From an uncultured Chloroflexia bacterium (lineage in GTDB: Bacteria > Chloroflexota > Limnocylindria > Limnocylindrales > CSP1-4), in contig CAVQJC010000012.1 in assembly GCA_963712745.1 (NCBI GenBank), forward strand, positions 1-64,000: 64,000 nucleotides of DNA, given 5' to 3'. Below are positions 1 to 64,000 of the stretch, piece after piece (within the stretch, counting starts at the first letter, position 1; each line of letters starts with the position of its first letter). Under the pieces are notes generated by a model that was not told the origin of the DNA, did no database searches, and saw only the letters and a program-made list of their open reading frames with translations. Position numbers and translations under genes: made by a program.

Positions 1-1327
1 CGAGTACAACATGGACGACGACGGGAACCGGACCTCGGTCGTCGTAACCCCGTACGGGCAGGGCTCTTCCAGCACGAGCTACACGGACAACTCGCTGAAC
101 CAGTACACGGCCGTCGGCGCCGCCAGCCCGACGCTACGACGACAACGGGAACCTGACCGACGACGACACGTACACGTTCGAGTACAACTACAAGAACCTG
201 ATCTGCCGCGTGAAGGAGGGCGAGACGACGATCGCGACCTACAAGTACGACGCGCTCGGACGCCGGGTCGAGAAGAACGTGGACTCGGACGTGGAGCGCT
301 ACATCTACTCGGGCGCCGAGACGGTGTCGGTCTACGACGGGTCGAACACCTGGGTGCGGGACTTCGTGTTCGGGCAGGTGATCGACGAGGTCCTGATGCT
401 CGAGCAGGCCGACGTGCTCGACTTCGACGACGACGAGAACACGAGCGAGACGACGCGCTCGCTTCTACCACCGCAACGCGCTCGGCTCCGTGATGGAGAT
501 CACGGACATGAACGAGGCCGAGGTGGCTTCGTATCGCTACGACCCGTACGGCGCGGTGACGATCACCGATCGGCGGCACGCCGCAGGGGAGCGACCCGCT
601 CGGGCAGCCGTGGACGTACACGGGGCGGTTCCACGACGAGGAGACGGGGCTCTACTACTACCGGGCCAGGTACTACGACGCGGCGTGGGGGAGGTTCCTG
701 CAGAGGGATCCGTTGGGGTATGCGGCGGGGCCGAATCTGTACGAGTATGTTCACTCGCGTCCGGTGGTTCTGAGAGACCCCCGCGGCCTGTGGTCATACT
801 CGGGCGGTTGGTCCGGGCACCCCACTCTGCACTCCGATCGCTCAATCAGTGGCGACTATGCGGTCGGTGGGATCAACTGCCCTCCCTGCGGGGACTTGGA
901 GTTCTCGCTTCAGATCCCTTGGAGTCCGTGGTGGCTTCGCCGGAAGATCTGCTCTGACAACGGGCGGCACCATTGCTACCTTGTTCCGACCGACGCGTGC
1001 ATGCGGCAAGTGGAGAACGCTGTCAACAACGCTTGCACGGATTGGGAGTCCGCCCAGAGCGAGAGTGGTCCAGATGCAGCGGACATTGCAGCAGTCGCCC
1101 TTGCAGAAGTTGGTTCCAGCGCATGGCTCGGGGGTGCACTGGCAGCTGGCAGCTCGATCTTGGCGCCCGCGGCGGCGGTCGGCGGGGCGGCGGTGCTATT
1201 GTACAACATCTTCTCGGGCGGGGGCCCGGATGCAGGGGAGGCCTGCAGGGAACTCCAGAATGCGGTGGGTGCCGCCCTCGCCAGCAAGGACTGCTGGAAG
1301 TTGGTATGCAAGAGCAGCGCAAGGTAG
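1..1327 (+). CDS. Rhs/YD-repeat protein, 3' part with C-terminal variable (toxin-like) domain; runs off the window start and is split by ~3 apparent frameshifts
   Basis: Across frames: YDxxGNL, YKYDALGRRVEK, FYHRNALGSV, YRYDPYG, YTGRFHDEETGLYYYRARYYD...GRFLQRDPLGY...PNLYEYVHSRPVVLRDPRGL (canonical Rhs core end PxxxxDPxGL). It is followed by a Cys-rich C-terminal domain with a long Ala/Gly hydrophobic stretch. Confidence 0.9.
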
Positions 1328-1701
1328 ATCCCTCCGAGGATCCGCGGGAGCCGTCGCGTCGGGCTTTGACCTTGGTTGCTACCGGGACGGTGGCTGCCGT
1401 CGGCGCAATAGCGGCAGGCACTTCGCTGGAAAGGGACTGGTTGGGTACATGCGTCACGCTGCTGAGCTTGGCAGTCGCGGTCGCTCTCGGGTGCGAGGGC
1501 CTCACCCGACTGGCCAAGGCTGGGCGCCTAGCCAAGGTGGCAGTTGTGCTGACCCTCTGGTGTGCGCTGGCGTGGGGGGCAGTCATTCTCCTTCCCAGCG
1601 GCAAGGCTCGGTCTTGGGTCCTGCTGCCCGGCCTTGTTGTAGGAACGCTCTGTGCCCTCGCGACCTATGCCGTATGGAAGGGGTATCGCAGGAGGGACTG
1701 A
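1306..1701 (+). CDS. Small multi-pass membrane protein, putative Rhs immunity protein
   Basis: ATG at 1306 overlaps the Rhs 3' end; about 4 hydrophobic segments and a basic tail; sits directly downstream of the toxin domain. Confidence 0.6.
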   Translation: MQEQRKVDPSEDPREPSRRALTLVATGTVAAVGAIAAGTSLERDWLGTCVTLLSLAVAVALGCEGLTRLAKAGRLAKVAVVLTLWCALAWGAVILLPSGKARSWVLLPGLVVGTLCALATYAVWKGYRRRD

Positions 1702-1934
1702 CGCGTCGCAGGCCTCTCGGGCTTCCGTCACACAATCCGCGTCTGGGCGCGGGGTACGCGTCCCGCCATCACAGGTTCCGCGGCTGCGTGCCGAAGGCCG
1801 CGTCACCGCACCCATCCGGGCCCACCTCGACTGCCGACCGGAGCCCCGAAGGCCTGTGCGAACCTGCCAGCGACCACGATCCGTCGGAAACCGGCCAAGT
1901 ACGCCGCATCGAGGCCTCTGTTGCGGAACCGCTG

Positions 1935-2831
1935 ATGTGTGGGTGCCGGCGCGGGTGTCGAAGCAGGAACTGTGGTAGACTGCGAGTGGTGTCATGGAAT
2001 CGGTCGCTCCGAGCGCGCTTCTCCTCGTTGATCGCGCTGATGCTCTGCTTGGCGTCGTATGCCGCCTCAGGTTGCGGCGCGGACCGAGACGAAGCCGGCT
2101 CGACGTCCGACTCCACTGCTCCAACCGAGTACGCCGAAACGGCCGATCCCTCGTCTCGGCCTCCCCCCACTTTCAAGATCGACAAGCCGCGCTACCACGC
2201 AAGGATCAATGCGACCATCGCCGAGGTCATCGAAGTCGATGGTACCGAGCCGATCCCCGCGGAGGATCAGCAGTCCGTGGAGGCACTCCGGCGGTGGCTG
2301 AAGGACGATTCCCACCCGGCACGCAGAGCCGCGGCCCTCTGTCTGGGCAAGCTGGATGCCGGAGCCGCCGCCGCGCAGGACTTGCTACGGGCCACCCATG
2401 AGGATCCTGCGGGCACGGTGCGTGTCGAAGCGGCGGTGGCCTACTGGCGGATCGCTGGTGAAGCGAGGCCGGCGGTCACGGCCTTGATCGACGTGCTGCG
2501 CAGGGGCGGCGGTGCGCTGAGGATTGAGGCGGCCTGGGCGCTGGCAGACTTGGGTCCGAGAGCGCAGGACGCCGTGGAGGCGCTAGCACAAGTGGTCAAG
2601 GGGCAGTTGAAGCGCCCTCGGAAGGACACCCTCGACTACGGCGATGGCGCGATCTTCTCTGAGCCGGCGTACATCAACCAGTCGCCGCGAAGCGCTGCTG
2701 CCGAGGCGCTTGCTCGGATTGCGGTGAAGACGCATGACGTGACGACTGCTCTAGCCGGCCTTGCGAGGGAAGGCCGATCGTTCGAGCAGGAAGCAGCTGC
2801 GCGGGCATTGCACCAGTTGAGGGCTCGGTAG
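1935..2831 (+). CDS. HEAT-repeat (PBS lyase-like) lipoprotein; start uncertain
   Basis: Hydrophobic segment ending in YAASGC (lipobox-like); repeats RRAAALCLGKL, VRVEAAVAYWRI, LRIEAAWALADLGP, RSAAAEALARI. Confidence 0.7.
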   Translation: MCGCRRGCRSRNCGRLRVVSWNRSLRARFSSLIALMLCLASYAASGCGADRDEAGSTSDSTAPTEYAETADPSSRPPPTFKIDKPRYHARINATIAEVIEVDGTEPIPAEDQQSVEALRRWLKDDSHPARRAAALCLGKLDAGAAAAQDLLRATHEDPAGTVRVEAAVAYWRIAGEARPAVTALIDVLRRGGGALRIEAAWALADLGPRAQDAVEALAQVVKGQLKRPRKDTLDYGDGAIFSEPAYINQSPRSAAAEALARIAVKTHDVTTALAGLAREGRSFEQEAAARALHQLRAR

Positions 2832-3149
2832 CTCTGGGCTGTTCCGCGAGACGGAGCTGTGCATAGGCCCAGCCGCTTGGGCGGGTGTAGCGGCCCGGTG
2901 TAGCGGCCCGGCACCCTTGGCGGGTCGTTTCGAGCCGTTCCACGCGCGGATTCCGTACGCCTATCGCCCGGTCATCGCTGACCACCCAAACTCCGGGGAA
3001 TACACCCCCACGTGAGCGCGTCAGTACGAATGCGACCCTCCCGGTTCCTGGCCGGATACGGAGGGTGCTTGGCGCTCCTCCAGCACGAGCGCATCCTGCC
3101 GGACTGAGGGAGCGGCAAAGCCACAGCAGGGAATCCTTGGGAGAAAGCA

Positions 3150-3482
3150 ATGATCGTCGGAACCACAATCATGAAGCTTGACGGCAATGCGTTCTACAGT
3201 CCCTCCTTTCCGCGAGGTGGTCTCGGGGCTACGTTCGTGGCCGAGGTGCTGAACATCGCGAACTCTCCGGATCTCACGGTCACGGTTCAGCACCGGAACG
3301 AGGAGGACACGAGTTTCAGCGATGCCGACGCCTTCGCTGCGATGTCGAGCACCGGGGTCTTCCAGAAGGACATCACGGGGCTCAAGGAGATCGTGCGCTT
3401 CAAGTACGAGTTCGACGCCGGCGATGCGTCCAACGCCACCGTGCACTTCCTGATGCAGGCGCCCAGCTGGCGGCCGTACTAG
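3150..3482 (+). CDS. 110 aa beta-rich hypothetical protein, possible distant relative of the 15.2-16.8 kb paralogs
   Basis: Clean ORF with GGAGA RBS and strong GC3 codon bias. It has alternating beta-strand patterns (DLTVTVQH, DITGLKEIVRFKYEF) at a similar size and spacing to the paralogs. Confidence 0.75.
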   Translation: MIVGTTIMKLDGNAFYSPSFPRGGLGATFVAEVLNIANSPDLTVTVQHRNEEDTSFSDADAFAAMSSTGVFQKDITGLKEIVRFKYEFDAGDASNATVHFLMQAPSWRPY

Positions 3483-3501
3483 GCGCAACGAGAGCGGCCT
3501 G

Positions 3502-3984
3502 ATGGAACTAAGCTCCTCTTGTGAAACGGCGTCCGAAGCTCCGTCAGACGCAAGCTGCAGAGCAGATCCGCGGAGTCGCAGCATCGGCCCCGGCTGCGAG
3601 TGCGCGACATGCACAGGTGACGTTGATCCTAGTGATCCGGCCGTAACGGACCTGAAATGGGCGGCACTGGTGTCGGCAACAGGCAGCGCTGCTACCGACG
3701 CCTTCTGGATCACCGCGGAGACACGGCACCATCTTGCCACGTCCCCGAGTCAGGGTTCACCTACTCACGATAGGATAATGAGAGACGTTCTTCGGATGCA
3801 CAGGGTGGCCCAGGCATCCCCAATCGAATTCGCCCGGCAATGGATCGCACCCTGGACTCTCCAGCGGATCGAGCCTCTCGCAGCCGCTGGACCGTACGCT
3901 GCTCAGCACAGCGGATCCGTCAACCGCAACGCACCCGACGTTGGCGAGACTCGGGGTACGAGCGCAGAGGGTGGAAATGGGTAA
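3502..3984 (+). CDS. Hypothetical protein with CxCxxC motif; may be the N-terminal part of a single gene continuing into 3977-4801
   Basis: ATG 19 nt after the previous stop; GCECATC motif; its stop overlaps the next ATG (ATGGGTAA). Confidence 0.45.
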   Translation: MELSSSCETASEAPSDASCRADPRSRSIGPGCECATCTGDVDPSDPAVTDLKWAALVSATGSAATDAFWITAETRHHLATSPSQGSPTHDRIMRDVLRMHRVAQASPIEFARQWIAPWTLQRIEPLAAAGPYAAQHSGSVNRNAPDVGETRGTSAEGGNG

Positions 3985-4801
3985 ACACGAGGACGCCTGC
4001 GCTGCGTGTGCGAAGCGGAGGAAAATCCCCCCCAGCAAGGGCAAGGAGGGTGAAGGCGCGAATCCCGAGGACAGTGAGAAGGGGGATGTAGGACAGGCGA
4101 CGTGGGGACCTGGCACCCAGGAGCCTTTGGGTGGCTGGAGGCGAACGCCCGACGACGGGTTGTTCCTGAACTTCGAGTTCCTCTACGGGGGTTACTGCCT
4201 CACCCAGGCGCACACGAACACCTGTATCTACCAAACTGTTCGCAGCGAGACCTTCTACTGCATCATGCACGGCGCCGAGTGCGTGTTCCTGGCGGACGTC
4301 GATGATCCTAGCGGTTGGATACCGGACCCCGGAGACAGCAAGAACGCACTCGAACCACCCGGTGCGATTCCCAAAGGTTCCCAGGGTGACGCACCTGGTG
4401 TGACGACCAATGCGGCCATGTTCAAGAACCTGCAGGATTGGCACCAAGTCGTTGCAGAGACCCTGGGCGCGTCCAAGGCGTGGATCCGCGTGACACGCTG
4501 CGTGGACCTGCATTGGTACGTCATTAGGTTGGACGACTGCAAGGTACTTGTGGACACGAAGATGCACGGGATCGTGAACTACGCATTGGACCCGAAGAGT
4601 GGGCAGCCGAGCGCGGCTCCGGTGACGCAGAATATGGGGGGTGGCCACGGCCAGAAGCCTGTGGTCGGTGGCAGCCACTTCGGACCTGGCTACTACTCTG
4701 GCAAGCATCCGCGGGAGTGCTCGAAACCGTCACGTCCTACGATGGGCAAGACGAGAGTCCGAGCCGAGAAGCCGCCGAAGAAGGGCGGTGGCAAGAGGTA
4801 G
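3977..4801 (+). CDS. Cys-rich hypothetical, effector-like protein
   Basis: Long ORF with a CAAC motif, a Gly/charged linker, then a globular Cys-containing domain; no recognisable family. Confidence 0.6.
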   Translation: MGKHEDACAACAKRRKIPPSKGKEGEGANPEDSEKGDVGQATWGPGTQEPLGGWRRTPDDGLFLNFEFLYGGYCLTQAHTNTCIYQTVRSETFYCIMHGAECVFLADVDDPSGWIPDPGDSKNALEPPGAIPKGSQGDAPGVTTNAAMFKNLQDWHQVVAETLGASKAWIRVTRCVDLHWYVIRLDDCKVLVDTKMHGIVNYALDPKSGQPSAAPVTQNMGGGHGQKPVVGGSHFGPGYYSGKHPRECSKPSRPTMGKTRVRAEKPPKKGGGKR

Positions 4802-4804
4802 CAA

Positions 4805-5389
4805 CTATGGCTTCGTCTTTTCGAGCCACAAGCCGTCGATGATACCTCCGCAACCCACAAGATTGACTCCCTGCGCGTGGATTCGGCAGACTATGGTCGA
4901 GTGAAGACTCGCTGAGTCTGTCCGCGTGTCGGTCTGCACGCACAGGCGTATCGTGTTAGCGGTTTGCGTCCATGTACCCGTCCTCAGGCGTGCGCCCGGG
5001 AGTCGAATCGCATGACTTGGTGCCCCGGCTCGCGCGACAACAACCATGTTCTTGAAGCCGGAGCACTCTGCTGGCCTAGAGGGTACGTACTGCCACGACT
5101 CAGACAGGTGGAATCGTCCCGACTCCTCGAGACTCAGTCGCACTTGCCAGTCACGAAGCTCCGTCTCTGCCATCGAGACGGCGTCTTCAGTGTCCTGAGC
5201 CTCGCCAGTCCACAGAAGCTCGCGTGAGCGAGCCCTGACGAGCTCCAATCGGGCCGGATCCTCTGCGGCGAGTGTCCACGTCGTGCAGGACGGGATCCGG
5301 CCCCTTGGCGGGCACGCGCGACACCCAGTGGTGGGACCTGATTCAAGACATACCACTGCCAACGCGGCGGTGATCGCTCCCAGCCTCAT
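4805..5389 (-). CDS. Exported/lipoprotein-like beta-barrel protein, convergent with 3977-4801
   Basis: N-terminal hydrophobic signal (MRLGAITAALAVVC); LSLEESGRF...RTGTWTQTANTIRL pattern typical of lipocalin-like small lipoproteins. Confidence 0.5.
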   Translation of the reverse strand: MRLGAITAALAVVCLESGPTTGCRACPPRGRIPSCTTWTLAAEDPARLELVRARSRELLWTGEAQDTEDAVSMAETELRDWQVRLSLEESGRFHLSESWQYVPSRPAECSGFKNMVVVARAGAPSHAIRLPGARLRTGTWTQTANTIRLCVQTDTRTDSASLHSTIVCRIHAQGVNLVGCGGIIDGLWLEKTKP

Positions 5390-6052
5390 GTTCCGCTCCC
5401 TTCCGCGGCCGGCTATGAGACACCACATCACCAGATAACTCACAGCGGTTTACGGGCGTCGCGAAGCGCATGCCCGTAAGGCGCTTGTTGAACGAAACCG
5501 GCGGGGGCGCTCGGGTCAGGGCGGGCGACGACGAGGGGCTGACACGGCAGGCGAATGGTACGCGCCGTGCGCAAATACGGGGATTCCATGCGGCCCTGGC
5601 GGGTGCTACGCAAACTGCAACAACTTCGCCGCGATGGCGAGTTCACCAGGGCGCACCGCTCTCGGGCGATACGTTGCAGCGACCGGCGCGCCTCGTAGGA
5701 CCTAGCGTGGAGCCGAAGCCCCTGTCCGCTGGTGGAACTCGGCGTGACCCGTCGCACGCTAGCAGGCGGGTCGAGCAACCGAGAGCCACCGTCCAATGCC
5801 GCGCCGCCTTGGCGAGCGACGGGTCGAGTGAGACGCGCTCCCACCGCATGACCGCCTTCATCCTATCGAACCGCCTGCGCCAGCGCGAGAGGGAGCCCGC
5901 TCGGAATCGCCCTGACGCGGCGCGGGTCGGGTCGAGTGGCCGCCACCAAGCGCCACCGAATCCACCCTGGCAGGATACGCCCGAGGTTGCGGTCCGCTCT
6001 GGGCCACCGCGCGCAGCGCGGTTTCGTTCAACACAGGGGTGTCACCTTGACT

Positions 6053-6142
6053 TCATCGGGCTTGGGTAGCAGTCCGCATCCCGCGGATGCAGGCTCGCCC
6101 CCTCATGATCTTGAGGTCGAACTCGATGCGATCAAGTGTCAT
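6053..6142 (-). pseudogene. DUF433 antitoxin-like N-terminal remnant
   Basis: MTLDRIEFDLKIMRGRACIRGMR resembles the DUF433 N-terminal consensus (RIxxDPxIxxGxxCIRGxR) but stops after ~29 codons. Confidence 0.55.
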
Positions 6143-6296
6143 GGCGCAATCATACGCCGGCAGATAGAGTCCGTGCACCTCCGCGCACGACTGCGTGCAG
6201 GTTCGTGCGAGGACGTGCGCGTAGACCGTTACAACTACGTCCCAACGGATTCCGCGATCGACGTAACCCTTTGGCACACAAAGGCGGACATCGTAG

Positions 6297-6349
6297 GCGT
6301 CAGCTTCCCAAGCTGAATGTCGTCGGTTCGAACCCGATCGGGCGCTCCA
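6297..6349 (+). tRNA. 3' fragment of tRNA-Gly(CCC), probable att site
   Basis: Anticodon arm TCAGC-TTCCCAA-GCTGA, T arm GTCGG-TTCGAAC-CCGAT, acceptor 3' strand CGGGCGC-T-CCA. The matching 5' strand GCGCCCG and the D arm are absent upstream. Confidence 0.85.
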
Positions 6350-6670
6350 TTCTCCTTGCGCCTTCCTGCCGCAACCTGCGCGACGTTGCACGTTTGCGGC
6401 GATGCGGCCCAGGCCTCCCGCCGGCCGCCCGCTTCCTGACTTCGCGCAGCCGAAGCACAAGGTACGTGACGCTCGAACGTCTCAACCACGACACAAGTCG
6501 CTCAGCATTTCACGTCCCAACATCGCGCGCCGTGTGCGCTGCCACGGTCACCACGGGCGCGTGTGCGCGCCGTGGTGCGCCGCGGTGCGGGGCGAGGTTC
6601 CTGGCGACACGAGGCCCACGCGCGCGACACGGGCGCACGTGGCTAGCCGTGGGCGCGCTTGCGCCCTCCG

Positions 6671-7891
6671 CTACGGTCCCACACGCGCGGTGTCGAGATG
6701 GGCCGGCCGCGCTTGCCTCGGGGCGCCTCGGGCAGCGGCAGGGCCTCCACGGCGCCGCCCAGTGTCGAGCAGGCTGAGGTCCGTGTACCGCTCCATCGTC
6801 GTCTCGATGGAGGCGTGGCGGGCGAGCTGCTGCGCGACGCTCGGGTGGACGCCGCCCGCGGCCAGCCAGGAGATGTAGGTCGTGCGCAGCGCGTGGAAGT
6901 CCACGACGCGGCCGTCCTCGCCCTCGCGCGCGATCCCGGCGGCCTCGAGGTCCGGCGTGGAAGGTGCGCGTGTTGGGGAAGGCGCCCTCGGCACGACAGG
7001 GTCCTCGGGGGAGGCGTCCAGGGGCCGGGCGGCGGCGAGATGCGCCATCGTCGCGGCCGCGAGACGCAGGTGCTGGTCCCTGCGCGACTTGGCCGAGGCG
7101 GCGGGCACCGTGATCTCGCCCGGCTCCAGGTCCACGTCGCACCAGCGCAGCCGCCGGATCTCGCCCTTGCGCAGCCCGGTGCCGAGCGCCAGGGCGTAGA
7201 TCGAGCGCGCGAATCTCACCCAGCGCCTCGAGCCTGCGGCGCGGAGGCGAGCGAGGTGGGCTCGACCTTCTTGCCGCGGAAGGTCCAGGACAGGGGGCGC
7301 GTGCGCGCCGCCTCGATCAGCCGCTCGCGCCTCCTCGGGCGTGAGCGCGCGCCGGACGTGGCGCCGGTCGGCCTCCTCGTTCAGCGTCTTGAGCCCGTCG
7401 AAGGGGTCGAACTGGACGCGCCGGGTCCGCACCAGCCAGAGCCCGAACTGCTTCAGGGCCTGGTAGCAGCGGTTCACGGTGCGCGCCGAGACGCCCGCTG
7501 CCTTGACCTTCGAGAGGAAGCCGCTGGCGCCGGGCAGGGAGAGGTCCTTCAGGCGCTCGGCGCCCGCGTCCTCGACGAACGCGCGGAGGCACCCCATGCG
7601 GTCCTCCAGGTACCGCTCGACGACGTCGCGGGCCCGCAGCGTCTTCTCGAAGTCGGCGACGTGCTCCTTGAGCCTCTTCTCGTGGTGCTCGCTGAAGGGG
7701 TCCTCGATGCCGGCGCGCTTCAGCTCCTCGCGCCGCATGAGGTCGGCGGCGATCAACTCGGCGGCGCGCTTGTCCCGCGTCCGCAGGCTCTGGTGGAAGC
7801 GCGCCCCGCCCACGTAGGCGAGGAGCCACCACGTCCTGCCCGTGCGCTCGTGGCCGTGGCGGTCCTTGTACTTGCGGCGGTAGACCCTCAT
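6671..7891 (-). CDS. Tyrosine recombinase/integrase (probably with small compensating indels)
   Basis: ALGTGLRKGEI (Arg I), KSRR, DFHALRTT (HxxR), LARHASIETTMERYT (His, catalytic Tyr); N-terminal arm-binding-like region WW...FHQSLRTRDKRAA. Confidence 0.93.
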   Translation of the reverse strand: MRVYRRKYKDRHGHERTGRTWWLLAYVGGARFHQSLRTRDKRAAELIAADLMRREELKRAGIEDPFSEHHEKRLKEHVADFEKTLRARDVVERYLEDRMGCLRAFVEDAGAERLKDLSLPGASGFLSKVKAAGVSARTVNRCYQALKQFGLWLVRTRRVQFDPFDGLKTLNEEADRRHVRRALTPEEARAADRGGAHAPPVLDLPRQEGRAHLARLRAAGSRRWVRFARSIYALALGTGLRKGEIRRLRWCDVDLEPGEITVPAASAKSRRDQHLRLAAATMAHLAAARPLDASPEDPVVPRAPSPTRAPSTPDLEAAGIAREGEDGRVVDFHALRTTYISWLAAGGVHPSVAQQLARHASIETTMERYTDLSLLDTGRRRGGPAAARGAPRQARPAHLDTARVGP

Positions 7892-8064
7892 GCCCAGGCC
7901 TCCGCCGCGCCCAGCCGTCGGCGAGGACGGGCCGGGGCGCGGTCCGTTGCGCGGTCGCCCTGCGCTTCGGGTTCGTTCTCTTCGTCGTGGCCATGGTGGG
8001 CCTCCCGGGGCGCGAGGCCTTCTCCTCGGCGCCGGGTTCGAGCAGGGCTCGCCCTCGCGAGGCA

Positions 8065-8379
8065 TCAAGGTTCTTCGCCGGGTGCGAAGGCGGCGGCGGG
8101 CGCTTTCGGGAGAGATCCTCCCGCCGTCAGGGAGAAGGAAGGGAACGGGCGCACGAGGAGCACTCGGGCGGCCATCACGAGCACCCGTCGCGAGGCCCGC
8201 TCGAGGAACGTCTCGAGCGCCTCCTCGCGTACGCGAACGGCCCTCGGCGAGAGCCTCAGGACCTCGAGCCGGCCGCCTGCAACCCAGCCCTGGACGGTTC
8301 GCAGACTGACCCGACATCGCGCGGCGATGTCCTGCAGGCGAAGGAGCGGTCTTGCGACATCGGAGCGGGGCCGGTTCAT
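8065..8379 (-). CDS. HTH_17/excisionase-like DNA-binding protein
   Basis: LLRLQDIAARCRVSLRTVQGWVAGGRLEVLRLSPRAVRVREEALETFL is a classic MerR-like Xis pattern; ATGA overlap with the upstream gene. Confidence 0.85.
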   Translation of the reverse strand: MNRPRSDVARPLLRLQDIAARCRVSLRTVQGWVAGGRLEVLRLSPRAVRVREEALETFLERASRRVLVMAARVLLVRPFPSFSLTAGGSLPKAPAAAFAPGEEP

Positions 8380-8711
8380 GCGTGCTCCTCCTCCTGGATC
8401 GCCGCGCGCTCGTCGGCGTCGTCCAGCGCATCGAGCTCGCGACGCAGCGCCTCCCACTGCGGATCCGCGTCGAGCCCGGACGCGCAGAAGAGACGGATGA
8501 CGCGACGGCTCTCGCCGACGGATGCGCACTCGGGGCACGGGCACAGCTCGGAGAACAGACGGATCAGGTCCGCCTTCACGCAGAGCACCCGGTGTCGGAG
8601 CGCGGGGGTGAGGGCGCCACGCGGGGCGTCGTAGGTCAGCTCGCCGTCCTTGACGGAGAGCCAGATCCCCTGGGCGCGGAGTTCTCCGAAGAGACGCAGG
8701 GCGACGATCAC
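8376..8711 (-). CDS. Small protein with TubC-N-like domain and CPCPEC motif
   Basis: LRAQGIWLSVKDGELTYDAPRGALTPALRHRV..KADLI resembles TubC_N-like docking domains often found after primase genes; GTGA overlap with the upstream stop. Confidence 0.65.
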   Translation of the reverse strand: MIVALRLFGELRAQGIWLSVKDGELTYDAPRGALTPALRHRVLCVKADLIRLFSELCPCPECASVGESRRVIRLFCASGLDADPQWEALRRELDALDDADERAAIQEEEHA

Positions 8712-11358
8712 AGCGTCCCCCTCTCGCGGCGCTCGCCCTGGAAGTCGTACTCGTGGACCTCCGGCGCGCCCGGCGCCGGGTCCTCGACGCTCTCCTGGGA
8801 GGGTTCGGGTTCGTCGGGCTCGGGAGCGGCGCAGGCGGGCTCGCACCCGCGAGCGGGCTCGCCGCGCAGCACGAAGCGACGCGTGGGACGCCCGCCGCGC
8901 TTCGACGGCGGCACCTCCTCCCATGCACCCCACCCGGAATCGACGAGGTCCTGCAGGGCCTGCTCGGCGGCGGCGTTGTTCCCGCGGAAGGTGCGCGGGC
9001 CGCGAGCCAGGTCGCGCGCCGTCACCTGGCCGCCGCGTCCTCGGACCCAGTCCGAGAGCCTGCGACGTTCGCTCTCCTCGGGCGACTCCCGGAGGACCGC
9101 GTACACCCGCTCGGCCTCGGCTGCGAACCACCGGGCCAGGGCGACACCCGCGTGGACGGCATGCGCGTCGATGGTGCCCTCGGCGCTCGTCGCGTTCCCG
9201 GCGGCCTGTTGGATCAGACTCACCAGGAGGGCGAAGCGCGCGGCGTACCCCTCCGCCTTGGACCACGCGGCGGCGAGGTTCCCGTCGAGGCACTCGCCCT
9301 CTCTCGCGTGCTCGTTGAAGAACTGGATCCAGGCGGCCTTGCCGTCGGGGGTGAACACGAGGTCGACGGGCTCCACGTCGGGACCCGGCCTGTGCTTGAG
9401 GGCGATGAGCCGCTCGAGCACCCGCTCGATGCCGCCGAGAGCTTCACGGGACACCTCGGCCTCGATCCACCGGCGCGGCATGCGAGGCGGCATGTTGAGC
9501 AGGAGCCTCGCGGTGAATCCGTTGTCGAAGAAGTCGGGCGTGAGCATGCGAGAGAGCGTTCTGGGCTGGGCTCCGCCGATCACGCTGGCGGCGGCATGCT
9601 CCACCCGGATGGTGGCGCGGTCGCCCGTCTTCCGGTCCACGGTCAGCGGCCGCGATCCGCTGTGCAGCTCCAGCCACTTCGCCGCATCGCCCCCGCGGCT
9701 GCCGGCGCGGTACGCGTCGAAGCTCTTGAGCCAGGCGCTCAGCTCGTCGCGGGCCACGAGCAGCCCCCGCGGGTTGTCCTGGAGCCGATCGGCGAGGGCC
9801 TCGATCGTGATGTCGCTAACCACGTGTCGCCGGTAGGCGGGGCGCTCCGGCTGGTCGGGAGGGATGCCGTCCCCCTTGCTGCGCCGGAAGCGGAGGAGGT
9901 CGCGGTTGTAGATCTCCATCGCCCGCTCGTACTCGCGTCGGAGTTCCTCGTTCTCCTTCGCCGCCTCTGACTCGTGCCGGTGGATGAGGTCCAGCGCCTG
10001 GTCGAGGGCGGGCGACTTGAGCGAGCCGCTCTCGGCGACGATCACGCCCCAGAAGATCGGCAGTCTCGTGCCAAGGTCGGGATCCGCCACGCAGGCGCAG
10101 TCGACGCGTCGTCCCGATGGCGGCCCCGAGCACGACGAGCACGGGGAGCACGACCATGCTGGGGCAGCACCCGAGGCAATGGCAGCCTCCGTGACGTAGC
10201 GTCGAACCACGGGAGGGAGAGCGTCGAGCGGGAACGGCTGTCGGGGCGGCGGCGCGGGGCGTGCGGGCGTCTTGGCGGGATCGGTGGTGGTCGCCAGCGG
10301 CCTTGTACGCGCGGGTCACCGTGCGGGCGACGTAGTCGACGCGTTCTCCCTTCGCGCCGGGATCTCCCACCGCGGCGCGGCGGCAGCGGATCGCATCCTC
10401 CGCGACCTCGCGCGGGGTTCTCTTCCGCCCGAGCTCGAACGCGACGGCGTAGTCGGCCTCGGAGGGGTTCATGTGCGCGAGCGGCCAGAGGTCTCGCAGG
10501 CGCGGAGGGAGCACGTGGTGGTCGAACGAGGGAGCGCCGCGGGCAGGGCCCGCACCGGTGGCGGGACCCGTCGATCCATTCCGACCGGGCTCGGTGCCGT
10601 CCTGCTCGCTGAGTCGCCGCCGTGACGCACGGGAGCAGGAACATGAGCTCGGCCGGGGCGATCGATGCGAGGCCCTCGGGGCGCCCGGGGTGGAGGAGGC
10701 TCACCGCACGCCAGGCGGAGCGGTCGGCGGTCAGGGTCTTCGCCGCTTCGCCGCTCTTGCAGTTCCAGCCGCCCGGCACGCGCCACACCCGTTCGGGGCC
10801 GTGGCAGTGGTCGAGCGACACGGTGCTGCCGAAGAGCTCCCCGGCCTGCTGCTCGAGGAAGATCCGAAGCGCGCGACCGAGGATGGCGAAGTGTCGCCGT
10901 CCATCCTCCGAGGCGTCCAGGTGCTCGCCCTCCGGGAGGAGGATGTGCACGTGGATCCCGCGGCCGGAGTCGACCACGACCGACGGGCACGGGAGCGAGC
11001 CGGCGAGGATCCGGGCCTGCCGGTGACGCTCCTCGGCGGTCTCGCCCGGCATGACCTTGTCGTCCACGTCCGCCGACAGCCAGCGGCGCGCGACGACGTG
11101 CTCTGCGCCCTTGCCGCCGACGCTCCACGCCAGCGCCGTGTAGGTCTCCGCGTCATCGGCGTGCTGGGCGAGGTGATCGGCGACCTCCTCGATGTCGGAC
11201 GCTGCGCGCTCGCTCCAGCGCCCGCGACGGTCCCCGGCGCTCGGCGGACGGTTGACGGCCACGCGGACGACGGCGTCCGGGCACGGCTTCGGGCCGAGGA
11301 GCGCTTCGAGGAACGCCTGTCGTAGCGCAGCCGCATCGGTGGGGGTGGACGCGGTCAC
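8708..11358 (-). CDS. Primase (RepB/AEP-like N-terminus) fused to DUF3987/YfjI P-loop domain; split into three ORF pieces by apparent frameshifts
   Basis: N-terminus: WLSADVD, PSVVVDSGRGIHVHILL, RVWRVPGGWN (RepB primase-like). Middle: SEADY...YVARTV helical bundle. C-terminus: PFPLDALP, VAESGSLKSP, SDITIEAL, RDELSAW, GGAQP, GFTARLL (DUF3987). Confidence 0.8.
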
Positions 11359-11570
11359 GACCGCCTCCCCTTCCGGCGGCGCCGCGGCCGGACCACGCCG
11401 AGTTGGACCGTCACGCCGAGCTCGGCAAGACGGCGGCGCAACTCCTCGGCGCGCTCGTGCTCGCCACGATCCAGCGCGCCCTCGAGCAGTGCGAGGAGCA
11501 CGGCGCGGTCACCGCTGTCGAGGGACTGGGGATCCGGTTCGGGGTCGGGGTGTTTCGAGTGGGTCGTCAT
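11355..11570 (-). CDS. Small hypothetical protein heading the replication operon
   Basis: 71 aa ORF whose stop overlaps the primase GTG start. Confidence 0.6.
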   Translation of the reverse strand: MTTHSKHPDPEPDPQSLDSGDRAVLLALLEGALDRGEHERAEELRRRLAELGVTVQLGVVRPRRRRKGRRS

Positions 11571-11583
11571 GACCCACGCAACC

Positions 11584-11670
11584 CGTCAACCGGGCGTCAA
11601 CCGTCAATCAGCCCGAGAGGCCCGATTCCTGGGCTCGGTGTGCTCGAGCGTCAACCGCTCGCGTCAATCA
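11584..11670 (-). promoter_or_regulatory. Five CGTCAA[C/T] (TTGACG on minus) repeats upstream of the replication operon
   Basis: Copies start at 11584, 11595, 11602, 11649 and 11662. Confidence 0.55.
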
Positions 11671-13148
11671 TCGTCCGCCTCGGCCTCGATGTCGCCGGTC
11701 CGGGCGCTTCGATACCCGCGACGGATGCGGCCTCCGCGAGTCGCCTTCGCGTTCTTCCATACCCGCCTGAAGTGCGTCCAGTTGGCCGTTGCCTGCTTCG
11801 TGACTCCGGCGGCGCGGGCGCACTCACTGAGCGATGGCACAGCCTCTTCCTCACGGATGGCGCGCATGAGGTAGGCGATCGCCAGATCCTCGGGGCGCTG
11901 CGACTCCGGCGCTTGCTTGGCGGCGGGTTCCGGCGACGAAACCTCGCCGTGGTCCGCACGGAACTGGGCTCCCGAGGTTTCGGTTCCGTCGCCATCCCCG
12001 GGGGTGCGCCCGACACGGACGTCGCCCCCGGAGTCCTCGCCGTCTGCTGTCCGCCGGCGACGAAACCTCGGAGCGAGCCCGCAGTGAATAGGGCCTTGGA
12101 GGTTTCGGTTCCGTCGCCGCCGCATGGGGGACGCCACCGCACCCATCATCCCCGCGCACCGCGTCGATGGCGCCCCGAACCAGCCGCCGAAGCTCCTCGT
12201 CCGGCAGGACGGTGCCGTCGAGCACGGCCTCCATCACGGCGCGAAGTCCCTCGGGCCAGCGCGTCTCGGGGGAGACCACACGGAGCACGTTGTAGGCGGA
12301 TCGACCTCGCCACGGCACGGTCGGGCGATGGCCCGCGCCTCGAGCACGTCCAGCGTGGCGAGGAGGATCAGCGCGGGACCGACGATCGCTGTGGGATAGC
12401 GTCGGGCGTCGACTCGGGTCGCGGTTCGTGGACGAGTGCGGCTGCTTCGGCATCGGGACGCCGTGCGATTTCGTCCGCCATGCAGCGGCTCTCGCTCGGC
12501 GAGCATCGCGCGCGAGGAGATAGCGGCCGAGCTGCGGCGTGGCACCCCGGGCGTGCACACCGGCGAGGGCGGCGCGCAGCTCGAACCGCGCCCGATCGGT
12601 CTCCGTCGTCGCCAGCAGCGCGCGGAGGAGCGTGCGAAGTCCCGCGGCTGCAACCTCGGGCTCGGGCTGGTGTAGGGGTCGGATGCCGCAGGCGCGGAGC
12701 ACGCCTGCGAGGACTTCGAGGTCCTCGGGCGCGTCCTCACGCACGATGCCCAGGACGTAGCACCGCAGGTCCGTCCGCACTTGGGGCCAGGCGTCGCGAA
12801 GCTGGTCCAGGTCGACCTCGTAGCGCAGGCAGTCGAGCAGCGCGTGAGAGCGCTCGTCGCGCGACCGAGGCTTCCGCCACGTCGGGGATGGACTCGTCGA
12901 GTGCCGCTGCCGGCGACCGATGGCCGCGAGGACACCGTCGGTCCACGCGCGGTTCCGGCTGTCGAGGTCGCGCGCCACGGCCACGTCCTCGCGCACGAGT
13001 CGCAGATCGAGGGGGGACGGACGGCCACCGCTGCGGTCGAGCAGCCCCTCGACCGCGTGCACCAGGCGCTCGAGGTGTCCGACCGCTTCCGGACCCGGCG
13101 TCGGGGGACCGGCGGCGTGCTCGTCTCGGGAGTGCGGGCTTCTCGTGA
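11664..13148 (-). CDS. Hypothetical regulator with C-terminal HTH; probably frameshifted, boundaries uncertain
   Basis: The C-terminal piece PSLSECARAAGVTKQATANW is HTH-like. Protein-like stretches further upstream alternate between minus-strand frames. Confidence 0.4.
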
Positions 13149-13348
13149 CCACGGCTCGTCCGTTTGGCCCGCCCGCGAGGGATGTGCGGCGGGTCCGTGG
13201 CTGGACGAGCGAGGGCCGACCGCGGGGGATCAGTCCCGCGGCTGGACCCGCCGACGCAATGGTCGTCGGTGTCACCGACAGCGGGTGGCGACGGAACCGA
13301 AACCCAGCGGGGGCCATTACTTCAGGTCGAGGTCGAGGTTTCGTCGCC
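11932..13348. repeat. Three copies of a ~62 bp bipartite element GGCGACGAAACCTCG-N~28-GGTTTCGGTTCCGTCGCC (two direct, one inverted)
   Basis: Copies at 11932-11993 (+), 12056-12118 (+) and 13287-13348 (-); arms near-identical, middles different. Confidence 0.85.
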
Positions 13349-13563
13349 CGGCCCCCCGGGGCGGGGCGGCGGGAGGGGGGGGATCTCGACTCAAGGTCGG
13401 GTCGGCCCTAGAGCGGGCGCGTGGGAGCGCCGTCTTTCTCACGGGTTTCCACCTTCTCTGCACAGGCCCCGTCAGCCGCAGAGCCCTGTTCCATGCGGGT
13501 CACCCCTCCCTAAGGGGGCCATAGGACTATGCGATTCCGGTCACGCGCCGCGGGGCCGGCGGC

Positions 13564-13607
13564 CTGTCCATTCCCTGTCCATTCTCCGTCCACGCGCTGT
13601 CCACCGA
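13564..13607 (+). repeat. Four 11-bp phased repeats (core C[T/C]GTCCA)
   Basis: ctgtccattcc / ctgtccattct / ccgtccacgcg / ctgtccaccga. Confidence 0.65.
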
Positions 13608-13977
13608 CGGCGCGATGTCAGCGCACGGGACACGTCGTCGGCGGGCACCGGCACCTCGAGGGGTTGACACATGGGTGGCACGTCGCAGCTCGATGCCGCC
13701 CCTGTCGACCGCAGGAGCGCGAGGCCAACCGGCGGCGGCCAATGGAGGCTCTGGTTCCTGCACCCCGCGCTGTGCGGAGGGTCGAACCGGCGCGAAGGAT
13801 GACGAGACGCGGTCCCATGCCGTCGCCCGCGGCATGCGGTGCACCTCCGATCGGGAAGGCCTTCGCCCCCGCGCAATCGCACAGGAGTCGTTCACGGGCC
13901 GAGCGGGCCCCGTTGATCGCGATCTCCGTCACCCAGTGGCCCTCGCCCGTTGGCACAATGGCGTTGAGGTGCTTCGC

Positions 13978-14640
13978 ATGGTGGGAGACCGCGGTTGTGT
14001 GGTTGGAGGCCGGTCTCCAAACCAGGCTCGCCTGGATGAAGGGGAGTGGGCAGCGCTCGATCGGTGGGCGGACTTCGTCGCGAGGCGGTTGGCCACGCAC
14101 TCCGGGTTCGATGAGCACGTGGCGAGGGACGTCAAGCAGGCTGCGCTCCTGAATCTGCTGCGAGGCCGCGAGGACCAGGGGCTCAGGATCCGGAGCACCA
14201 AGGCCTGGGTCCGGTGCGTGATGAAACGCGGCTTCCACGACATCCACCGCGGCCGGCCCGGCGCCTGCGGGCCCGCGCGGTGCCCACAAGTCACCGACCT
14301 GGACGATCTGCCATCGCCGGGCGCAGACGGGCCAGAGGCCCGGGCGACGCGGCGCGACCTCATGGAGGAGGCCCAACGCCTGCTCGGCAGCCTCCCACCT
14401 CCTCACCGCGAGATCGCCTGTCTGCGGTTTCGAGAGGATTGGTCGCGCCGCGAGGTCATCGCGTGGCTGCGTCTGTGGCGCCCCGTTGGCGAGGAGTGCG
14501 CCCGCAAGTTGTTGCGTCAGACGAACCGCATGCTCTGGGCCCTGGGTCATGGTGTAGACGTCCGAGGGCGTTGGCCGGGTCGGTTTTCGGCGAAGAGAAA
14601 CCGGTTTCTGCGTACCCCTCCCCCGCCGTTGCGCGACTAG
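13978..14640 (+). CDS. ECF sigma-70-like factor
   Basis: Region-2-like ARDVKQAALLNL...KAWVRCVMKRGFHDIHR and region-4-like LGSLPPPHREIACLRFREDWSRREV; start uncertain. Confidence 0.65.
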   Translation: MVGDRGCVVGGRSPNQARLDEGEWAALDRWADFVARRLATHSGFDEHVARDVKQAALLNLLRGREDQGLRIRSTKAWVRCVMKRGFHDIHRGRPGACGPARCPQVTDLDDLPSPGADGPEARATRRDLMEEAQRLLGSLPPPHREIACLRFREDWSRREVIAWLRLWRPVGEECARKLLRQTNRMLWALGHGVDVRGRWPGRFSAKRNRFLRTPPPPLRD

Positions 14641-14736
14641 GGCTGTAGGGGCGCCGCGCAACGAGGAACGCAATCCTCGGAAGCCGGCCCGCCGGGCGGC
14701 ACTCCACCCCGGTGGGCTCCGGACCCGGAGGACAGG

Positions 14737-15063
14737 ATGGAGATCCGTTCCCAGTTCGAGACCCCGGGCCAGCCCGAGGAGGGCGGGAGCCGGCCCAAGC
14801 CTGCTGCCCGGACCGAGGCTGGTGCCACGCGTCCCGCCGTGCTGCGCATCGACGTTCGCAGCGCCGTGACGGGCGAGACCTGCACGGTCGACTTGCAGCT
14901 CGGCAGCGAGGACGAGAAGGACTGGGTGGCGCTCCAGAGCGCGGAGATCGACCCCACCATCCGCCAGGTCAGATGGCCGGTCCCACCCGTTCCGGCCCGG
15001 CGACTGCGGCTCCAGCTCGAGCCGCACGGCGACACGGAGATCCGCCCGTGGCTCGAGTCGTGA
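14737..15063 (+). CDS. Hypothetical protein, 108 aa
   Basis: GGAGG RBS; beta-rich C-terminal part (LRIDVRS..., VDLQLGSED..DWVAL, RRLRLQL), loosely like the downstream paralogs. Confidence 0.6.
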   Translation: MEIRSQFETPGQPEEGGSRPKPAARTEAGATRPAVLRIDVRSAVTGETCTVDLQLGSEDEKDWVALQSAEIDPTIRQVRWPVPPVPARRLRLQLEPHGDTEIRPWLES

Positions 15064-15104
15064 TCCGTCTGGCGCGCACCGGCATCCGTCTGGCGCGCAC
15101 CGGC
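15063..15104 (+). repeat. Perfect 21-bp tandem duplication ATCCGTCTGGCGCGCACCGGC
   Basis: Two exact adjacent copies upstream of the paralog cluster. Confidence 0.85.
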
Positions 15105-15214
15105 TCGCTGCACCCGGGGACAACATCCCTGGCGGCGACCCATCCTCGGCCTCGGCGCCACCGGGCGATCGACGGCGGACCCGGGTACGTCATCTCCGAT
15201 CGGACCGGTGCCCG

Positions 15215-15649
15215 ATGAGAGTGGCCAGCCGAGCCCAGCACGGCGTCCTGATCGCCTCGGCATCCGCCACGGCGCTGCAGTCCTCGGCGCCGACCCCCGG
15301 CCTCATCCCGCTCCTGAAGAGCCTCCCCTACGCGGCCGACGTGAACCAGCCGTTCCGCACCGACTGGGTCGCCTGCGATCCCCAGCACGAGAACGCGACC
15401 ATCCACGTCCACTGCCAGACGCTCTCGCCGGCCACCCTCGCCTTCGGGATCGGTGTCAAGATCCACAGCTCCTTCGACACCGTCGAGGCCTATCAGGTCG
15501 GTAGCAACATTGGCGTGACCGGCGTGGGCAGCTACAGCACCGCCATCACGGCCGACCTCGGCCCGTGGCTGCGCGTCGAACTCATCAACGGCGAGGTCGT
15601 GCCGCTCTACGCCGTCCTCAGCGTCTGGCTCCAACCCAAGAGCAACTGA
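15215..15649 (+). CDS. Paralog 1 of the IHVHCQT family (has N-terminal extension)
   Basis: TDW, NATIHVHCQTLSP, SSFDTVE, DLGPWLRVEL, LSVWLQPKSN. Confidence 0.85.
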   Translation: MRVASRAQHGVLIASASATALQSSAPTPGLIPLLKSLPYAADVNQPFRTDWVACDPQHENATIHVHCQTLSPATLAFGIGVKIHSSFDTVEAYQVGSNIGVTGVGSYSTAITADLGPWLRVELINGEVVPLYAVLSVWLQPKSN

Positions 15650-15667
15650 ATCAGGAGGAGAACTGCA

Positions 15668-16018
15668 ATGGGACCGCTCGTTCTTGCGAAGAACTTCACG
15701 ATCGCCATGGGCGTCGGCCAGACTTTCGTCGGCGATTGGATCGGGATGGACAGCCAGTTCCAGAACGGCACCATCCACGTCCACTGCCAGACGGTCACCC
15801 CGACGGCCGGAGGGGGCATCGACGTCCAGGTCGAGACCTCCTACGACACGGTGGAGGCCAACCAGATCGGGGCCACCGTCACCGTCAACTCGACCGGGAG
15901 CCAGAGCCAGGGAATCACTCAGGACATCGCCGCGATGGTGCGCCTGAAGCTGGTGAACTCCCAGGGTGCGGACATCTGGGCGACCTTGAGCGTCTGGCTC
16001 CAGCCCAAGAGCACGTAG
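15668..16018 (+). CDS. Paralog 2 of the IHVHCQT family
   Basis: AGGAGG RBS; MGPLVLAKNF, GDW, NGTIHVHCQTVTP, TSYDTVE, MVRLKL, LSVWLQPKST. Confidence 0.9.
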   Translation: MGPLVLAKNFTIAMGVGQTFVGDWIGMDSQFQNGTIHVHCQTVTPTAGGGIDVQVETSYDTVEANQIGATVTVNSTGSQSQGITQDIAAMVRLKLVNSQGADIWATLSVWLQPKST

Positions 16019-16046
16019 CGCCTTTGGCGGGGAAGGGCTGTGCGCG

Positions 16047-16409
16047 ATGGGGGCGATCCTCCTGGCCAAGAACTTCTCGTTCGTGGCGGCCTCGGGCCAG
16101 TTCGTCTACGGGGACTGGGTCGAGGTCGACAGCCGATGGCTGCAGGGGAACATCCACGTCCACTGCCAGACGCTGTCGCCGCCGGGCGCGGGCAACGTGC
16201 TCGCGGTCGGCGTCCAGACCTCGGCCGACGGCGTCGAGAGCAACGAGACCGTGTCGCCGATCAACGTCAATCAGCCAGGCTCGTACGACCAGCCGATTCC
16301 GGGGCCGGGCGCGAGCATCGAGCGATTGGTGCGTCTCAAGCTCCAGGACAACACCGGCTCGTTCGTGATGGGCATCCTGAGCGTCTGGCTGGATCTCGAG
16401 ACCGCGTAG
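16047..16409 (+). CDS. Paralog 3 of the IHVHCQT family
   Basis: MGAILLAKNF, GDW, GNIHVHCQTLSP, TSADGVE, LVRLKL, LSVWLDLETA. Confidence 0.9.
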   Translation: MGAILLAKNFSFVAASGQFVYGDWVEVDSRWLQGNIHVHCQTLSPPGAGNVLAVGVQTSADGVESNETVSPINVNQPGSYDQPIPGPGASIERLVRLKLQDNTGSFVMGILSVWLDLETA

Positions 16410-16437
16410 TACTGCGGAAGGGAAGGACAGGCAGCCG

Positions 16438-16791
16438 ATGGGTCCGCTGGTCCTGGCGAAGAACTTCCTGATGGTGGCGCACCAGGGGCAGCGGTTCCTG
16501 GGCGACTGGACGCCCATGGACAGCGAGTTCCAGAACGCCGAGATCCACGTGCACTGCCAGACGATCTCGCCCACGGGCCTGGGCAGCGGATTCACCACGT
16601 CGGTGGAGAGCTCGTTCGACAGGGTAGAGAACTACCAGCTCGGCGGGGCGCTCGCGGTCAATGCGCCGTTCAGTCAGACCGCGCCGGTGACGTCCGACAT
16701 CGGACCCTGGGTCCGGCTGCGCATCGAGAACGTGGAGGCGGTTCCGGTGGTCGGGATCCTCAGTGTCTGGCTGCAGGCGAAGAGCACATGA
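16438..16791 (+). CDS. Paralog 4 of the IHVHCQT family
   Basis: MGPLVLAKNF, GDW, NAEIHVHCQTISP, SSFDRVE, DIGPWVRLRI, LSVWLQAKST. Confidence 0.9.
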   Translation: MGPLVLAKNFLMVAHQGQRFLGDWTPMDSEFQNAEIHVHCQTISPTGLGSGFTTSVESSFDRVENYQLGGALAVNAPFSQTAPVTSDIGPWVRLRIENVEAVPVVGILSVWLQAKST

Positions 16792-16951
16792 TGCGCTTGA
16801 ATACAGGTAGGAACGATGCATGGGGCCGCTCACAGGATGGAAGTGCGCGCCATCAGTGCCAGCCTTGCCTAGTTCTGCTCCGACGCCTGCAACGGGCACA
16901 TTGTCTGCCGCCCAAGGTCGTGCATTGTTCTGCTGCGCAGAGCGTCGAGGA

Positions 16952-18202
16952 ATGACGAGAAGGGAGCATGGAGTGAGCTGCAAATGCCGGAGTGGATGTC
17001 TACATCGCGCCGAGCCTGAGCGAAAACTAGAGGGTCCGTCGAACTACGCCGCACGGTCCTCCACGCCTGTCCTGGGGCAATTCGTGGACCAGTCCGCCTA
17101 TGCGACGCTCTCTCAGCGCTCCACGGACACACCGGCAACTGTTCTACCTGCAGGTGCCTCTTGCGGTAGTCCGGCGGCGCCTGGAGTCCAGCCGCGGTTC
17201 CGGCCCCTCGTTGCGCCAACTCTGGGATCCGTGTGGGCCCCAGAAGGAGGTGTTGGCCACCTCGTCTACGGCGCGGGCCTGCCGCCTGCGACCTTTCGTG
17301 CGTCCGATGATGGCGATGACGGAGTCAATGGGGGAAGTGGGATAGGTGCGGGCAGTGAGAATGGTGGGGGCGAGCCGCCGGCTCCCGTGATACGCAAGAG
17401 CACCAGCGTTGCGCCGGCTCCGCCCATCTGCTGTCCGAAGCTTTATTACCCCCTCAATCTAGATGGCCCAACGGTAGGCAAGAAGGGGGCCGCGCGCCTG
17501 CCTCAGTATAAGAGGCCCCTACACAAGAAGTTCCCCCACTGTAGGGAAATCAGCTTCAGCTTCTCGTGGAAGGCCAAGTTCGATCCCGCGCCGTCGCCCT
17601 GTCGTTGCTCCTGCTGTGAATTCCGCCAGATACTCCTCAAGAACGACGTGACTTTGGAGCAACAGGGACTGGGAAGTGGCAGTGGCAGCGGCGGGGAGAG
17701 TTGGAATCGCACATACCCAGATCCCGGAGCTGGCAAGGAGGACTGTCGCTGGACCTATCAGATCCACGAACTCAGGCCACCACACATGCCGATCAAGGAT
17801 GCCACATATGTGAGGTTTGGAGGGCCGGACAGAGAGCCGGGTCCCTACTCTCCCCCCCCGCCATCGACGTTGCTCAAGGGACCCGAGTGCTATGGACATC
17901 GAAGGAAGGGAGCTGACGGAACGGGGCCCGATCCCGATCCTGGCTACCCGGCGGGTGATGACTGCCTGTACAGTGGAAAGGACACTCCCACGGTCATCAT
18001 TCCCCCGAAGTGCACCTTCACCTGGATCTGGAAAGCAAAGGCGTTCATTCTTGACACGTGCTCTGGTGGTGAACATGAGGTGCGCTTCCTTGACGTCAAG
18101 GTGACGGGCGAGACGGACTCAACGGGCGGCGTGGACAATCTGCACCTCACGCAAACTGTGACACAGTACCACAGTAGGCCTGCATACCCTGGTGAACGAT
18201 GA
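16952..18202 (+). CDS. Cys-rich effector-like protein (N-terminal CxCxxxC, Gly/Pro linker, C-terminal globular domain)
   Basis: GAGG RBS before ATG 16952 (ORF open from 16820); SCKCRSGC; C-terminal CRCSCCEFRQ...YGHR...YSGKDTP; codon usage less GC3-biased than the paralogs. Confidence 0.7.
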   Translation: MTRREHGVSCKCRSGCLHRAEPERKLEGPSNYAARSSTPVLGQFVDQSAYATLSQRSTDTPATVLPAGASCGSPAAPGVQPRFRPLVAPTLGSVWAPEGGVGHLVYGAGLPPATFRASDDGDDGVNGGSGIGAGSENGGGEPPAPVIRKSTSVAPAPPICCPKLYYPLNLDGPTVGKKGAARLPQYKRPLHKKFPHCREISFSFSWKAKFDPAPSPCRCSCCEFRQILLKNDVTLEQQGLGSGSGSGGESWNRTYPDPGAGKEDCRWTYQIHELRPPHMPIKDATYVRFGGPDREPGPYSPPPPSTLLKGPECYGHRRKGADGTGPDPDPGYPAGDDCLYSGKDTPTVIIPPKCTFTWIWKAKAFILDTCSGGEHEVRFLDVKVTGETDSTGGVDNLHLTQTVTQYHSRPAYPGER

Positions 18203-18807
18203 CGCTTTCAAGCGAATTGCGGCTTCCTCCCATTCGAGAACTGGGCGGATCGCCATCTTGGTCGACCGGGGCCTGTCGACTCGCACTGACGCTGCTCGCG
18301 ATGGCCTTCAGTGCTGGCGCCTGCGGAGCGGAGAAGCCGAGCGCGAAGACTGCAACAGGCAGGAGCGCGATGCTCTCCACTACGGAGTGCTACTCGTGGA
18401 GCCGAAGAGGACTGCATCGCAACCAAGGGCCTGACACCCAGGGTGTTGATATTGCTCTGCACGCGAGCGGACAGTACGAGGCAGCGATCCACAGTCTGAT
18501 GCTCGAGTCACTTTATGAATCCGGCAGGTGGACCTCCGAACGTGGGAGAGTTCTGTTTCATCCTGCCGCTGACAGTGCCTACGTCCCGGCGTACCGTAGT
18601 CTCTACGCAGTTGCATGGGAGCCTGGTGAGTCACTCGGATGGGTTGTTGATGAGACTGCGGTGAAGGATCCACGCGACGGGCAGTCGCCGACATGGGAGA
18701 CTGTCCAAGTTCAGTTCGTCAGGGCTAGCGCGACTGACTGCCACAGCGTGCAGGATGCTCTTAGGCGCGCTGTGGGTGCGAGCGGAAGCAGCGGAGAAAC
18801 CAAGTAG
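18199..18807 (+). CDS. Lipoprotein, putative immunity partner
   Basis: ATGA overlap with the upstream gene; LLAMAFSAGAC lipobox-like; IALHASGQY...ESGRWTSERGRVLF beta-barrel-like pattern. Confidence 0.6.
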   Translation: MTLSSELRLPPIRELGGSPSWSTGACRLALTLLAMAFSAGACGAEKPSAKTATGRSAMLSTTECYSWSRRGLHRNQGPDTQGVDIALHASGQYEAAIHSLMLESLYESGRWTSERGRVLFHPAADSAYVPAYRSLYAVAWEPGESLGWVVDETAVKDPRDGQSPTWETVQVQFVRASATDCHSVQDALRRAVGASGSSGETK

Positions 18808-18851
18808 CTCGACCTCGTAGGTCGAGAGGATCGACGGGAGGATCAGGTGTT

Positions 18852-18956
18852 GGTGACAACCGACATCGGACCCTGGGTCCGGCTGTGCTCGAGAACACGG
18901 AGGCATTCCCGGTGGTCGGGATCCTCAGTGTCTGGCTGCAACTGAGGAGAACCTAG
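18852..18956 (+). pseudogene. Decayed direct copy of the 3' end of paralog 4 (16686-16791)
   Basis: GGTGACnnCCGACATCGGACCCTGGGTCCGGCTG...CCGGTGGTCGGGATCCTCAGTGTCTGGCTGCA is shared. It reads VVGILSVWLQLRRT* versus VVGILSVWLQAKST*. Confidence 0.9.
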
Positions 18957-18971
18957 GGCAGAGGAGGAAGT

Positions 18972-19602
18972 ATGGCGACGGATCCCTTGGGAGACTGTGC
19001 CTGCCAGAATGTGCAGCATCCGGCGAGTGTGGCCGTACCTCGGCCGTCAGTCCTTTCGCCTCATGAGCTTGTGTATGTGACTCCCGGAACTCTACCCGGA
19101 GCACCGACAAGCGCCGCTTGGCGGCCGGGCGGCCTGCCTCTGCCAGCCTCGCACCCGCTTCAGAAACTGCCTTCGGAGTTCTTGGAGTCGTTAGTCGATG
19201 AGGTTCAGCGTAGCGGCAACCTCCTAGAGGTTGCCTTGAGGGTGCGCGAGCCTCAAGGCTCGCCGGCGAACGCAACGCTGGTTGCTCAGCAGACGCTCGC
19301 CAGCGCCGGCCGACCATCTGCGTGCGAGGCGCTTGGCGCTTCCGAATCCTCCAGACTGGAACGAGTGGACCATGGCAAGTGGAGGGCCAACGGGCGGCCC
19401 GAGTGGGATGCGTGTGGTTCTTGACGGCACCATGGATGTGGCAGACGGCGAGACAGGTACGATTGGGTTTTCAACGAACTCGCATATCGAGGGGGCGGCG
19501 CCCAACAGCTGGGTCATGCAGGAGGTGAGGTGGTGGGAGTATGGCCTAGATCCCACTTGCGGGAAGCTCACATGGGAGACCGCATCCGTCTCCGACGCCT
19601 AG
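18972..19602 (+). CDS. Second effector-like gene (CxC N-terminus); probable frameshift near 19.3-19.4 kb and possibly truncated
   Basis: GAGGAGG RBS; MATDPLGDCACQ; protein-like sequence continues in the 19282-19602 frame (GGPTGGPSG linker, ...NSWVMQEVRWWEY...). Confidence 0.5.
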
Positions 19603-19640
19603 CTGACCCCCGCCAACCTGCACCGGCAGCTGGAGCTAGA

Positions 19641-19955
19641 TCAGCGACCATCCCAGGTGTAGACAAGGGTGAGACCGCTTGCCGGTCGACCATCCCAGGT
19701 GTAGTCAAGGGTGAGACCGCTTGCCGGTCGACCATCCCAGGTGTGGACAACGGTGAGACCGCTTGCCGGTCGACCATCCCAGGTGTGGTCAAGGGTGTCA
19801 TCGCTCGCCAGTCGGCCAGCCCAGCTGGGGTCAGGCGCGGCGATCGTGAACGTGGGCGAGATCTCGGCCAGACCTCCCCGCGCGGCCGTCATGCCCGGCA
19901 ACATCGTTGCCAGAAGACCGCCCGCAACGAGGGCCATGATGAATCGCCTCTTCAC
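19641..19955 (-). CDS. Secreted small protein with four tandem xx[HY]TWDGR repeats (peptide-precursor-like)
   Basis: AGGAGG RBS; signal peptide MKRRFIMALVAGGLLATMLPG; the last repeat ends exactly at the stop codon. Confidence 0.75.
   Translation of the reverse strand: MKRRFIMALVAGGLLATMLPGMTAARGGLAEISPTFTIAAPDPSWAGRLASDDTLDHTWDGRPASGLTVVHTWDGRPASGLTLDYTWDGRPASGLTLVYTWDGR
19645..19797. repeat. 42-bp coding tandem repeat, ~3.6 copies
   Basis: Units start at 19645, 19687, 19729 and 19771 (CGACCATCCCAGGTGT...). Confidence 0.95.
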
Positions 19956-20388
19956 GAAGCATCCTCCTAGTCCCCCTGGACGGTCACGCGGTGTTGTAGC
20001 GGGGATCGCTGCTCGGCGCGACCGCAGGCCTGAAATGTACAGCGTGGTGGTATGCGTTGTCTAGCCACGGCCAAGAGATTCTCGGGGTCGCCGTTCTATG
20101 TCTATGTGGCGAGGCTCCGGCCCCAGGCTTCCCCGACGCGCAGGAGATGCTTGCTTCTGTCCCGGAGATGCTCGCCGACCAGTAGCCGCCCGGGCGGCAC
20201 CTCGGCTGCCGGCATCGAGGCCGATGTCCATGCTGGAGGCGGACTCTGACTCCCGCCCAGCAGCACAGGGGTTCCGAATCCCCCCTTCGGCACCGCCAGC
20301 ACACGACACCTGGGACGCTCGGGCGCGGGTGCTCGGTGCATACTGCAGCCATCGACCCTGCGCCGGGGCCGTCGACAGAGGGTGAACC

Positions 20389-20772
20389 ATGACGCGCGTA
20401 CTTGTCGTCCATCACGATATCGACCTCGCCGACCAGGAGGTCGAGTCGCTCCGCCGGCTTGGCTATGAACCTGTCGAGTGCGCGGGACCCTCCGGTTCCG
20501 CCTGCCCGGTCCTGCGCGGTGAGCATTGCCCTGACGTCTACAACGCTGACGTGCTCCTCTACGACGTCTGGTCCACGACCGAGTCGGGCGGCGGCCGGAC
20601 GCTGATCGAGGGACTGCGTGAGATGCACCCCGAGATCCCCATCGTGCTCACGGCCCCTGGCATGGAGCTCGACTGGGTCGAGACCGAGGGCCTCCACAAG
20701 GTCGTACCGCTCGTTGGACCACCAACGGCCGAGAAGCTGGATGCGGCCATCAAGGAGGCCCTCGCGCAATAG
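20389..20772 (+). CDS. Atypical stand-alone receiver (REC-like) domain protein with Cys-rich insert
   Basis: RVLVVHHD, DVLLYD, PEIPIVLT; insert CAGPSGSACPVLRGEHCP. Confidence 0.7.
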   Translation: MTRVLVVHHDIDLADQEVESLRRLGYEPVECAGPSGSACPVLRGEHCPDVYNADVLLYDVWSTTESGGGRTLIEGLREMHPEIPIVLTAPGMELDWVETEGLHKVVPLVGPPTAEKLDAAIKEALAQ

Positions 20773-20793
20773 CCCCGACCTCAGCGTCCAGGC

Positions 20794-21564
20794 TCAGTCG
20801 AAGAGGGTCGCCAGCCAACGCCACCGATCACGCTTCGGTGCACGCGCGTCAGCCTCAGCGTTCCGCGCGGGTAGCGAGGCCGAGACGACGTCCTCGAGTC
20901 GCCTGCTCAGCTCTCGGGCGCGATCCCTTCCCTCAGCGGTGAACGGATCGACGACGGCCGGCCCGGTCTCGAGGGCGGTGAGGACGTCCAGGCTGAAGGT
21001 GGAGCCACGTACGATGTGATGGGTACCAGCCACCACGACCGGGACCACGGGCGCACCCGAGCGCAAGGCGAGGTAGGCGAAGCCGGCCGAGATCGGGCGT
21101 GGCCGGTTCACCGGAGAGGGCGGCCCGACCTCCGGAAAGACCGCCAGGGCGAGGCCTCGCTCCAGTACCGCCGACGCGAGCTCGGCATAGCGCCGAGGGC
21201 CGCCGACGTCTCCCTCGATGGGGATCACACCCAGTCGCGGCAGCAAGCGGCGTCGCCACCACGAGCGGGTGACCGTGCGACCGTCGGCCAGCCACACGAG
21301 GCGAGCCGCTTCAGGGGGCCAGGCTGCCATGAGCAGGAACGGCTCCACCCAGGCGCGATGCGGCGCGGCCGCGACCACGCAGCCCGATCCCGGCAGCTCG
21401 CCGACCCGCGGCAAGTCCCCGTGGTGCTTGATCTCGACGTGCCAGGCCATGACCCAGCACCAGCCGCGGACGACCAGGCGCAGCAGCCGCTCGAACCGAC
21501 CCTGGCGCGCGGACAGCCCTCCGAGGGCGCGCTCGAACCGCTGTCGGGCGGCGGGGACGCTCAT
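20794..21564 (-). CDS. Lysophospholipid acyltransferase (PlsC family)
   Basis: PHRAWVE (HX4D/E variant), AVFPEVG, GFAYLALRSGAPVVPV. Confidence 0.85.
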   Translation of the reverse strand: MSVPAARQRFERALGGLSARQGRFERLLRLVVRGWCWVMAWHVEIKHHGDLPRVGELPGSGCVVAAAPHRAWVEPFLLMAAWPPEAARLVWLADGRTVTRSWWRRRLLPRLGVIPIEGDVGGPRRYAELASAVLERGLALAVFPEVGPPSPVNRPRPISAGFAYLALRSGAPVVPVVVAGTHHIVRGSTFSLDVLTALETGPAVVDPFTAEGRDRARELSRRLEDVVSASLPARNAEADARAPKRDRWRWLATLFD

Positions 21565-21893
21565 CGGCCGTCCCGGTAGCGCTCCAACGTCGCCAGCTCG
21601 AGTTCGAGGTCGGCCACGTCGTGGCCGGCCGCGCGGTACGTGATGATGGCCCGGCGTCGCTCTTCGACCTCGCGCTCGACGAGTGTGGCGACCTCGTCCG
21701 GCCCCAGCTCCCGGCGCGGGACGTCGGCACTACCCTCGACTAGCGCGAACGGCCGCTCCTCGACCGGCACGGCCTCCGCGTTCGCCAGGGCCGTCTTGAG
21801 CGAAGCGATGGCCGCGACCACCGCTCCACGACGGCCGCGACGAGCCCCCAGCAGGTCGGCCTCGAGTCGCGCCTGCAGCTCAGCGGGCTTCAC
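21561..21893 (-). CDS. YqeY/GatB-like small protein
   Basis: LQARLEADL..AR...SLKTALANAE...EVEERRRAIITYR...ELATLERY. Confidence 0.7.
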   Translation of the reverse strand: MKPAELQARLEADLLGARRGRRGAVVAAIASLKTALANAEAVPVEERPFALVEGSADVPRRELGPDEVATLVEREVEERRRAIITYRAAGHDVADLELELATLERYRDGR

Positions 21894-22708
21894 CGGGGGT
21901 CGTCCGCGGCAAGGTTCTCGTCCATCCAGTGCACTCCGAACTCGACCACGTCGGCAGCATCGAGGAGTTCGCTCGGCGCATCCCCGACCACGCCCGCACG
22001 ATGTCGGCCGAGCGCGAGGTAGTCACGCAGGAGGTCTTCGAAGTAGTCCTTGCCCGGGTAGTCGACGATGCCCTCTGCGTCGTCGAGGCACTCGACGGTG
22101 CGGACGACCGGTCCTTCGCGTGTCGTCACCAGCCGATGCCGTCGCACACGCCGCTTGGGCGACACCGAGCAGAGGTACTCGGCGTGGTGGAGGGCAGTGA
22201 CCGTGTCGAGGTCTGCGCCCAGTCGCAGGACGAGACCATCCCGCAGCAGCAGGCGCTCGAGCGGTGAGCCGGGACCGAAGTAGTCGTCCCAGGGCACGTC
22301 CGAGAGGAGCTCACCGGCCAGCGGGCCGGCGGCAGCGAAACGTGCCTCGGGATGGTCGCTGACCCTTGTCCCGGGCCGCCGACGGAAGACCTCAGCCAGC
22401 GTGCCGACCTCGGAGGCGGCGGGCGTACGTGCGGCGTCGAACGGCTCGGCGTCGGCCAGGAGAACGACACGGTCGGCCTCCGGGCGCTCGTTGACCCAGG
22501 CATGCCTGTCCTCCGCGCCCAGGACCATCAGCATCGTGCCCTCCTCGCCGAGGACATCACGGATGGCATCGATGACGCCGTCGGCGCCGCCCCAGACCGG
22601 CCCGAGCTTGCGCAGCGAGGCGTGGACCATCACGAGGTCGCCCGCTGAGAGGCCAAGGTGGCGAAGTCCGTCGGCGATGGCGCCTGGCGAGCGAGGTGTC
22701 ACGTCCAC
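21890..22708 (-). CDS. Aminoglycoside 3-N-acetyltransferase (AAC(3)/Antibiotic_NAT) family protein; start uncertain
   Basis: LGLSAGDLVMVHASLRKLGPV.GG, GTLAEVFRR.PG..VSDHP..RFAA.G, FGPGSPLERL, TVTALHHAEY. Confidence 0.88.
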   Translation of the reverse strand: MDVTPRSPGAIADGLRHLGLSAGDLVMVHASLRKLGPVWGGADGVIDAIRDVLGEEGTMLMVLGAEDRHAWVNERPEADRVVLLADAEPFDAARTPAASEVGTLAEVFRRRPGTRVSDHPEARFAAAGPLAGELLSDVPWDDYFGPGSPLERLLLRDGLVLRLGADLDTVTALHHAEYLCSVSPKRRVRRHRLVTTREGPVVRTVECLDDAEGIVDYPGKDYFEDLLRDYLALGRHRAGVVGDAPSELLDAADVVEFGVHWMDENLAADDPR

Positions 22709-22995
22709 GCACGTATCCTGCCATCGGCGGAACCCATCGGGGAGTACTGGCCGTTCCCGACCTCGATCCCACGGCAACGGTCCGCTCCGCATCGCGGGAA
22801 CGCTCGCCCCGATACACCTGCTCGGCCTTTCGTACCGCTGACGAACGGCGGCCAGGCGGGCACCATCAGTCCCGGCTCGAAGACGAGCCCGCTATCAGTG
22901 TCAAGTGCGAGGCCCGTCGAGGAGGCGGGCCTCGCCCGTTGTTTGCCGCAGGCGTCGCGCCGAGTCGGCTCTGCCCGCTACGATTACGGCCCGTG

Positions 22996-23706
22996 ATGCC
23001 GCGACCGTACGTCTTCGTGAACATGGCCATGACCGCTGACGGCAAGATCGACACCGTCGCGCGGCGGGGTGCGCGTATCTCGGGAGTGGCCGACACCGCC
23101 CGCGTCGACCGCCTGCGGGCCGAAGCGGACGCGGTCATGGTCGGCGGCCATACGTTGCTCGCGGAAGACCCGCGATTGACCGTCCGCGACCCCCATCTCG
23201 TTGCCCAGCGCGTCCGGAACGGGAGGTCGCCTCAGCCCATGAAGGTGGGGGTCGTCTCGCACGTCTCCGACACTGGTCCCGACGCGCTCGATGACGCGGG
23301 CGCATTCCTGCACGAGGGTGATGGCCGCGTCCTCGTCTGTACTTCCTCCAGGACCGGCAGTGCCGCCATCGGACGACTGCAGGGGCACGGGGCGGAGGTC
23401 ATCGTCACGGGCGAGGAGCGCGTCAACCTGGCGGACGCACTGTCAGCGCTGGCCGAGCTCGGCGTCGAGCGCCTCATGGTCGAAGGCGGCAGCACGCTTG
23501 TGGCCGCGCTGCTCGAAGCCGGCCTCGTGGACGAGCTGCAGCTGGCAGTGGCTCCGCTGGTCTTCGGCGGCGAGTCCGCGCCGACGCCGGTCGGCGGCCC
23601 GGGCTGGACGCGTGAAGAGGCCATCCCGCTCCGGCTTTCCGAGACCGCCACCAGCGCCGATGGCGATGTCATCCTGCACTACCTCGTGGGCAGGGACGGC
23701 CCATGA
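22996..23706 (+). CDS. RibD C-terminal-type reductase (DHFR fold)
   Basis: RPYVFVNMAMTADGKI, LRAEADAVMVGGHTLLAEDPRLTVR, LMVEGGSTL, LVDEL. Confidence 0.9.
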   Translation: MPRPYVFVNMAMTADGKIDTVARRGARISGVADTARVDRLRAEADAVMVGGHTLLAEDPRLTVRDPHLVAQRVRNGRSPQPMKVGVVSHVSDTGPDALDDAGAFLHEGDGRVLVCTSSRTGSAAIGRLQGHGAEVIVTGEERVNLADALSALAELGVERLMVEGGSTLVAALLEAGLVDELQLAVAPLVFGGESAPTPVGGPGWTREEAIPLRLSETATSADGDVILHYLVGRDGP

Positions 23707-26204
23707 GCGCGGGCATCGAGGCCATCGAGGCCCTGCCGCCGACGCCCGAGACAGGCCTGACCGACGCCGAGGCCGCTGAACGACGCAAGCAGGGGCTGGC
23801 CAACAGCGCACCACCTTCGACCACGCGCACCTACTGGGCCATCGTCCGCGAGAACGTCTTCACCTTCATCAACAACGTCCTCTTCCTGCTGGGCATCGCG
23901 CTGGTCATCGTGGGCCGTCCCTTCGACGCCTTCGTGTCCCTGCTCGTCATCGGCACCAACATCGCCGTGGGCATCTTCCAGGAGTTCCGGGCCAAGCGGG
24001 CCCTCGACGAGATCGTGCTCCTGACACGGCCGACCGCGACGGTCGTACGGGACGGCGAAGTGCGCACCGTGAACCCCGAGGAGCTCGTGGTCGGTGACCT
24101 CATCGAGGTCCAGGCCGGTGACCAGATCGTGGTCGACGGTGAGCTGGCCGAAGGTCGTATCGATGTGGATGAGTCCCAGCTCACCGGCGAGTCGGACATG
24201 GTGCCCAAACGCGTCGGGGACGAGGTCTACTCCGGCAGCTACCCGACGGCTGGACGCGGCCGCTACGTGGCCCAGACGGTGGGCGATGCCAGCCTGGCCG
24301 GCCGAATCACCGCCGGCGCCAAGACGTTCCGGCGCACGCTGACGCCGCTCCAGCGACAGATCCAGACGGTCATCCGCGTGACGCTTGGCGTCGTGCTGTA
24401 CCTGCAGCTGCTGCTGGTGGTCAAGAACGTGGTCGAGGACACGCGCCTCGACGAGGCCATCATCGAGGCCACCGTCCTCATCGGCCTCGTGCCCAACGGA
24501 CTGTTCGTCTCGATCGCCATCGCCTACGCCCTCGCGGCCGTGCGCATGTCACGCTACGGCGCTCTCGTGCAGCAGGCCAACGCGGTCGAGTCACTCTCCC
24601 ACGTGGACACGCTCTGTGTCGATAAGACGGGCACGCTCACGGCCAACCAGCTCGAGCTCGACCAGGTGCTGCCGCTCGAGGGCGATGAAGCCAGCGCACG
24701 GGCCAAGGTCGGCGTGATGGTCTCGAGTGGGCGCGCGCTCAACAAGACCAGCGAGGCCATCGCCGAAGCCACCCACGCCACCCCACGCACACCCCTGGCC
24801 GAGGTGCCCTTCTCGTCCAAGCGCAAGTGGAGCGCGGTGGCGCTACCGTCCGGCGTCTCGCCCAGCCAACCGCCGGAGGGGACGTACTCGATGGGCGCGC
24901 CGACGTTCATCAAGCAGTACCTCGACATCGGTGATGCGCAGTGGCGCAACATCCAGGCCCTCGTGGCTCACCACGCCTCGCGCGGCATGCGTGTGCTGCT
25001 CGCCGCCTACAGCCCCTCGACCACCTTGAGCGACGAAGGCGACGCCTCCACCATGCCCAGCGACTCCAAGCCCTATGCCATCGTGGTGCTGCGCGACCTG
25101 CTACGCCCGGAGGCGGCGGAGACGCTGACCAGCTTCCGTCAGATGGGGGTCGACGTCCGCGTCATCTCGGGCGATGACCCCGAGACGGTGGCCACGCTGG
25201 CCAGGCAGGCCGGTCTCGATGTCAGTGGCGGGGTCGTCTCGGGTCCGGAGCTCGAGGAGATGGACGAGCCACACTTCGACGCCGCGGTCGAGACGACCGC
25301 TGTCTTCGGCCGCATCACACCCGAGCTCAAGGAACGCCTGGTGGGCAAGCTGCGCGAGCAGGGCCGATACGTGGCCATGACCGGTGACGGCGTCAACGAC
25401 GTGCTCTCGCTGAAGCGCTCGAACCTGGCCATCGCCATGGGTTCGGGCACCCAGGCTGCCCGCGGTGTGGCCGATCTCATCCTCATCGATGATGGCTTCA
25501 GCGCCCTCGCCTCCGCCATCGGCGAGGGCCAGCGCATCCTCAATGGCATGCAGGACATCCTGCGCGTGTTCCTGACTCGCATCCTGACCCTGGGCATGCT
25601 CATCCTCGTGCTCATGACCAGCGGCTTCTTTCCAGTCGACCTGCGCAACGCCTCGGCCATCACGCTGTTCACGGTGGGCATCCCGACTGCCCTGCTGGCC
25701 ATCTGGTCGAGGCCAGGGCGGATTCCCCGCGAGACGCTGCTGCGCACCCTGGGCCGGTTCGTCATCCCGGCGGCCGGGCTGGCCTCGGTCATCGGCCTGC
25801 TGGTGGTGACCGGCATCTTCCTCATGGGCGATGCGGACTACGAGGCCGGACTGACCACGCAGCGGGAGGTGGAGAACGCAGCCAAGACCTCGGTCACGGC
25901 CTTCCTCATCCTCGTGGGCATGCTCGTGCTCGTCTTCGTCGAGCCACCCATCAAGCTCTTCGCGGTCATCGAGCCGATCTCGCCCGACTGGCGCCCGACC
26001 TACCTGGCCATCGCGCTGACGGCGGCCTTCACTGTGGTCATGCTGGTGGCGCCCTTCCGCCAGTTCTTCAACCTGTACCCGGTCTCCCTGCGCGATGCTG
26101 CCATCGTCTTCGCTGGCGTGGTCTCGTGGGCCGTGCTGGTCTGGGTCTTCTGGCGCTGGCGCTTCGTCGAGCGCTTCCTGGGCACCGACCTGAGCGACTC
26201 GTAG
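23703..26204 (+). CDS. Cation-transporting P-type ATPase (CtpE-like)
   Basis: DESQLTGES, VPNGL, DKTGTLT, PFSSKRKWSA, ISGDDP, MTGDGVND. Confidence 0.95.
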   Translation: MSAGIEAIEALPPTPETGLTDAEAAERRKQGLANSAPPSTTRTYWAIVRENVFTFINNVLFLLGIALVIVGRPFDAFVSLLVIGTNIAVGIFQEFRAKRALDEIVLLTRPTATVVRDGEVRTVNPEELVVGDLIEVQAGDQIVVDGELAEGRIDVDESQLTGESDMVPKRVGDEVYSGSYPTAGRGRYVAQTVGDASLAGRITAGAKTFRRTLTPLQRQIQTVIRVTLGVVLYLQLLLVVKNVVEDTRLDEAIIEATVLIGLVPNGLFVSIAIAYALAAVRMSRYGALVQQANAVESLSHVDTLCVDKTGTLTANQLELDQVLPLEGDEASARAKVGVMVSSGRALNKTSEAIAEATHATPRTPLAEVPFSSKRKWSAVALPSGVSPSQPPEGTYSMGAPTFIKQYLDIGDAQWRNIQALVAHHASRGMRVLLAAYSPSTTLSDEGDASTMPSDSKPYAIVVLRDLLRPEAAETLTSFRQMGVDVRVISGDDPETVATLARQAGLDVSGGVVSGPELEEMDEPHFDAAVETTAVFGRITPELKERLVGKLREQGRYVAMTGDGVNDVLSLKRSNLAIAMGSGTQAARGVADLILIDDGFSALASAIGEGQRILNGMQDILRVFLTRILTLGMLILVLMTSGFFPVDLRNASAITLFTVGIPTALLAIWSRPGRIPRETLLRTLGRFVIPAAGLASVIGLLVVTGIFLMGDADYEAGLTTQREVENAAKTSVTAFLILVGMLVLVFVEPPIKLFAVIEPISPDWRPTYLAIALTAAFTVVMLVAPFRQFFNLYPVSLRDAAIVFAGVVSWAVLVWVFWRWRFVERFLGTDLSDS

Positions 26205-26326
26205 CCGCGCTCCTTGCCGCCGAGGGAACTGCTGCGCTCTAGACTGCGTCCAATGCGTACTACCCAGTCCAGTCTTGCCTGCGCACGCCCCAGGGCATGC
26301 CGGGCCACCATGGAGGTCTCTACCCG

Positions 26327-27148
26327 ATGATCAAGCTCCGAACCGCGGTCGCGACACTCGCGGCCCTGGCCCTGACCGCCGGCCTTGGCGCGTCGGCGCT
26401 GGCCGAGGATGAGCCCGAAGCGCAGCCGCTGGGCGTGTACGTGATCGAGGGCATCACCTGGATCCTCACCAGCCAGGCCATCGATGGCGAGCTTGTCGAG
26501 GTGCCTGACGGCGTGACCGTTTCGCTGCTCATGGAGGACGGCCGGGCCGGCGGCAGCGGCGGCTGCAACAGCTACTTCACCGACTACGAGCTCGACGGTT
26601 TCGACCTCTCGTTCGGTCCCGTGGGCTCGACCCTGATGGCCTGCCTGCCGCGCGTCTCGGACGTGGAGCAGGCCTTCTTCGCCAACCTGGGCCAGGTCGC
26701 GGCCTACCAGTCCGGCGGCATCCAGATGGCCTTGCTCGATGCCGCCGGGAACTCCATCCTCGGGTTCGACGCGGCCCCACCCGCCAGCGTGGTCGGCGCC
26801 TGGGTCGCCACCGGCATCAACAACCAGCTGGGCGAGAACGCCGGCGTGGTCAGCTCCGCCATCACCATGGAGGTGACCGCCGAGTTCAGGCCCGATGGGG
26901 ACCTGACCGGTTTCGATGGCTGCAACAACTACTTCACGACCTACGAGGTCGACGGCGAGAGCATCGCCATCGACCCGATGATCGGCCAGACGATGATGGC
27001 CTGCCCATCCGACGAGCACGCCGTGCAGGCACAGTGGTACATCGGGGCCTTGACCAAGGCCGCGACCTGGTCGATCGATGCCGGTGGCAACCTCGAGCTG
27101 CGCGATGCCGATGGCTCGCTGCAGGTGAGCTACTCGGCGGCGCCATAG
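26327..27148 (+). CDS. Secreted protein with two META (HslJ-like) domains
   Basis: Signal peptide; GSGGCNSY...GSTLMAC and GFDGCNNY...GQTMMAC. Confidence 0.9.
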   Translation: MIKLRTAVATLAALALTAGLGASALAEDEPEAQPLGVYVIEGITWILTSQAIDGELVEVPDGVTVSLLMEDGRAGGSGGCNSYFTDYELDGFDLSFGPVGSTLMACLPRVSDVEQAFFANLGQVAAYQSGGIQMALLDAAGNSILGFDAAPPASVVGAWVATGINNQLGENAGVVSSAITMEVTAEFRPDGDLTGFDGCNNYFTTYEVDGESIAIDPMIGQTMMACPSDEHAVQAQWYIGALTKAATWSIDAGGNLELRDADGSLQVSYSAAP

Positions 27149-27167
27149 GTCACTCGCGCGGACATCA

Positions 27168-27201
27168 CGACGCCGGGACGCGGGCATCTGTCCCGGCGTC
27201 G
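27168..27201 (+). terminator. Stem-loop after the META gene
   Basis: CGACGCCGGGAC-N10-GTCCCGGCGTCG; no U-tract. Confidence 0.5.
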
Positions 27202-27284
27202 ATCGGGGCCGTGTTGCGCTACGATCGGCGCGTCGTCGAGCGTCGTCGCCGGGTGCCCGAGCCCGGGCAACAGGAGGATCCAGG

Positions 27285-27983
27285 GTGAACTCCAGCAGGG
27301 ACAGCGAGCCGGTCTACACCGCAGCCGAGGAGCAGCGCACGCGCCGTCAACTGCTCACGGCCGGAGGCGCGGCGGCCATCGCTGCAGCCCTCGGCGCCAT
27401 CGGTATCTCTACCACCGTCGAAGCCAGGAACGGCCAGCCCGTCCGGGCCGGGACCAAGAACGCCGCCTCCAAGCCGACGACACTGATCGCGACGAAGGGG
27501 CCCGGGCTGCTGGCCAAGGTCACAGGCGGCGGCCGCACTGCCGCCGTGCGCGGAGTCTCCACCATCGCCAAGGGCATCGGCGTGCAGGGTGCTGCGGATG
27601 CCAAGAAGGGGCCGACGATCGGCGTTTCCGGCACGACACGTTCGGCCGAGGGCAAGGCCGGCTCGTTCGTTGCCGACAACGGCGGCACCGCGCTCGAGGC
27701 CCGCTCCCCCCAGAAGAAGGGCGTCGCGCTGCGCACGGAAGGTCAGTTGCAGTTCACCGAACGCTCGGGCTCGTCGTCGGTCTCGGGCGGGGCGGAGTTC
27801 GTCATCCCGGTGGCCGGTGGACTGTCGGAGAAATCGCTGGTGCTGGCCACCCTGCAGGATCACTTCCCCGGCGTCCACGTGGAGGCGGCCTCCGTCCTTG
27901 ATGCGGCCGATGGTCTCATCGTGGTCCGCCTCAACCAGGCCGTGCCCGAGGCAGCGCGTGTGGCCTGGATCGTCCTCGATTGA
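27285..27983 (+). CDS. Hypothetical exported protein with Tat-like signal
   Basis: TRRQLLTAGGAAAIAAALG; Gly-rich GV.G repeats; beta-rich C-terminus. Confidence 0.7.
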   Translation: MNSSRDSEPVYTAAEEQRTRRQLLTAGGAAAIAAALGAIGISTTVEARNGQPVRAGTKNAASKPTTLIATKGPGLLAKVTGGGRTAAVRGVSTIAKGIGVQGAADAKKGPTIGVSGTTRSAEGKAGSFVADNGGTALEARSPQKKGVALRTEGQLQFTERSGSSSVSGGAEFVIPVAGGLSEKSLVLATLQDHFPGVHVEAASVLDAADGLIVVRLNQAVPEAARVAWIVLD

Positions 27984-28039
27984 CGGCCGACTCCGGATAG
28001 GCGGCCGGCGACAGGTCGACGTCCCGCGGTAGCGGGCCC

Positions 28040-31000
28040 CTACGCCAGCTGTAGCTGCAGCAGGCCGCCGAAGCGGCGGCCAACCTCCGAAAGCAGCTCG
28101 GCGTCGTAGGCGATGCCGACCCCCAGCCGCATCTCCTGCGACCGCCCGGGCCCAGCCGGGATGTGCAGCACGATGGGCGTGCTCCCTGGGCGCGCGCGGA
28201 TGAGCCCCTTGAGCTCGCCGAAGGCGCTGACGATCCGTTCGTCGGGCGCCTGCCCGAAACGGATGTGCAGGACCTGGTCCGGCCCAGCCTCGGCCGGTGA
28301 GGTGGCGGCTCGCTCCGCTGAAGCGACGGCTGCACCGGCCTCATCCGGCAGCGGCGGCTCGTCGGAGCCGGCGGGCGCCAGGCCGTCGAAGGCCGGAGGG
28401 GCGGCCGGTCCGGAGATCGGCTCGAGCGGATCCTGGGGAGGCAGGTCGAGCGGCGGTGGCAGGTCCGTGCGACCCCCCTCAGAGCTCGCCTGAGCGGCCG
28501 GCCCGGCCCGACGTGCGGGCGCGCCACCGATGGTGATGGTGACGGTGCCCTCGGGCTGGCTGCCTCGCAGCGGCGAGACACGCGGCACGACCAGGGTCTC
28601 CGTGGGGGAAGCTGCGGCCACGGTCATCGCGCCCGGCGGACCCCCGGGCGGGCGAACCGGGTCCTGCCCGTCCCCGCCCCGGCCCCCGCCGTTGCGTCCG
28701 CGGCCACGCCGTCCCCGCTCGCCGGCAGCGAACTCCTGCGCGAACGCGGCCTCGCCCAGGGCCGTGACTTCGTCCCAGGCCCAGACCGCGTCGGCCAGGA
28801 TGACCGTCTCATCACCCTTGTGGTCGACCCGGCCGGCGAAGAGGAGCACCGCGTCATCGGCCAGCTTGGCAGCCACACCGGCATCAGCGTAGGTGCGCGG
28901 GAAGATGACCACATCGACCGAGCCCTGCAGGTCCTCCAGGGTGACCACGGCCATCGATTCCTTGTTGCGGGTCAGGACCCGCCGGATGCCGACGGCCATG
29001 CCCCCGACGACGACCCGCTGCTGATCGAGACCTTCTCCGATATCGCCCGACCAGGCGTTCACATAGCGGCCCATCTCGGCGGCCATCTCGCCCAATGGAT
29101 GATCGGAGAGGTACAGCCCCAGCAGTTCCTTTTCCCAGCGCAGCCGCTCACGCGAGGGTGCCTCGGTCGTCACCGGCAGACGCTGCTCGAGCCCGGCCCC
29201 GTCCTCGGCCATCATGTCGAAGAGCGAACCCTGGCCGGTGGCCCGGTCGCGCGCCTGCGCCTGGCCGTAGGCCATGGCTTCGTCGAGTCCCGCCAGCAGC
29301 TGCGCGGGATGGCCCAGGGTCTTGAGCGCATCGACCTTGATGAGCGCCTCCATGACGCGCTTGTTGACCAGACGCAGATCGACGCGTGCACACAGGTCGG
29401 CCAGCGACTTGAACTCGCCTCCGTCGTCGCGTGCGTCGATGATGGACCCGATGGCGCTCTCGCCCACGTTCTTGATGGCCAGCAGGCCGAAACGGATGGA
29501 ATCGCCCTCGACGGTGAAGTCCACGAAGCTGCGGTGTACGTCCGGGCCCAGCACCTCGATACCGAGGCGGCGGCATTCGGCGATGGCGCCGGCGACCTTG
29601 TCGGTGTTGTCCTTGAAGGCGGTGAGCACACTGGTCATGTACTCGACCGGGTAGTTCGCCTTGAGGTAGGCGGTCTGATAGGCGATCAGGCCGTAGCAGG
29701 TGGCGTGGGCCTTGTTGAAACCGTAGCGCTCGAAGGGCTCGAAGGCCTTGAAGATGGCGTCGATGACGCCGGGTTCGACCCCCCGCTCGGCGGCCTGCCG
29801 CACGAACCTGTCCTTCTGCGCGCGCAGCACGTCCGACTTCTTCTTGCGGATGGCGTAGCCGAGCGTGTCGGCCTCGGGACCGGTGAATCCGCCGAGGGCG
29901 ATGGCGGCGGCCATGATGTCCTCCTGGTAGACGAAGATCCCGTAGGTCTTCTCCAGGTACGGCTCCAGGAGCGGGTGCAGGTAGGTGACCTGCTCCTGCC
30001 CGTGTTTGCGCCGGATGTAGGCAGGGATGTTGTCCATGGGCCCGGGCCTGAAGAGCGCCACCATGGCCGCGAGGTCGTAGACCGAGGTGGGCCGCAGCTC
30101 CTTGATGTAGCGGCGCATGCCCGCGGACTCCAGCTGGAAGACGCCCGTAGTCTCGCCGCTCGAGAGCAGCTTGAACGTCCTGGCGTCATCGAGCGGGATG
30201 GTGTCGAGGTCGATCCTGACGCCGGCATGCTGGTCGATGAGGTCCACCGCCTGGCGCAGGATGGTGAGGTTGGAGAGGCCCAGGAAGTCGAACTTCAAGA
30301 GGCCCAGGGCCTCCACCCCGTGCATCTCGTACTGGGTCATGAGCGCATCGGAGTTGGTGGCCTTCTGCAGCGGCATCAGCTCCGTCAGCGGCTCGCGGCT
30401 GATGACGATGCCGGCGGCGTGGGTGGAGGCGTTGCGGGCCACGCCTTCGAGCTGCTTGGCGATGTCGATCAGCCTGTGGATGCCTTCGTCGCCCTCGTAC
30501 ATGTCGCGGAACGCCGGCGCCTGCTGGAGGGATTCGTCAAGCGTGATGCCGAGCGTCGTGGGGATGGCCTTGGCGATGCGGTCGACCTCGCCGTAGCCGT
30601 AACCCATGACCCGGCCGACGTCGCGCACGGCTGCGCGGGCAAGCATCGTGCCGAAGGTGATGATCTGGGCCACGCGGTCCTGGCCGTACTTGCGGGTGAC
30701 GTAGTTGATGACCTCGTCGCGGCGCGCGTCCTCGAAATCGACGTCGATATCCGGCATGGTCACGCGGTCGGGGTTGAGGAAACGCTCGAAGGGCAGGCCG
30801 TAGAGGATGGGGTCTACCGGCGTGATGCCCAGCGTGTAGGTCACGATCGAGCCCGGTGCCGAACCACGACAGGTGGTGGCGATGCCTTGCTCCTTGGCGT
30901 AGCGCACGAAGTCGGCCACGATGAGGAAGTAGGCCGCGTAGTCCATGCTGATGATGACGCCGAGCTCGTAGTCGAGGCGCTCCTGGAGCGCGTCGGTGAC

Positions 31001-31948
31001 CTCGCCGTAGCGCTGGCGCAGGCCGCGCTGGCACTCTTCACGGAGCCACGATTCCACGGTGTAGCCCTCGGGCACCGGGAAGTGCGGCAGACGCAGCTCG
31101 CCGAAGGTGATCTGCAGGTCGGTCATCTCGGCGATGCGCTTGGAGTTGGTCAGCGCCTCCGGCACGTCCTTGAAGAGCAGCTCCATCTCCGCCGCGGTCT
31201 TGAGGTAGAACTCGTCGGTCTCGAAGCGGAGCCGGTTCTGGGTATCGAGGTTGGCACCGGTGCCGACACAGAGCAGCACGTCGTGCGCTTCGTGCTGGTC
31301 CTTGCGCACGTAGTGGAGGTCGTTGGTGGCCACCACCCCGGCGCCGGTCTCCTTGCTCAGTCGCAGCAGCTTGGGGTTGAGCGCGGACTGCTCCGGGAGC
31401 CCGTGGTCCATCATCTCGAGCCAGAAGCCCTCGGGGCCCAGGATGTCGCGGTACTCGCCGACGATGCGGCGGGCGTTCTCGAAGTCGTCCACCTCGAGCG
31501 ACTTGGCCACCTCGCCGCCAAGGCAGGCGGACATCCCGATGATGCCCTCGCGGTACTTGTTCAACAGTTGGCGATCGAGGCGCGGCTTGTAGTAGTAGCC
31601 GTCGAGGTGGGCCTCGGTGATGATGCGGCAGAGGTTCTGGTAGCCGGTCCAATCCTGGGCCAGCAGCGTGACGTGGTAGTAGTTCTGCTCCGCCCGGCCC
31701 TCACGGTCATACATGCTGCGCCGGGCGACGTAGGCCTCGACCCCGATGATGGGCTTGATCTGCTTGGCCTTGCAGGCCTGGTAGAACGCCATCGCGCCGT
31801 AGAGCGAGCCGTGGTCAGTCACCGCGAGCGCGTCGAAGCCGTGTGCCGATGCCTCGCTGACGAGGTCGTTGATGCGACCGAGTCCGTCGAGGAGGCTGAA
31901 CTCCGAGTGCAGGTGCAGGTGGACGAAGTCGTTGGGAGCGATGGGCAC
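28040..31948 (-). CDS. dnaE: DNA polymerase III alpha subunit
   Basis: FVHLHLHSEFSLLDG, TDHG, RGSAPGS, FERFLNPDRVTMPDIDVDF, STHAAG, KFDFLGL, YGFNKAHA. Confidence 0.98.
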   Translation of the reverse strand: MPIAPNDFVHLHLHSEFSLLDGLGRINDLVSEASAHGFDALAVTDHGSLYGAMAFYQACKAKQIKPIIGVEAYVARRSMYDREGRAEQNYYHVTLLAQDWTGYQNLCRIITEAHLDGYYYKPRLDRQLLNKYREGIIGMSACLGGEVAKSLEVDDFENARRIVGEYRDILGPEGFWLEMMDHGLPEQSALNPKLLRLSKETGAGVVATNDLHYVRKDQHEAHDVLLCVGTGANLDTQNRLRFETDEFYLKTAAEMELLFKDVPEALTNSKRIAEMTDLQITFGELRLPHFPVPEGYTVESWLREECQRGLRQRYGEVTDALQERLDYELGVIISMDYAAYFLIVADFVRYAKEQGIATTCRGSAPGSIVTYTLGITPVDPILYGLPFERFLNPDRVTMPDIDVDFEDARRDEVINYVTRKYGQDRVAQIITFGTMLARAAVRDVGRVMGYGYGEVDRIAKAIPTTLGITLDESLQQAPAFRDMYEGDEGIHRLIDIAKQLEGVARNASTHAAGIVISREPLTELMPLQKATNSDALMTQYEMHGVEALGLLKFDFLGLSNLTILRQAVDLIDQHAGVRIDLDTIPLDDARTFKLLSSGETTGVFQLESAGMRRYIKELRPTSVYDLAAMVALFRPGPMDNIPAYIRRKHGQEQVTYLHPLLEPYLEKTYGIFVYQEDIMAAAIALGGFTGPEADTLGYAIRKKKSDVLRAQKDRFVRQAAERGVEPGVIDAIFKAFEPFERYGFNKAHATCYGLIAYQTAYLKANYPVEYMTSVLTAFKDNTDKVAGAIAECRRLGIEVLGPDVHRSFVDFTVEGDSIRFGLLAIKNVGESAIGSIIDARDDGGEFKSLADLCARVDLRLVNKRVMEALIKVDALKTLGHPAQLLAGLDEAMAYGQAQARDRATGQGSLFDMMAEDGAGLEQRLPVTTEAPSRERLRWEKELLGLYLSDHPLGEMAAEMGRYVNAWSGDIGEGLDQQRVVVGGMAVGIRRVLTRNKESMAVVTLEDLQGSVDVVIFPRTYADAGVAAKLADDAVLLFAGRVDHKGDETVILADAVWAWDEVTALGEAAFAQEFAAGERGRRGRGRNGGGRGGDGQDPVRPPGGPPGAMTVAAASPTETLVVPRVSPLRGSQPEGTVTITIGGAPARRAGPAAQASSEGGRTDLPPPLDLPPQDPLEPISGPAAPPAFDGLAPAGSDEPPLPDEAGAAVASAERAATSPAEAGPDQVLHIRFGQAPDERIVSAFGELKGLIRARPGSTPIVLHIPAGPGRSQEMRLGVGIAYDAELLSEVGRRFGGLLQLQLA

Positions 31949-32377
31949 GGGAGGCCATGGTAGCGACGTTTGGATGGCCCCGCCGGGGCTGGATCTGGGC
32001 TGAGAACCGCTACCCCTGCGGACCCGAGACGTCTTGCGAGCGCTGGCTCGTGGGCGACTGGCGCCGAGGTCCGGCCTGATCGTCCTGTATGGTTTGCATC
32101 GCGTCCAAGTGGCGCCCCGGTCATGGCCACATCGTGTGGTGGACGGTCACCAGCCTCTACCTACATCCTAACCAACCGCCCAGCCGTGACCTGAGGCCCG
32201 ACCCAGGGAGGGCATGCTCTGCCCCTGCACGCCTCGCCATCGCGACCCGCCGCCTCTAGCGTCGCGGTCCCGCGCGCTTCGGAGGTGGCCCTCGCACGCC
32301 AGGCGCATGCCAGGAACGCGGACCGTGGGGCCGATGTCCGTGCGGCTGCGGCCACGCGCTGCGCCGAAGGTCGACCA

Positions 32378-34147
32378 ATGGCTGGGACAGGAGCCCGCCG
32401 CCGGCCACGTTGGCGCACGTCGATGGCTGTCGCAGTCCTGCTGCCGCTGCTGCTCGGCAGCCTGGGGTTCGCTCCACTCCGCGCCGCCCAGCGAGACCTC
32501 CCGGCCGAGCCACTCACGTCCGTAGTGGCCGCCGAGGCCGAACCCACTCCCGAGCCGACGCCGACCCCCACTCCCGAGCCGACGCCGTGGCCGACGCCAG
32601 CCGGCCTCAAGGGTGTGGACCTCAGCCACTGGAACGGCCATCCGGACTTCACCAAGCTGCAGGACAAGGGAGTGCACTTCGTCATCTCGAAGGCGACGCA
32701 GGGCACGTCCTTCGTGGACGACACCTACCGCCGCCATACGCGAGACGCACGAGCGGCCGGCCTGCTGACCGGCGCCTACCACTTCTTCGACTACAACCGC
32801 AGCGGCATCAAACAGGCCCGGCACTTCCTCTCGACGCTGCGCGGCACGACGGGTCTGGGCTCGCATCTGCCCCTCGTGGTCGACGTCGAGACGCTGAAGT
32901 CCCTGGGCACGCCGGACACGGCCAAGGCGCGGGCACGGCTCCAAGACCTGCTCGACGAGCTCTACCGCCAGACCGGCCGCTACCCGATGATCTACACCAG
33001 CCGCTACATGTGGCAGAAGGTGGTCGGCGCACCGACGAGCTTCGGGCAATACCCCCTCTGGGTGGCCTGCTGGGGGTGCGACACCGTGCATCTGCCCAGG
33101 GGCTGGAGCGGCTGGCAGTTCTGGCAGTACGGTCAGGCCAAGTTCGGCTCCGGCCACAAGCTCGACGCCAACGTCTATCGAAGCGCCCGCGCCAAGCTCG
33201 AGCTCGAACAGGAACGGCCGATGCAGCTGGACCGGGGTTCCAGCTGGACGTCGGACCGGGTCATCGAGGCCGACCTGCGCGGCTTCGACGGCACGCAGGT
33301 CCGCTACGGCATCGACAGCGACACGTTCGGGCCGTGGCTGCCGTATGAGCGACGACTCGACCTGAAGCTCAAGAGCCGCCAGGGCAAGCAGGGCGTACGC
33401 CTGCAGCTGCGCAGCTTCCGCGGCGTCAAGTCCCCGGTCCTGCGCAGCAACATCCAACTCGACACGGTGGCGCCGACGGTGAACGGGCCCAAGGTCAAGC
33501 TGCGCGCGAACGCACGTGTGCCGCTCGGCGGGAAACGGGTCCCCACGGTCGTGACGATGGACGCCCGCGACGCGACCTCGGGCCTCAAGTCGGCCGGGCT
33601 CTCCGTCATCTGTGACGGCAAGGTGCGAGCTTCCAGCCGGGGGCTGGCTGCCGGCGACGGGCTCTCCGTCGAACTGGACCGGCGAGGTTGCACGCTCAGG
33701 GGCTCCGCCAAGGACGCAGTCGGCCATCGCACCACGCGCAAGCTCTCGCCCCGGGTGGGCGTCTACGACATCCGCCGGAACACGGGCCGCGCTACCTTCT
33801 CCGGACGCTGGCAGATAGGCAACAGCAAGGACGCCATCGGTCGGAGCGTGGCACGGGCATCCGAACGTGGCGCGACCGCCAAGGTCCGCTTCGAGGGCAC
33901 GCAGTTCGCCGTCGTGGCCAAGCGCGGCCCTGCCGGCGGTCGGTTCCGGGTCATCGTGGACGGCCGCGAGGTCGGTGTCGTAGATCTGTACGCCTCGAAG
34001 CCCACGACCCGCCGCGTGGTCTACGTGGCCAAGGTGCCCACGGGCAAGCACATGGTCAAGCTGGTGGCCACGGGCACCAAGCGCAAGAACGCCGCGGGTA
34101 CGAGCGTCTGGCTCGACGCGGTCGTCGTCCTCGACCGCCACAAGTAG
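32378..34147 (+). CDS. Secreted GH25 muramidase with C-terminal beta-sandwich domains; start uncertain
   Basis: GVDLSHWNG, KATQG, GAYHF, LVVDVE (DxE), PMIYTS, LWVA, WQFWQY. Confidence 0.9.
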   Translation: MAGTGARRRPRWRTSMAVAVLLPLLLGSLGFAPLRAAQRDLPAEPLTSVVAAEAEPTPEPTPTPTPEPTPWPTPAGLKGVDLSHWNGHPDFTKLQDKGVHFVISKATQGTSFVDDTYRRHTRDARAAGLLTGAYHFFDYNRSGIKQARHFLSTLRGTTGLGSHLPLVVDVETLKSLGTPDTAKARARLQDLLDELYRQTGRYPMIYTSRYMWQKVVGAPTSFGQYPLWVACWGCDTVHLPRGWSGWQFWQYGQAKFGSGHKLDANVYRSARAKLELEQERPMQLDRGSSWTSDRVIEADLRGFDGTQVRYGIDSDTFGPWLPYERRLDLKLKSRQGKQGVRLQLRSFRGVKSPVLRSNIQLDTVAPTVNGPKVKLRANARVPLGGKRVPTVVTMDARDATSGLKSAGLSVICDGKVRASSRGLAAGDGLSVELDRRGCTLRGSAKDAVGHRTTRKLSPRVGVYDIRRNTGRATFSGRWQIGNSKDAIGRSVARASERGATAKVRFEGTQFAVVAKRGPAGGRFRVIVDGREVGVVDLYASKPTTRRVVYVAKVPTGKHMVKLVATGTKRKNAAGTSVWLDAVVVLDRHK

Positions 34148-34187
34148 CCGGCTCGGGGGCGGGCCAGCGAGCGGACGCCCCGTCTGG

Positions 34188-34925
34188 CTAGCGAGAGTTC
34201 TCCGCGAAGGAGTCCTTGGTCCCTTCGAGCCACGGTCGCTCGTTGAAGGCCTCCGAGATGGTGCGTCCGAACCAGCCGGGGGGCTCACGGTCCTCCACGC
34301 CCTCGAGCAGGGCGACGAGCCGCGCTTCGACCACGTCGGTCATGGCCCGGGCTCCGACCTTGCCTCGCCCGAACTCGTCGGGGTACACCGGCTGGCCCGC
34401 GGTGATGGTCACCCGGCTGCCGAACGAGATCCAGCGTGAACCCACGATGGCAACGGGCAGGATGGGCGAGCCGGTCATGCGCGCAAAATGGGCCAGACCG
34501 GTCTCCAGCGGCAGGATCTCTCCCTCGTGGTCGCTGAGCCGGCCTTCGCCCGCGATGGCCAGGCAGGCGTCGCGTCCGAGCACGGTCACGGTCCGGCGAG
34601 TGACGTCGACGATGTCCCGGGCCTGGGGCTTGAATGGCACCCCGCGGCGAGTCCAGGTGATGAGCCGGTTGCGGATGCCGGTACTCATGTCCTGTTCGCG
34701 CGGACCGAAGATGTAGAGATCGCGGTCGCGATCGGGCCAGTAGGCGGCGAAGAAGACGGGGTCGAGCCACGAGGGGTGGTTGAAGCAGATGATGTATGAG
34801 CCGCCAGCCGGGATGTGCATGCTGCCGCCGACGCTGGTGCGCACGTAGGCGCTGGTCACAGCCTTGAGCACCAGGCGCACCGCGTGGTACCGGAGACGGC
34901 TCGGCGGGTCCTGGCGGTAGGTCAT
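34188..34925 (-). CDS. Lysophospholipid acyltransferase (PlsC family)
   Basis: NHPSWLD, AGEGR, PILPVAI. Confidence 0.88.
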   Translation of the reverse strand: MTYRQDPPSRLRYHAVRLVLKAVTSAYVRTSVGGSMHIPAGGSYIICFNHPSWLDPVFFAAYWPDRDRDLYIFGPREQDMSTGIRNRLITWTRRGVPFKPQARDIVDVTRRTVTVLGRDACLAIAGEGRLSDHEGEILPLETGLAHFARMTGSPILPVAIVGSRWISFGSRVTITAGQPVYPDEFGRGKVGARAMTDVVEARLVALLEGVEDREPPGWFGRTISEAFNERPWLEGTKDSFAENSR

Positions 34926-34953
34926 GTGCCGACTCCTACCCGCGCAGGCGGGT

Positions 34954-36033
34954 CTAGCGAACGCGCGCGGCCGCGGCGCCGCCGGGAGCACCGGTCACGA
35001 TCGGAGTCTCCCGGCCGAGCAGTGCGGCCGGCGGCAGCTCCACGCTCGGCGCGATGCCCGACTCGAGCCGGTCCGATTCCTCGATGAACAGCGGCACGAG
35101 GCCGGGGTCGAACTGCTTGCCACTATGCTTGCGCAGCTCCTCGAAGGCTTCTTCGACCGAGCGCGGTGCGCGGTAGGGTCGGCCACGGACGATGGCGTCG
35201 AAGGCATCGGCAAGCGCCACGATGCGCGCCCCCAGCGGGATCTCCTCGGCCTTGAGGCCGTCGGGATAGCCCGTACCGTCCCAGCGCTCGTGGTGATGGC
35301 GGATGATGGGCGTGAAGTCGCGCGACATGCGCAGCGGGTCGCAGATGCGCTCACCGATCTCGGGGTGCTCGCGCATGATGCGGAACTCGTCCTCGGTCAG
35401 CGGCCCGGGCTTGTGCAGGACGTGCTCACTGATGCCGATCTTCCCGATGTCGTGCAGCAGCGCGCCGTAGGCCACACCCTCGAGCGCGCCGTCACGAAGC
35501 CCGACATAGGCGGCCAGACGAGCCGATCGATAGGCCAGGTAACGGCAGTGGTCCTTGAGTCCGATGTCCTTGGCCTCGACGGCGTTGGCCAGGGCTACCA
35601 CGATGTCGTGGGCCTGCTCCATGCGGCGGATGACCTCACGCGTGCGGAACGAGCTGCGCAGCCGGGCCAGCAGCTCCACCTGCTGGAACGGCTTGGTCAC
35701 GAAGTCGTCCGCGCCGGCGTCGAGCGCGGCCACCATGTCGCTGGTGGAGGTGTGGGCGGTGAGGACGATGATGGGCAGCGTCACCGTGCGCGCGTCGGCA
35801 CGCAGGCGCCGGCAGATCTCGAGCCCGTCCATGCGCGGCAACGTCAGGTCGAGGATGAGCATGTCCGGCTGGTGTTCGGCGACCGCGCGCAGTCCAAGCT
35901 CGCCATCAGCGATGGCGATGACGCTGTATCCGGCGTCCTCGAGGATGCGACTCAGGACGCGCCGAACGGCGGCATCATCCTCGATGACTGCCACGCGGGG
36001 ACGTGTCGAACCCCGGTGGGCAGTGTCCTGCAA
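34954..36033 (-). CDS. Response regulator with HD-GYP phosphodiesterase domain (RpfG-like)
   Basis: REC: VIEDD, PDMLILD, DFVTKPF; HD-GYP: LLHDIGK, HHERWDGTGYP, ADAFDA, RPY. TTG start after GGAGG. Confidence 0.93.
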   Translation of the reverse strand: MQDTAHRGSTRPRVAVIEDDAAVRRVLSRILEDAGYSVIAIADGELGLRAVAEHQPDMLILDLTLPRMDGLEICRRLRADARTVTLPIIVLTAHTSTSDMVAALDAGADDFVTKPFQQVELLARLRSSFRTREVIRRMEQAHDIVVALANAVEAKDIGLKDHCRYLAYRSARLAAYVGLRDGALEGVAYGALLHDIGKIGISEHVLHKPGPLTEDEFRIMREHPEIGERICDPLRMSRDFTPIIRHHHERWDGTGYPDGLKAEEIPLGARIVALADAFDAIVRGRPYRAPRSVEEAFEELRKHSGKQFDPGLVPLFIEESDRLESGIAPSVELPPAALLGRETPIVTGAPGGAAAARVR

Positions 36034-36202
36034 CGCTCTCCCTCCACTGCGCCACGACGACTTGACGCGGGTCAGCCGTGAGTATACCGAGCGTTGACAG
36101 TTGTCACCACGCGCGCGTGTTCTTCTCGACGACGGATGCCCGGTCGCGAGGTGTACATCCGGGCCAGCGAGCCGAAACTGAGGGGAGTGATAGCGTGTGC
36201 GC

Positions 36203-37039
36203 ATGGCCAGCAACCCTCGGCCGGCTCGGCGCCGCCGCTCGATGGGCCGCATCGCCCGCACAGGCGCCTCGTTCGCTCTGGCGGGGACCTTCGCGCTCGC
36301 CCTGCCCGTCCTCGGCACCATCACGGCGACCGGGCGGGGGATCGCGCCGGTCGCGGCGGCCGAAGACGTCCGCCTCGACAAGGGCTCCATACCGGTCCGG
36401 ATCCAGGTGCCCAGTGCCGGCATCGACCTGCCGGTGGTCTCGAGCCAGCGGACGGTACCGGGCAACGCCGGCAGCTATCCGCTCTGTGACGTGGCCCAGT
36501 ACTGGACCATCTACGACCTGCCGGGCAAGCCGGGGACAGCCTGGATCTACGCTCACGCGCAGCCGGGCATGTTCCTGCCGCTGTTCACCATCTCCGAAGC
36601 GACGAACGGCCAGGGGCTGATCGGGGACAAGGTCAAGCTGCAGCTGAAGGACGGCCGTCTGCTGACGTACCGCATCACCGAGGTCCGCGAGCGTGCCACC
36701 CGGCGATCCATCGCCCAGCGCGACAAGCCCAACGAGCATCGCCTGGTCCTCCAGACCAGCACGGGCCCGCCCGGCACCGTGCCCAAGCTCCAGGTCGCGG
36801 CCAAGCTCGTGGACGCCACGCGTACCGACGCGAAGCCGCCCAGGGCCCAGCCACGGGCCTGCTGGCAGCCGAAGCCCAGGCCGACGCGCAAGGGCGCCAA
36901 GCCCAGGCCGACACCAGAGCCGGTCGAGGTGGTCGAGCCCGGCGAACCGTTCGATGCCATGGCGCTTGTGCTCGGGAGCGGGGCCGTACTGATCGGGGCC
37001 ACCATCGTGTCGGTCTACATCATCCGTCGCGGTCCCTGA
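36203..37039 (+). CDS. Sortase-like protein with LQTS in place of LxTC
   Basis: RIQVPSAGIDLPVV, PGKPGTAWIYAH, GDKVKL...YRITEV, LVLQTS; N-terminal signal and a C-terminal TM segment. Confidence 0.75.
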   Translation: MASNPRPARRRRSMGRIARTGASFALAGTFALALPVLGTITATGRGIAPVAAAEDVRLDKGSIPVRIQVPSAGIDLPVVSSQRTVPGNAGSYPLCDVAQYWTIYDLPGKPGTAWIYAHAQPGMFLPLFTISEATNGQGLIGDKVKLQLKDGRLLTYRITEVRERATRRSIAQRDKPNEHRLVLQTSTGPPGTVPKLQVAAKLVDATRTDAKPPRAQPRACWQPKPRPTRKGAKPRPTPEPVEVVEPGEPFDAMALVLGSGAVLIGATIVSVYIIRRGP

Positions 37040-37127
37040 CCCCTCCCCCTCTCCCGCGGGGGAGGTCCACAGGACTCGCCTGCCCTGATCACGGGCGGAC
37101 GCGAATGCGATGACGCGACACACGAAG

Positions 37128-37162
37128 ACGACGGCCGGGTCCTTGAGGGACCCGGCCGTCGT
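37128..37162. terminator. 15-bp perfect stem between convergent genes
   Basis: ACGACGGCCGGGTCC-TTGAG-GGACCCGGCCGTCGT. Confidence 0.75.
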
Positions 37163-37188
37163 ACCGGTTGCGAAAGGCTGGTGTTCGT

Positions 37189-40100
37189 CTAGCGGCGGTT
37201 GCGCACCTCTGCGAGACGCTGGTGGCGGATGATCCAGCCGGCGCTGACGATGGTCAGAGCGCTGAGCATCAGCCAGATGGCCCAGTTGAAGGGACCGCCG
37301 AAGGGCTCACCGTCGTCCGTGGCAGCCGAGAGGCTGTCGGTCACGAGCAGCATGTCCGTCGGAGGCTGGCTCTTGCCACCACCCGTGCTCTTGCCACCGC
37401 CGCCGATGAACTTGACCGTGGCATCGTCCTTGGCCTCAGCGAAGCGAGGGGTGATGCCCGGAGGCGGTACCAGCGGGTTGACGTCGGTCACCTTGATGTG
37501 GGCCGTGTCCTTGTGCGGCGTGTCGAGGTCACCCACGAGCTCCACCGTGAACTGACACTTGTGGTCCACGTTCGGTTCAACGACCGTGCCGTAGAGGCCT
37601 TCACAAGTATTGTCCTTGATGTTGGGGTTGTTGCTGTCGAGCAGGTTGTCGTCCTCGGGATCATCCCACAGCTCGTACAGGTAGATGGGCGTGCTAGTGA
37701 CCGTGTGGCTGAAGGTGAGGACGAACGTCACCTCGGTGCCGGACTCGACCGAGTCAACGACCTCCCCGTCGACGAACGGGACCTTCTTCAGCGTGATGTC
37801 GATCTCTTGCGTCGAGCGCTTCGGGACCTCGACGGCCTTTTCGTCCTTGTCGGTCGCGGTGCGCTTCTTGGCGTCCGTCACGATCACCTCGGCGGTGTTC
37901 GGATAGATGCCCGTGTCCCAATGGTCAACGGAGTAGTTGCAGGTGGCCGTGTCGCCATCGTCGCCGTAGGGCTCAAGGATGGTGCCCATCAGCCCCGGGT
38001 CGCAGGCGGCGAAGCCGTCCGCGATCCCACTCTGGGTATCGGTCAGTGTCGTGATCTCCACGGGCACGACAGACAGGTTCTGGATGGTCAGGGTGTAGTT
38101 GAACGTGCCGCCCGGCCACGGGAGACCGTTCTTGTCGACGTCCTTGATGAGGTCGACGGCGATGCGGTCGACGGTGACCTCATCGCAGATCAGATCGGGA
38201 GCATCCCCGACCTGGTCTGAGTCGACGCAAGCCTGGTTGTAGACCTGGCCGTTCTCGACGTCGGTTGGAGTGGTGGTGTAGGTAGCGGTGCATTCGATGG
38301 CCTGACCGCTGAGCAGCTTGTCCACCGGCAGCGTCACCTCGTCGGACCCGACCGTGCATGTCCACGGAAGCCCGTCGAGCAGCGAGTCGGTGATATCGAC
38401 GTCGGTGAGCGCAGCCACACCGATGTTGGTGGCGGTGATGGTGTACTCGATCTTCTCGCCAGCCTCGGCATACTGATCGGTCGAGGCTTCCTTGACGATC
38501 TTGAGCTTGGCGACCGGGGTCTCGACGTCGTCACAGACCTTGGCGGTCTCGACGCTGTCAGCACAGGCCGCGTTCAGGACCTTGCCTGGCGGGACATCCA
38601 TGTCGCCGGCCACGATGGTGTAGCTGGCGGTACAGATGATCTGGTCAGCGATGGCCAGGGTCGGCACGGGGAACGACAGCGGAGCGCCCGCGCCGTTCAG
38701 CTTGCAGACCCAGTTGTCCAGGTCACCCACGGCCGTCAGGTCGTCGGTGACATCGACCTTCGTGAGGGCGGTCTTGCCCGCGTTGGTGGCCGTGACCGTG
38801 TAGTTGATCACGTCGCCAACTGCGCTGTAGTACTCACGGTCGGCCTTCTTGACGATGGTCAGCTGTGAGCGCAGGACGGTCTCGTCGTCGCAGACCTCGT
38901 CCCGGACCTCGTCGGCGTCGGCACAAGCCTGGTTGTAGACCTGGCCGGCCTCGAGATCGGCTTCGGTGATGGAATGGGTGGCCGTGCAGATGACCGAGTC
39001 ACCCACGCCCAGCTCGACGGGCAGGTCGACCTTGTCGCCAGGTGCATCGTCGAGCACACAGCTGAAGTCGTCCAGTCCACCGGGGAACTTGTCGGTCACG
39101 TCCACATCGGTCAGCTTGGTCTGCCCGACGTTGGTGGCCGTGATGGTGTACGTGATGAGGTCGTCGACCTCGTCGTAGAACTCCGGATCAGCCGTCTTCG
39201 TGATCTTCAGGGCTGCGTGGTAGTTCGTGACCTCACAGGTGAGCTCGTCGCCCACCGCAAGCGTCACGGTGCCGTCGGCCGCACAGGCGCCCGTCCAGTC
39301 GCCAGCCACGTAGTCGGGGATGTCCATGACCTCGGAGGCGGTGTACTCGACACCGGCCTTGAGCTCGTTGGCCACGGCCCACTCGACCTCATCCTGGTCG
39401 ATGTAGGGGATGAAGTCCTCGAGCTCGCCGGGGCCGCCGACGATGGCCTTGGTGAGGGTCAGCTTGGGTGCGATGTCCTGGTTGGTGATGATGCACTCGA
39501 CGTCGTCACCCGGCTTGAGGGTGACGGTGCCCTTGAGGGCATCGGGGCAGGCGTCGTCGCCGGTGAGGGAGACGAACTCGTAGCCCTTGAGGCCGACCTC
39601 GTCGAGGACCAGGGCCTTGTTGGCCGTGTACGTGTTGGCCACGCCACTGGTGACGGGCGTGCCGTCGACGCTGATGCCGAACTGGTCAGGGGTGGCCTTG
39701 CCACCGTGGTTGTTGTCGACCTTCTTGGTGAGCGTCAGCTTCGGACCGATGTCCTGGTTGACGATGGTGCAGTCGACGTCGTCACCGGGCTGCAGGGTGA
39801 CCGTGCCCTTGAGGGCGTCCGGGCAGACCTGGTCGCCGGTGATCTCGACGAACTCGTAACCCTTGAGGCCGACCTCGTCGATGACGAGGGCCTTGTTGGC
39901 CACGTAGGTGTTCGTGGCGCCACTGGTCACAGGGGTGCCGTCGACGCTGATGCCGAACTGGTCGGGCTTGGCGTCGCCACCGTTGTTGTTGTTGACCTTC
40001 TTGGTGAGGGTCAGCTTGGGTGCGATGTCCTGGTTGGTGATGATGCACTCGACGTCGTCACCCGGCTTGAGGGTGACGGTGCCCTTGAGGGCATCGGGGC

Positions 40101-43100
40101 AGGCGTCGTCGCCGGTGAGGGAGACGAACTCGTAGCCCTTGAGGCCGACCTCGTCGAGGACGAGGGCCTTGTTGGCCGTGTACGTGTTGGCCACGCCACT
40201 GGTGACGGGCGTGCCGTCGACGCTGATGCCGAACTGGTCGGGCTTGGCGTCGCCACCGTGGTTGTTGTCGACCTTCTTGGTGAGCGTCAGCTTCGGACCG
40301 ATGTCCTGGTTGACGATGGTGCAGTCGACGTCGTCACCGGGCTGCAGGGTGACCGTGCCCTTGAGGGCGTCCGGGCAGACCTGGTCGCCGGTGATCTCGA
40401 CGAACTCGTAACCCTTGAGGCCGACCTCGTCGATGACGAGGGCCTTGTTGGCCACGTAGGTGTTCGTGGCGCCACTGGTCACAGGGGTGCCGTCGACGCT
40501 GATGCCGAACTGGTCGGGCTTGGCGTCGCCACCGTTGTTGTTGTTGACCTTCTTGGTGAGGGTCAGCTTGGGTGCGATGTCCTGGTTGGTGATGATGCAC
40601 TCGACGTCGTCACCCGGCTTGAGGGTGACGGTGCCCTTGAGGGCATCGGGGCAGGCGTCGTCGCCGGTGAGGGAGACGAACTCGTAGCCCTTGAGGCCGA
40701 CCTCGTCGAGGACGAGGGCCTTGTTGGCCGTGTACGTGTTGGCCACGCCACTGGTGACGGGCGTGCCGTCGACGCTGATGCCGAACTGGTCGGGCTTGGC
40801 GTCGCCACCGTGGTTGTTGTCGACCTTCTTGGTGAGCGTCAGCTTCGGACCGATGTCCTGGTTGACGATGGTGCAGTCGACGTCGTCACCGGGCTGCAGG
40901 GTGACCGTGCCCTTGAGGGCGTCCGGGCAGACCTGGTCGCCGGTGATCTCGACGAACTCGTAACCCTTGAGGCCGACCTCGTCGATGACGAGGGCCTTGT
41001 TGGCCACGTAGGTGTTCGTGGCGCCACTGGTCACAGGGGTGCCGTCGACGCTGATGCCGAACTGGTCGGGCTTGGCGTCGCCACCGTTGTTGTTGTTGAC
41101 CTTCTTGGTGAGGGTCAGCTTGGGTGCGATGTCCTGGTTGGTGATGATGCACTCGACGTCGTCACCCGGCTTGAGGGTGACGGTGCCCTTGAGGGCATCG
41201 GGGCAGGCGTCGTCGCCGGTGAGGGAGACGAACTCGTAGCCCTTGAGGCCGACCTCGTCGAGGACGAGGGCCTTGTTGGCCGTGTACGTGTTGGCCACGC
41301 CACTGGTGACGGGCGTGCCGTCGACGCTGATGCCGAACTGGTCGGGCTTGGCGTCGCCACCGTGGTTGTTGTCGACCTTCTTGGTGAGCGTCAGCTTCGG
41401 ACCGATGTCCTGGTTGACGATGGTGCAGTCGACGTCGTCACCGGGCTGCAGGGTGACCGTGCCCTTGAGGGCGTCCGGGCAGACCTGGTCGCCGGTGATC
41501 TCGACGAACTCGTAACCCTTGAGGCCGACCTCGTCGATGACGAGGGCCTTGTTGGCCACGTAGGTGTTCGTGGCGCCACTGGTCACAGGGGTGCCGTCGA
41601 CGCTGATGCCGAACTGGTCGGGCTTGGCGTCGCCACCGTTGTTGTTGTTGACCTTCTTGGTGAGGGTCAGCTTGGGTGCGATGTCCTGGTTGGTGATGAT
41701 GCACTCGACGTCGTCACCCGGCTTGAGGGTGACGGTGCCCTTGAGGGCATCGGGGCAGGCGTCGTCGCCGGTGAGGGAGACGAACTCGTAGCCCTTGAGG
41801 CCGACCTCGTCGAGGACGAGGGCCTTGTTGGCCGTGTACGTGTTGGCCACGCCACTGGTGACGGGCGTGCCGTCGACGCTGATGCCGAACTGGTCAGGGG
41901 TGGCCTTGCCACCGTGGTTGTTGTCGACCTTCTTGGTGAGCGTCAGCTTGCCTTCGGTGGGCTCGTTGCGGAAGGTGCAGGTGATGACGTCGTTGTTGCC
42001 GAGCGTCAGCTTGACGCCGTTGTCTGCCGCGTTGTTGTCGACGGTGACATTCGCGCCCTGGTTGGTCACGCACTTGGCGTTCTTATCGCCGGCCCAGGTG
42101 ACGAGCGACCAGCCGTTGCCGAGCCGGGCGTCCGTCTCCTTGACGGTGGCTGTGACGTCGCCCGTAAGGGCGAAGTTGAAGTTGACGGCGCCGCCGCCGT
42201 TGGTCTTGCCGTTGGCCGGTTCGGAGGTGATCGCCACGGCCGGGTTAGAGGAGGCCTCGTACTGCCAGCCTGATTCGGGTGTCCAACCACCCTTGCCGTC
42301 AGGGACTTCCTTGACGACGGTGATCGAACCGCCACAGAGCTCCAGAGCGATCTTCTTCAGTGCCTGGCCAAGCTCGTCCCAGTCGCCGACTGCGTAGGCG
42401 TCGCCGGGGCCGGACACGAGCACAAGGTTCGTCGGATTGCTGACGGCCTGGCCCACACCGATCGCGAGGATCGTGGGCTTGCTGGGCAACGCCTTGAGCG
42501 AGTTGGCGGACAGGATGCCGGCCTCGACGTCAGCGAGGTGGACGGTGCCACCCTCGTAGTTCTGGCTGTCACCGTAGGTCGTCGGATTGCCGTCAGAGAC
42601 CTTGACGACGACCTGGGCATCCGGGGCCAGCGCCGCGACCGTGCGGAAGGCGCTGTCCCAGTTGGTGCCGCCGTCGGGATTGTTGACCTTGTCGATGTCC
42701 TGGTGGACGGCGGTAGTGCTGCTCAGCACGCTGTCCCAGGAGCCATCTGACTCCTCGCGGCCAAGCCAACTGAAGCTGAAGACACGGAACTCCGTGGGCG
42801 TGCCCTTGAACACGTCGACGAAGTCCTTGGCGGCACTCCGCAGGGTTCCGTTCTCTTCGCTCGTGGAACCGGACTCGTCCAGCAGGAGCGCGATCTTCAG
42901 GCCGCACGCCTTCGGGACGGTGTTGTTGTCCTTGCGGTTGACGAAGACCGGCGTCGTCGTGGTCTGGCCCGACTGGACGACGGCATCGTAGTGATACGTT
43001 TGGTTGCTCTGGTTCGTGTTCGAGCCGCTGCCATAGGCAATGGCCGGAATGATGTTCCAGCCGCTTGGCGCGGTCTTCTCCGTGACCGTGTAGGTATCGG

Positions 43101-44457
43101 GATCGAGGTTCACAGAGACCTGGCCACCGACCGTCTGGCCGGTCGTGGTGGTCGAACCGTTCTTGACCTCGAAGGTAGCGCCATCGAGCGGCTTGGCGAT
43201 GTTGGTCCGGCTGGTGCCGTTCCTGTAACCACCCTTCCTGACTACGAGTTGACCCTGCTCGACGGCGGCCGGGGCGACTCGCGTGGCCTTCGTCGCCTTG
43301 GGCGCTGCGGGTGCTTCGACGATGGGCTCTTCGGTCGCCTCAGGCTGGGCGAGGGCATCTGCGAGCGGGTCGACGACGCACTCGCCGGTGATCAGATCGA
43401 TGATGCAGTCGTTGGCCGGCTCTTCGGCGACCGGCTTCCCTTCGGCCGGGGCCTCGGTGGGCTCCTCGACCACGGTGTCTTCGGCCGGGGCCTCGGTGGG
43501 CTCCTCGACCACGGTGTCTTCGGCCGGGGCCTCGGTGGGCTCCTCGACCACGATGTCTTCGGCCGGGGCCTCGGTGGGCTCCTCGACCACGATGTCTTCG
43601 GCCGGGGCCTCGGTGGGCTCCTCGACCACGATGTCTTCGGCCGGGGCCTCGGTGGGCTCCTCGACCACGATGTCTTCGGCCGGGGCCTCGGTGGGCTCCT
43701 CGACCACGATGTCTTCGGCCGGGGCCTCGGTGGGCTCCTCGACCTTGGGCAGCTCGACCTTGGGCAGCTCGACCTGGGGCAGGTCGCTGACGACCAGCTC
43801 GTCAACGGCCGGAGCGACCGCAGTCTCGGCTGCGCGGATCTTGATCTTGATCTTGGCCTTCATATCGCCGCGCTTGGCGATGAGGCGGGTGCGGCCGGGC
43901 TCGTCGCCGGCGAAGACGCGGATCTTCTTGGCCTTGTCCTTGGAGGCCCGCGCGACGGACTCGTCACGCATGATCCAGTCGACATTCACGACCTTGCAGA
44001 GGTCATCGGCGCTGGGCTTGCTGTCGGCGCCAAAGGGAGAGGCATCCCCGGCGGGACATTCGTAGGCACGGACCTTCTTCTTGACCCCGCCCACCTCAAG
44101 CTTGATGACCTTGGGGTGGATGACGAGCACCATCTCGGGCTCGACCGGCTCAGCCTTGGGCTCGACCTTGAGCGGCTCGAGGGCCGGTGCGGCCTTCTTG
44201 GGCTCAGCCGTCCTGGGCGCGGGCTCGGACTTCTCGGCCTTCTTGACCGTGGGTCCGGGCTCCTCTGGTTCAGCTGGTTGCTCCGGCGCCGGATCGGACT
44301 GCTGCTCGGCAGCGGCCGGGTCGTGGGATGCAAGTGCATCCTCTTGGGCCAGTACCGACAACGGCGCAAAGACCAGCGTTGTCAGCAATAGGATCGCCTG
44401 CAGCACAGCCAGCAAGGCCATGCGCGAACGACCCCCACGGTTCGTGGACGAATACAT
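37189..44457 (-). CDS. Giant surface adhesin-like protein (2422 aa): signal peptide, acidic repeats, vWA domain, SpaA/prealbumin-like repeats, DUF11/DUF7507-like repeats, C-terminal anchor
   Basis: MIDAS motif LLLDESGS, GGTNW, SDGNP; KLTLTKKV...CxITN repeats; ITYTITATNVG...LTDVDVTD repeats; QPPTD + TM + basic tail. Confidence 0.92.
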   Translation of the reverse strand: MYSSTNRGGRSRMALLAVLQAILLLTTLVFAPLSVLAQEDALASHDPAAAEQQSDPAPEQPAEPEEPGPTVKKAEKSEPAPRTAEPKKAAPALEPLKVEPKAEPVEPEMVLVIHPKVIKLEVGGVKKKVRAYECPAGDASPFGADSKPSADDLCKVVNVDWIMRDESVARASKDKAKKIRVFAGDEPGRTRLIAKRGDMKAKIKIKIRAAETAVAPAVDELVVSDLPQVELPKVELPKVEEPTEAPAEDIVVEEPTEAPAEDIVVEEPTEAPAEDIVVEEPTEAPAEDIVVEEPTEAPAEDIVVEEPTEAPAEDTVVEEPTEAPAEDTVVEEPTEAPAEGKPVAEEPANDCIIDLITGECVVDPLADALAQPEATEEPIVEAPAAPKATKATRVAPAAVEQGQLVVRKGGYRNGTSRTNIAKPLDGATFEVKNGSTTTTGQTVGGQVSVNLDPDTYTVTEKTAPSGWNIIPAIAYGSGSNTNQSNQTYHYDAVVQSGQTTTTPVFVNRKDNNTVPKACGLKIALLLDESGSTSEENGTLRSAAKDFVDVFKGTPTEFRVFSFSWLGREESDGSWDSVLSSTTAVHQDIDKVNNPDGGTNWDSAFRTVAALAPDAQVVVKVSDGNPTTYGDSQNYEGGTVHLADVEAGILSANSLKALPSKPTILAIGVGQAVSNPTNLVLVSGPGDAYAVGDWDELGQALKKIALELCGGSITVVKEVPDGKGGWTPESGWQYEASSNPAVAITSEPANGKTNGGGAVNFNFALTGDVTATVKETDARLGNGWSLVTWAGDKNAKCVTNQGANVTVDNNAADNGVKLTLGNNDVITCTFRNEPTEGKLTLTKKVDNNHGGKATPDQFGISVDGTPVTSGVANTYTANKALVLDEVGLKGYEFVSLTGDDACPDALKGTVTLKPGDDVECIITNQDIAPKLTLTKKVNNNNGGDAKPDQFGISVDGTPVTSGATNTYVANKALVIDEVGLKGYEFVEITGDQVCPDALKGTVTLQPGDDVDCTIVNQDIGPKLTLTKKVDNNHGGDAKPDQFGISVDGTPVTSGVANTYTANKALVLDEVGLKGYEFVSLTGDDACPDALKGTVTLKPGDDVECIITNQDIAPKLTLTKKVNNNNGGDAKPDQFGISVDGTPVTSGATNTYVANKALVIDEVGLKGYEFVEITGDQVCPDALKGTVTLQPGDDVDCTIVNQDIGPKLTLTKKVDNNHGGDAKPDQFGISVDGTPVTSGVANTYTANKALVLDEVGLKGYEFVSLTGDDACPDALKGTVTLKPGDDVECIITNQDIAPKLTLTKKVNNNNGGDAKPDQFGISVDGTPVTSGATNTYVANKALVIDEVGLKGYEFVEITGDQVCPDALKGTVTLQPGDDVDCTIVNQDIGPKLTLTKKVDNNHGGDAKPDQFGISVDGTPVTSGVANTYTANKALVLDEVGLKGYEFVSLTGDDACPDALKGTVTLKPGDDVECIITNQDIAPKLTLTKKVNNNNGGDAKPDQFGISVDGTPVTSGATNTYVANKALVIDEVGLKGYEFVEITGDQVCPDALKGTVTLQPGDDVDCTIVNQDIGPKLTLTKKVDNNHGGKATPDQFGISVDGTPVTSGVANTYTANKALVLDEVGLKGYEFVSLTGDDACPDALKGTVTLKPGDDVECIITNQDIAPKLTLTKAIVGGPGELEDFIPYIDQDEVEWAVANELKAGVEYTASEVMDIPDYVAGDWTGACAADGTVTLAVGDELTCEVTNYHAALKITKTADPEFYDEVDDLITYTITATNVGQTKLTDVDVTDKFPGGLDDFSCVLDDAPGDKVDLPVELGVGDSVICTATHSITEADLEAGQVYNQACADADEVRDEVCDDETVLRSQLTIVKKADREYYSAVGDVINYTVTATNAGKTALTKVDVTDDLTAVGDLDNWVCKLNGAGAPLSFPVPTLAIADQIICTASYTIVAGDMDVPPGKVLNAACADSVETAKVCDDVETPVAKLKIVKEASTDQYAEAGEKIEYTITATNIGVAALTDVDITDSLLDGLPWTCTVGSDEVTLPVDKLLSGQAIECTATYTTTPTDVENGQVYNQACVDSDQVGDAPDLICDEVTVDRIAVDLIKDVDKNGLPWPGGTFNYTLTIQNLSVVPVEITTLTDTQSGIADGFAACDPGLMGTILEPYGDDGDTATCNYSVDHWDTGIYPNTAEVIVTDAKKRTATDKDEKAVEVPKRSTQEIDITLKKVPFVDGEVVDSVESGTEVTFVLTFSHTVTSTPIYLYELWDDPEDDNLLDSNNPNIKDNTCEGLYGTVVEPNVDHKCQFTVELVGDLDTPHKDTAHIKVTDVNPLVPPPGITPRFAEAKDDATVKFIGGGGKSTGGGKSQPPTDMLLVTDSLSAATDDGEPFGGPFNWAIWLMLSALTIVSAGWIIRHQRLAEVRNRR
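39467..41950. repeat. Nine 276-bp coding repeats alternating A/B (552-bp period)
   Basis: Near-identical DNA; the shadow ORFs in the track recur every 552 bp. Confidence 0.95.
43441..43743. repeat. Eight 39-bp coding repeats (VEEPTEAPAED[I/T]V)
   Basis: Seen directly in DNA and protein. Confidence 0.95.
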
Positions 44458-44885
44458 CGATGCCTCTCCTTCTCGGGCTAGGGACCTGCCCGGCGCCAGA
44501 CCATTGGCCTGACCGATGAATGCGCTCCGCTTGTTCTGACCCGGAGCTGCTGCAGTTGGCGACCGATAGGCTCGGAACGGTCGCCGACCGCAGGAGAGTC
44601 AGTCTCAGGTCCGGGTTACTTATTGACAAGTGGTCCCAGGACCTTCGGGCTAGAAACGGTGACCGACGGCAACGTCAAGCCCGCACAAGACCTCACGGGA
44701 CCACACGTCTGCACAGCGGACCACCCTGTTCCCCCCGATCCTGCATAGGGGTCACCCGGACCCGTCGCCACCGCCAGCACCAGCCCGGGCCAGCCCGGGG
44801 GCCCGATCAGCCGAAAGTACTACCCGCCACCGCGCGCGTTCGCCATCGACATCCTCGTCGTCCAGACACGTAGCATGGATGCGCA

Positions 44886-46478
44886 ATGCGCCGAATCGCC
44901 ACCCTCTCACTCGCGCTGCTGGCCATGGCCACGCTGGCCATGCCTGCCCATGGCGCCGACTACCCCGCCAAGGACAGCGGCTACCACTCCTACAAGGAGA
45001 TGGTCAGGCACATCAGGTCCGTCGCCGCCAAGTACCCCAACATCGTGCGTGTCTTCTCCATCGGCCTGAGCCACGAAGGCCGCAAGTTGTGGGCGGCGGA
45101 GGTGAGCGACAAGGTGGGCAAGGATGAGGGCGAACCCGAGGTCCTCTTCGACGGGCTGCACCACGCGCGGGAGCATCTGAGCGCCGAGATGCCCATCTAC
45201 ATCCTCGACCTGCTCACGAAGCAGTACGGCAAGTCCTCCGACTTGGGCCGACGCGTCACCAGGCTGGTCGATACGCGGCGGACCTGGCTCGTGTTCATGG
45301 TCAACCCCGACGGCCTGCAGTACGACCTGACCGGCGCTCCCTACCGCCACTGGCGCAAGAATCGCCAGCCGACGTCGGGTTCGGGCAATGTCGGCACGGA
45401 TCTCAACCGAAACTATGGGTACAGGTTCGGCTGCTGCGGGGGCTCGTCGGGCGATCCGGCAGCCTGGGACTACCGCGGGCCGCGCGCCTGGTCCGCACCC
45501 GAGACCCGCGCCCTGCGCGGCTTCATCGAGGGCCGGCGGATCGGTGGCCAACAGCGGATCCGCGCACACATCACCTTCCACACCGCCGGCGAACTGGTGC
45601 TCTGGCCCTATGCCTACACCCGGACCGGCCTGCCCTCGGACATGACCGACCTCGATCTGCGCACGTTCCGGGCACTGGGCAAGGCCATGGCCAAGCGGAG
45701 TGGGTACACGCCGATGCAGTCGAGCGCGCTGTATCGAAGCGACGGCGACATGATCGACTGGACGTACTCGCAACAGCGCATCTTCTCGTTTACGGTCGAG
45801 CTGTACCCGACGGGCGGGAACACGCCCCAGAACCACTACCCGCCCGACGACATCATCAGCCGCGAGACCAAGCGGAACCGCGAGATGGTCCTGTACCTCA
45901 TCAAGAAGGCTTCATGTCCCTATGCCGTCCTCGGTGCGACCGAGGCCCGGGTCAACTGCGGACCCTTCTTCGATGACCTTGAGGTGTGGCGGGGGTGGCG
46001 CGCCGACCCCCAGGGCACCGACAGCGCCTCCGACGGCACCTGGCAGCGCGGCGACCCGCAGGGCGATGTCCTGCAGCTGGGCTCGGCCGTGTCCGGGCGG
46101 TCGGCCCTGGTTACCGGCCGCAAGGCGGGTCACGACGTGGACGGTGGTCGCACCAGCGTTCGTTCCCCGCTGTTCACGCTGCCGACCGGCCGGAAGGCCA
46201 CGCTGAAGCTGCGCTACTGGGTGGGCCTGTCCAAAGGCGCCGGCGACGACGACGGATTCGCCATCTACCTGGTGGGCAAGGACGGCAAGCGACTGAGCCG
46301 GCTGCTGGAGGTCTCGGGCACGGGCCGGAAGCGGACGCCGGCCTGGAAACGCCTTCAGAGGACGCTGCCCAAGAGCCTGCGGGGCAAGCGCGTGGCTATC
46401 GAGCTGGCGGCCTACGACAAGGGCAAAGGCGCCATCGTCGAGGCCGGCGTCGACCAGGTCCGCGTGTATCTCGACTGA
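44886..46478 (+). CDS. Secreted M14 zinc carboxypeptidase (carboxypeptidase T-like) with C-terminal domain
   Basis: HHARE, NPDG, WRKNR, DLNRN, FHT, FTVEL. Confidence 0.93.
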   Translation: MRRIATLSLALLAMATLAMPAHGADYPAKDSGYHSYKEMVRHIRSVAAKYPNIVRVFSIGLSHEGRKLWAAEVSDKVGKDEGEPEVLFDGLHHAREHLSAEMPIYILDLLTKQYGKSSDLGRRVTRLVDTRRTWLVFMVNPDGLQYDLTGAPYRHWRKNRQPTSGSGNVGTDLNRNYGYRFGCCGGSSGDPAAWDYRGPRAWSAPETRALRGFIEGRRIGGQQRIRAHITFHTAGELVLWPYAYTRTGLPSDMTDLDLRTFRALGKAMAKRSGYTPMQSSALYRSDGDMIDWTYSQQRIFSFTVELYPTGGNTPQNHYPPDDIISRETKRNREMVLYLIKKASCPYAVLGATEARVNCGPFFDDLEVWRGWRADPQGTDSASDGTWQRGDPQGDVLQLGSAVSGRSALVTGRKAGHDVDGGRTSVRSPLFTLPTGRKATLKLRYWVGLSKGAGDDDGFAIYLVGKDGKRLSRLLEVSGTGRKRTPAWKRLQRTLPKSLRGKRVAIELAAYDKGKGAIVEAGVDQVRVYLD

Positions 46479-46672
46479 GTCGAGCGCCGGCGCAGGGCTG
46501 CCCCGCCGGGAATCGTGGTGGCCAGCGGGCGCCGCCAGCGGGGACGGCTTCCACCCGCTGCGGGAACCCGCTACGATGCCTGTAGTGCCCGTCCCGCGGT
46601 GTGGCGCTGGACGGTTCAGACCCGTCTTGGGGGGCGACGTTTTCATGCGCCCCTGGACCGAAGGAGGAATGC

Positions 46673-47758
46673 ATGCGCAGGTTCACTACCGCATCCTTGG
46701 CGCTCACGCTCGCCGCCACCAGTGCCTTCGCCGGCGCTGCCGCTGTCATGGCCCAGGATGGCTCTGACCTCAAGATCGGCCTCGTCACCGACGTCGGAAC
46801 GATCAACGACCGTAACTTCAACCAGTTCTCCTGGGAGGGCACGCTCGCCGGCGCGGAGGCCGTAGGCGCGCCCGAGCCGCAGTACGCCATCAGCCAGGCG
46901 TCCGCCGACATCGCGCCCAACATCCAGGCGTTCGTCGACCAGGGCTACGACATCGTCGTGACCGTCGGCAACGCCGCCGGCGACGACACGCTGGCAGCCG
47001 CCGAAGCCAACCCCGACACCTGGTTCGTAGGTGTCGACCAGGCCCCGCCCGAGGGCGTGGAGAACTACATCGGTCTCCAGTGGCTCGAGGATCAGCCCGG
47101 GTATCTGGCCGGCGTCGTGGCGGCATCGATCAGCGAGACGGGCCACGTCGCCGCGATCGGCGGCACCGCCGTCATCCCCGCCGTGGTCAACTACATCGAG
47201 GGCTACGCCAACGGCGCACGCTCGGTCAACCCCGACGCCGAGGTCATGGTCGCCTACGTCTCCGAGGCAGCGGACGCGACGGCCTTCGCTGACCCGGCCG
47301 GTGGCACCACCTTCACCCAGCAGCTGCTGGCGCAGGACCCCGACATCGACGTCGTGTTCCAGGTCGCCGGCCTCACCGGCAACGGCGTGCTGCAGGCCGC
47401 CTGCGACGCGAACATCAAGGCCATCGGCGTCGACGTCGACCAGTACCTCTCCACCCCTGAGACGGCGCAGTGCACCATCACCAGCGCTGAGAAGAAGCTC
47501 ACGAACAGCGTGAACAGCGCTATCGTCGGCATCGTCAGTGGCAACCCCGGTGCCGACGGCACCCCCAGCGTCGGCAGGAACATCCTTGGCATCGACACCC
47601 AGGACGTGGGCCTGGCCCCGTTCCACGAGTTCGAGGACCTCATCAGCGATGAGACCCGCGCGGCCATCGCCGCTGCTGAAGCCGGCCTCGCCGACGGGTC
47701 GCTCACGGCCTGCGAGCAGGACGAGACCACCGGGTACTGCGCGCAGACGCTGCCCTAA
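46673..47758 (+). CDS. BMP/PnrA-family ABC substrate-binding protein (nucleoside-type)
   Basis: DRNFNQ..WEG, GYLAG, VFQVAGLTGNG, AIGVDVDQ, TSAEK. Confidence 0.92.
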   Translation: MRRFTTASLALTLAATSAFAGAAAVMAQDGSDLKIGLVTDVGTINDRNFNQFSWEGTLAGAEAVGAPEPQYAISQASADIAPNIQAFVDQGYDIVVTVGNAAGDDTLAAAEANPDTWFVGVDQAPPEGVENYIGLQWLEDQPGYLAGVVAASISETGHVAAIGGTAVIPAVVNYIEGYANGARSVNPDAEVMVAYVSEAADATAFADPAGGTTFTQQLLAQDPDIDVVFQVAGLTGNGVLQAACDANIKAIGVDVDQYLSTPETAQCTITSAEKKLTNSVNSAIVGIVSGNPGADGTPSVGRNILGIDTQDVGLAPFHEFEDLISDETRAAIAAAEAGLADGSLTACEQDETTGYCAQTLP

Positions 47759-47788
47759 CCCAAGCGCAAGTCAACCGCTAGCGAGTTC

Positions 47789-47816
47789 AGCGGGCCGGCC
47801 GGTAGGCCGGCCCGCT
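47789..47816 (+). terminator. Intercistronic stem-loop after the binding-protein gene
   Basis: AGCGGGCCGGCC-GGTA-GGCCGGCCCGCT. Confidence 0.6.
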
Positions 47817-47871
47817 ACTCTTAGCCAGTACAGACAGTTCCGAGGGACGCCAGCAGGGAGGCCAGACCGAC

Positions 47872-49453
47872 GTGACGGTCCCATCCGCGGACCTGCCGCC
47901 GGAGCAAGTCTCGGCACCGGCACTGGAGATGCGGGGCATCACCAAGCGATATCCCGGAGTCGTCGCGAACGACAGGATCGACCTCGAGATCAAGCCCGGT
48001 GAGATCCATGCCCTGCTGGGCGAGAACGGCGCCGGCAAATCCACCCTCATGAACGTCCTCTACGGGCTGGCCCGGCCGGACGAGGGCCAGATCCTGCTCG
48101 ACGGCGAGGTCGTCGAGATCGACCGATCCGACCGACGCTATCGAGCGTGGCATCAGCATGGTCCACCAGCACTTCATGCTCGTGCCGGTGTTGACGGTGG
48201 CCGACAACGTCCTCCTGGGCAAGGAGGCCATGCGCAATCGCATCTTCCTCGACAAGGGGGAGGCCCACCGTCGCATCCTCGAACTGGGACAGCGGTTCGG
48301 CTTCGACCTCGACCCGGACGAGAAGGTAGGCGATCTCTCCGTCGGCTGGCAGCAGCGCGTGGAGATCCTCAAGGCGCTCTACCGGGAAGCGCGGATCCTG
48401 GTGCTCGACGAGCCCACGGCCGTGCTGACCCCACAGGAGACCGTCGAGATCTTCGCGGTCCTGCGGCGGCTCGCCGCCGAGGGTCACAGCATCATCTTCA
48501 TCAGCCACAAGCTCTACGAGGTCCTGGAGGTCGCCGACCGCATCACGGTCATCCGGCGCGGCAAGGTGGTGGGCAGCCGCATCCCGGGCGAGACCGACGA
48601 GGACGACCTCGCCGAACTGATGGTCGGGCGAGAAGTCCAGCTGACGGTGGATCGCGGGGAGAGCCATCCGGCGGAGCCCATGCTCAAGGTCGAGGACCTC
48701 CGTGTGACGGGCGGTCATGGCGGCGACGTCGTCGACGGCGTGAGCTTGGAGGTCAGGGCCGGCGAGATCCTCGGCGTGGCAGGGGTCGCCGGCAACGGCC
48801 AGGACGAGCTCGTCGGGGCCATCACCGGGCTGCGCCAGCCCCGGTCCGGCACCATCACCCTCGACGGCGAGGACGTGACCGGTGACGGTCCGCGTGCCCT
48901 ACACGGCAAGAAGGTTGCCTATGTCCCCGCCGACCGGCATCGCTTCGGCCTGGTGCTCTCGTTCCCGCTCACCGACAACGTGGTGCTCACCGATTACTAC
49001 ATGGAGCCCTACTCACACGGCATGATCCGCGACGAGAGCGCGATCGCCAAGCGAGCGGAAGAGGCCATCGCCCAGTACGACGTGCGGACGCCGGACGCCG
49101 GCGTCACCGCCGGCACGCTTTCTGGCGGCAACCAGCAGAAGCTCATCGTGGCCCGCGAGTTCGACCGCGACCCCAAGCTGCTCGTGCTCGACCAGCCCAC
49201 GCGCGGCCTCGACGTGGGCAGTATCGAGTTCATCCACAAGCAGGTCATCCGCAAGCGTGACGCGGGGACCGCCGTGCTGCTGGTCAGCGCCGAGCTCGAC
49301 GAGGTCCTGGAGATCTCCGACCGCATCGCGGTCATGTACCGCGGGCGGATCGTGGCCGTGATCGACGGCCGTACGGCCAACAAGGAGGAGGTTGGCCTGC
49401 TCATGGCCACCGGTGGACGCGAAGGCGACGCGGGCCAGGAGGCGGTCTCGTGA
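47872..49453 (+). CDS. Sugar/nucleoside ABC transporter ATPase (two NBDs); frameshift near 48,125
   Basis: GENGAGKST in one frame; [14 protein letters not shown] and LSGGNQQK in another. Confidence 0.92.
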
Positions 49454-50631
49454 TCAACAGGCTCCTCAGCCGCTCGCTTCGAGGTCAGCTGGCCATCACC
49501 ACCGGCGCCATCGTCCTGGCCCTGGTGGTGGGCGCGGTGATCATGGTGCTGACCAGTCCCATCATCACCGGCAGCTTCGACCCGTGGCTGTGGGTGGACG
49601 CCTACCTCGCGCTCATCCAGGGCGCGACCGGCATCGCCATCACGCTGGACCCCATCTCCATCGAATTCCTCGGGCTCAACGGCGTCATCGACACGCTGGT
49701 GCGGGCGACGCCGTACATCCTCGGCGGCCTGGCGGTCGGCATCGGCTTCAAGGCCGGCCTCTTCAACATCGGCGCGCAGGGCCAGTTCCTGATGGGCGCG
49801 CTGGGCGCGGTCACGGTGGGCGTCTTCCTGGCCGAGGCACCCACCTTCATCGCCGTCCCCCTCGCCCTCCTGGGTGGCGTCATCGCCGGCGCGGCCTACG
49901 GCTTCGTCCCCGGATGGCTGAAGGCCAACACCGGGGCCCACGAGGTGGTCGTCACCATCATGCTCAACTACGTGGCCCTGGCCATCGTGTCCTGGGCCGT
50001 GACCGGGCCGTTGCGCTCCGCCACGGCATCGTTCGCGCGGACCGACGACGTGGGCAATGCCGCGCTGCCCTTCCTCGCCTTCGGCGGCCGCGAGCTGCAC
50101 CTTGGTGTGCTCATCGCCTTCGTCGCGGTCCCCATCGTGTGGTGGGTCCTCTACCGCACGACCGTCGGCTTCGAGGTCCGCACCGTCGGCGCGAACCCCG
50201 ACGCGGCCCGCTATGCGGGCATGCGGCCCAAGCTGCTCATCACGGGCACGATGGCGGCCGCCGGCCTGCTTGCGGGGCTCGCCGGCGCCATCGAGATCCT
50301 CGGCGTGCAGAACAACCTGCCCGCGACCTACGCCACGACCGTCGGCTTCGACGCCATCACAGTGGCGCTCCTCGGGCGCGCCAACCCGTTCGGCATCCTC
50401 TTCGGCGGCATCCTGCTGGGTGCCCTGCGCGCAGGCGCGCCGCTGATGCAGATCCAGGCCGGCGTGCCCATCCAGATGGTCGACATCCTACAGGGCGTCA
50501 TCCTCTTCTTCCTGGCGGCCGACCTCATCGTCCGCTGGGTCTTCCGCATCCGCGACGCCAAGGGCGCGGACGTGGATGAGCTCAAGACCGTGACCAGCAG
50601 TTACGGCGGATCGACCGCCTCAGGGTCGTGA
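49450..50631 (+). CDS. ABC transporter permease
   Basis: GLFNIGAQGQF, HEVVVTIMLN, GFDAITVALLG. Confidence 0.93.
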   Translation: MINRLLSRSLRGQLAITTGAIVLALVVGAVIMVLTSPIITGSFDPWLWVDAYLALIQGATGIAITLDPISIEFLGLNGVIDTLVRATPYILGGLAVGIGFKAGLFNIGAQGQFLMGALGAVTVGVFLAEAPTFIAVPLALLGGVIAGAAYGFVPGWLKANTGAHEVVVTIMLNYVALAIVSWAVTGPLRSATASFARTDDVGNAALPFLAFGGRELHLGVLIAFVAVPIVWWVLYRTTVGFEVRTVGANPDAARYAGMRPKLLITGTMAAAGLLAGLAGAIEILGVQNNLPATYATTVGFDAITVALLGRANPFGILFGGILLGALRAGAPLMQIQAGVPIQMVDILQGVILFFLAADLIVRWVFRIRDAKGADVDELKTVTSSYGGSTASGS

Positions 50632-50641
50632 GGGCCTAGCC

Positions 50642-51718
50642 ATGGACCTGCAGCCGCTGTTCGACATCCCCATCGCCGGGATCCTCTTCCAGCTCATCGA
50701 CTACATGGTCCGGGTGCTGACGCTCAACGGCGCGGTCATCCTGGCCCTGGCGGCGCCGATCGCCCTGGGGTCGTACTGCGGCTTCATGAACGAGCGCTCC
50801 GGTGTCGTCAACATCGGCATCGAGGGCATGATGATCGCGTCCGCCTTCTCCGGCTGGTTGGTGGCCACTGCGGTCGTGCAGTTCTTCCCCGAGCAGCCCA
50901 AAGCCGACTTCTTCTTCGGCGCCAGCCCGGCCCTGCTGCTGGGCGTCGTCGCCGCCATCGCCACCGGCATGCTCGTGTCGACGGTGCACGCCTGGCTTTC
51001 GATCACGGTGAAGGCCGACCAGATCATCAGCGGCGTGGTCATCAACATCGTGGCGCTGGGCGTGACCGGCTACCTCATCATCATCATCAGCCGCACGGCG
51101 CCGCTCTCGGCGGGCAAGTTCACGCCCTACACGCCACCCGAGTTCCTGACCGATCTGCCCTTCGTGGGCTGGATCTTCAACATGTTCCTCAACCACGGGC
51201 CTATCACGATGAGCGTGATCATCTTCGCCATCGTCCTGCAGATCCTGCTCTTCCGGTCCCGCTGGGGTCTTCGTACGCGATCGGTGGGCGAGCATCCCAA
51301 GGCCGCCGAGACCGTGGGCATCGACGTCATCCGGCTGCGCTACCGAAATGTCATCCTCGGCGGCATCTTCGCCGGCCTCGCGGGCGCCTGGTTCACGCTC
51401 GACTTCGGCAACTCCTTCCAGGCGGGCATGACGGCGGGACGAGGCTTCATCGCGCTGGCTGCACTCATCTTCGGACGCTGGATGCCGCTGGGCTCCTTCG
51501 GGGCAGCCTTGCTCTTTGCCACCGCGAGCTCGCTCAGCATCGCTCTGCGCACGATCCCGCCGACGGGCGAGCTGGGCGACATACTGACCGCGCTGCCCAA
51601 CCAGTTCTGGGCGGCCCTGCCCTACCTGGTGACCATCATCATCCTGGCGGGTGCGGTCGGCCGCAGCGTGGCCCCGGCGGCGGTGGGCAAACCGTACGAG
51701 CGCGAGAGCGCCTCGTAG
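50642..51718 (+). CDS. ABC transporter permease
   Basis: ERSGVVNIGIEG, GEHPKAAETVGI, GRGFIALAALIFG. Confidence 0.93.
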   Translation: MDLQPLFDIPIAGILFQLIDYMVRVLTLNGAVILALAAPIALGSYCGFMNERSGVVNIGIEGMMIASAFSGWLVATAVVQFFPEQPKADFFFGASPALLLGVVAAIATGMLVSTVHAWLSITVKADQIISGVVINIVALGVTGYLIIIISRTAPLSAGKFTPYTPPEFLTDLPFVGWIFNMFLNHGPITMSVIIFAIVLQILLFRSRWGLRTRSVGEHPKAAETVGIDVIRLRYRNVILGGIFAGLAGAWFTLDFGNSFQAGMTAGRGFIALAALIFGRWMPLGSFGAALLFATASSLSIALRTIPPTGELGDILTALPNQFWAALPYLVTIIILAGAVGRSVAPAAVGKPYERESAS

Positions 51719-51844
51719 GCAGGACCGCGACGCCCCGGAGTGACGGGGCTGACGGCAGGACACGGCATCCGCGCTACGCTGGCCGCATGAACGCTACCGA
51801 CAGGATCCACTTCGTCGACGAGGCCCGAGGCCCTCGAGACGCCG

Positions 51845-52276
51845 GTGCCGCTGCTCGACCCCAGTGCCGCCCTCGACGTGCTGCGGACGGCCAAACGGAT
51901 CGCCATCGTCGGTGCTTCTTCTCATCCCTGGCGCGCCTCCAACTCGGTCATGGGCTACCTGCTGGGCCAGGGCTACGAGTGCGTCCCGGTCACGCCCAAG
52001 CGGCGCGAGGTGCTGGGCCGGGCGTGCTACGCCAGCCTGGAGCAGGCCGTGGCCGCGACCGGCGGGCCGTTCGACATCGTCGATGTCTTCCGCCGGCCGC
52101 AGTACACGCCCGACATCGCTCGCTCGGCGGTCGCCCTCGGCTGCGGCACCCTCTGGCTCCAGCAGGGCGTCGTCGACTGGGACGCGGCGCGCATCGCCCA
52201 CGAGGGCGGGCTGGGCGTGGTCATGGATCGATGCACCGCCGTGGAGCACCGGCGACTGCGCGGGCTCTACGAGTAG
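51845..52276 (+). CDS. CoA-binding protein (YccU-like)
   Basis: IAIVGAS, DIVDVFR, LWLQQG, VVMDRC; the 5' end may be frameshifted. Confidence 0.88.
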   Translation: MPLLDPSAALDVLRTAKRIAIVGASSHPWRASNSVMGYLLGQGYECVPVTPKRREVLGRACYASLEQAVAATGGPFDIVDVFRRPQYTPDIARSAVALGCGTLWLQQGVVDWDAARIAHEGGLGVVMDRCTAVEHRRLRGLYE

Positions 52277-52309
52277 TCGCGGAGGCGAGTCGTGCGCATC
52301 GGCGGCGCG

Positions 52310-52352
52310 CGGATGTGGGGTCGCACTCAGGTGACCCAGGGCCCCACATCCG
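52310..52352. terminator. Stem-loop
   Basis: CGGATGTGGGG...CCCCACATCCG. Confidence 0.45.
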
Positions 52353-52473
52353 GGACCACACCGCAGTGCACACGAAGGTCCGTCTTCGACCCACGCAAAG
52401 GTCCTGCAGCACGCTTGGCGCGGGACTCGTACCATGCCCTCGTCGTCGACGAGCCTGCCTAGGAAGGAACCTC

Positions 52474-53667
52474 ATGCGCAGAAACCCCATGGCCAGGACC
52501 ATCATCGGGGCCTCGGCGCTGGCGCTGCTGACCACGAGCGCGGTGGTCGCCCAGCCGGCCACCCCGCCTCCCGACGAGTACGGACCGACACTCCAGACCG
52601 CGGTCGTCACCAACGCGCTCGACGATGCCTCGATCAACCAGCTCATCGAGGACACCGTGCGCGAGTACCACCTCGACCTCGGCGGCAAGGTCAGCAGCAA
52701 GAAGAACAACGGCTGGTTCCCCGTGCCACCGCTGACTGGCACCGACGCGGTCGTGCAGGGCGTGCTGGAGCAGGCCCAGGAGGACCGGACCGTGGTGGTC
52801 ATCTCCGGCGGCGATGCGCAGTCGAACGTGGGCCTCGCCGGCAACTTCGACGCCACGGTCTTCATCGACCTGGGCCAATCGCTGCCCTGTGTCACGGAGG
52901 ACGGCCAGGCTGATCCATCAGGAACCTGCGCGGGTGGAGCTGCCGGCATCCCCTACAACTACGCCGCTGTCGATTTCGCCGTCGAGGACGGGGCCTACCT
53001 CACCGGCGTCCTGGCCGCCGCTGCCAGCCGCATCGGCAATGAGCGCATCGCCGTCGTGAGCGGTACGCCCGAGTGCCGCCAGTGCAACCGCTATGTGCAA
53101 GGGTTCGTAGAGGGCGCTCGTGCGACCAACCCGAACATCAGCATCGAAGTGGCCTATCTGGCAGACGACGAGGTCTCCGGCTTCAGCGACCCGGCCACGG
53201 CCAAGACGTTCACCAGCGCCTTCGTCGAGGTCTTCCAGCCGGATGTCGTGCTGGCGGTCGGTCGCGCGGCCACGCCGGGCATCGTGGAGGCGGTCTGCGA
53301 GGCCGGCAAGCTCGCGGTCGGCACGCACATCGATGTCAGCGTCATGCACGACGACCTCGATTGCGTGCTGGCCAGCGTCACCACCGACATGGCCACGGCC
53401 ATCGAGGAGGCGCTGTACGCGTTCGCCGACGCAGACACGGTCCTCGAGCCAGCCGTCAGCTACGATCTCGCGAACGACCGCGTACGGGTCACCGAGGAGT
53501 GGAAGGGACCGCGCTCCCGAAGCCTGCCGGTCGACACCGCCGAGCGCTACCTGAACGCGGTACAGGCGGTGCTCACGGGGCAGGTCAACACCTGTCCCGG
53601 CGATTGCGGAGAACCGCTGGACCGCCACGGAGAGCCGCTGCCGGACGAACCGGCCGAGGACGCGTAG
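52474..53667 (+). CDS. Second, divergent BMP-family substrate-binding protein
   Basis: Signal peptide; DASINQ, GAYLTGVLAA, GFVEGAR..NP, GFSDP. Confidence 0.75.
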   Translation: MRRNPMARTIIGASALALLTTSAVVAQPATPPPDEYGPTLQTAVVTNALDDASINQLIEDTVREYHLDLGGKVSSKKNNGWFPVPPLTGTDAVVQGVLEQAQEDRTVVVISGGDAQSNVGLAGNFDATVFIDLGQSLPCVTEDGQADPSGTCAGGAAGIPYNYAAVDFAVEDGAYLTGVLAAAASRIGNERIAVVSGTPECRQCNRYVQGFVEGARATNPNISIEVAYLADDEVSGFSDPATAKTFTSAFVEVFQPDVVLAVGRAATPGIVEAVCEAGKLAVGTHIDVSVMHDDLDCVLASVTTDMATAIEEALYAFADADTVLEPAVSYDLANDRVRVTEEWKGPRSRSLPVDTAERYLNAVQAVLTGQVNTCPGDCGEPLDRHGEPLPDEPAEDA

Positions 53668-53701
53668 GCCCACGCCTCTGCACCCGGGGGAGGCGACCAG
53701 A

Positions 53702-53983
53702 CTAGAGGTTGAGCAGCCCCACCAAGACCGAGACCGCGCCGGCGGCGATGACGACGCCCCAGACGATGAGCCGCTGCCGCATCTGGGCGCGCATCTCGTC
53801 CGCACCGGTGGGACCGTCGGCCTCGACCCCGCTGCGCTTGCCTCGCCACGTCTCGTAGCGATCGAGGTTGGCCTGGGTCGCGTCCAGCTGGCGGATCACG
53901 TTCAGCGGCCCGCGCGCCTGCATCGCGCCCACCGCGATGGCCACGATGCCGCCGATGACGAGCACGAGCGCCACGAGTCCCAC
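53702..53983 (-). CDS. Small two-TM membrane protein
   Basis: Two hydrophobic segments; directly follows gatB. Confidence 0.7.
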   Translation of the reverse strand: MGLVALVLVIGGIVAIAVGAMQARGPLNVIRQLDATQANLDRYETWRGKRSGVEADGPTGADEMRAQMRQRLIVWGVVIAAGAVSVLVGLLNL

Positions 53984-53984
53984 T

Positions 53985-55460
53985 TCAGTCGACCCCCAGC
54001 GTCTCGCGGATGAGCTGCTGCACCACGCCGGCGTTGGCCTGACCGCGCGTCTTCTTCATGACCTGTCCGGTGAGGAACCCGATGGCCTTGGTGGTACCGG
54101 CTCGCACGTCGGCCACGGCCTCCGGGTTGCCGGCGATGACCTCGTCCACCGCGGCCTGAAGCGCACCCTGGTCGCTGATCTGCTTGAAACCGGCTTCGGC
54201 CACGATCTCGGCCACGGGACGACCGCTGCGCCCGACGCGGAGCAGCACCTCCTTGGCGTTGGTGCCGCTGATCTGGCCATCTTCGACGAGCCGGACCAGT
54301 GCGGCGATCTCGCCACCACCGATGCGCCCGAGGTCGACCCCCTCTTCGTCTCCCTTGGCCAGGCGCAGGTACTCGCCGGTGACCCAGTTGGCCAGCTTCT
54401 TGGTGGGCAAACGGGGCTCCGCCGCCCTGGCCGCCTCGAAGACTGCCGTGGCCCCGGCATCGGCCACGAGCACGTCGGCGTCGTAGGCCGAGAGGCCGAG
54501 CTCATCGCGATAGCGGGCCCGGCGGGCGGCCGGCAGCTCCGGCAGGGAGATCCGGATCTCGTCGAGCCAGGCGGGGTCCACTCGCAGCGGCGGCAGGTCG
54601 GGCTCGGGGAAGTAGCGGTAGTCGTCCGAGGTTTCCTTGGTGCGCATGTGGTAGGTGAGACCGCGGTCGTCGTCCCAACCCCTGGTCTCCTGGATGAGCG
54701 GCTCCCCTGCTCGCAGCGCGGCCGCCTGGCGGGTGATCTCGAACTCGATGGCACGTTCGACCGAGCGGAACGAGTTCATGTTCTTGACTTCGACACGCGT
54801 GCCGAAGGCCCTGGTCCCGGCCGGGCGCAGTGAGACGTTGGCCTCCACGCGCATCTGGCCACTCTCCATGGCCGCGTACGAGGCACCGATGGTCATCAGC
54901 AGCAGGCGCAGCTCCTCGGCATAGCGGCGGGCGGTCTCGGCGTCGTGGATGACGGGGTCGGTGACGATCTCCAGCAGCGGTGCGCCTGATCGGTCGTAGT
55001 CGAGCAGGCTGACGGGACGCCCCTCCACGCGCGTGTGCTGGAGGCGGGCAGTGTCCTCCTCGAGATGGGCGCGGGTGATGCCCACCTCCACCGGACCGTG
55101 CGAGGTCTCGACGCTGAGCGAGCCATGCGCGGCGAGAGGCAGCTCGTACTGGCTGATCTGGTAGCCCTTGGGCAGGTCCGGGTAGAAGTAGTTCTTGCGG
55201 TCCCAGCGGGTGACCTCGGGCGTGGTCGCGCCGATGGCCACCCCGACTGCCAGCACGTGGCGGACGGCCTCGCGGTTGATGACCGGCAGTGCGCCCGGAA
55301 GCCCCAGGCAGACCGGGCAGGTGATCTCGTTGGGTTCCGCGCTGCCGATGTCGTTGGAACAGCCGCAGAACATCTTGGAGGCCGTGCGCAGCTGCACATG
55401 GATCTCGATGCCGATGACCGGCTCGTACGTCACCTCTGCCGGTGAGGTCGCCACGGACAT
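53985..55460 (-). CDS. gatB: Asp/Glu-tRNA amidotransferase subunit B
   Basis: YEPVIGIEIHVQL, RKNYFYPDLPKGYQISQ, HLEED, EVKNMNSF, YRYFPEPDL. Confidence 0.98.
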   Translation of the reverse strand: MSVATSPAEVTYEPVIGIEIHVQLRTASKMFCGCSNDIGSAEPNEITCPVCLGLPGALPVINREAVRHVLAVGVAIGATTPEVTRWDRKNYFYPDLPKGYQISQYELPLAAHGSLSVETSHGPVEVGITRAHLEEDTARLQHTRVEGRPVSLLDYDRSGAPLLEIVTDPVIHDAETARRYAEELRLLLMTIGASYAAMESGQMRVEANVSLRPAGTRAFGTRVEVKNMNSFRSVERAIEFEITRQAAALRAGEPLIQETRGWDDDRGLTYHMRTKETSDDYRYFPEPDLPPLRVDPAWLDEIRISLPELPAARRARYRDELGLSAYDADVLVADAGATAVFEAARAAEPRLPTKKLANWVTGEYLRLAKGDEEGVDLGRIGGGEIAALVRLVEDGQISGTNAKEVLLRVGRSGRPVAEIVAEAGFKQISDQGALQAAVDEVIAGNPEAVADVRAGTTKAIGFLTGQVMKKTRGQANAGVVQQLIRETLGVD

Positions 55461-56638
55461 CAGAGGGTATCCATGAACCGCTCGATACGGACCAGCGCCT
55501 CCTCGAGCTGCTCGTAGGAGGTGGCGAGCGTGGCGCGCACGTAGCCTTCACCGGATGGCCCGAAGGCCGTACCCGGGACCACGGCCACTTCAGCGTCGTG
55601 GAGGAGGCGAGCGCAGAACTCCTCCGAAGAGAGTCCGCTGGCGCTGATGTCGGGGAAGGCGTAGAAGGCACCGCGGGGCTCGACCGTGGGCAGGCCGATG
55701 CGCTCGAGGCCGGCCACGAACATGCGGCGCCGCCGGTCGTACTCGGCGACCATGCGCTGGACGTCGGGCTCCGCCCGCTCCAGGGCCACGACCGCCGCAT
55801 CCTGGGCCGTGGTGGGGGCGGTCATGATGACGTACTGGTGCACCTTCATGAGCCCGTCGATGAGGTCCCCCGGGCCACAGGCGTAGCCGACCCGCCAGCC
55901 GGTCATGGCGTAGGCCTTGGAGAAGCCACCGAGCAGGATGGTTCGGTCACGCATGCCCGGCAGGGCGCTGAAGGCCTCGTGCTCGTGGCCGCCATAGACG
56001 AGCCGGTCGTAGATCTCGTCGCTGATGACGAGCAGGTCGTGGCGCTCGGCGATGGCCGCCAGAGCCCGGATGGTGTCGGGCTCCAGCACCGCCCCGGTGG
56101 GATTGCAGGGATAGCCCAGGAACAGCACCTTGGTTCGCGGCGTGATGGCCGCTTCCACCGCCTCGGGATCAAGCTGCCAGCCGTCCTCGGGGCGCGTGGC
56201 CACGAAGACGGGTACGCCGCCGGCGAACATCAGGTCCGGCACGTAGGAGGAGTACGAGGGTTCGGCCAGCACGACCTCGTCACCGGGGTCGACCACGGCC
56301 GTCATGGCGATGGCCAGTGCCTCTGAGACACCGACCGTGATGAGGACCTCTCGCTCAGGGTCGTAGTCGACGCCATAGAGCCCCGAAAGGTGGGCCGAGA
56401 CGCCGCGCCGCAGCTCGATCGTGCCGTAGTTGCTGGTGTAGTGGGTCCGGCCCTCCCGCAGGGAACGGATGCCGGCCTCCACCACCAGCTCCGGAGTGTC
56501 GAAGTCAGGCTCGCCCACGCCGAGGCTGATCACATCCGGCATCGATGCCAGCACGTCGAAGAACTTGCGGATGCCGCTTGGCGGCACGTCCTGGACGCGC
56601 TGCGAGAGACGTGAACGAGTCGTGGGTTCGATGGTCAT
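55460..56638 (-). CDS. Class I/II PLP-dependent aminotransferase
   Basis: SLGVGEPDF, PCNPTG, SDEIY, GFSKAYAMTGWRVG. Confidence 0.95.
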   Translation of the reverse strand: MTIEPTTRSRLSQRVQDVPPSGIRKFFDVLASMPDVISLGVGEPDFDTPELVVEAGIRSLREGRTHYTSNYGTIELRRGVSAHLSGLYGVDYDPEREVLITVGVSEALAIAMTAVVDPGDEVVLAEPSYSSYVPDLMFAGGVPVFVATRPEDGWQLDPEAVEAAITPRTKVLFLGYPCNPTGAVLEPDTIRALAAIAERHDLLVISDEIYDRLVYGGHEHEAFSALPGMRDRTILLGGFSKAYAMTGWRVGYACGPGDLIDGLMKVHQYVIMTAPTTAQDAAVVALERAEPDVQRMVAEYDRRRRMFVAGLERIGLPTVEPRGAFYAFPDISASGLSSEEFCARLLHDAEVAVVPGTAFGPSGEGYVRATLATSYEQLEEALVRIERFMDTL

Positions 56639-56716
56639 CTCGGCCTCGGGTCGAGTGGCGGGTGGCTTGGAGTGTGGCGAGTATACGGGGGCCGGCCCGT
56701 GACCCGCCCAAGAGCT

Positions 56717-56914
56717 GGTGAAGTGACGGGTAGGCGTGGGTGAAGTGACGGGTAGGCGTGGGCGAAGTGGCGGGTAGGCGTGGGTGAAGTGGCGGGTAGG
56801 CGTGGGTGAAGTGACGGGTAGGCGTGGGTGAAGTGACGGGTAGGCGCGAGTGAAGTGACGGGTAGGCGTGGGTGAAGTGACGGGTAGGCGTGGGCGAAGT
56901 GGCGGGTAGGCGCG
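56717..56914 (+). repeat. Nine 22-bp tandem repeats GGTGAAGTGACGGGTAGGCGTG
   Basis: Units at 56717 + 22n, with 0-3 substitutions each and no spacers. Confidence 0.95.
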
Positions 56915-56943
56915 AAGGGAGCCGCTCCTGCCACGCTGACGCC

Positions 56944-57663
56944 ATGGACGATATGCGTGTGGGCGCCGCTTTCCGAGCCGTTCGCCTTCGCCGCCGCTGG
57001 CGCCAGCTGGACGTGGCAGCCCGGGCCGGCGTGGCGCGGTCGGTCGTCTCGGAGATCGAGCGCGGGCACTTCGGCTCGATGCCGCTGCGGCGGGTTAGGG
57101 CCGTCGCCGCGACCCTGGACATCCGCATCGACCTCATCCCTCGATGGCGCGGAGGCGAGCTGCCGAGGCTGCTGAACGCCCGGCACTCGGCGCTGCACGA
57201 GTCGGTAGCAAGGACCTTCGAGCGGTTCGCAGGCTGGCACGTCGCGCCGGAGGTCTCATTCTCGATCTACGGTGAGCGCGGTAGCATCGACATCCTCGCT
57301 TACCACGCCAGAAGTGGGTCGCTGCTGGTCATCGAGCTCAAGACCGAGATCGTGGACGTAAACGACTTGGTGGGCACGCTCGATCGCAAGGCCCGGCTGG
57401 GGCCGACCATCGCCAAGGACCGTGGCTGGCTTCCGTCCGCGGTCAGTCGCTGGGTAATCGTTTCGCGGGACCGCACGAACCAGCGGCGGATCGAGGAGCA
57501 CCGTTCGATGCTGCGCGCCGCCTTCCCTGCCGACGGCCATGCGATGCGCGCGTGGCTGGTCCGTCCAGTGGGGTCGATGTCGGCCCTGTCGATGTGGTCG
57601 TCCGTCGCCCCCACCGACGGTAGTCGCACTCGTAGACAGCGAATCCGCATTCCCGGTGGCTGA
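56944..57663 (+). CDS. XRE-type HTH fused to PD-(D/E)XK nuclease-like domain
   Basis: RAVRLRRRWRQLDVAARAGVARSVVSEIERG; PEVSF...GSIDILAY...LLVIELKT. Confidence 0.85.
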   Translation: MDDMRVGAAFRAVRLRRRWRQLDVAARAGVARSVVSEIERGHFGSMPLRRVRAVAATLDIRIDLIPRWRGGELPRLLNARHSALHESVARTFERFAGWHVAPEVSFSIYGERGSIDILAYHARSGSLLVIELKTEIVDVNDLVGTLDRKARLGPTIAKDRGWLPSAVSRWVIVSRDRTNQRRIEEHRSMLRAAFPADGHAMRAWLVRPVGSMSALSMWSSVAPTDGSRTRRQRIRIPGG

Positions 57664-57750
57664 CGGCCACGATCCGGAGCGTGTGGTTCCGTCGGACCGG
57701 AGTCGAGCTGCGCTACGAGAGTGAGAAACGGGGTTCGGAGTGCGACTACC

Positions 57751-58021
57751 GTCGCGCGCAGCGACTCCTGGCTACGACGAACGCCGGGCTGGGCCGATAG
57801 CGTCGCGCGCAGCGACTCCTGGCTACGACGAACGCCGGGCTGGGCCGATAGCGTCGCGGGGGGCGACTCCTGGCTACGACGAACGCCGGGCTAGGCCGAT
57901 AGCGTCGCGGGGGGCGACGCCTGGCTAGGACGAAGGCCTGGCTACGACGAAGGCCTGGCTACGACGAAGGCCTGGCTACGACGAAGGCCTGGCTACGACG
58001 AAGGCTTGGCCAGGACGAACG
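57751..58021 (+). repeat. Compound tandem array: three 51-bp units plus a partial unit, then six 17-bp units sharing CCTGGCTACGACGAA
   Basis: 51-mers at 57751, 57802 and 57853; 17-mers from 57920 to 58021. Confidence 0.93.
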
Positions 58022-58027
58022 CCGGGG

Positions 58028-59602
58028 TCAACCGGGCGCCACTCCTGCCGGTGGCGGGGTGGCCGGATCGGCGGCGCGGACGAGGTCGGCGGGCTCGAGC
58101 CGGCGCCAGTCGGCCGTGGCCGTGATGGCTTCCCAGGCCCGCCCCAGCTGCAGCAGGCGAGCCTCGTCCCAGGCCTTGCCGATCAGCTGCAGCCCGACGG
58201 GCAGGCCTCCAGACAGGCCGGCAGGCACGGACAGGCCGGGCAGGCCGGCCACGCTCACCGGCAGCGTGCAGGCGTCGACGAGGTACATCGCCACCGGGTC
58301 GTCGAGCCGTTCACCAAGCGGGAACGCGACGGTGGGGCTGACGGGCGCCACCAGCGCATCGACCGAGGCGAAGGCGGCGTCGAAGTCAGACTTGATGAGG
58401 GTGCGCACCTTCTGAGCCTTGATGTAGTAGGCATCGCGATAGCCGGCGGAAAGCGCGTACGTCCCCAGCATCAGGCGGCGCTTGACCTCCGCACCGAAGC
58501 CCCGATCGCGGGTGGCCTTGTAGTTGGCGATGACGTCGCCGTCGCGCACGGCCAGCCCGTAGCGGATGCCGTCGTAGCGGGCCAGATTGGCCGAAGCCTC
58601 CGCGGGAGCCACGATGTAGTAGGTGGCCAGACCGTAGTCAGTGTGCGGCATGTCGACCTCAACCACCGACGCCCCCGCCGCTTCAAGAGCGGCTACGGCT
58701 TCGCGGACACGCGCCTCGACGCCCGGCTCCATGCCCTCGACGAAGTACTGGCGCGGCAGACCCAGCCTGATGCCGTGCAAGGACGCGGCGGCCTCGTCGT
58801 CGTCGGCCGACAGAGCCGCGGCGAAGTCGGGCACCTCCATGGGGGCCGAGGTGGAGTCCCGCTCGTCGTGGCCCGCGACCGTGCCCAGAAGCAGAGCCGC
58901 ATCGCGTACGTCGCGGGCGAACGGTCCTACCTGGTCGAGGGAGGAAGCGAAGGCGATGATGCCGTAGCGGCTGACCCGACCATAGGTGGGCTTGATGCCG
59001 ACCGTGCCGGTGAGCGAGGCTGGCTGGCGGATGGAGCCGCCGGTATCGGTGCCGATAGCGAGCGGGACGTGGTACGCGGCCACGGCCGCTGCGGAGCCGC
59101 CGGACGATCCGCCGGGCACTCGGGAGAGGTCCCACGGGTTGGCGGTCGGGCCGAAACCCGAGTGTTCGGTCGACGAGCCCATGGCGAACTCGTCCATGTT
59201 GGTCTTGCCCACGATGACCGCCCCGGCGGCGTCGAGCTGCTCGACGATATGCGCGTCGTAGGGCGAGATGAAGCCCTCGAGGATGCGGCTGCCGGCGGTG
59301 GCCTGCCGACCCCTGGCGATGACGAGGTCCTTGAGCCCGACCGGGATGCCCAGCAGGGGCGGCAACGCGGCCGATGCGCCCTGCCCTCCCCTACGAGCGG
59401 CGAGGAAACGGGCATCGGCGGCCGCAGCTGCAGTCCGCGCCCCCTCGGCGTCGACGGCCAGCCAGGCATGGATGGCAGTGTCCGTGGCCTCGATGGCGGC
59501 GAGGTGGGCCTCGGTCAGTTCGACGCTGCTGAGCTCACCTGCACGCAGGTGGGCCGCCATCTGATGGGCGTGGAGGCGCGTGAGCGCCGGTTCGGCGGCC
59601 AA
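58028..59602 (-). CDS. gatA: Asp/Glu-tRNA amidotransferase subunit A
   Basis: GKTNMDEFAMGSSTE, PGGSSGGS, GTDTGGSIRQPA, EVKRRLMLGTYALSAGY. Confidence 0.98.
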   Translation of the reverse strand: MAAEPALTRLHAHQMAAHLRAGELSSVELTEAHLAAIEATDTAIHAWLAVDAEGARTAAAAADARFLAARRGGQGASAALPPLLGIPVGLKDLVIARGRQATAGSRILEGFISPYDAHIVEQLDAAGAVIVGKTNMDEFAMGSSTEHSGFGPTANPWDLSRVPGGSSGGSAAAVAAYHVPLAIGTDTGGSIRQPASLTGTVGIKPTYGRVSRYGIIAFASSLDQVGPFARDVRDAALLLGTVAGHDERDSTSAPMEVPDFAAALSADDDEAAASLHGIRLGLPRQYFVEGMEPGVEARVREAVAALEAAGASVVEVDMPHTDYGLATYYIVAPAEASANLARYDGIRYGLAVRDGDVIANYKATRDRGFGAEVKRRLMLGTYALSAGYRDAYYIKAQKVRTLIKSDFDAAFASVDALVAPVSPTVAFPLGERLDDPVAMYLVDACTLPVSVAGLPGLSVPAGLSGGLPVGLQLIGKAWDEARLLQLGRAWEAITATADWRRLEPADLVRAADPATPPPAGVAPG

Positions 59603-59604
59603 GC

Positions 59605-59910
59605 TCAGTCGTCGCTCTCGTCGCCCAGGACGGCCGGCACGACGAAGTGCGAGCCCAGGCGCTCTGGTGCGTCGGCCAGGGCCGTCTCCAGGTCGAGGCC
59701 GGGTCGCACGACGTCCTCACGCAGGACGCTCTCCAGCTCGATGACGCGAGCGGTCGGTGCGATGGCGTCCGTGTCGAGCTCGCTGAGCACGGCGAACTGC
59801 TCGAGGATGTGGTTGAGCTGGCCTTCGAGCTCGGTCACTTCCTGCTCGGTCAGGCCGAGGCGTGCGAGGTGGGCGACGTGCACGACGTCGCTACGTGAGA
59901 GTGTGGCCAC
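59605..59910 (-). CDS. gatC: Asp/Glu-tRNA amidotransferase subunit C
   Basis: VVHVAHLARL, LREDVV, HFVVPAVL; sits directly upstream of gatA. Confidence 0.95.
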   Translation of the reverse strand: MATLSRSDVVHVAHLARLGLTEQEVTELEGQLNHILEQFAVLSELDTDAIAPTARVIELESVLREDVVRPGLDLETALADAPERLGSHFVVPAVLGDESDD

Positions 59911-59938
59911 GGAGCAAGGATACCGATGCCGGCGTGAG

Positions 59939-63615
<3,677 letters not shown>

Positions 63616-63635
63616 GGGGTGCGGGTCAGCCCCGG

Positions 63636-64000
63636 TCAGCCCCGGGTCAGGCTGCGGCGCAGACCCCAGGTGCCGATACCCACCATCAGGGCCGCATAGA
63701 GCGCCAGCACCGCCAGCTGAGTCACGATGTCCGTCACCGTGGCCTTGTAGAAGACCAGCTCGCGGAAGCTGTCGATGGCCCAGAAGTGGGGCGTCAGCAT
63801 GGAGATGGTCGAGATCGGTTCGTCGAACAGCTCGCCAGGCACCATGGCTCCGCCGAGCGCGGCCAGGATCATGCCCCCGACCACGCCCACGGCGCCGGCC
63901 TGGTCGGGGTTGCGGGCGAGGACGCCGACGACCATGGCAGCGCCGGTGCCTACGAGGGCGAAGAGGACGATGACCAGCAGTGCGGCAGGCAGATCGCCCC
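63636..64000 (-). CDS. ABC-2 type permease, 3' part (runs off the window)
   Basis: LGGAMVP, LTPHFWAIDSF, C-terminal TM. Confidence 0.8.
   Translation of the reverse strand, partial: GDLPAALLVIVLFALVGTGAAMVVGVLARNPDQAGAVGVVGGMILAALGGAMVPGELFDEPISTISMLTPHFWAIDSFRELVFYKATVTDIVTQLAVLALYAALMVGIGTWGLRRSLTRG

Follow-up and report, generated by a model that had tools for sequence, protein, structure and literature searches.

A sortase-like protein with serine at the catalytic cysteine position, encoded tail-to-tail with a giant adhesin in an uncultured member of the Chloroflexota

The window, the whole stretch of 64,000 nucleotides analysed here from an uncultured Chloroflexia bacterium (contig CAVQJC010000012.1), encodes a sortase-like enzyme and, convergent with it, a giant adhesin. 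Sortases are defined as cysteine transpeptidases of six classes in two reviews (PMC13178298, PMC8225981). Since serine is always found at a site that is the catalytic cysteine in all sortases studied, and the neighbouring adhesin carries a conserved PPTDML tail, the locus raises the question of whether nature has produced a serine counterpart of a textbook cysteine enzyme. The listings and abstracts searched described no natural Ser-type sortase and no sortase from Limnocylindria. No Ser-type sortase is known to have been characterised biochemically, and databases name the members of this family "sortase" or "hypothetical protein". The features of the locus are listed in Table 1.

Table 1. Features of the sortase-like gene, the facing adhesin gene and their surroundings in the window.
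Feature	Position	Strand	Basis and remarks
Divergent neighbour: response regulator with HD-GYP-type HD domain	34957..36084	-	Position kept in 4/5 Type A genome loci
Ser-type sortase-like gene	36203..37039	+	ORF, Pfam and Foldseek; ATG 36203, alternative GTG 36197, stop 37037-37039
N-terminal membrane helix, residues 16-39 (280-aa frame)	36242..36313	+	AlphaFold2/DSSP; hydrophobic sequence
Sortase domain, residues 69-193	36401..36775	+	Pfam PF04203 match
Cys97 (TGT), first invariant cysteine, YPLCDVA	36485..36487	+	120/120 close homologues; 143/143 aligned rows
His120 (CAC), catalytic-His position	36554..36556	+	Motif IYAHAQPGMF; homologue alignments
Q-T-S motif	36752..36760	+	Ser188 (AGC 36758-36760) at catalytic-Cys position, in LVLQTS
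Lys197 (AAG), catalytic-Arg position	36785..36787	+	In PKLQV; alignment to SrtA
Cys222 (TGC), second invariant cysteine, PRAC	36860..36862	+	Homologue alignments
Extra C-terminal membrane helix, residues 254-278, then RRGP	36956..37030	+	AlphaFold2; marks Type A subclade
Perfect 13-bp hairpin, 5-nt loop, between the convergent genes	37129..37159	.	Read directly; without T tract
2422-aa secreted adhesin, presumed substrate	37189..44457	-	Signal peptide, VWA-like region, 10 SpaA_2 repeats, DUF7507/DUF11 repeats
Tail basic cytoplasmic end RHQRLAEVRNRR	37192..37227	-	Sequence and tail alignment
Tail hydrophobic membrane segment W..I, WAIWLMLSALTIVSAGWII	37228..37284	-	Sequence and tail alignment
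Tail motif QPPTDMLLVTD	37336..37368	-	Conserved; QPPTD = 37354-37368

The open reading frame (36197/36203-37039, plus strand) encodes 280 or 278 aa depending on the start codon; the ATG is also the start of the database copy P0001. At the level of fold the protein belongs to the sortase superfamily. The Pfam Sortase model (PF04203) matched with 37.8 bits against a cut-off of 26.6, and the AlphaFold2 model (mean pLDDT 83.8) produced 126 Foldseek matches in the PDB at E<=0.001, of which the top ones were all sortases (SrtA, SrtE, SrtC) and the best was 7f87_A (E 1.1e-08). The class F sortase model NF033748 scored 21.2 bits, below its cut-off of 166. The gene is partly covered by a contig assembled from an RNA library, which attests presence in the library and not transcription. 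The organism also occurs in estuary or sediment samples. Scanning around the gene for consensus promoters and terminators gave no match; the hairpin that separates enzyme and adhesin genes may terminate transcription from both sides. Among five Type A genome loci compared (Type A is defined below), the divergent response regulator is absent from its place in L004.

When the family profile was aligned to Streptococcus agalactiae SrtA (3rcc), with LvLQTSEGp..pkLqvaA of the family set against LTLVTCTDPEAT-ERIIVHA of the 3rcc chain, serine fell on the catalytic Cys and lysine on the catalytic Arg. The family, from the Chloroflexota, comprises 308 clusters at 50% identity. All 120 close homologues keep His120, as do 139 of the 142 rows aligned for the 50%-identity representatives. 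The corresponding figures for Ser188 are 120/120 and 128/132, with C (in P0253), P, G and E found once each among the exceptions. The Arg position is basic in all 120 close homologues (K 110, R 10), and the 131 aligned representative rows have K (119), R (4), V (5) or other residues (3). The surrounding motifs, Q-T-S-E/T-G and HA[QR]xGMF, are as well conserved as those of active sortases.

The Ser codon AGC differs from the Cys codon TGC by a single base, as the first-pass annotation had cautioned, and a sequencing or assembly error could be suspected. That explanation is ruled out by the conservation of serine among the homologues, by the use of TCN codons at 25 of 91 distinct loci (AGY at the other 66), and by contigs from three public runs in three studies, one of which may be the window's own source, that keep AGC at 36758-36760 with no differing base; gaps in the contig cover of single runs over the gene do not count as absence. 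Serine was thus found throughout, in contigs and close homologues alike. The remaining observations of that annotation on the enzyme were borne out as well: the sortase-like motifs with the His of IYAH, the serine of LVLQTS in place of Cys, the lysine near the Arg position, and the additional C-terminal membrane segment, which the AlphaFold2 model renders as a helix.

Both Cys97 and Cys222 are retained in 120/120 close homologues. The proteins of Types B and C, introduced below, end 0-6 residues past Cys222, and DSSP assigned isolated bridges at residues 97 and 220 of the model. A pair that is always kept together in an exported domain, along with these bridges, fits the pattern of a structural disulfide, and Cys97 and Cys222 probably form one that staples the short C-terminal extension to the barrel.

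Canonical sortases (PF04203 / MEROPS C60, classes A-F; for example 3rcc SrtA and Thermobifida fusca SrtE 9iok) have in common with the enzyme the fold, the N-terminal membrane tether that marks a membrane-bound extracytoplasmic protein, the position of the His, the T-[nucleophile] at the end of strand 7, and the basic residue that opens strand 8. A SpaA/DUF11-type surface protein encoded nearby, its C-terminus laid out as a short motif, a hydrophobic helix and basic residues, is a further resemblance. Of the residues that characterize C60, the enzyme has the catalytic His (His120), but Ser188 in place of the Cys in TLxTC and Lys197 (Lys in most of the family) in place of the Arg on strand 8. 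It differs further in its two added invariant cysteines and, for Type A, in the C-terminal membrane helix. The closest Cys-type relatives are the canonical LTLQTC...PRF sortases of the phylum, one of which is kept in the same genome (G000 C5:198045-198407) with His, Cys and Arg. These share LGIDLPxV, Y.YGHAREG.F and L.LQT[C/S] with the enzyme, but retain Cys and Arg and have neither the extra cysteine pair nor the C-terminal extension. Other sortase-fold sequences with Ser at the nucleophile position were also met, in clades with LTLQTSQG..GE or LT[LV]QTS..PRF; they are without the Cys pair and carry Arg or Glu at the Arg position.

Substrates of C60 sortases carry a tripartite C-terminal sorting signal made up of an LPXTG-like motif, a hydrophobic helix and basic residues. 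The adhesins beside the enzyme close with a conserved motif, a membrane helix and basic residues, but the motif reads xxPTDML instead of LPXTG, and in the window 23 residues separate QPPTD from the hydrophobic stretch. The spacer between motif and membrane helix is much shorter in classical sorting signals. Compared with LPXTG, the signal xxPTDML..TD has Pro beside Thr and Asp after Thr. Stretches of the tail that would hold the presumed cleavage site are KSQPPTDMLLVTD and GKSQPPTDMLLVTDSL. A database search with a single 75-aa tail, limited by shared exact words, returned only 2 proteins, while a search with an 11-row tail alignment found 36 further tail-bearing proteins. Among the 37 tail-bearing database proteins, 35 share the core xxPTD[MT]L. 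The motif is conserved in the tail alignment and the preceding linker is variable; the passenger in front of the tail ranges from about 490 to 2422 aa and is almost always of one kind (DUF11/DUF7507/SpaA). For 9 of the 36 further proteins the contig is identical in nucleotide count to that of a listed Ser-sortase cluster. Within the genome of the window, 149 stop-to-stop frames have PPT[DEGNS] close to the C-terminus; nearly all are noise, and the adhesin has the sole real tail among them. A scan for a membrane segment followed by a basic C-terminus picked up 143 frames, none with a further PTD tail and none that would obviously serve the canonical sortase as an LPXTG substrate.

The subclade of the enzyme that has the C-terminal membrane helix, here called Type A, is the only one that faces a DUF11/SpaA adhesin. 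A convergent adhesin with this end (xxPTDML..TD, spacer, membrane helix, RRQRL) stands next to the enzyme in 11 of the 14 Type A loci whose downstream flank reaches 650 nt or more (the window, L004, L005, L007, L008, L076, L080, L083, L084, L085 and L087). In the other three (L078, L081 and L082), which hold inserted nucleotidyltransferase/AbiE-like genes, no tail was found within the 1.3-1.8 kb before the contig ends. In five Type A genomes, no tail match is farther than about 10 kb from the gene for the enzyme. Among 401 sampled genomes of the phylum, the only strong match to the tail profile was in the window's own genome (0/400 in the others), and no match was found in 23 sampled genomes of its own family. 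Eight weak matches in the phylum (E 2e-4 to 1e-2) were also obtained; five were read and none is a tail, two being in long multi-pass membrane proteins (L060, L061) and three in unrelated frames (L062, L063, L067). Synteny among the Type A loci extends beyond 10 kb (dnaE, GH25, acyltransferase, RR-HD-GYP), and because this wider synteny is common to all of them, part of the adjacency of enzyme and adhesin is inherited rather than independently selected.

In Type C, a sister clade of Type A (SH-aLRT 89), the enzyme has a lipobox-like N-terminus, and its gene follows, on the same strand and after about 75 nt, the gene of another SpaA-like protein, one of about 250 aa that ends in SP[AP]TDT[VI]PA, a membrane helix and LRRR (5 distinct loci). 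As the two are sister clades, the pairing does not represent two independent origins. The tree was computed by a quick method with SH-aLRT support only and rooted on the canonical LQTC relatives; of 82 rows given, 69 were kept and 13 dropped (<10% filled columns after trimming). Type B, which makes up most of the family, is found beside nuoLMN without a tail-bearing neighbour. Among 20 Type B loci compared, 15 follow nuoLMN directly or with one gene between, L043 is without the enzyme gene and L054 differs in its surroundings; in 6 of the 20 the enzyme gene adjoins one for a thioredoxin-fold AhpC/TSA-Redoxin protein. Since most members thus lack a tail neighbour, the general role of the family may differ. 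The first-pass annotation had described the convergent 2422-aa protein with its QPPTD, spacer, membrane helix and basic tail, as is now established, and had paired LQTS sortases with PPTD tails, allowing for a serine-nucleophile and a non-catalytic class alike. The tails do travel with the enzyme. The pairing stands for Type A and also for Type C, where the signal is a variant one, but it fails to extend to the LQTS family as a whole, as Type B illustrates.

Three other explanations of the locus need to be weighed. The nucleophile might have moved to Cys97 or Cys222, with Ser188 as a remnant or helper. Both cysteines are invariant and are missing from the canonical LQTC relatives read, and Cys97, before strand 3, would presumably lie at the active-site end of the barrel, close to the side of the His, judging from the sequence register and the topology of SrtA. 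Their constant retention as a pair and the DSSP bridges look like a disulfide instead, and P0253 keeps the pair yet has Cys at the Ser site, which makes a moved nucleophile very improbable. A conserved pseudo-sortase, in which fold and groove are kept and catalysis is lost, deserves more attention. Such a protein could chaperone, retain or regulate the adhesin; it might bind the PTDML tail or something else, and any cutting would be left to another enzyme such as the canonical LQTC sortase on contig C5 of the same genome. Neither the Cys nucleophile nor the Arg is retained, and Type B genes have no obvious substrate gene alongside. Exchange of Cys for Ser as nucleophile usually cripples cysteine enzymes, at a cost of orders of magnitude in activity, about 10^4-fold in TEV protease according to PMC4576821. 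A dead site, on the other hand, would not be expected to keep His, Ser and a basic residue near-invariant over 308 clusters, or to preserve the flanking motifs as active sortases do. That one of the four replacements of Ser is Cys, and that both Ser codon boxes are in use, likewise speaks against loss of function, and a pseudo-sortase is considered unlikely, though by no means negligible.

The link between enzyme and adhesin could also be one of inherited gene order only, the PTDML tail being a plain membrane anchor of one adhesin family and the Ser-sortases having another envelope role, as the setting of nuoLMN and a TlpA-like redoxin might suggest. The long Type A synteny, the position of Type B after nuoLMN in most loci with the redoxin gene at some, and the near confinement of the tail to DUF11/SpaA passengers are all in its favour. 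Type C, however, has a different passenger and arrangement and yet the same P-x-T-D, membrane helix and RRR end; the motif is conserved where the linker before it is not, and in the genomes sampled tails occur only alongside a Type A enzyme. Gene order as the whole explanation is accordingly rated improbable.

That the enzyme is a dedicated serine-nucleophile sortase-like protein which processes the PTDML tail of the adhesin is given an even chance. The fold, the exchanged residues with their conservation, the conserved tail and the genomic coupling of that tail to the Type A subclade are shown directly; for catalysis, scissile bond and acceptor we infer the following course. The adhesin would be exported by means of its signal peptide, after which its C-terminal helix and basic end would keep it in the membrane. 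The enzyme, membrane-tethered and extracytoplasmic, with the His-Cys-Arg triad changed to His120-Ser188-Lys197, would be dedicated to the adhesin encoded tail-to-tail with it and would read the PPTDML..TD motif about 23 residues outside the membrane. Ser188, activated by His120, would attack a peptide bond, most likely the one after Thr by analogy with LPXT|G, with Lys197 in the role of the sortase Arg. The acyl-ester intermediate may then be resolved by an envelope amine, leading to anchoring, or by water, leading to release. A dedicated pair with a non-LPXTG signal (NPQTN-type) is known from class B sortase, which is a Cys enzyme. As in class B pairs, a single enzyme gene is accompanied by one or two substrates whose non-LPXTG signal is found nowhere else in the genome; motif and spacing are unlike those of the PTDML system.

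The broader reading is put forward tentatively, at slightly less than even chances: that a lineage of the Chloroflexota has a working serine sortase, in which the thiol was exchanged for a hydroxyl (His-Ser-Lys with a new disulfide) and which uses its own P-T-D-M-L signal to anchor or release giant adhesins. Should the protein be a pseudoenzyme instead, it would represent a large unannotated family of pseudo-sortases. If the serine sortase is real, it would constitute a seventh, non-cysteine class with an ester rather than a thioester intermediate, and a natural, conserved Ser variant with a cognate signal would mean that the sortase fold supports another nucleophile. It would offer a model for the retuning of an active site (Arg to Lys, added disulfide) and possibly oxidation-resistant ligation tools with an orthogonal recognition motif. 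For the little-known, uncultured Chloroflexota, it would explain how giant adhesins are displayed.

The sortase-fold enzyme encoded in the window carries the Sortase domain PF04203 at residues 69-193 (Pfam, 37.8 bits; cut-off 26.6); in NCBIfam it matches the class F sortase model alone, at 21.2 bits against a cut-off of 166. The AlphaFold2 model, built on 75 relatives (mean pLDDT 83.8), consists of an N-terminal helix (residues 16-39), a beta-barrel and a second helix at the C-terminus (254-278). The top PDB matches of this model (Foldseek, 126 matches at E<=0.001) are all sortases, the best being Lactobacillus rhamnosus SrtA (E 1.1e-08), Listeria SrtA and Thermobifida SrtE. At the level of the fold, the enzyme is a sortase. 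In a profile alignment to Streptococcus agalactiae SrtA (3rcc), the family stretch LvLQTSEGp..pkLqvaA aligns with LTLVTCTDPEAT-ERIIVHA, and therefore Ser188 occupies the position of the catalytic Cys and Lys197 that of the catalytic Arg. The motif around His120 is IYAHAQPGMF. The positions and motifs named in the first-pass annotation were all correct in the sequence; coordinates are summarized in the table.

Features of the enzyme locus and of related loci
Feature	Location	Strand	Remarks
Response regulator with HD-GYP-type domain	34957-36084	-	divergent from the enzyme gene
Enzyme ORF	36197/36203-37039	+	280/278 aa
Ser188 codon	36758-36760	+	AGC; on the catalytic Cys position (profile alignment to 3rcc)
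Perfect GC-rich hairpin, 13 bp	37129-37159		no T tract; between the enzyme gene and the adhesin gene convergent to it
276-nt repeat in adhesin gene	39448-41950		9.1 copies, 86% matches
39-nt repeat in adhesin gene	43440-43744		7.8 copies, 99% matches; encodes EEPTEAPAEDIVV
Canonical LTLQTC..PRF sortase	G000 (window's own genome) C5:198045-198407	-	long N-terminal extension
Type C loci, metagenomes	L090, L095, L098/L100, L099, L147
Loci of two further Ser clades	L156-L158, L160, L161, L164; L038, L159

A word-indexed protein search yielded 657 relatives at E<=0.001. Among the best 120 of these, Ser stands at the catalytic Cys site in all 120, as do His120, Cys97 and Cys222 at theirs, while the Arg position holds Lys in 110 and Arg in 10. 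The serine of the LQTS motif, whose conservation the first-pass annotation had proposed to check, is thus conserved among these relatives. HMMER, run exhaustively over 1.84 billion cluster representatives, found 308 proteins at E<=0.001; when the query was aligned with the best 150 of these, 128 of the 132 rows aligned at the site had Ser, the others one each Cys, Pro, Gly and Glu, the Glu row being badly aligned. The Ser codon is AGY in 66 and TCN in 25 of 91 distinct DNA loci, and selection has therefore kept Ser through a switch between codon boxes. The first-pass annotation had pointed out that AGC is a single base from a Cys codon; no base differs over 36758-36760 in Logan contigs from three public runs of three studies, which upholds the Ser codon. 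One of these, a DNA run, may be the window's own source, and another is an RNA library, which attests presence in the library only and says nothing of transcription. A single family member with Cys at the site was seen (P0253, LQTCET). Both extra cysteines are retained in it, and it falls at the base of the family, where the branching order of the tree is unresolved; it may represent an intermediate or else a reversal.

The tree was a quick maximum-likelihood reconstruction (69 of 82 rows kept, SH-aLRT support only), with its root set by five rows of the Cys type. In this tree the LQTS family with the two cysteines is a single clade (support 99), within which the window's subclade, Type A, has support 100 and Type C is its sister (support 89). 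Family-profile matches at E<=1e-5, a count that takes in canonical sortases, were found in 87 of 401 sampled genomes of the phylum, including every sampled genome of the window's GTDB family (23/23) and of the three nearest families (4/4, 16/16 and 2/2). Each tally over the 401 genomes holds one genome flagged as unpublished (G272, G038), and no claim depends on either. Besides its one family member, the window's genome encodes a single canonical sortase (contig C5, LTLQTC, PRFVV); a crude scan of C-termini in this genome (84.55% complete) revealed no LPXTG-like substrate for the latter. Twenty-five weaker matches (L034-L038, L156-L175) comprise enzymes of the Cys type (LTLQTC..PRF) and two more Ser clades, both from the same phylum and both without the C-terminal Cys extension. 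One of these clades reads LTLQTSQG..GE[FLW][IV]VVA, with Glu where Arg is expected, and might use a Ser-His-Glu triad; the other, LT[LV]QTS..PRF, keeps the Arg. One Cys-type relative has DPKV at the Arg position, so the change from Arg to Lys is not peculiar to Ser types.

Type A enzymes extend about 57-73 residues, with a membrane helix, beyond the second Cys. In their loci dnaE comes first, followed by genes for a GH25 muramidase-like protein, an acyltransferase and a response regulator whose domain is of the HD-GYP type; then come the enzyme gene and, convergent to it, a DUF11/SpaA adhesin gene. The response regulator holds this place in four of five Type A genome loci compared (L004 is the exception), a possible sign that a second messenger controls the adhesin locus. 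Directly before the enzyme's C-terminal helix (36900-36960, +) lies an x-D-x-x-[TS]-L that is semi-conserved in Type A C-termini, with Asp in 81 of 120 aligned relatives. It faintly recalls the T-D-M-L of the adhesin, and processing of the enzyme's own anchor is conceivable.

The window adhesin ends in GGGKSQPPTDMLLVTD, a spacer, WAIWLMLSALTIVSAGWII and RHQRLAEVRNRR. The protein repeats of its 276-nt array alternate in near-identical pairs, and both arrays may be variable in length or collapsed in the assembly. Counting the window, this tail is present in 11 of 14 Type A loci whose downstream flank reaches 650 nt or more, on the convergent neighbor in genomes (L004, L005, L007, L008) and metagenomes (L076, L080, L083, L084, L085, L087); four further loci with less than 160 nt of flank are uninformative. 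Some Type A loci have nucleotidyltransferase/AbiE-like gene pairs between enzyme and adhesin (e.g. L008:10812-11138). The three loci lacking the tail within their flank (L078, L081, L082) carry such inserts, and their contigs stop after 1.3-1.8 kb of downstream sequence; in L008, with an insert of this kind too, the tail lies about 1.5 kb away. In the five Type A genomes the tail profile matches near the enzyme only: at one place each in G401 and G402 and at two each, within about 10 kb of the enzyme, in G404 and G405. No match was found in G403, where the enzyme sits on a 5-kb contig. Among the 401 genomes only the window's own gave a strong match (5.5e-33), and none of five inspected out of eight weak matches was a tail.

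An 11-row tail alignment retrieved 36 proteins, P0270 among them, from a database of 5.8 billion; with P0269 the set numbers 37. The pattern xxPTD[MT]L occurs in 35 of these (QPPTDML 18, LKPTDML 9, QKPTDML 3, KPPTDML 3, LPPTDML 1, QPSTDTL 1), and the linker ahead of it is not conserved. Nearly all carry DUF7507/DUF11/SpaA domains, and nine come from a contig identical in size to that of a listed Ser-sortase cluster (e.g. 149433, 164410, 533352, 81510).

Type C enzymes are short and are probably lipoproteins rather than helix-anchored, since their N-termini are lipobox-like (e.g. LAGC, GGCA). The gene follows, at a distance of about 75 nt and in the same orientation, one for a secreted, Cys-containing protein of about 250 aa with a weak SpaA-like match under the Pfam cut-off. 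In the C-termini of these neighbors, SP[AP]TDT[VI]PA is separated by about 10 residues from a helix with LRRR behind it; the element common to both tail types is therefore a P-x-T-D or P-T-D motif ahead of a hydrophobic helix and arginines. Type B enzymes, the majority of the family, stop 0-6 residues past the second Cys. Among 20 loci of the window's GTDB family (L039-L058), 15 have the enzyme gene after nuoL/M/N, either immediately or one gene removed; L043 lacks it and L054 has other neighbors. A thioredoxin-fold AhpC/TSA-Redoxin gene adjoins it in six, and no tail-bearing or substrate-like neighbor was seen at these 20 loci. The proposed pairing of LQTS sortases with PPTD tails thus holds for Type A and, with a variant signal, for Type C, but not for Type B; within this limit the first-pass reading of a serine-nucleophile or non-catalytic sortase class is supported. 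An Ice_binding (PF11999) protein directly follows a TM-anchored LQTS enzyme at L102:694-1815, where it has a C-terminal helix and no P-T-D motif, and at L116:2630-3808, where its C-terminus lies beyond the contig edge.

That Ser188 is a sequencing or assembly error is scarcely credible against the near-uniform Ser in both alignments, the use of both codon boxes and the agreement of the three runs. A dedicated processing enzyme that would act on the adhesin tail with a serine nucleophile is given about an even chance. It is favored because His, Ser and the basic residue are near-invariant, because a Cys-like residue is among the few replacements at the Ser site, and because two sister clades couple to different passengers bearing the same kind of tail. 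Against it, most family members have no visible substrate gene, the adjacency seen in Type A is in part a matter of inherited synteny, the tail motif is unusually far from the membrane helix, and exchange of the nucleophile is described as usually very costly (PMC4576821). A pseudoenzyme accordingly retains a minority share of the probability, the near-invariant residues telling in favor of activity. An unrelated role with a merely inherited adhesin adjacency is rather improbable; the shared gene order of Type A loci speaks for it, the tail of Type C on a different passenger against it. Relocation of the nucleophile to a Cys is still more doubtful: Cys97 and Cys222 would most simply form a disulfide, because the domain is exported and the cysteines are always kept as a pair, because residues 97 and 220 of the model are assigned as isolated bridges by DSSP, and because Types B and C stop right after the second Cys.

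NCBI records name family members "sortase" or "hypothetical protein", and at the level of titles and abstracts neither natural Ser-type sortases nor a PTDML-type tail was found described in the literature. Compared with C60 cysteine transpeptidases, the enzyme departs in two of three catalytic residues, and it falls below the cut-off of the class F model; for these reasons it is placed in none of classes A-F. Some sortases, class B among them, form dedicated pairs with their substrates. The enzyme and its adhesin would be closest in working to such a pair, differing in nucleophile and signal.
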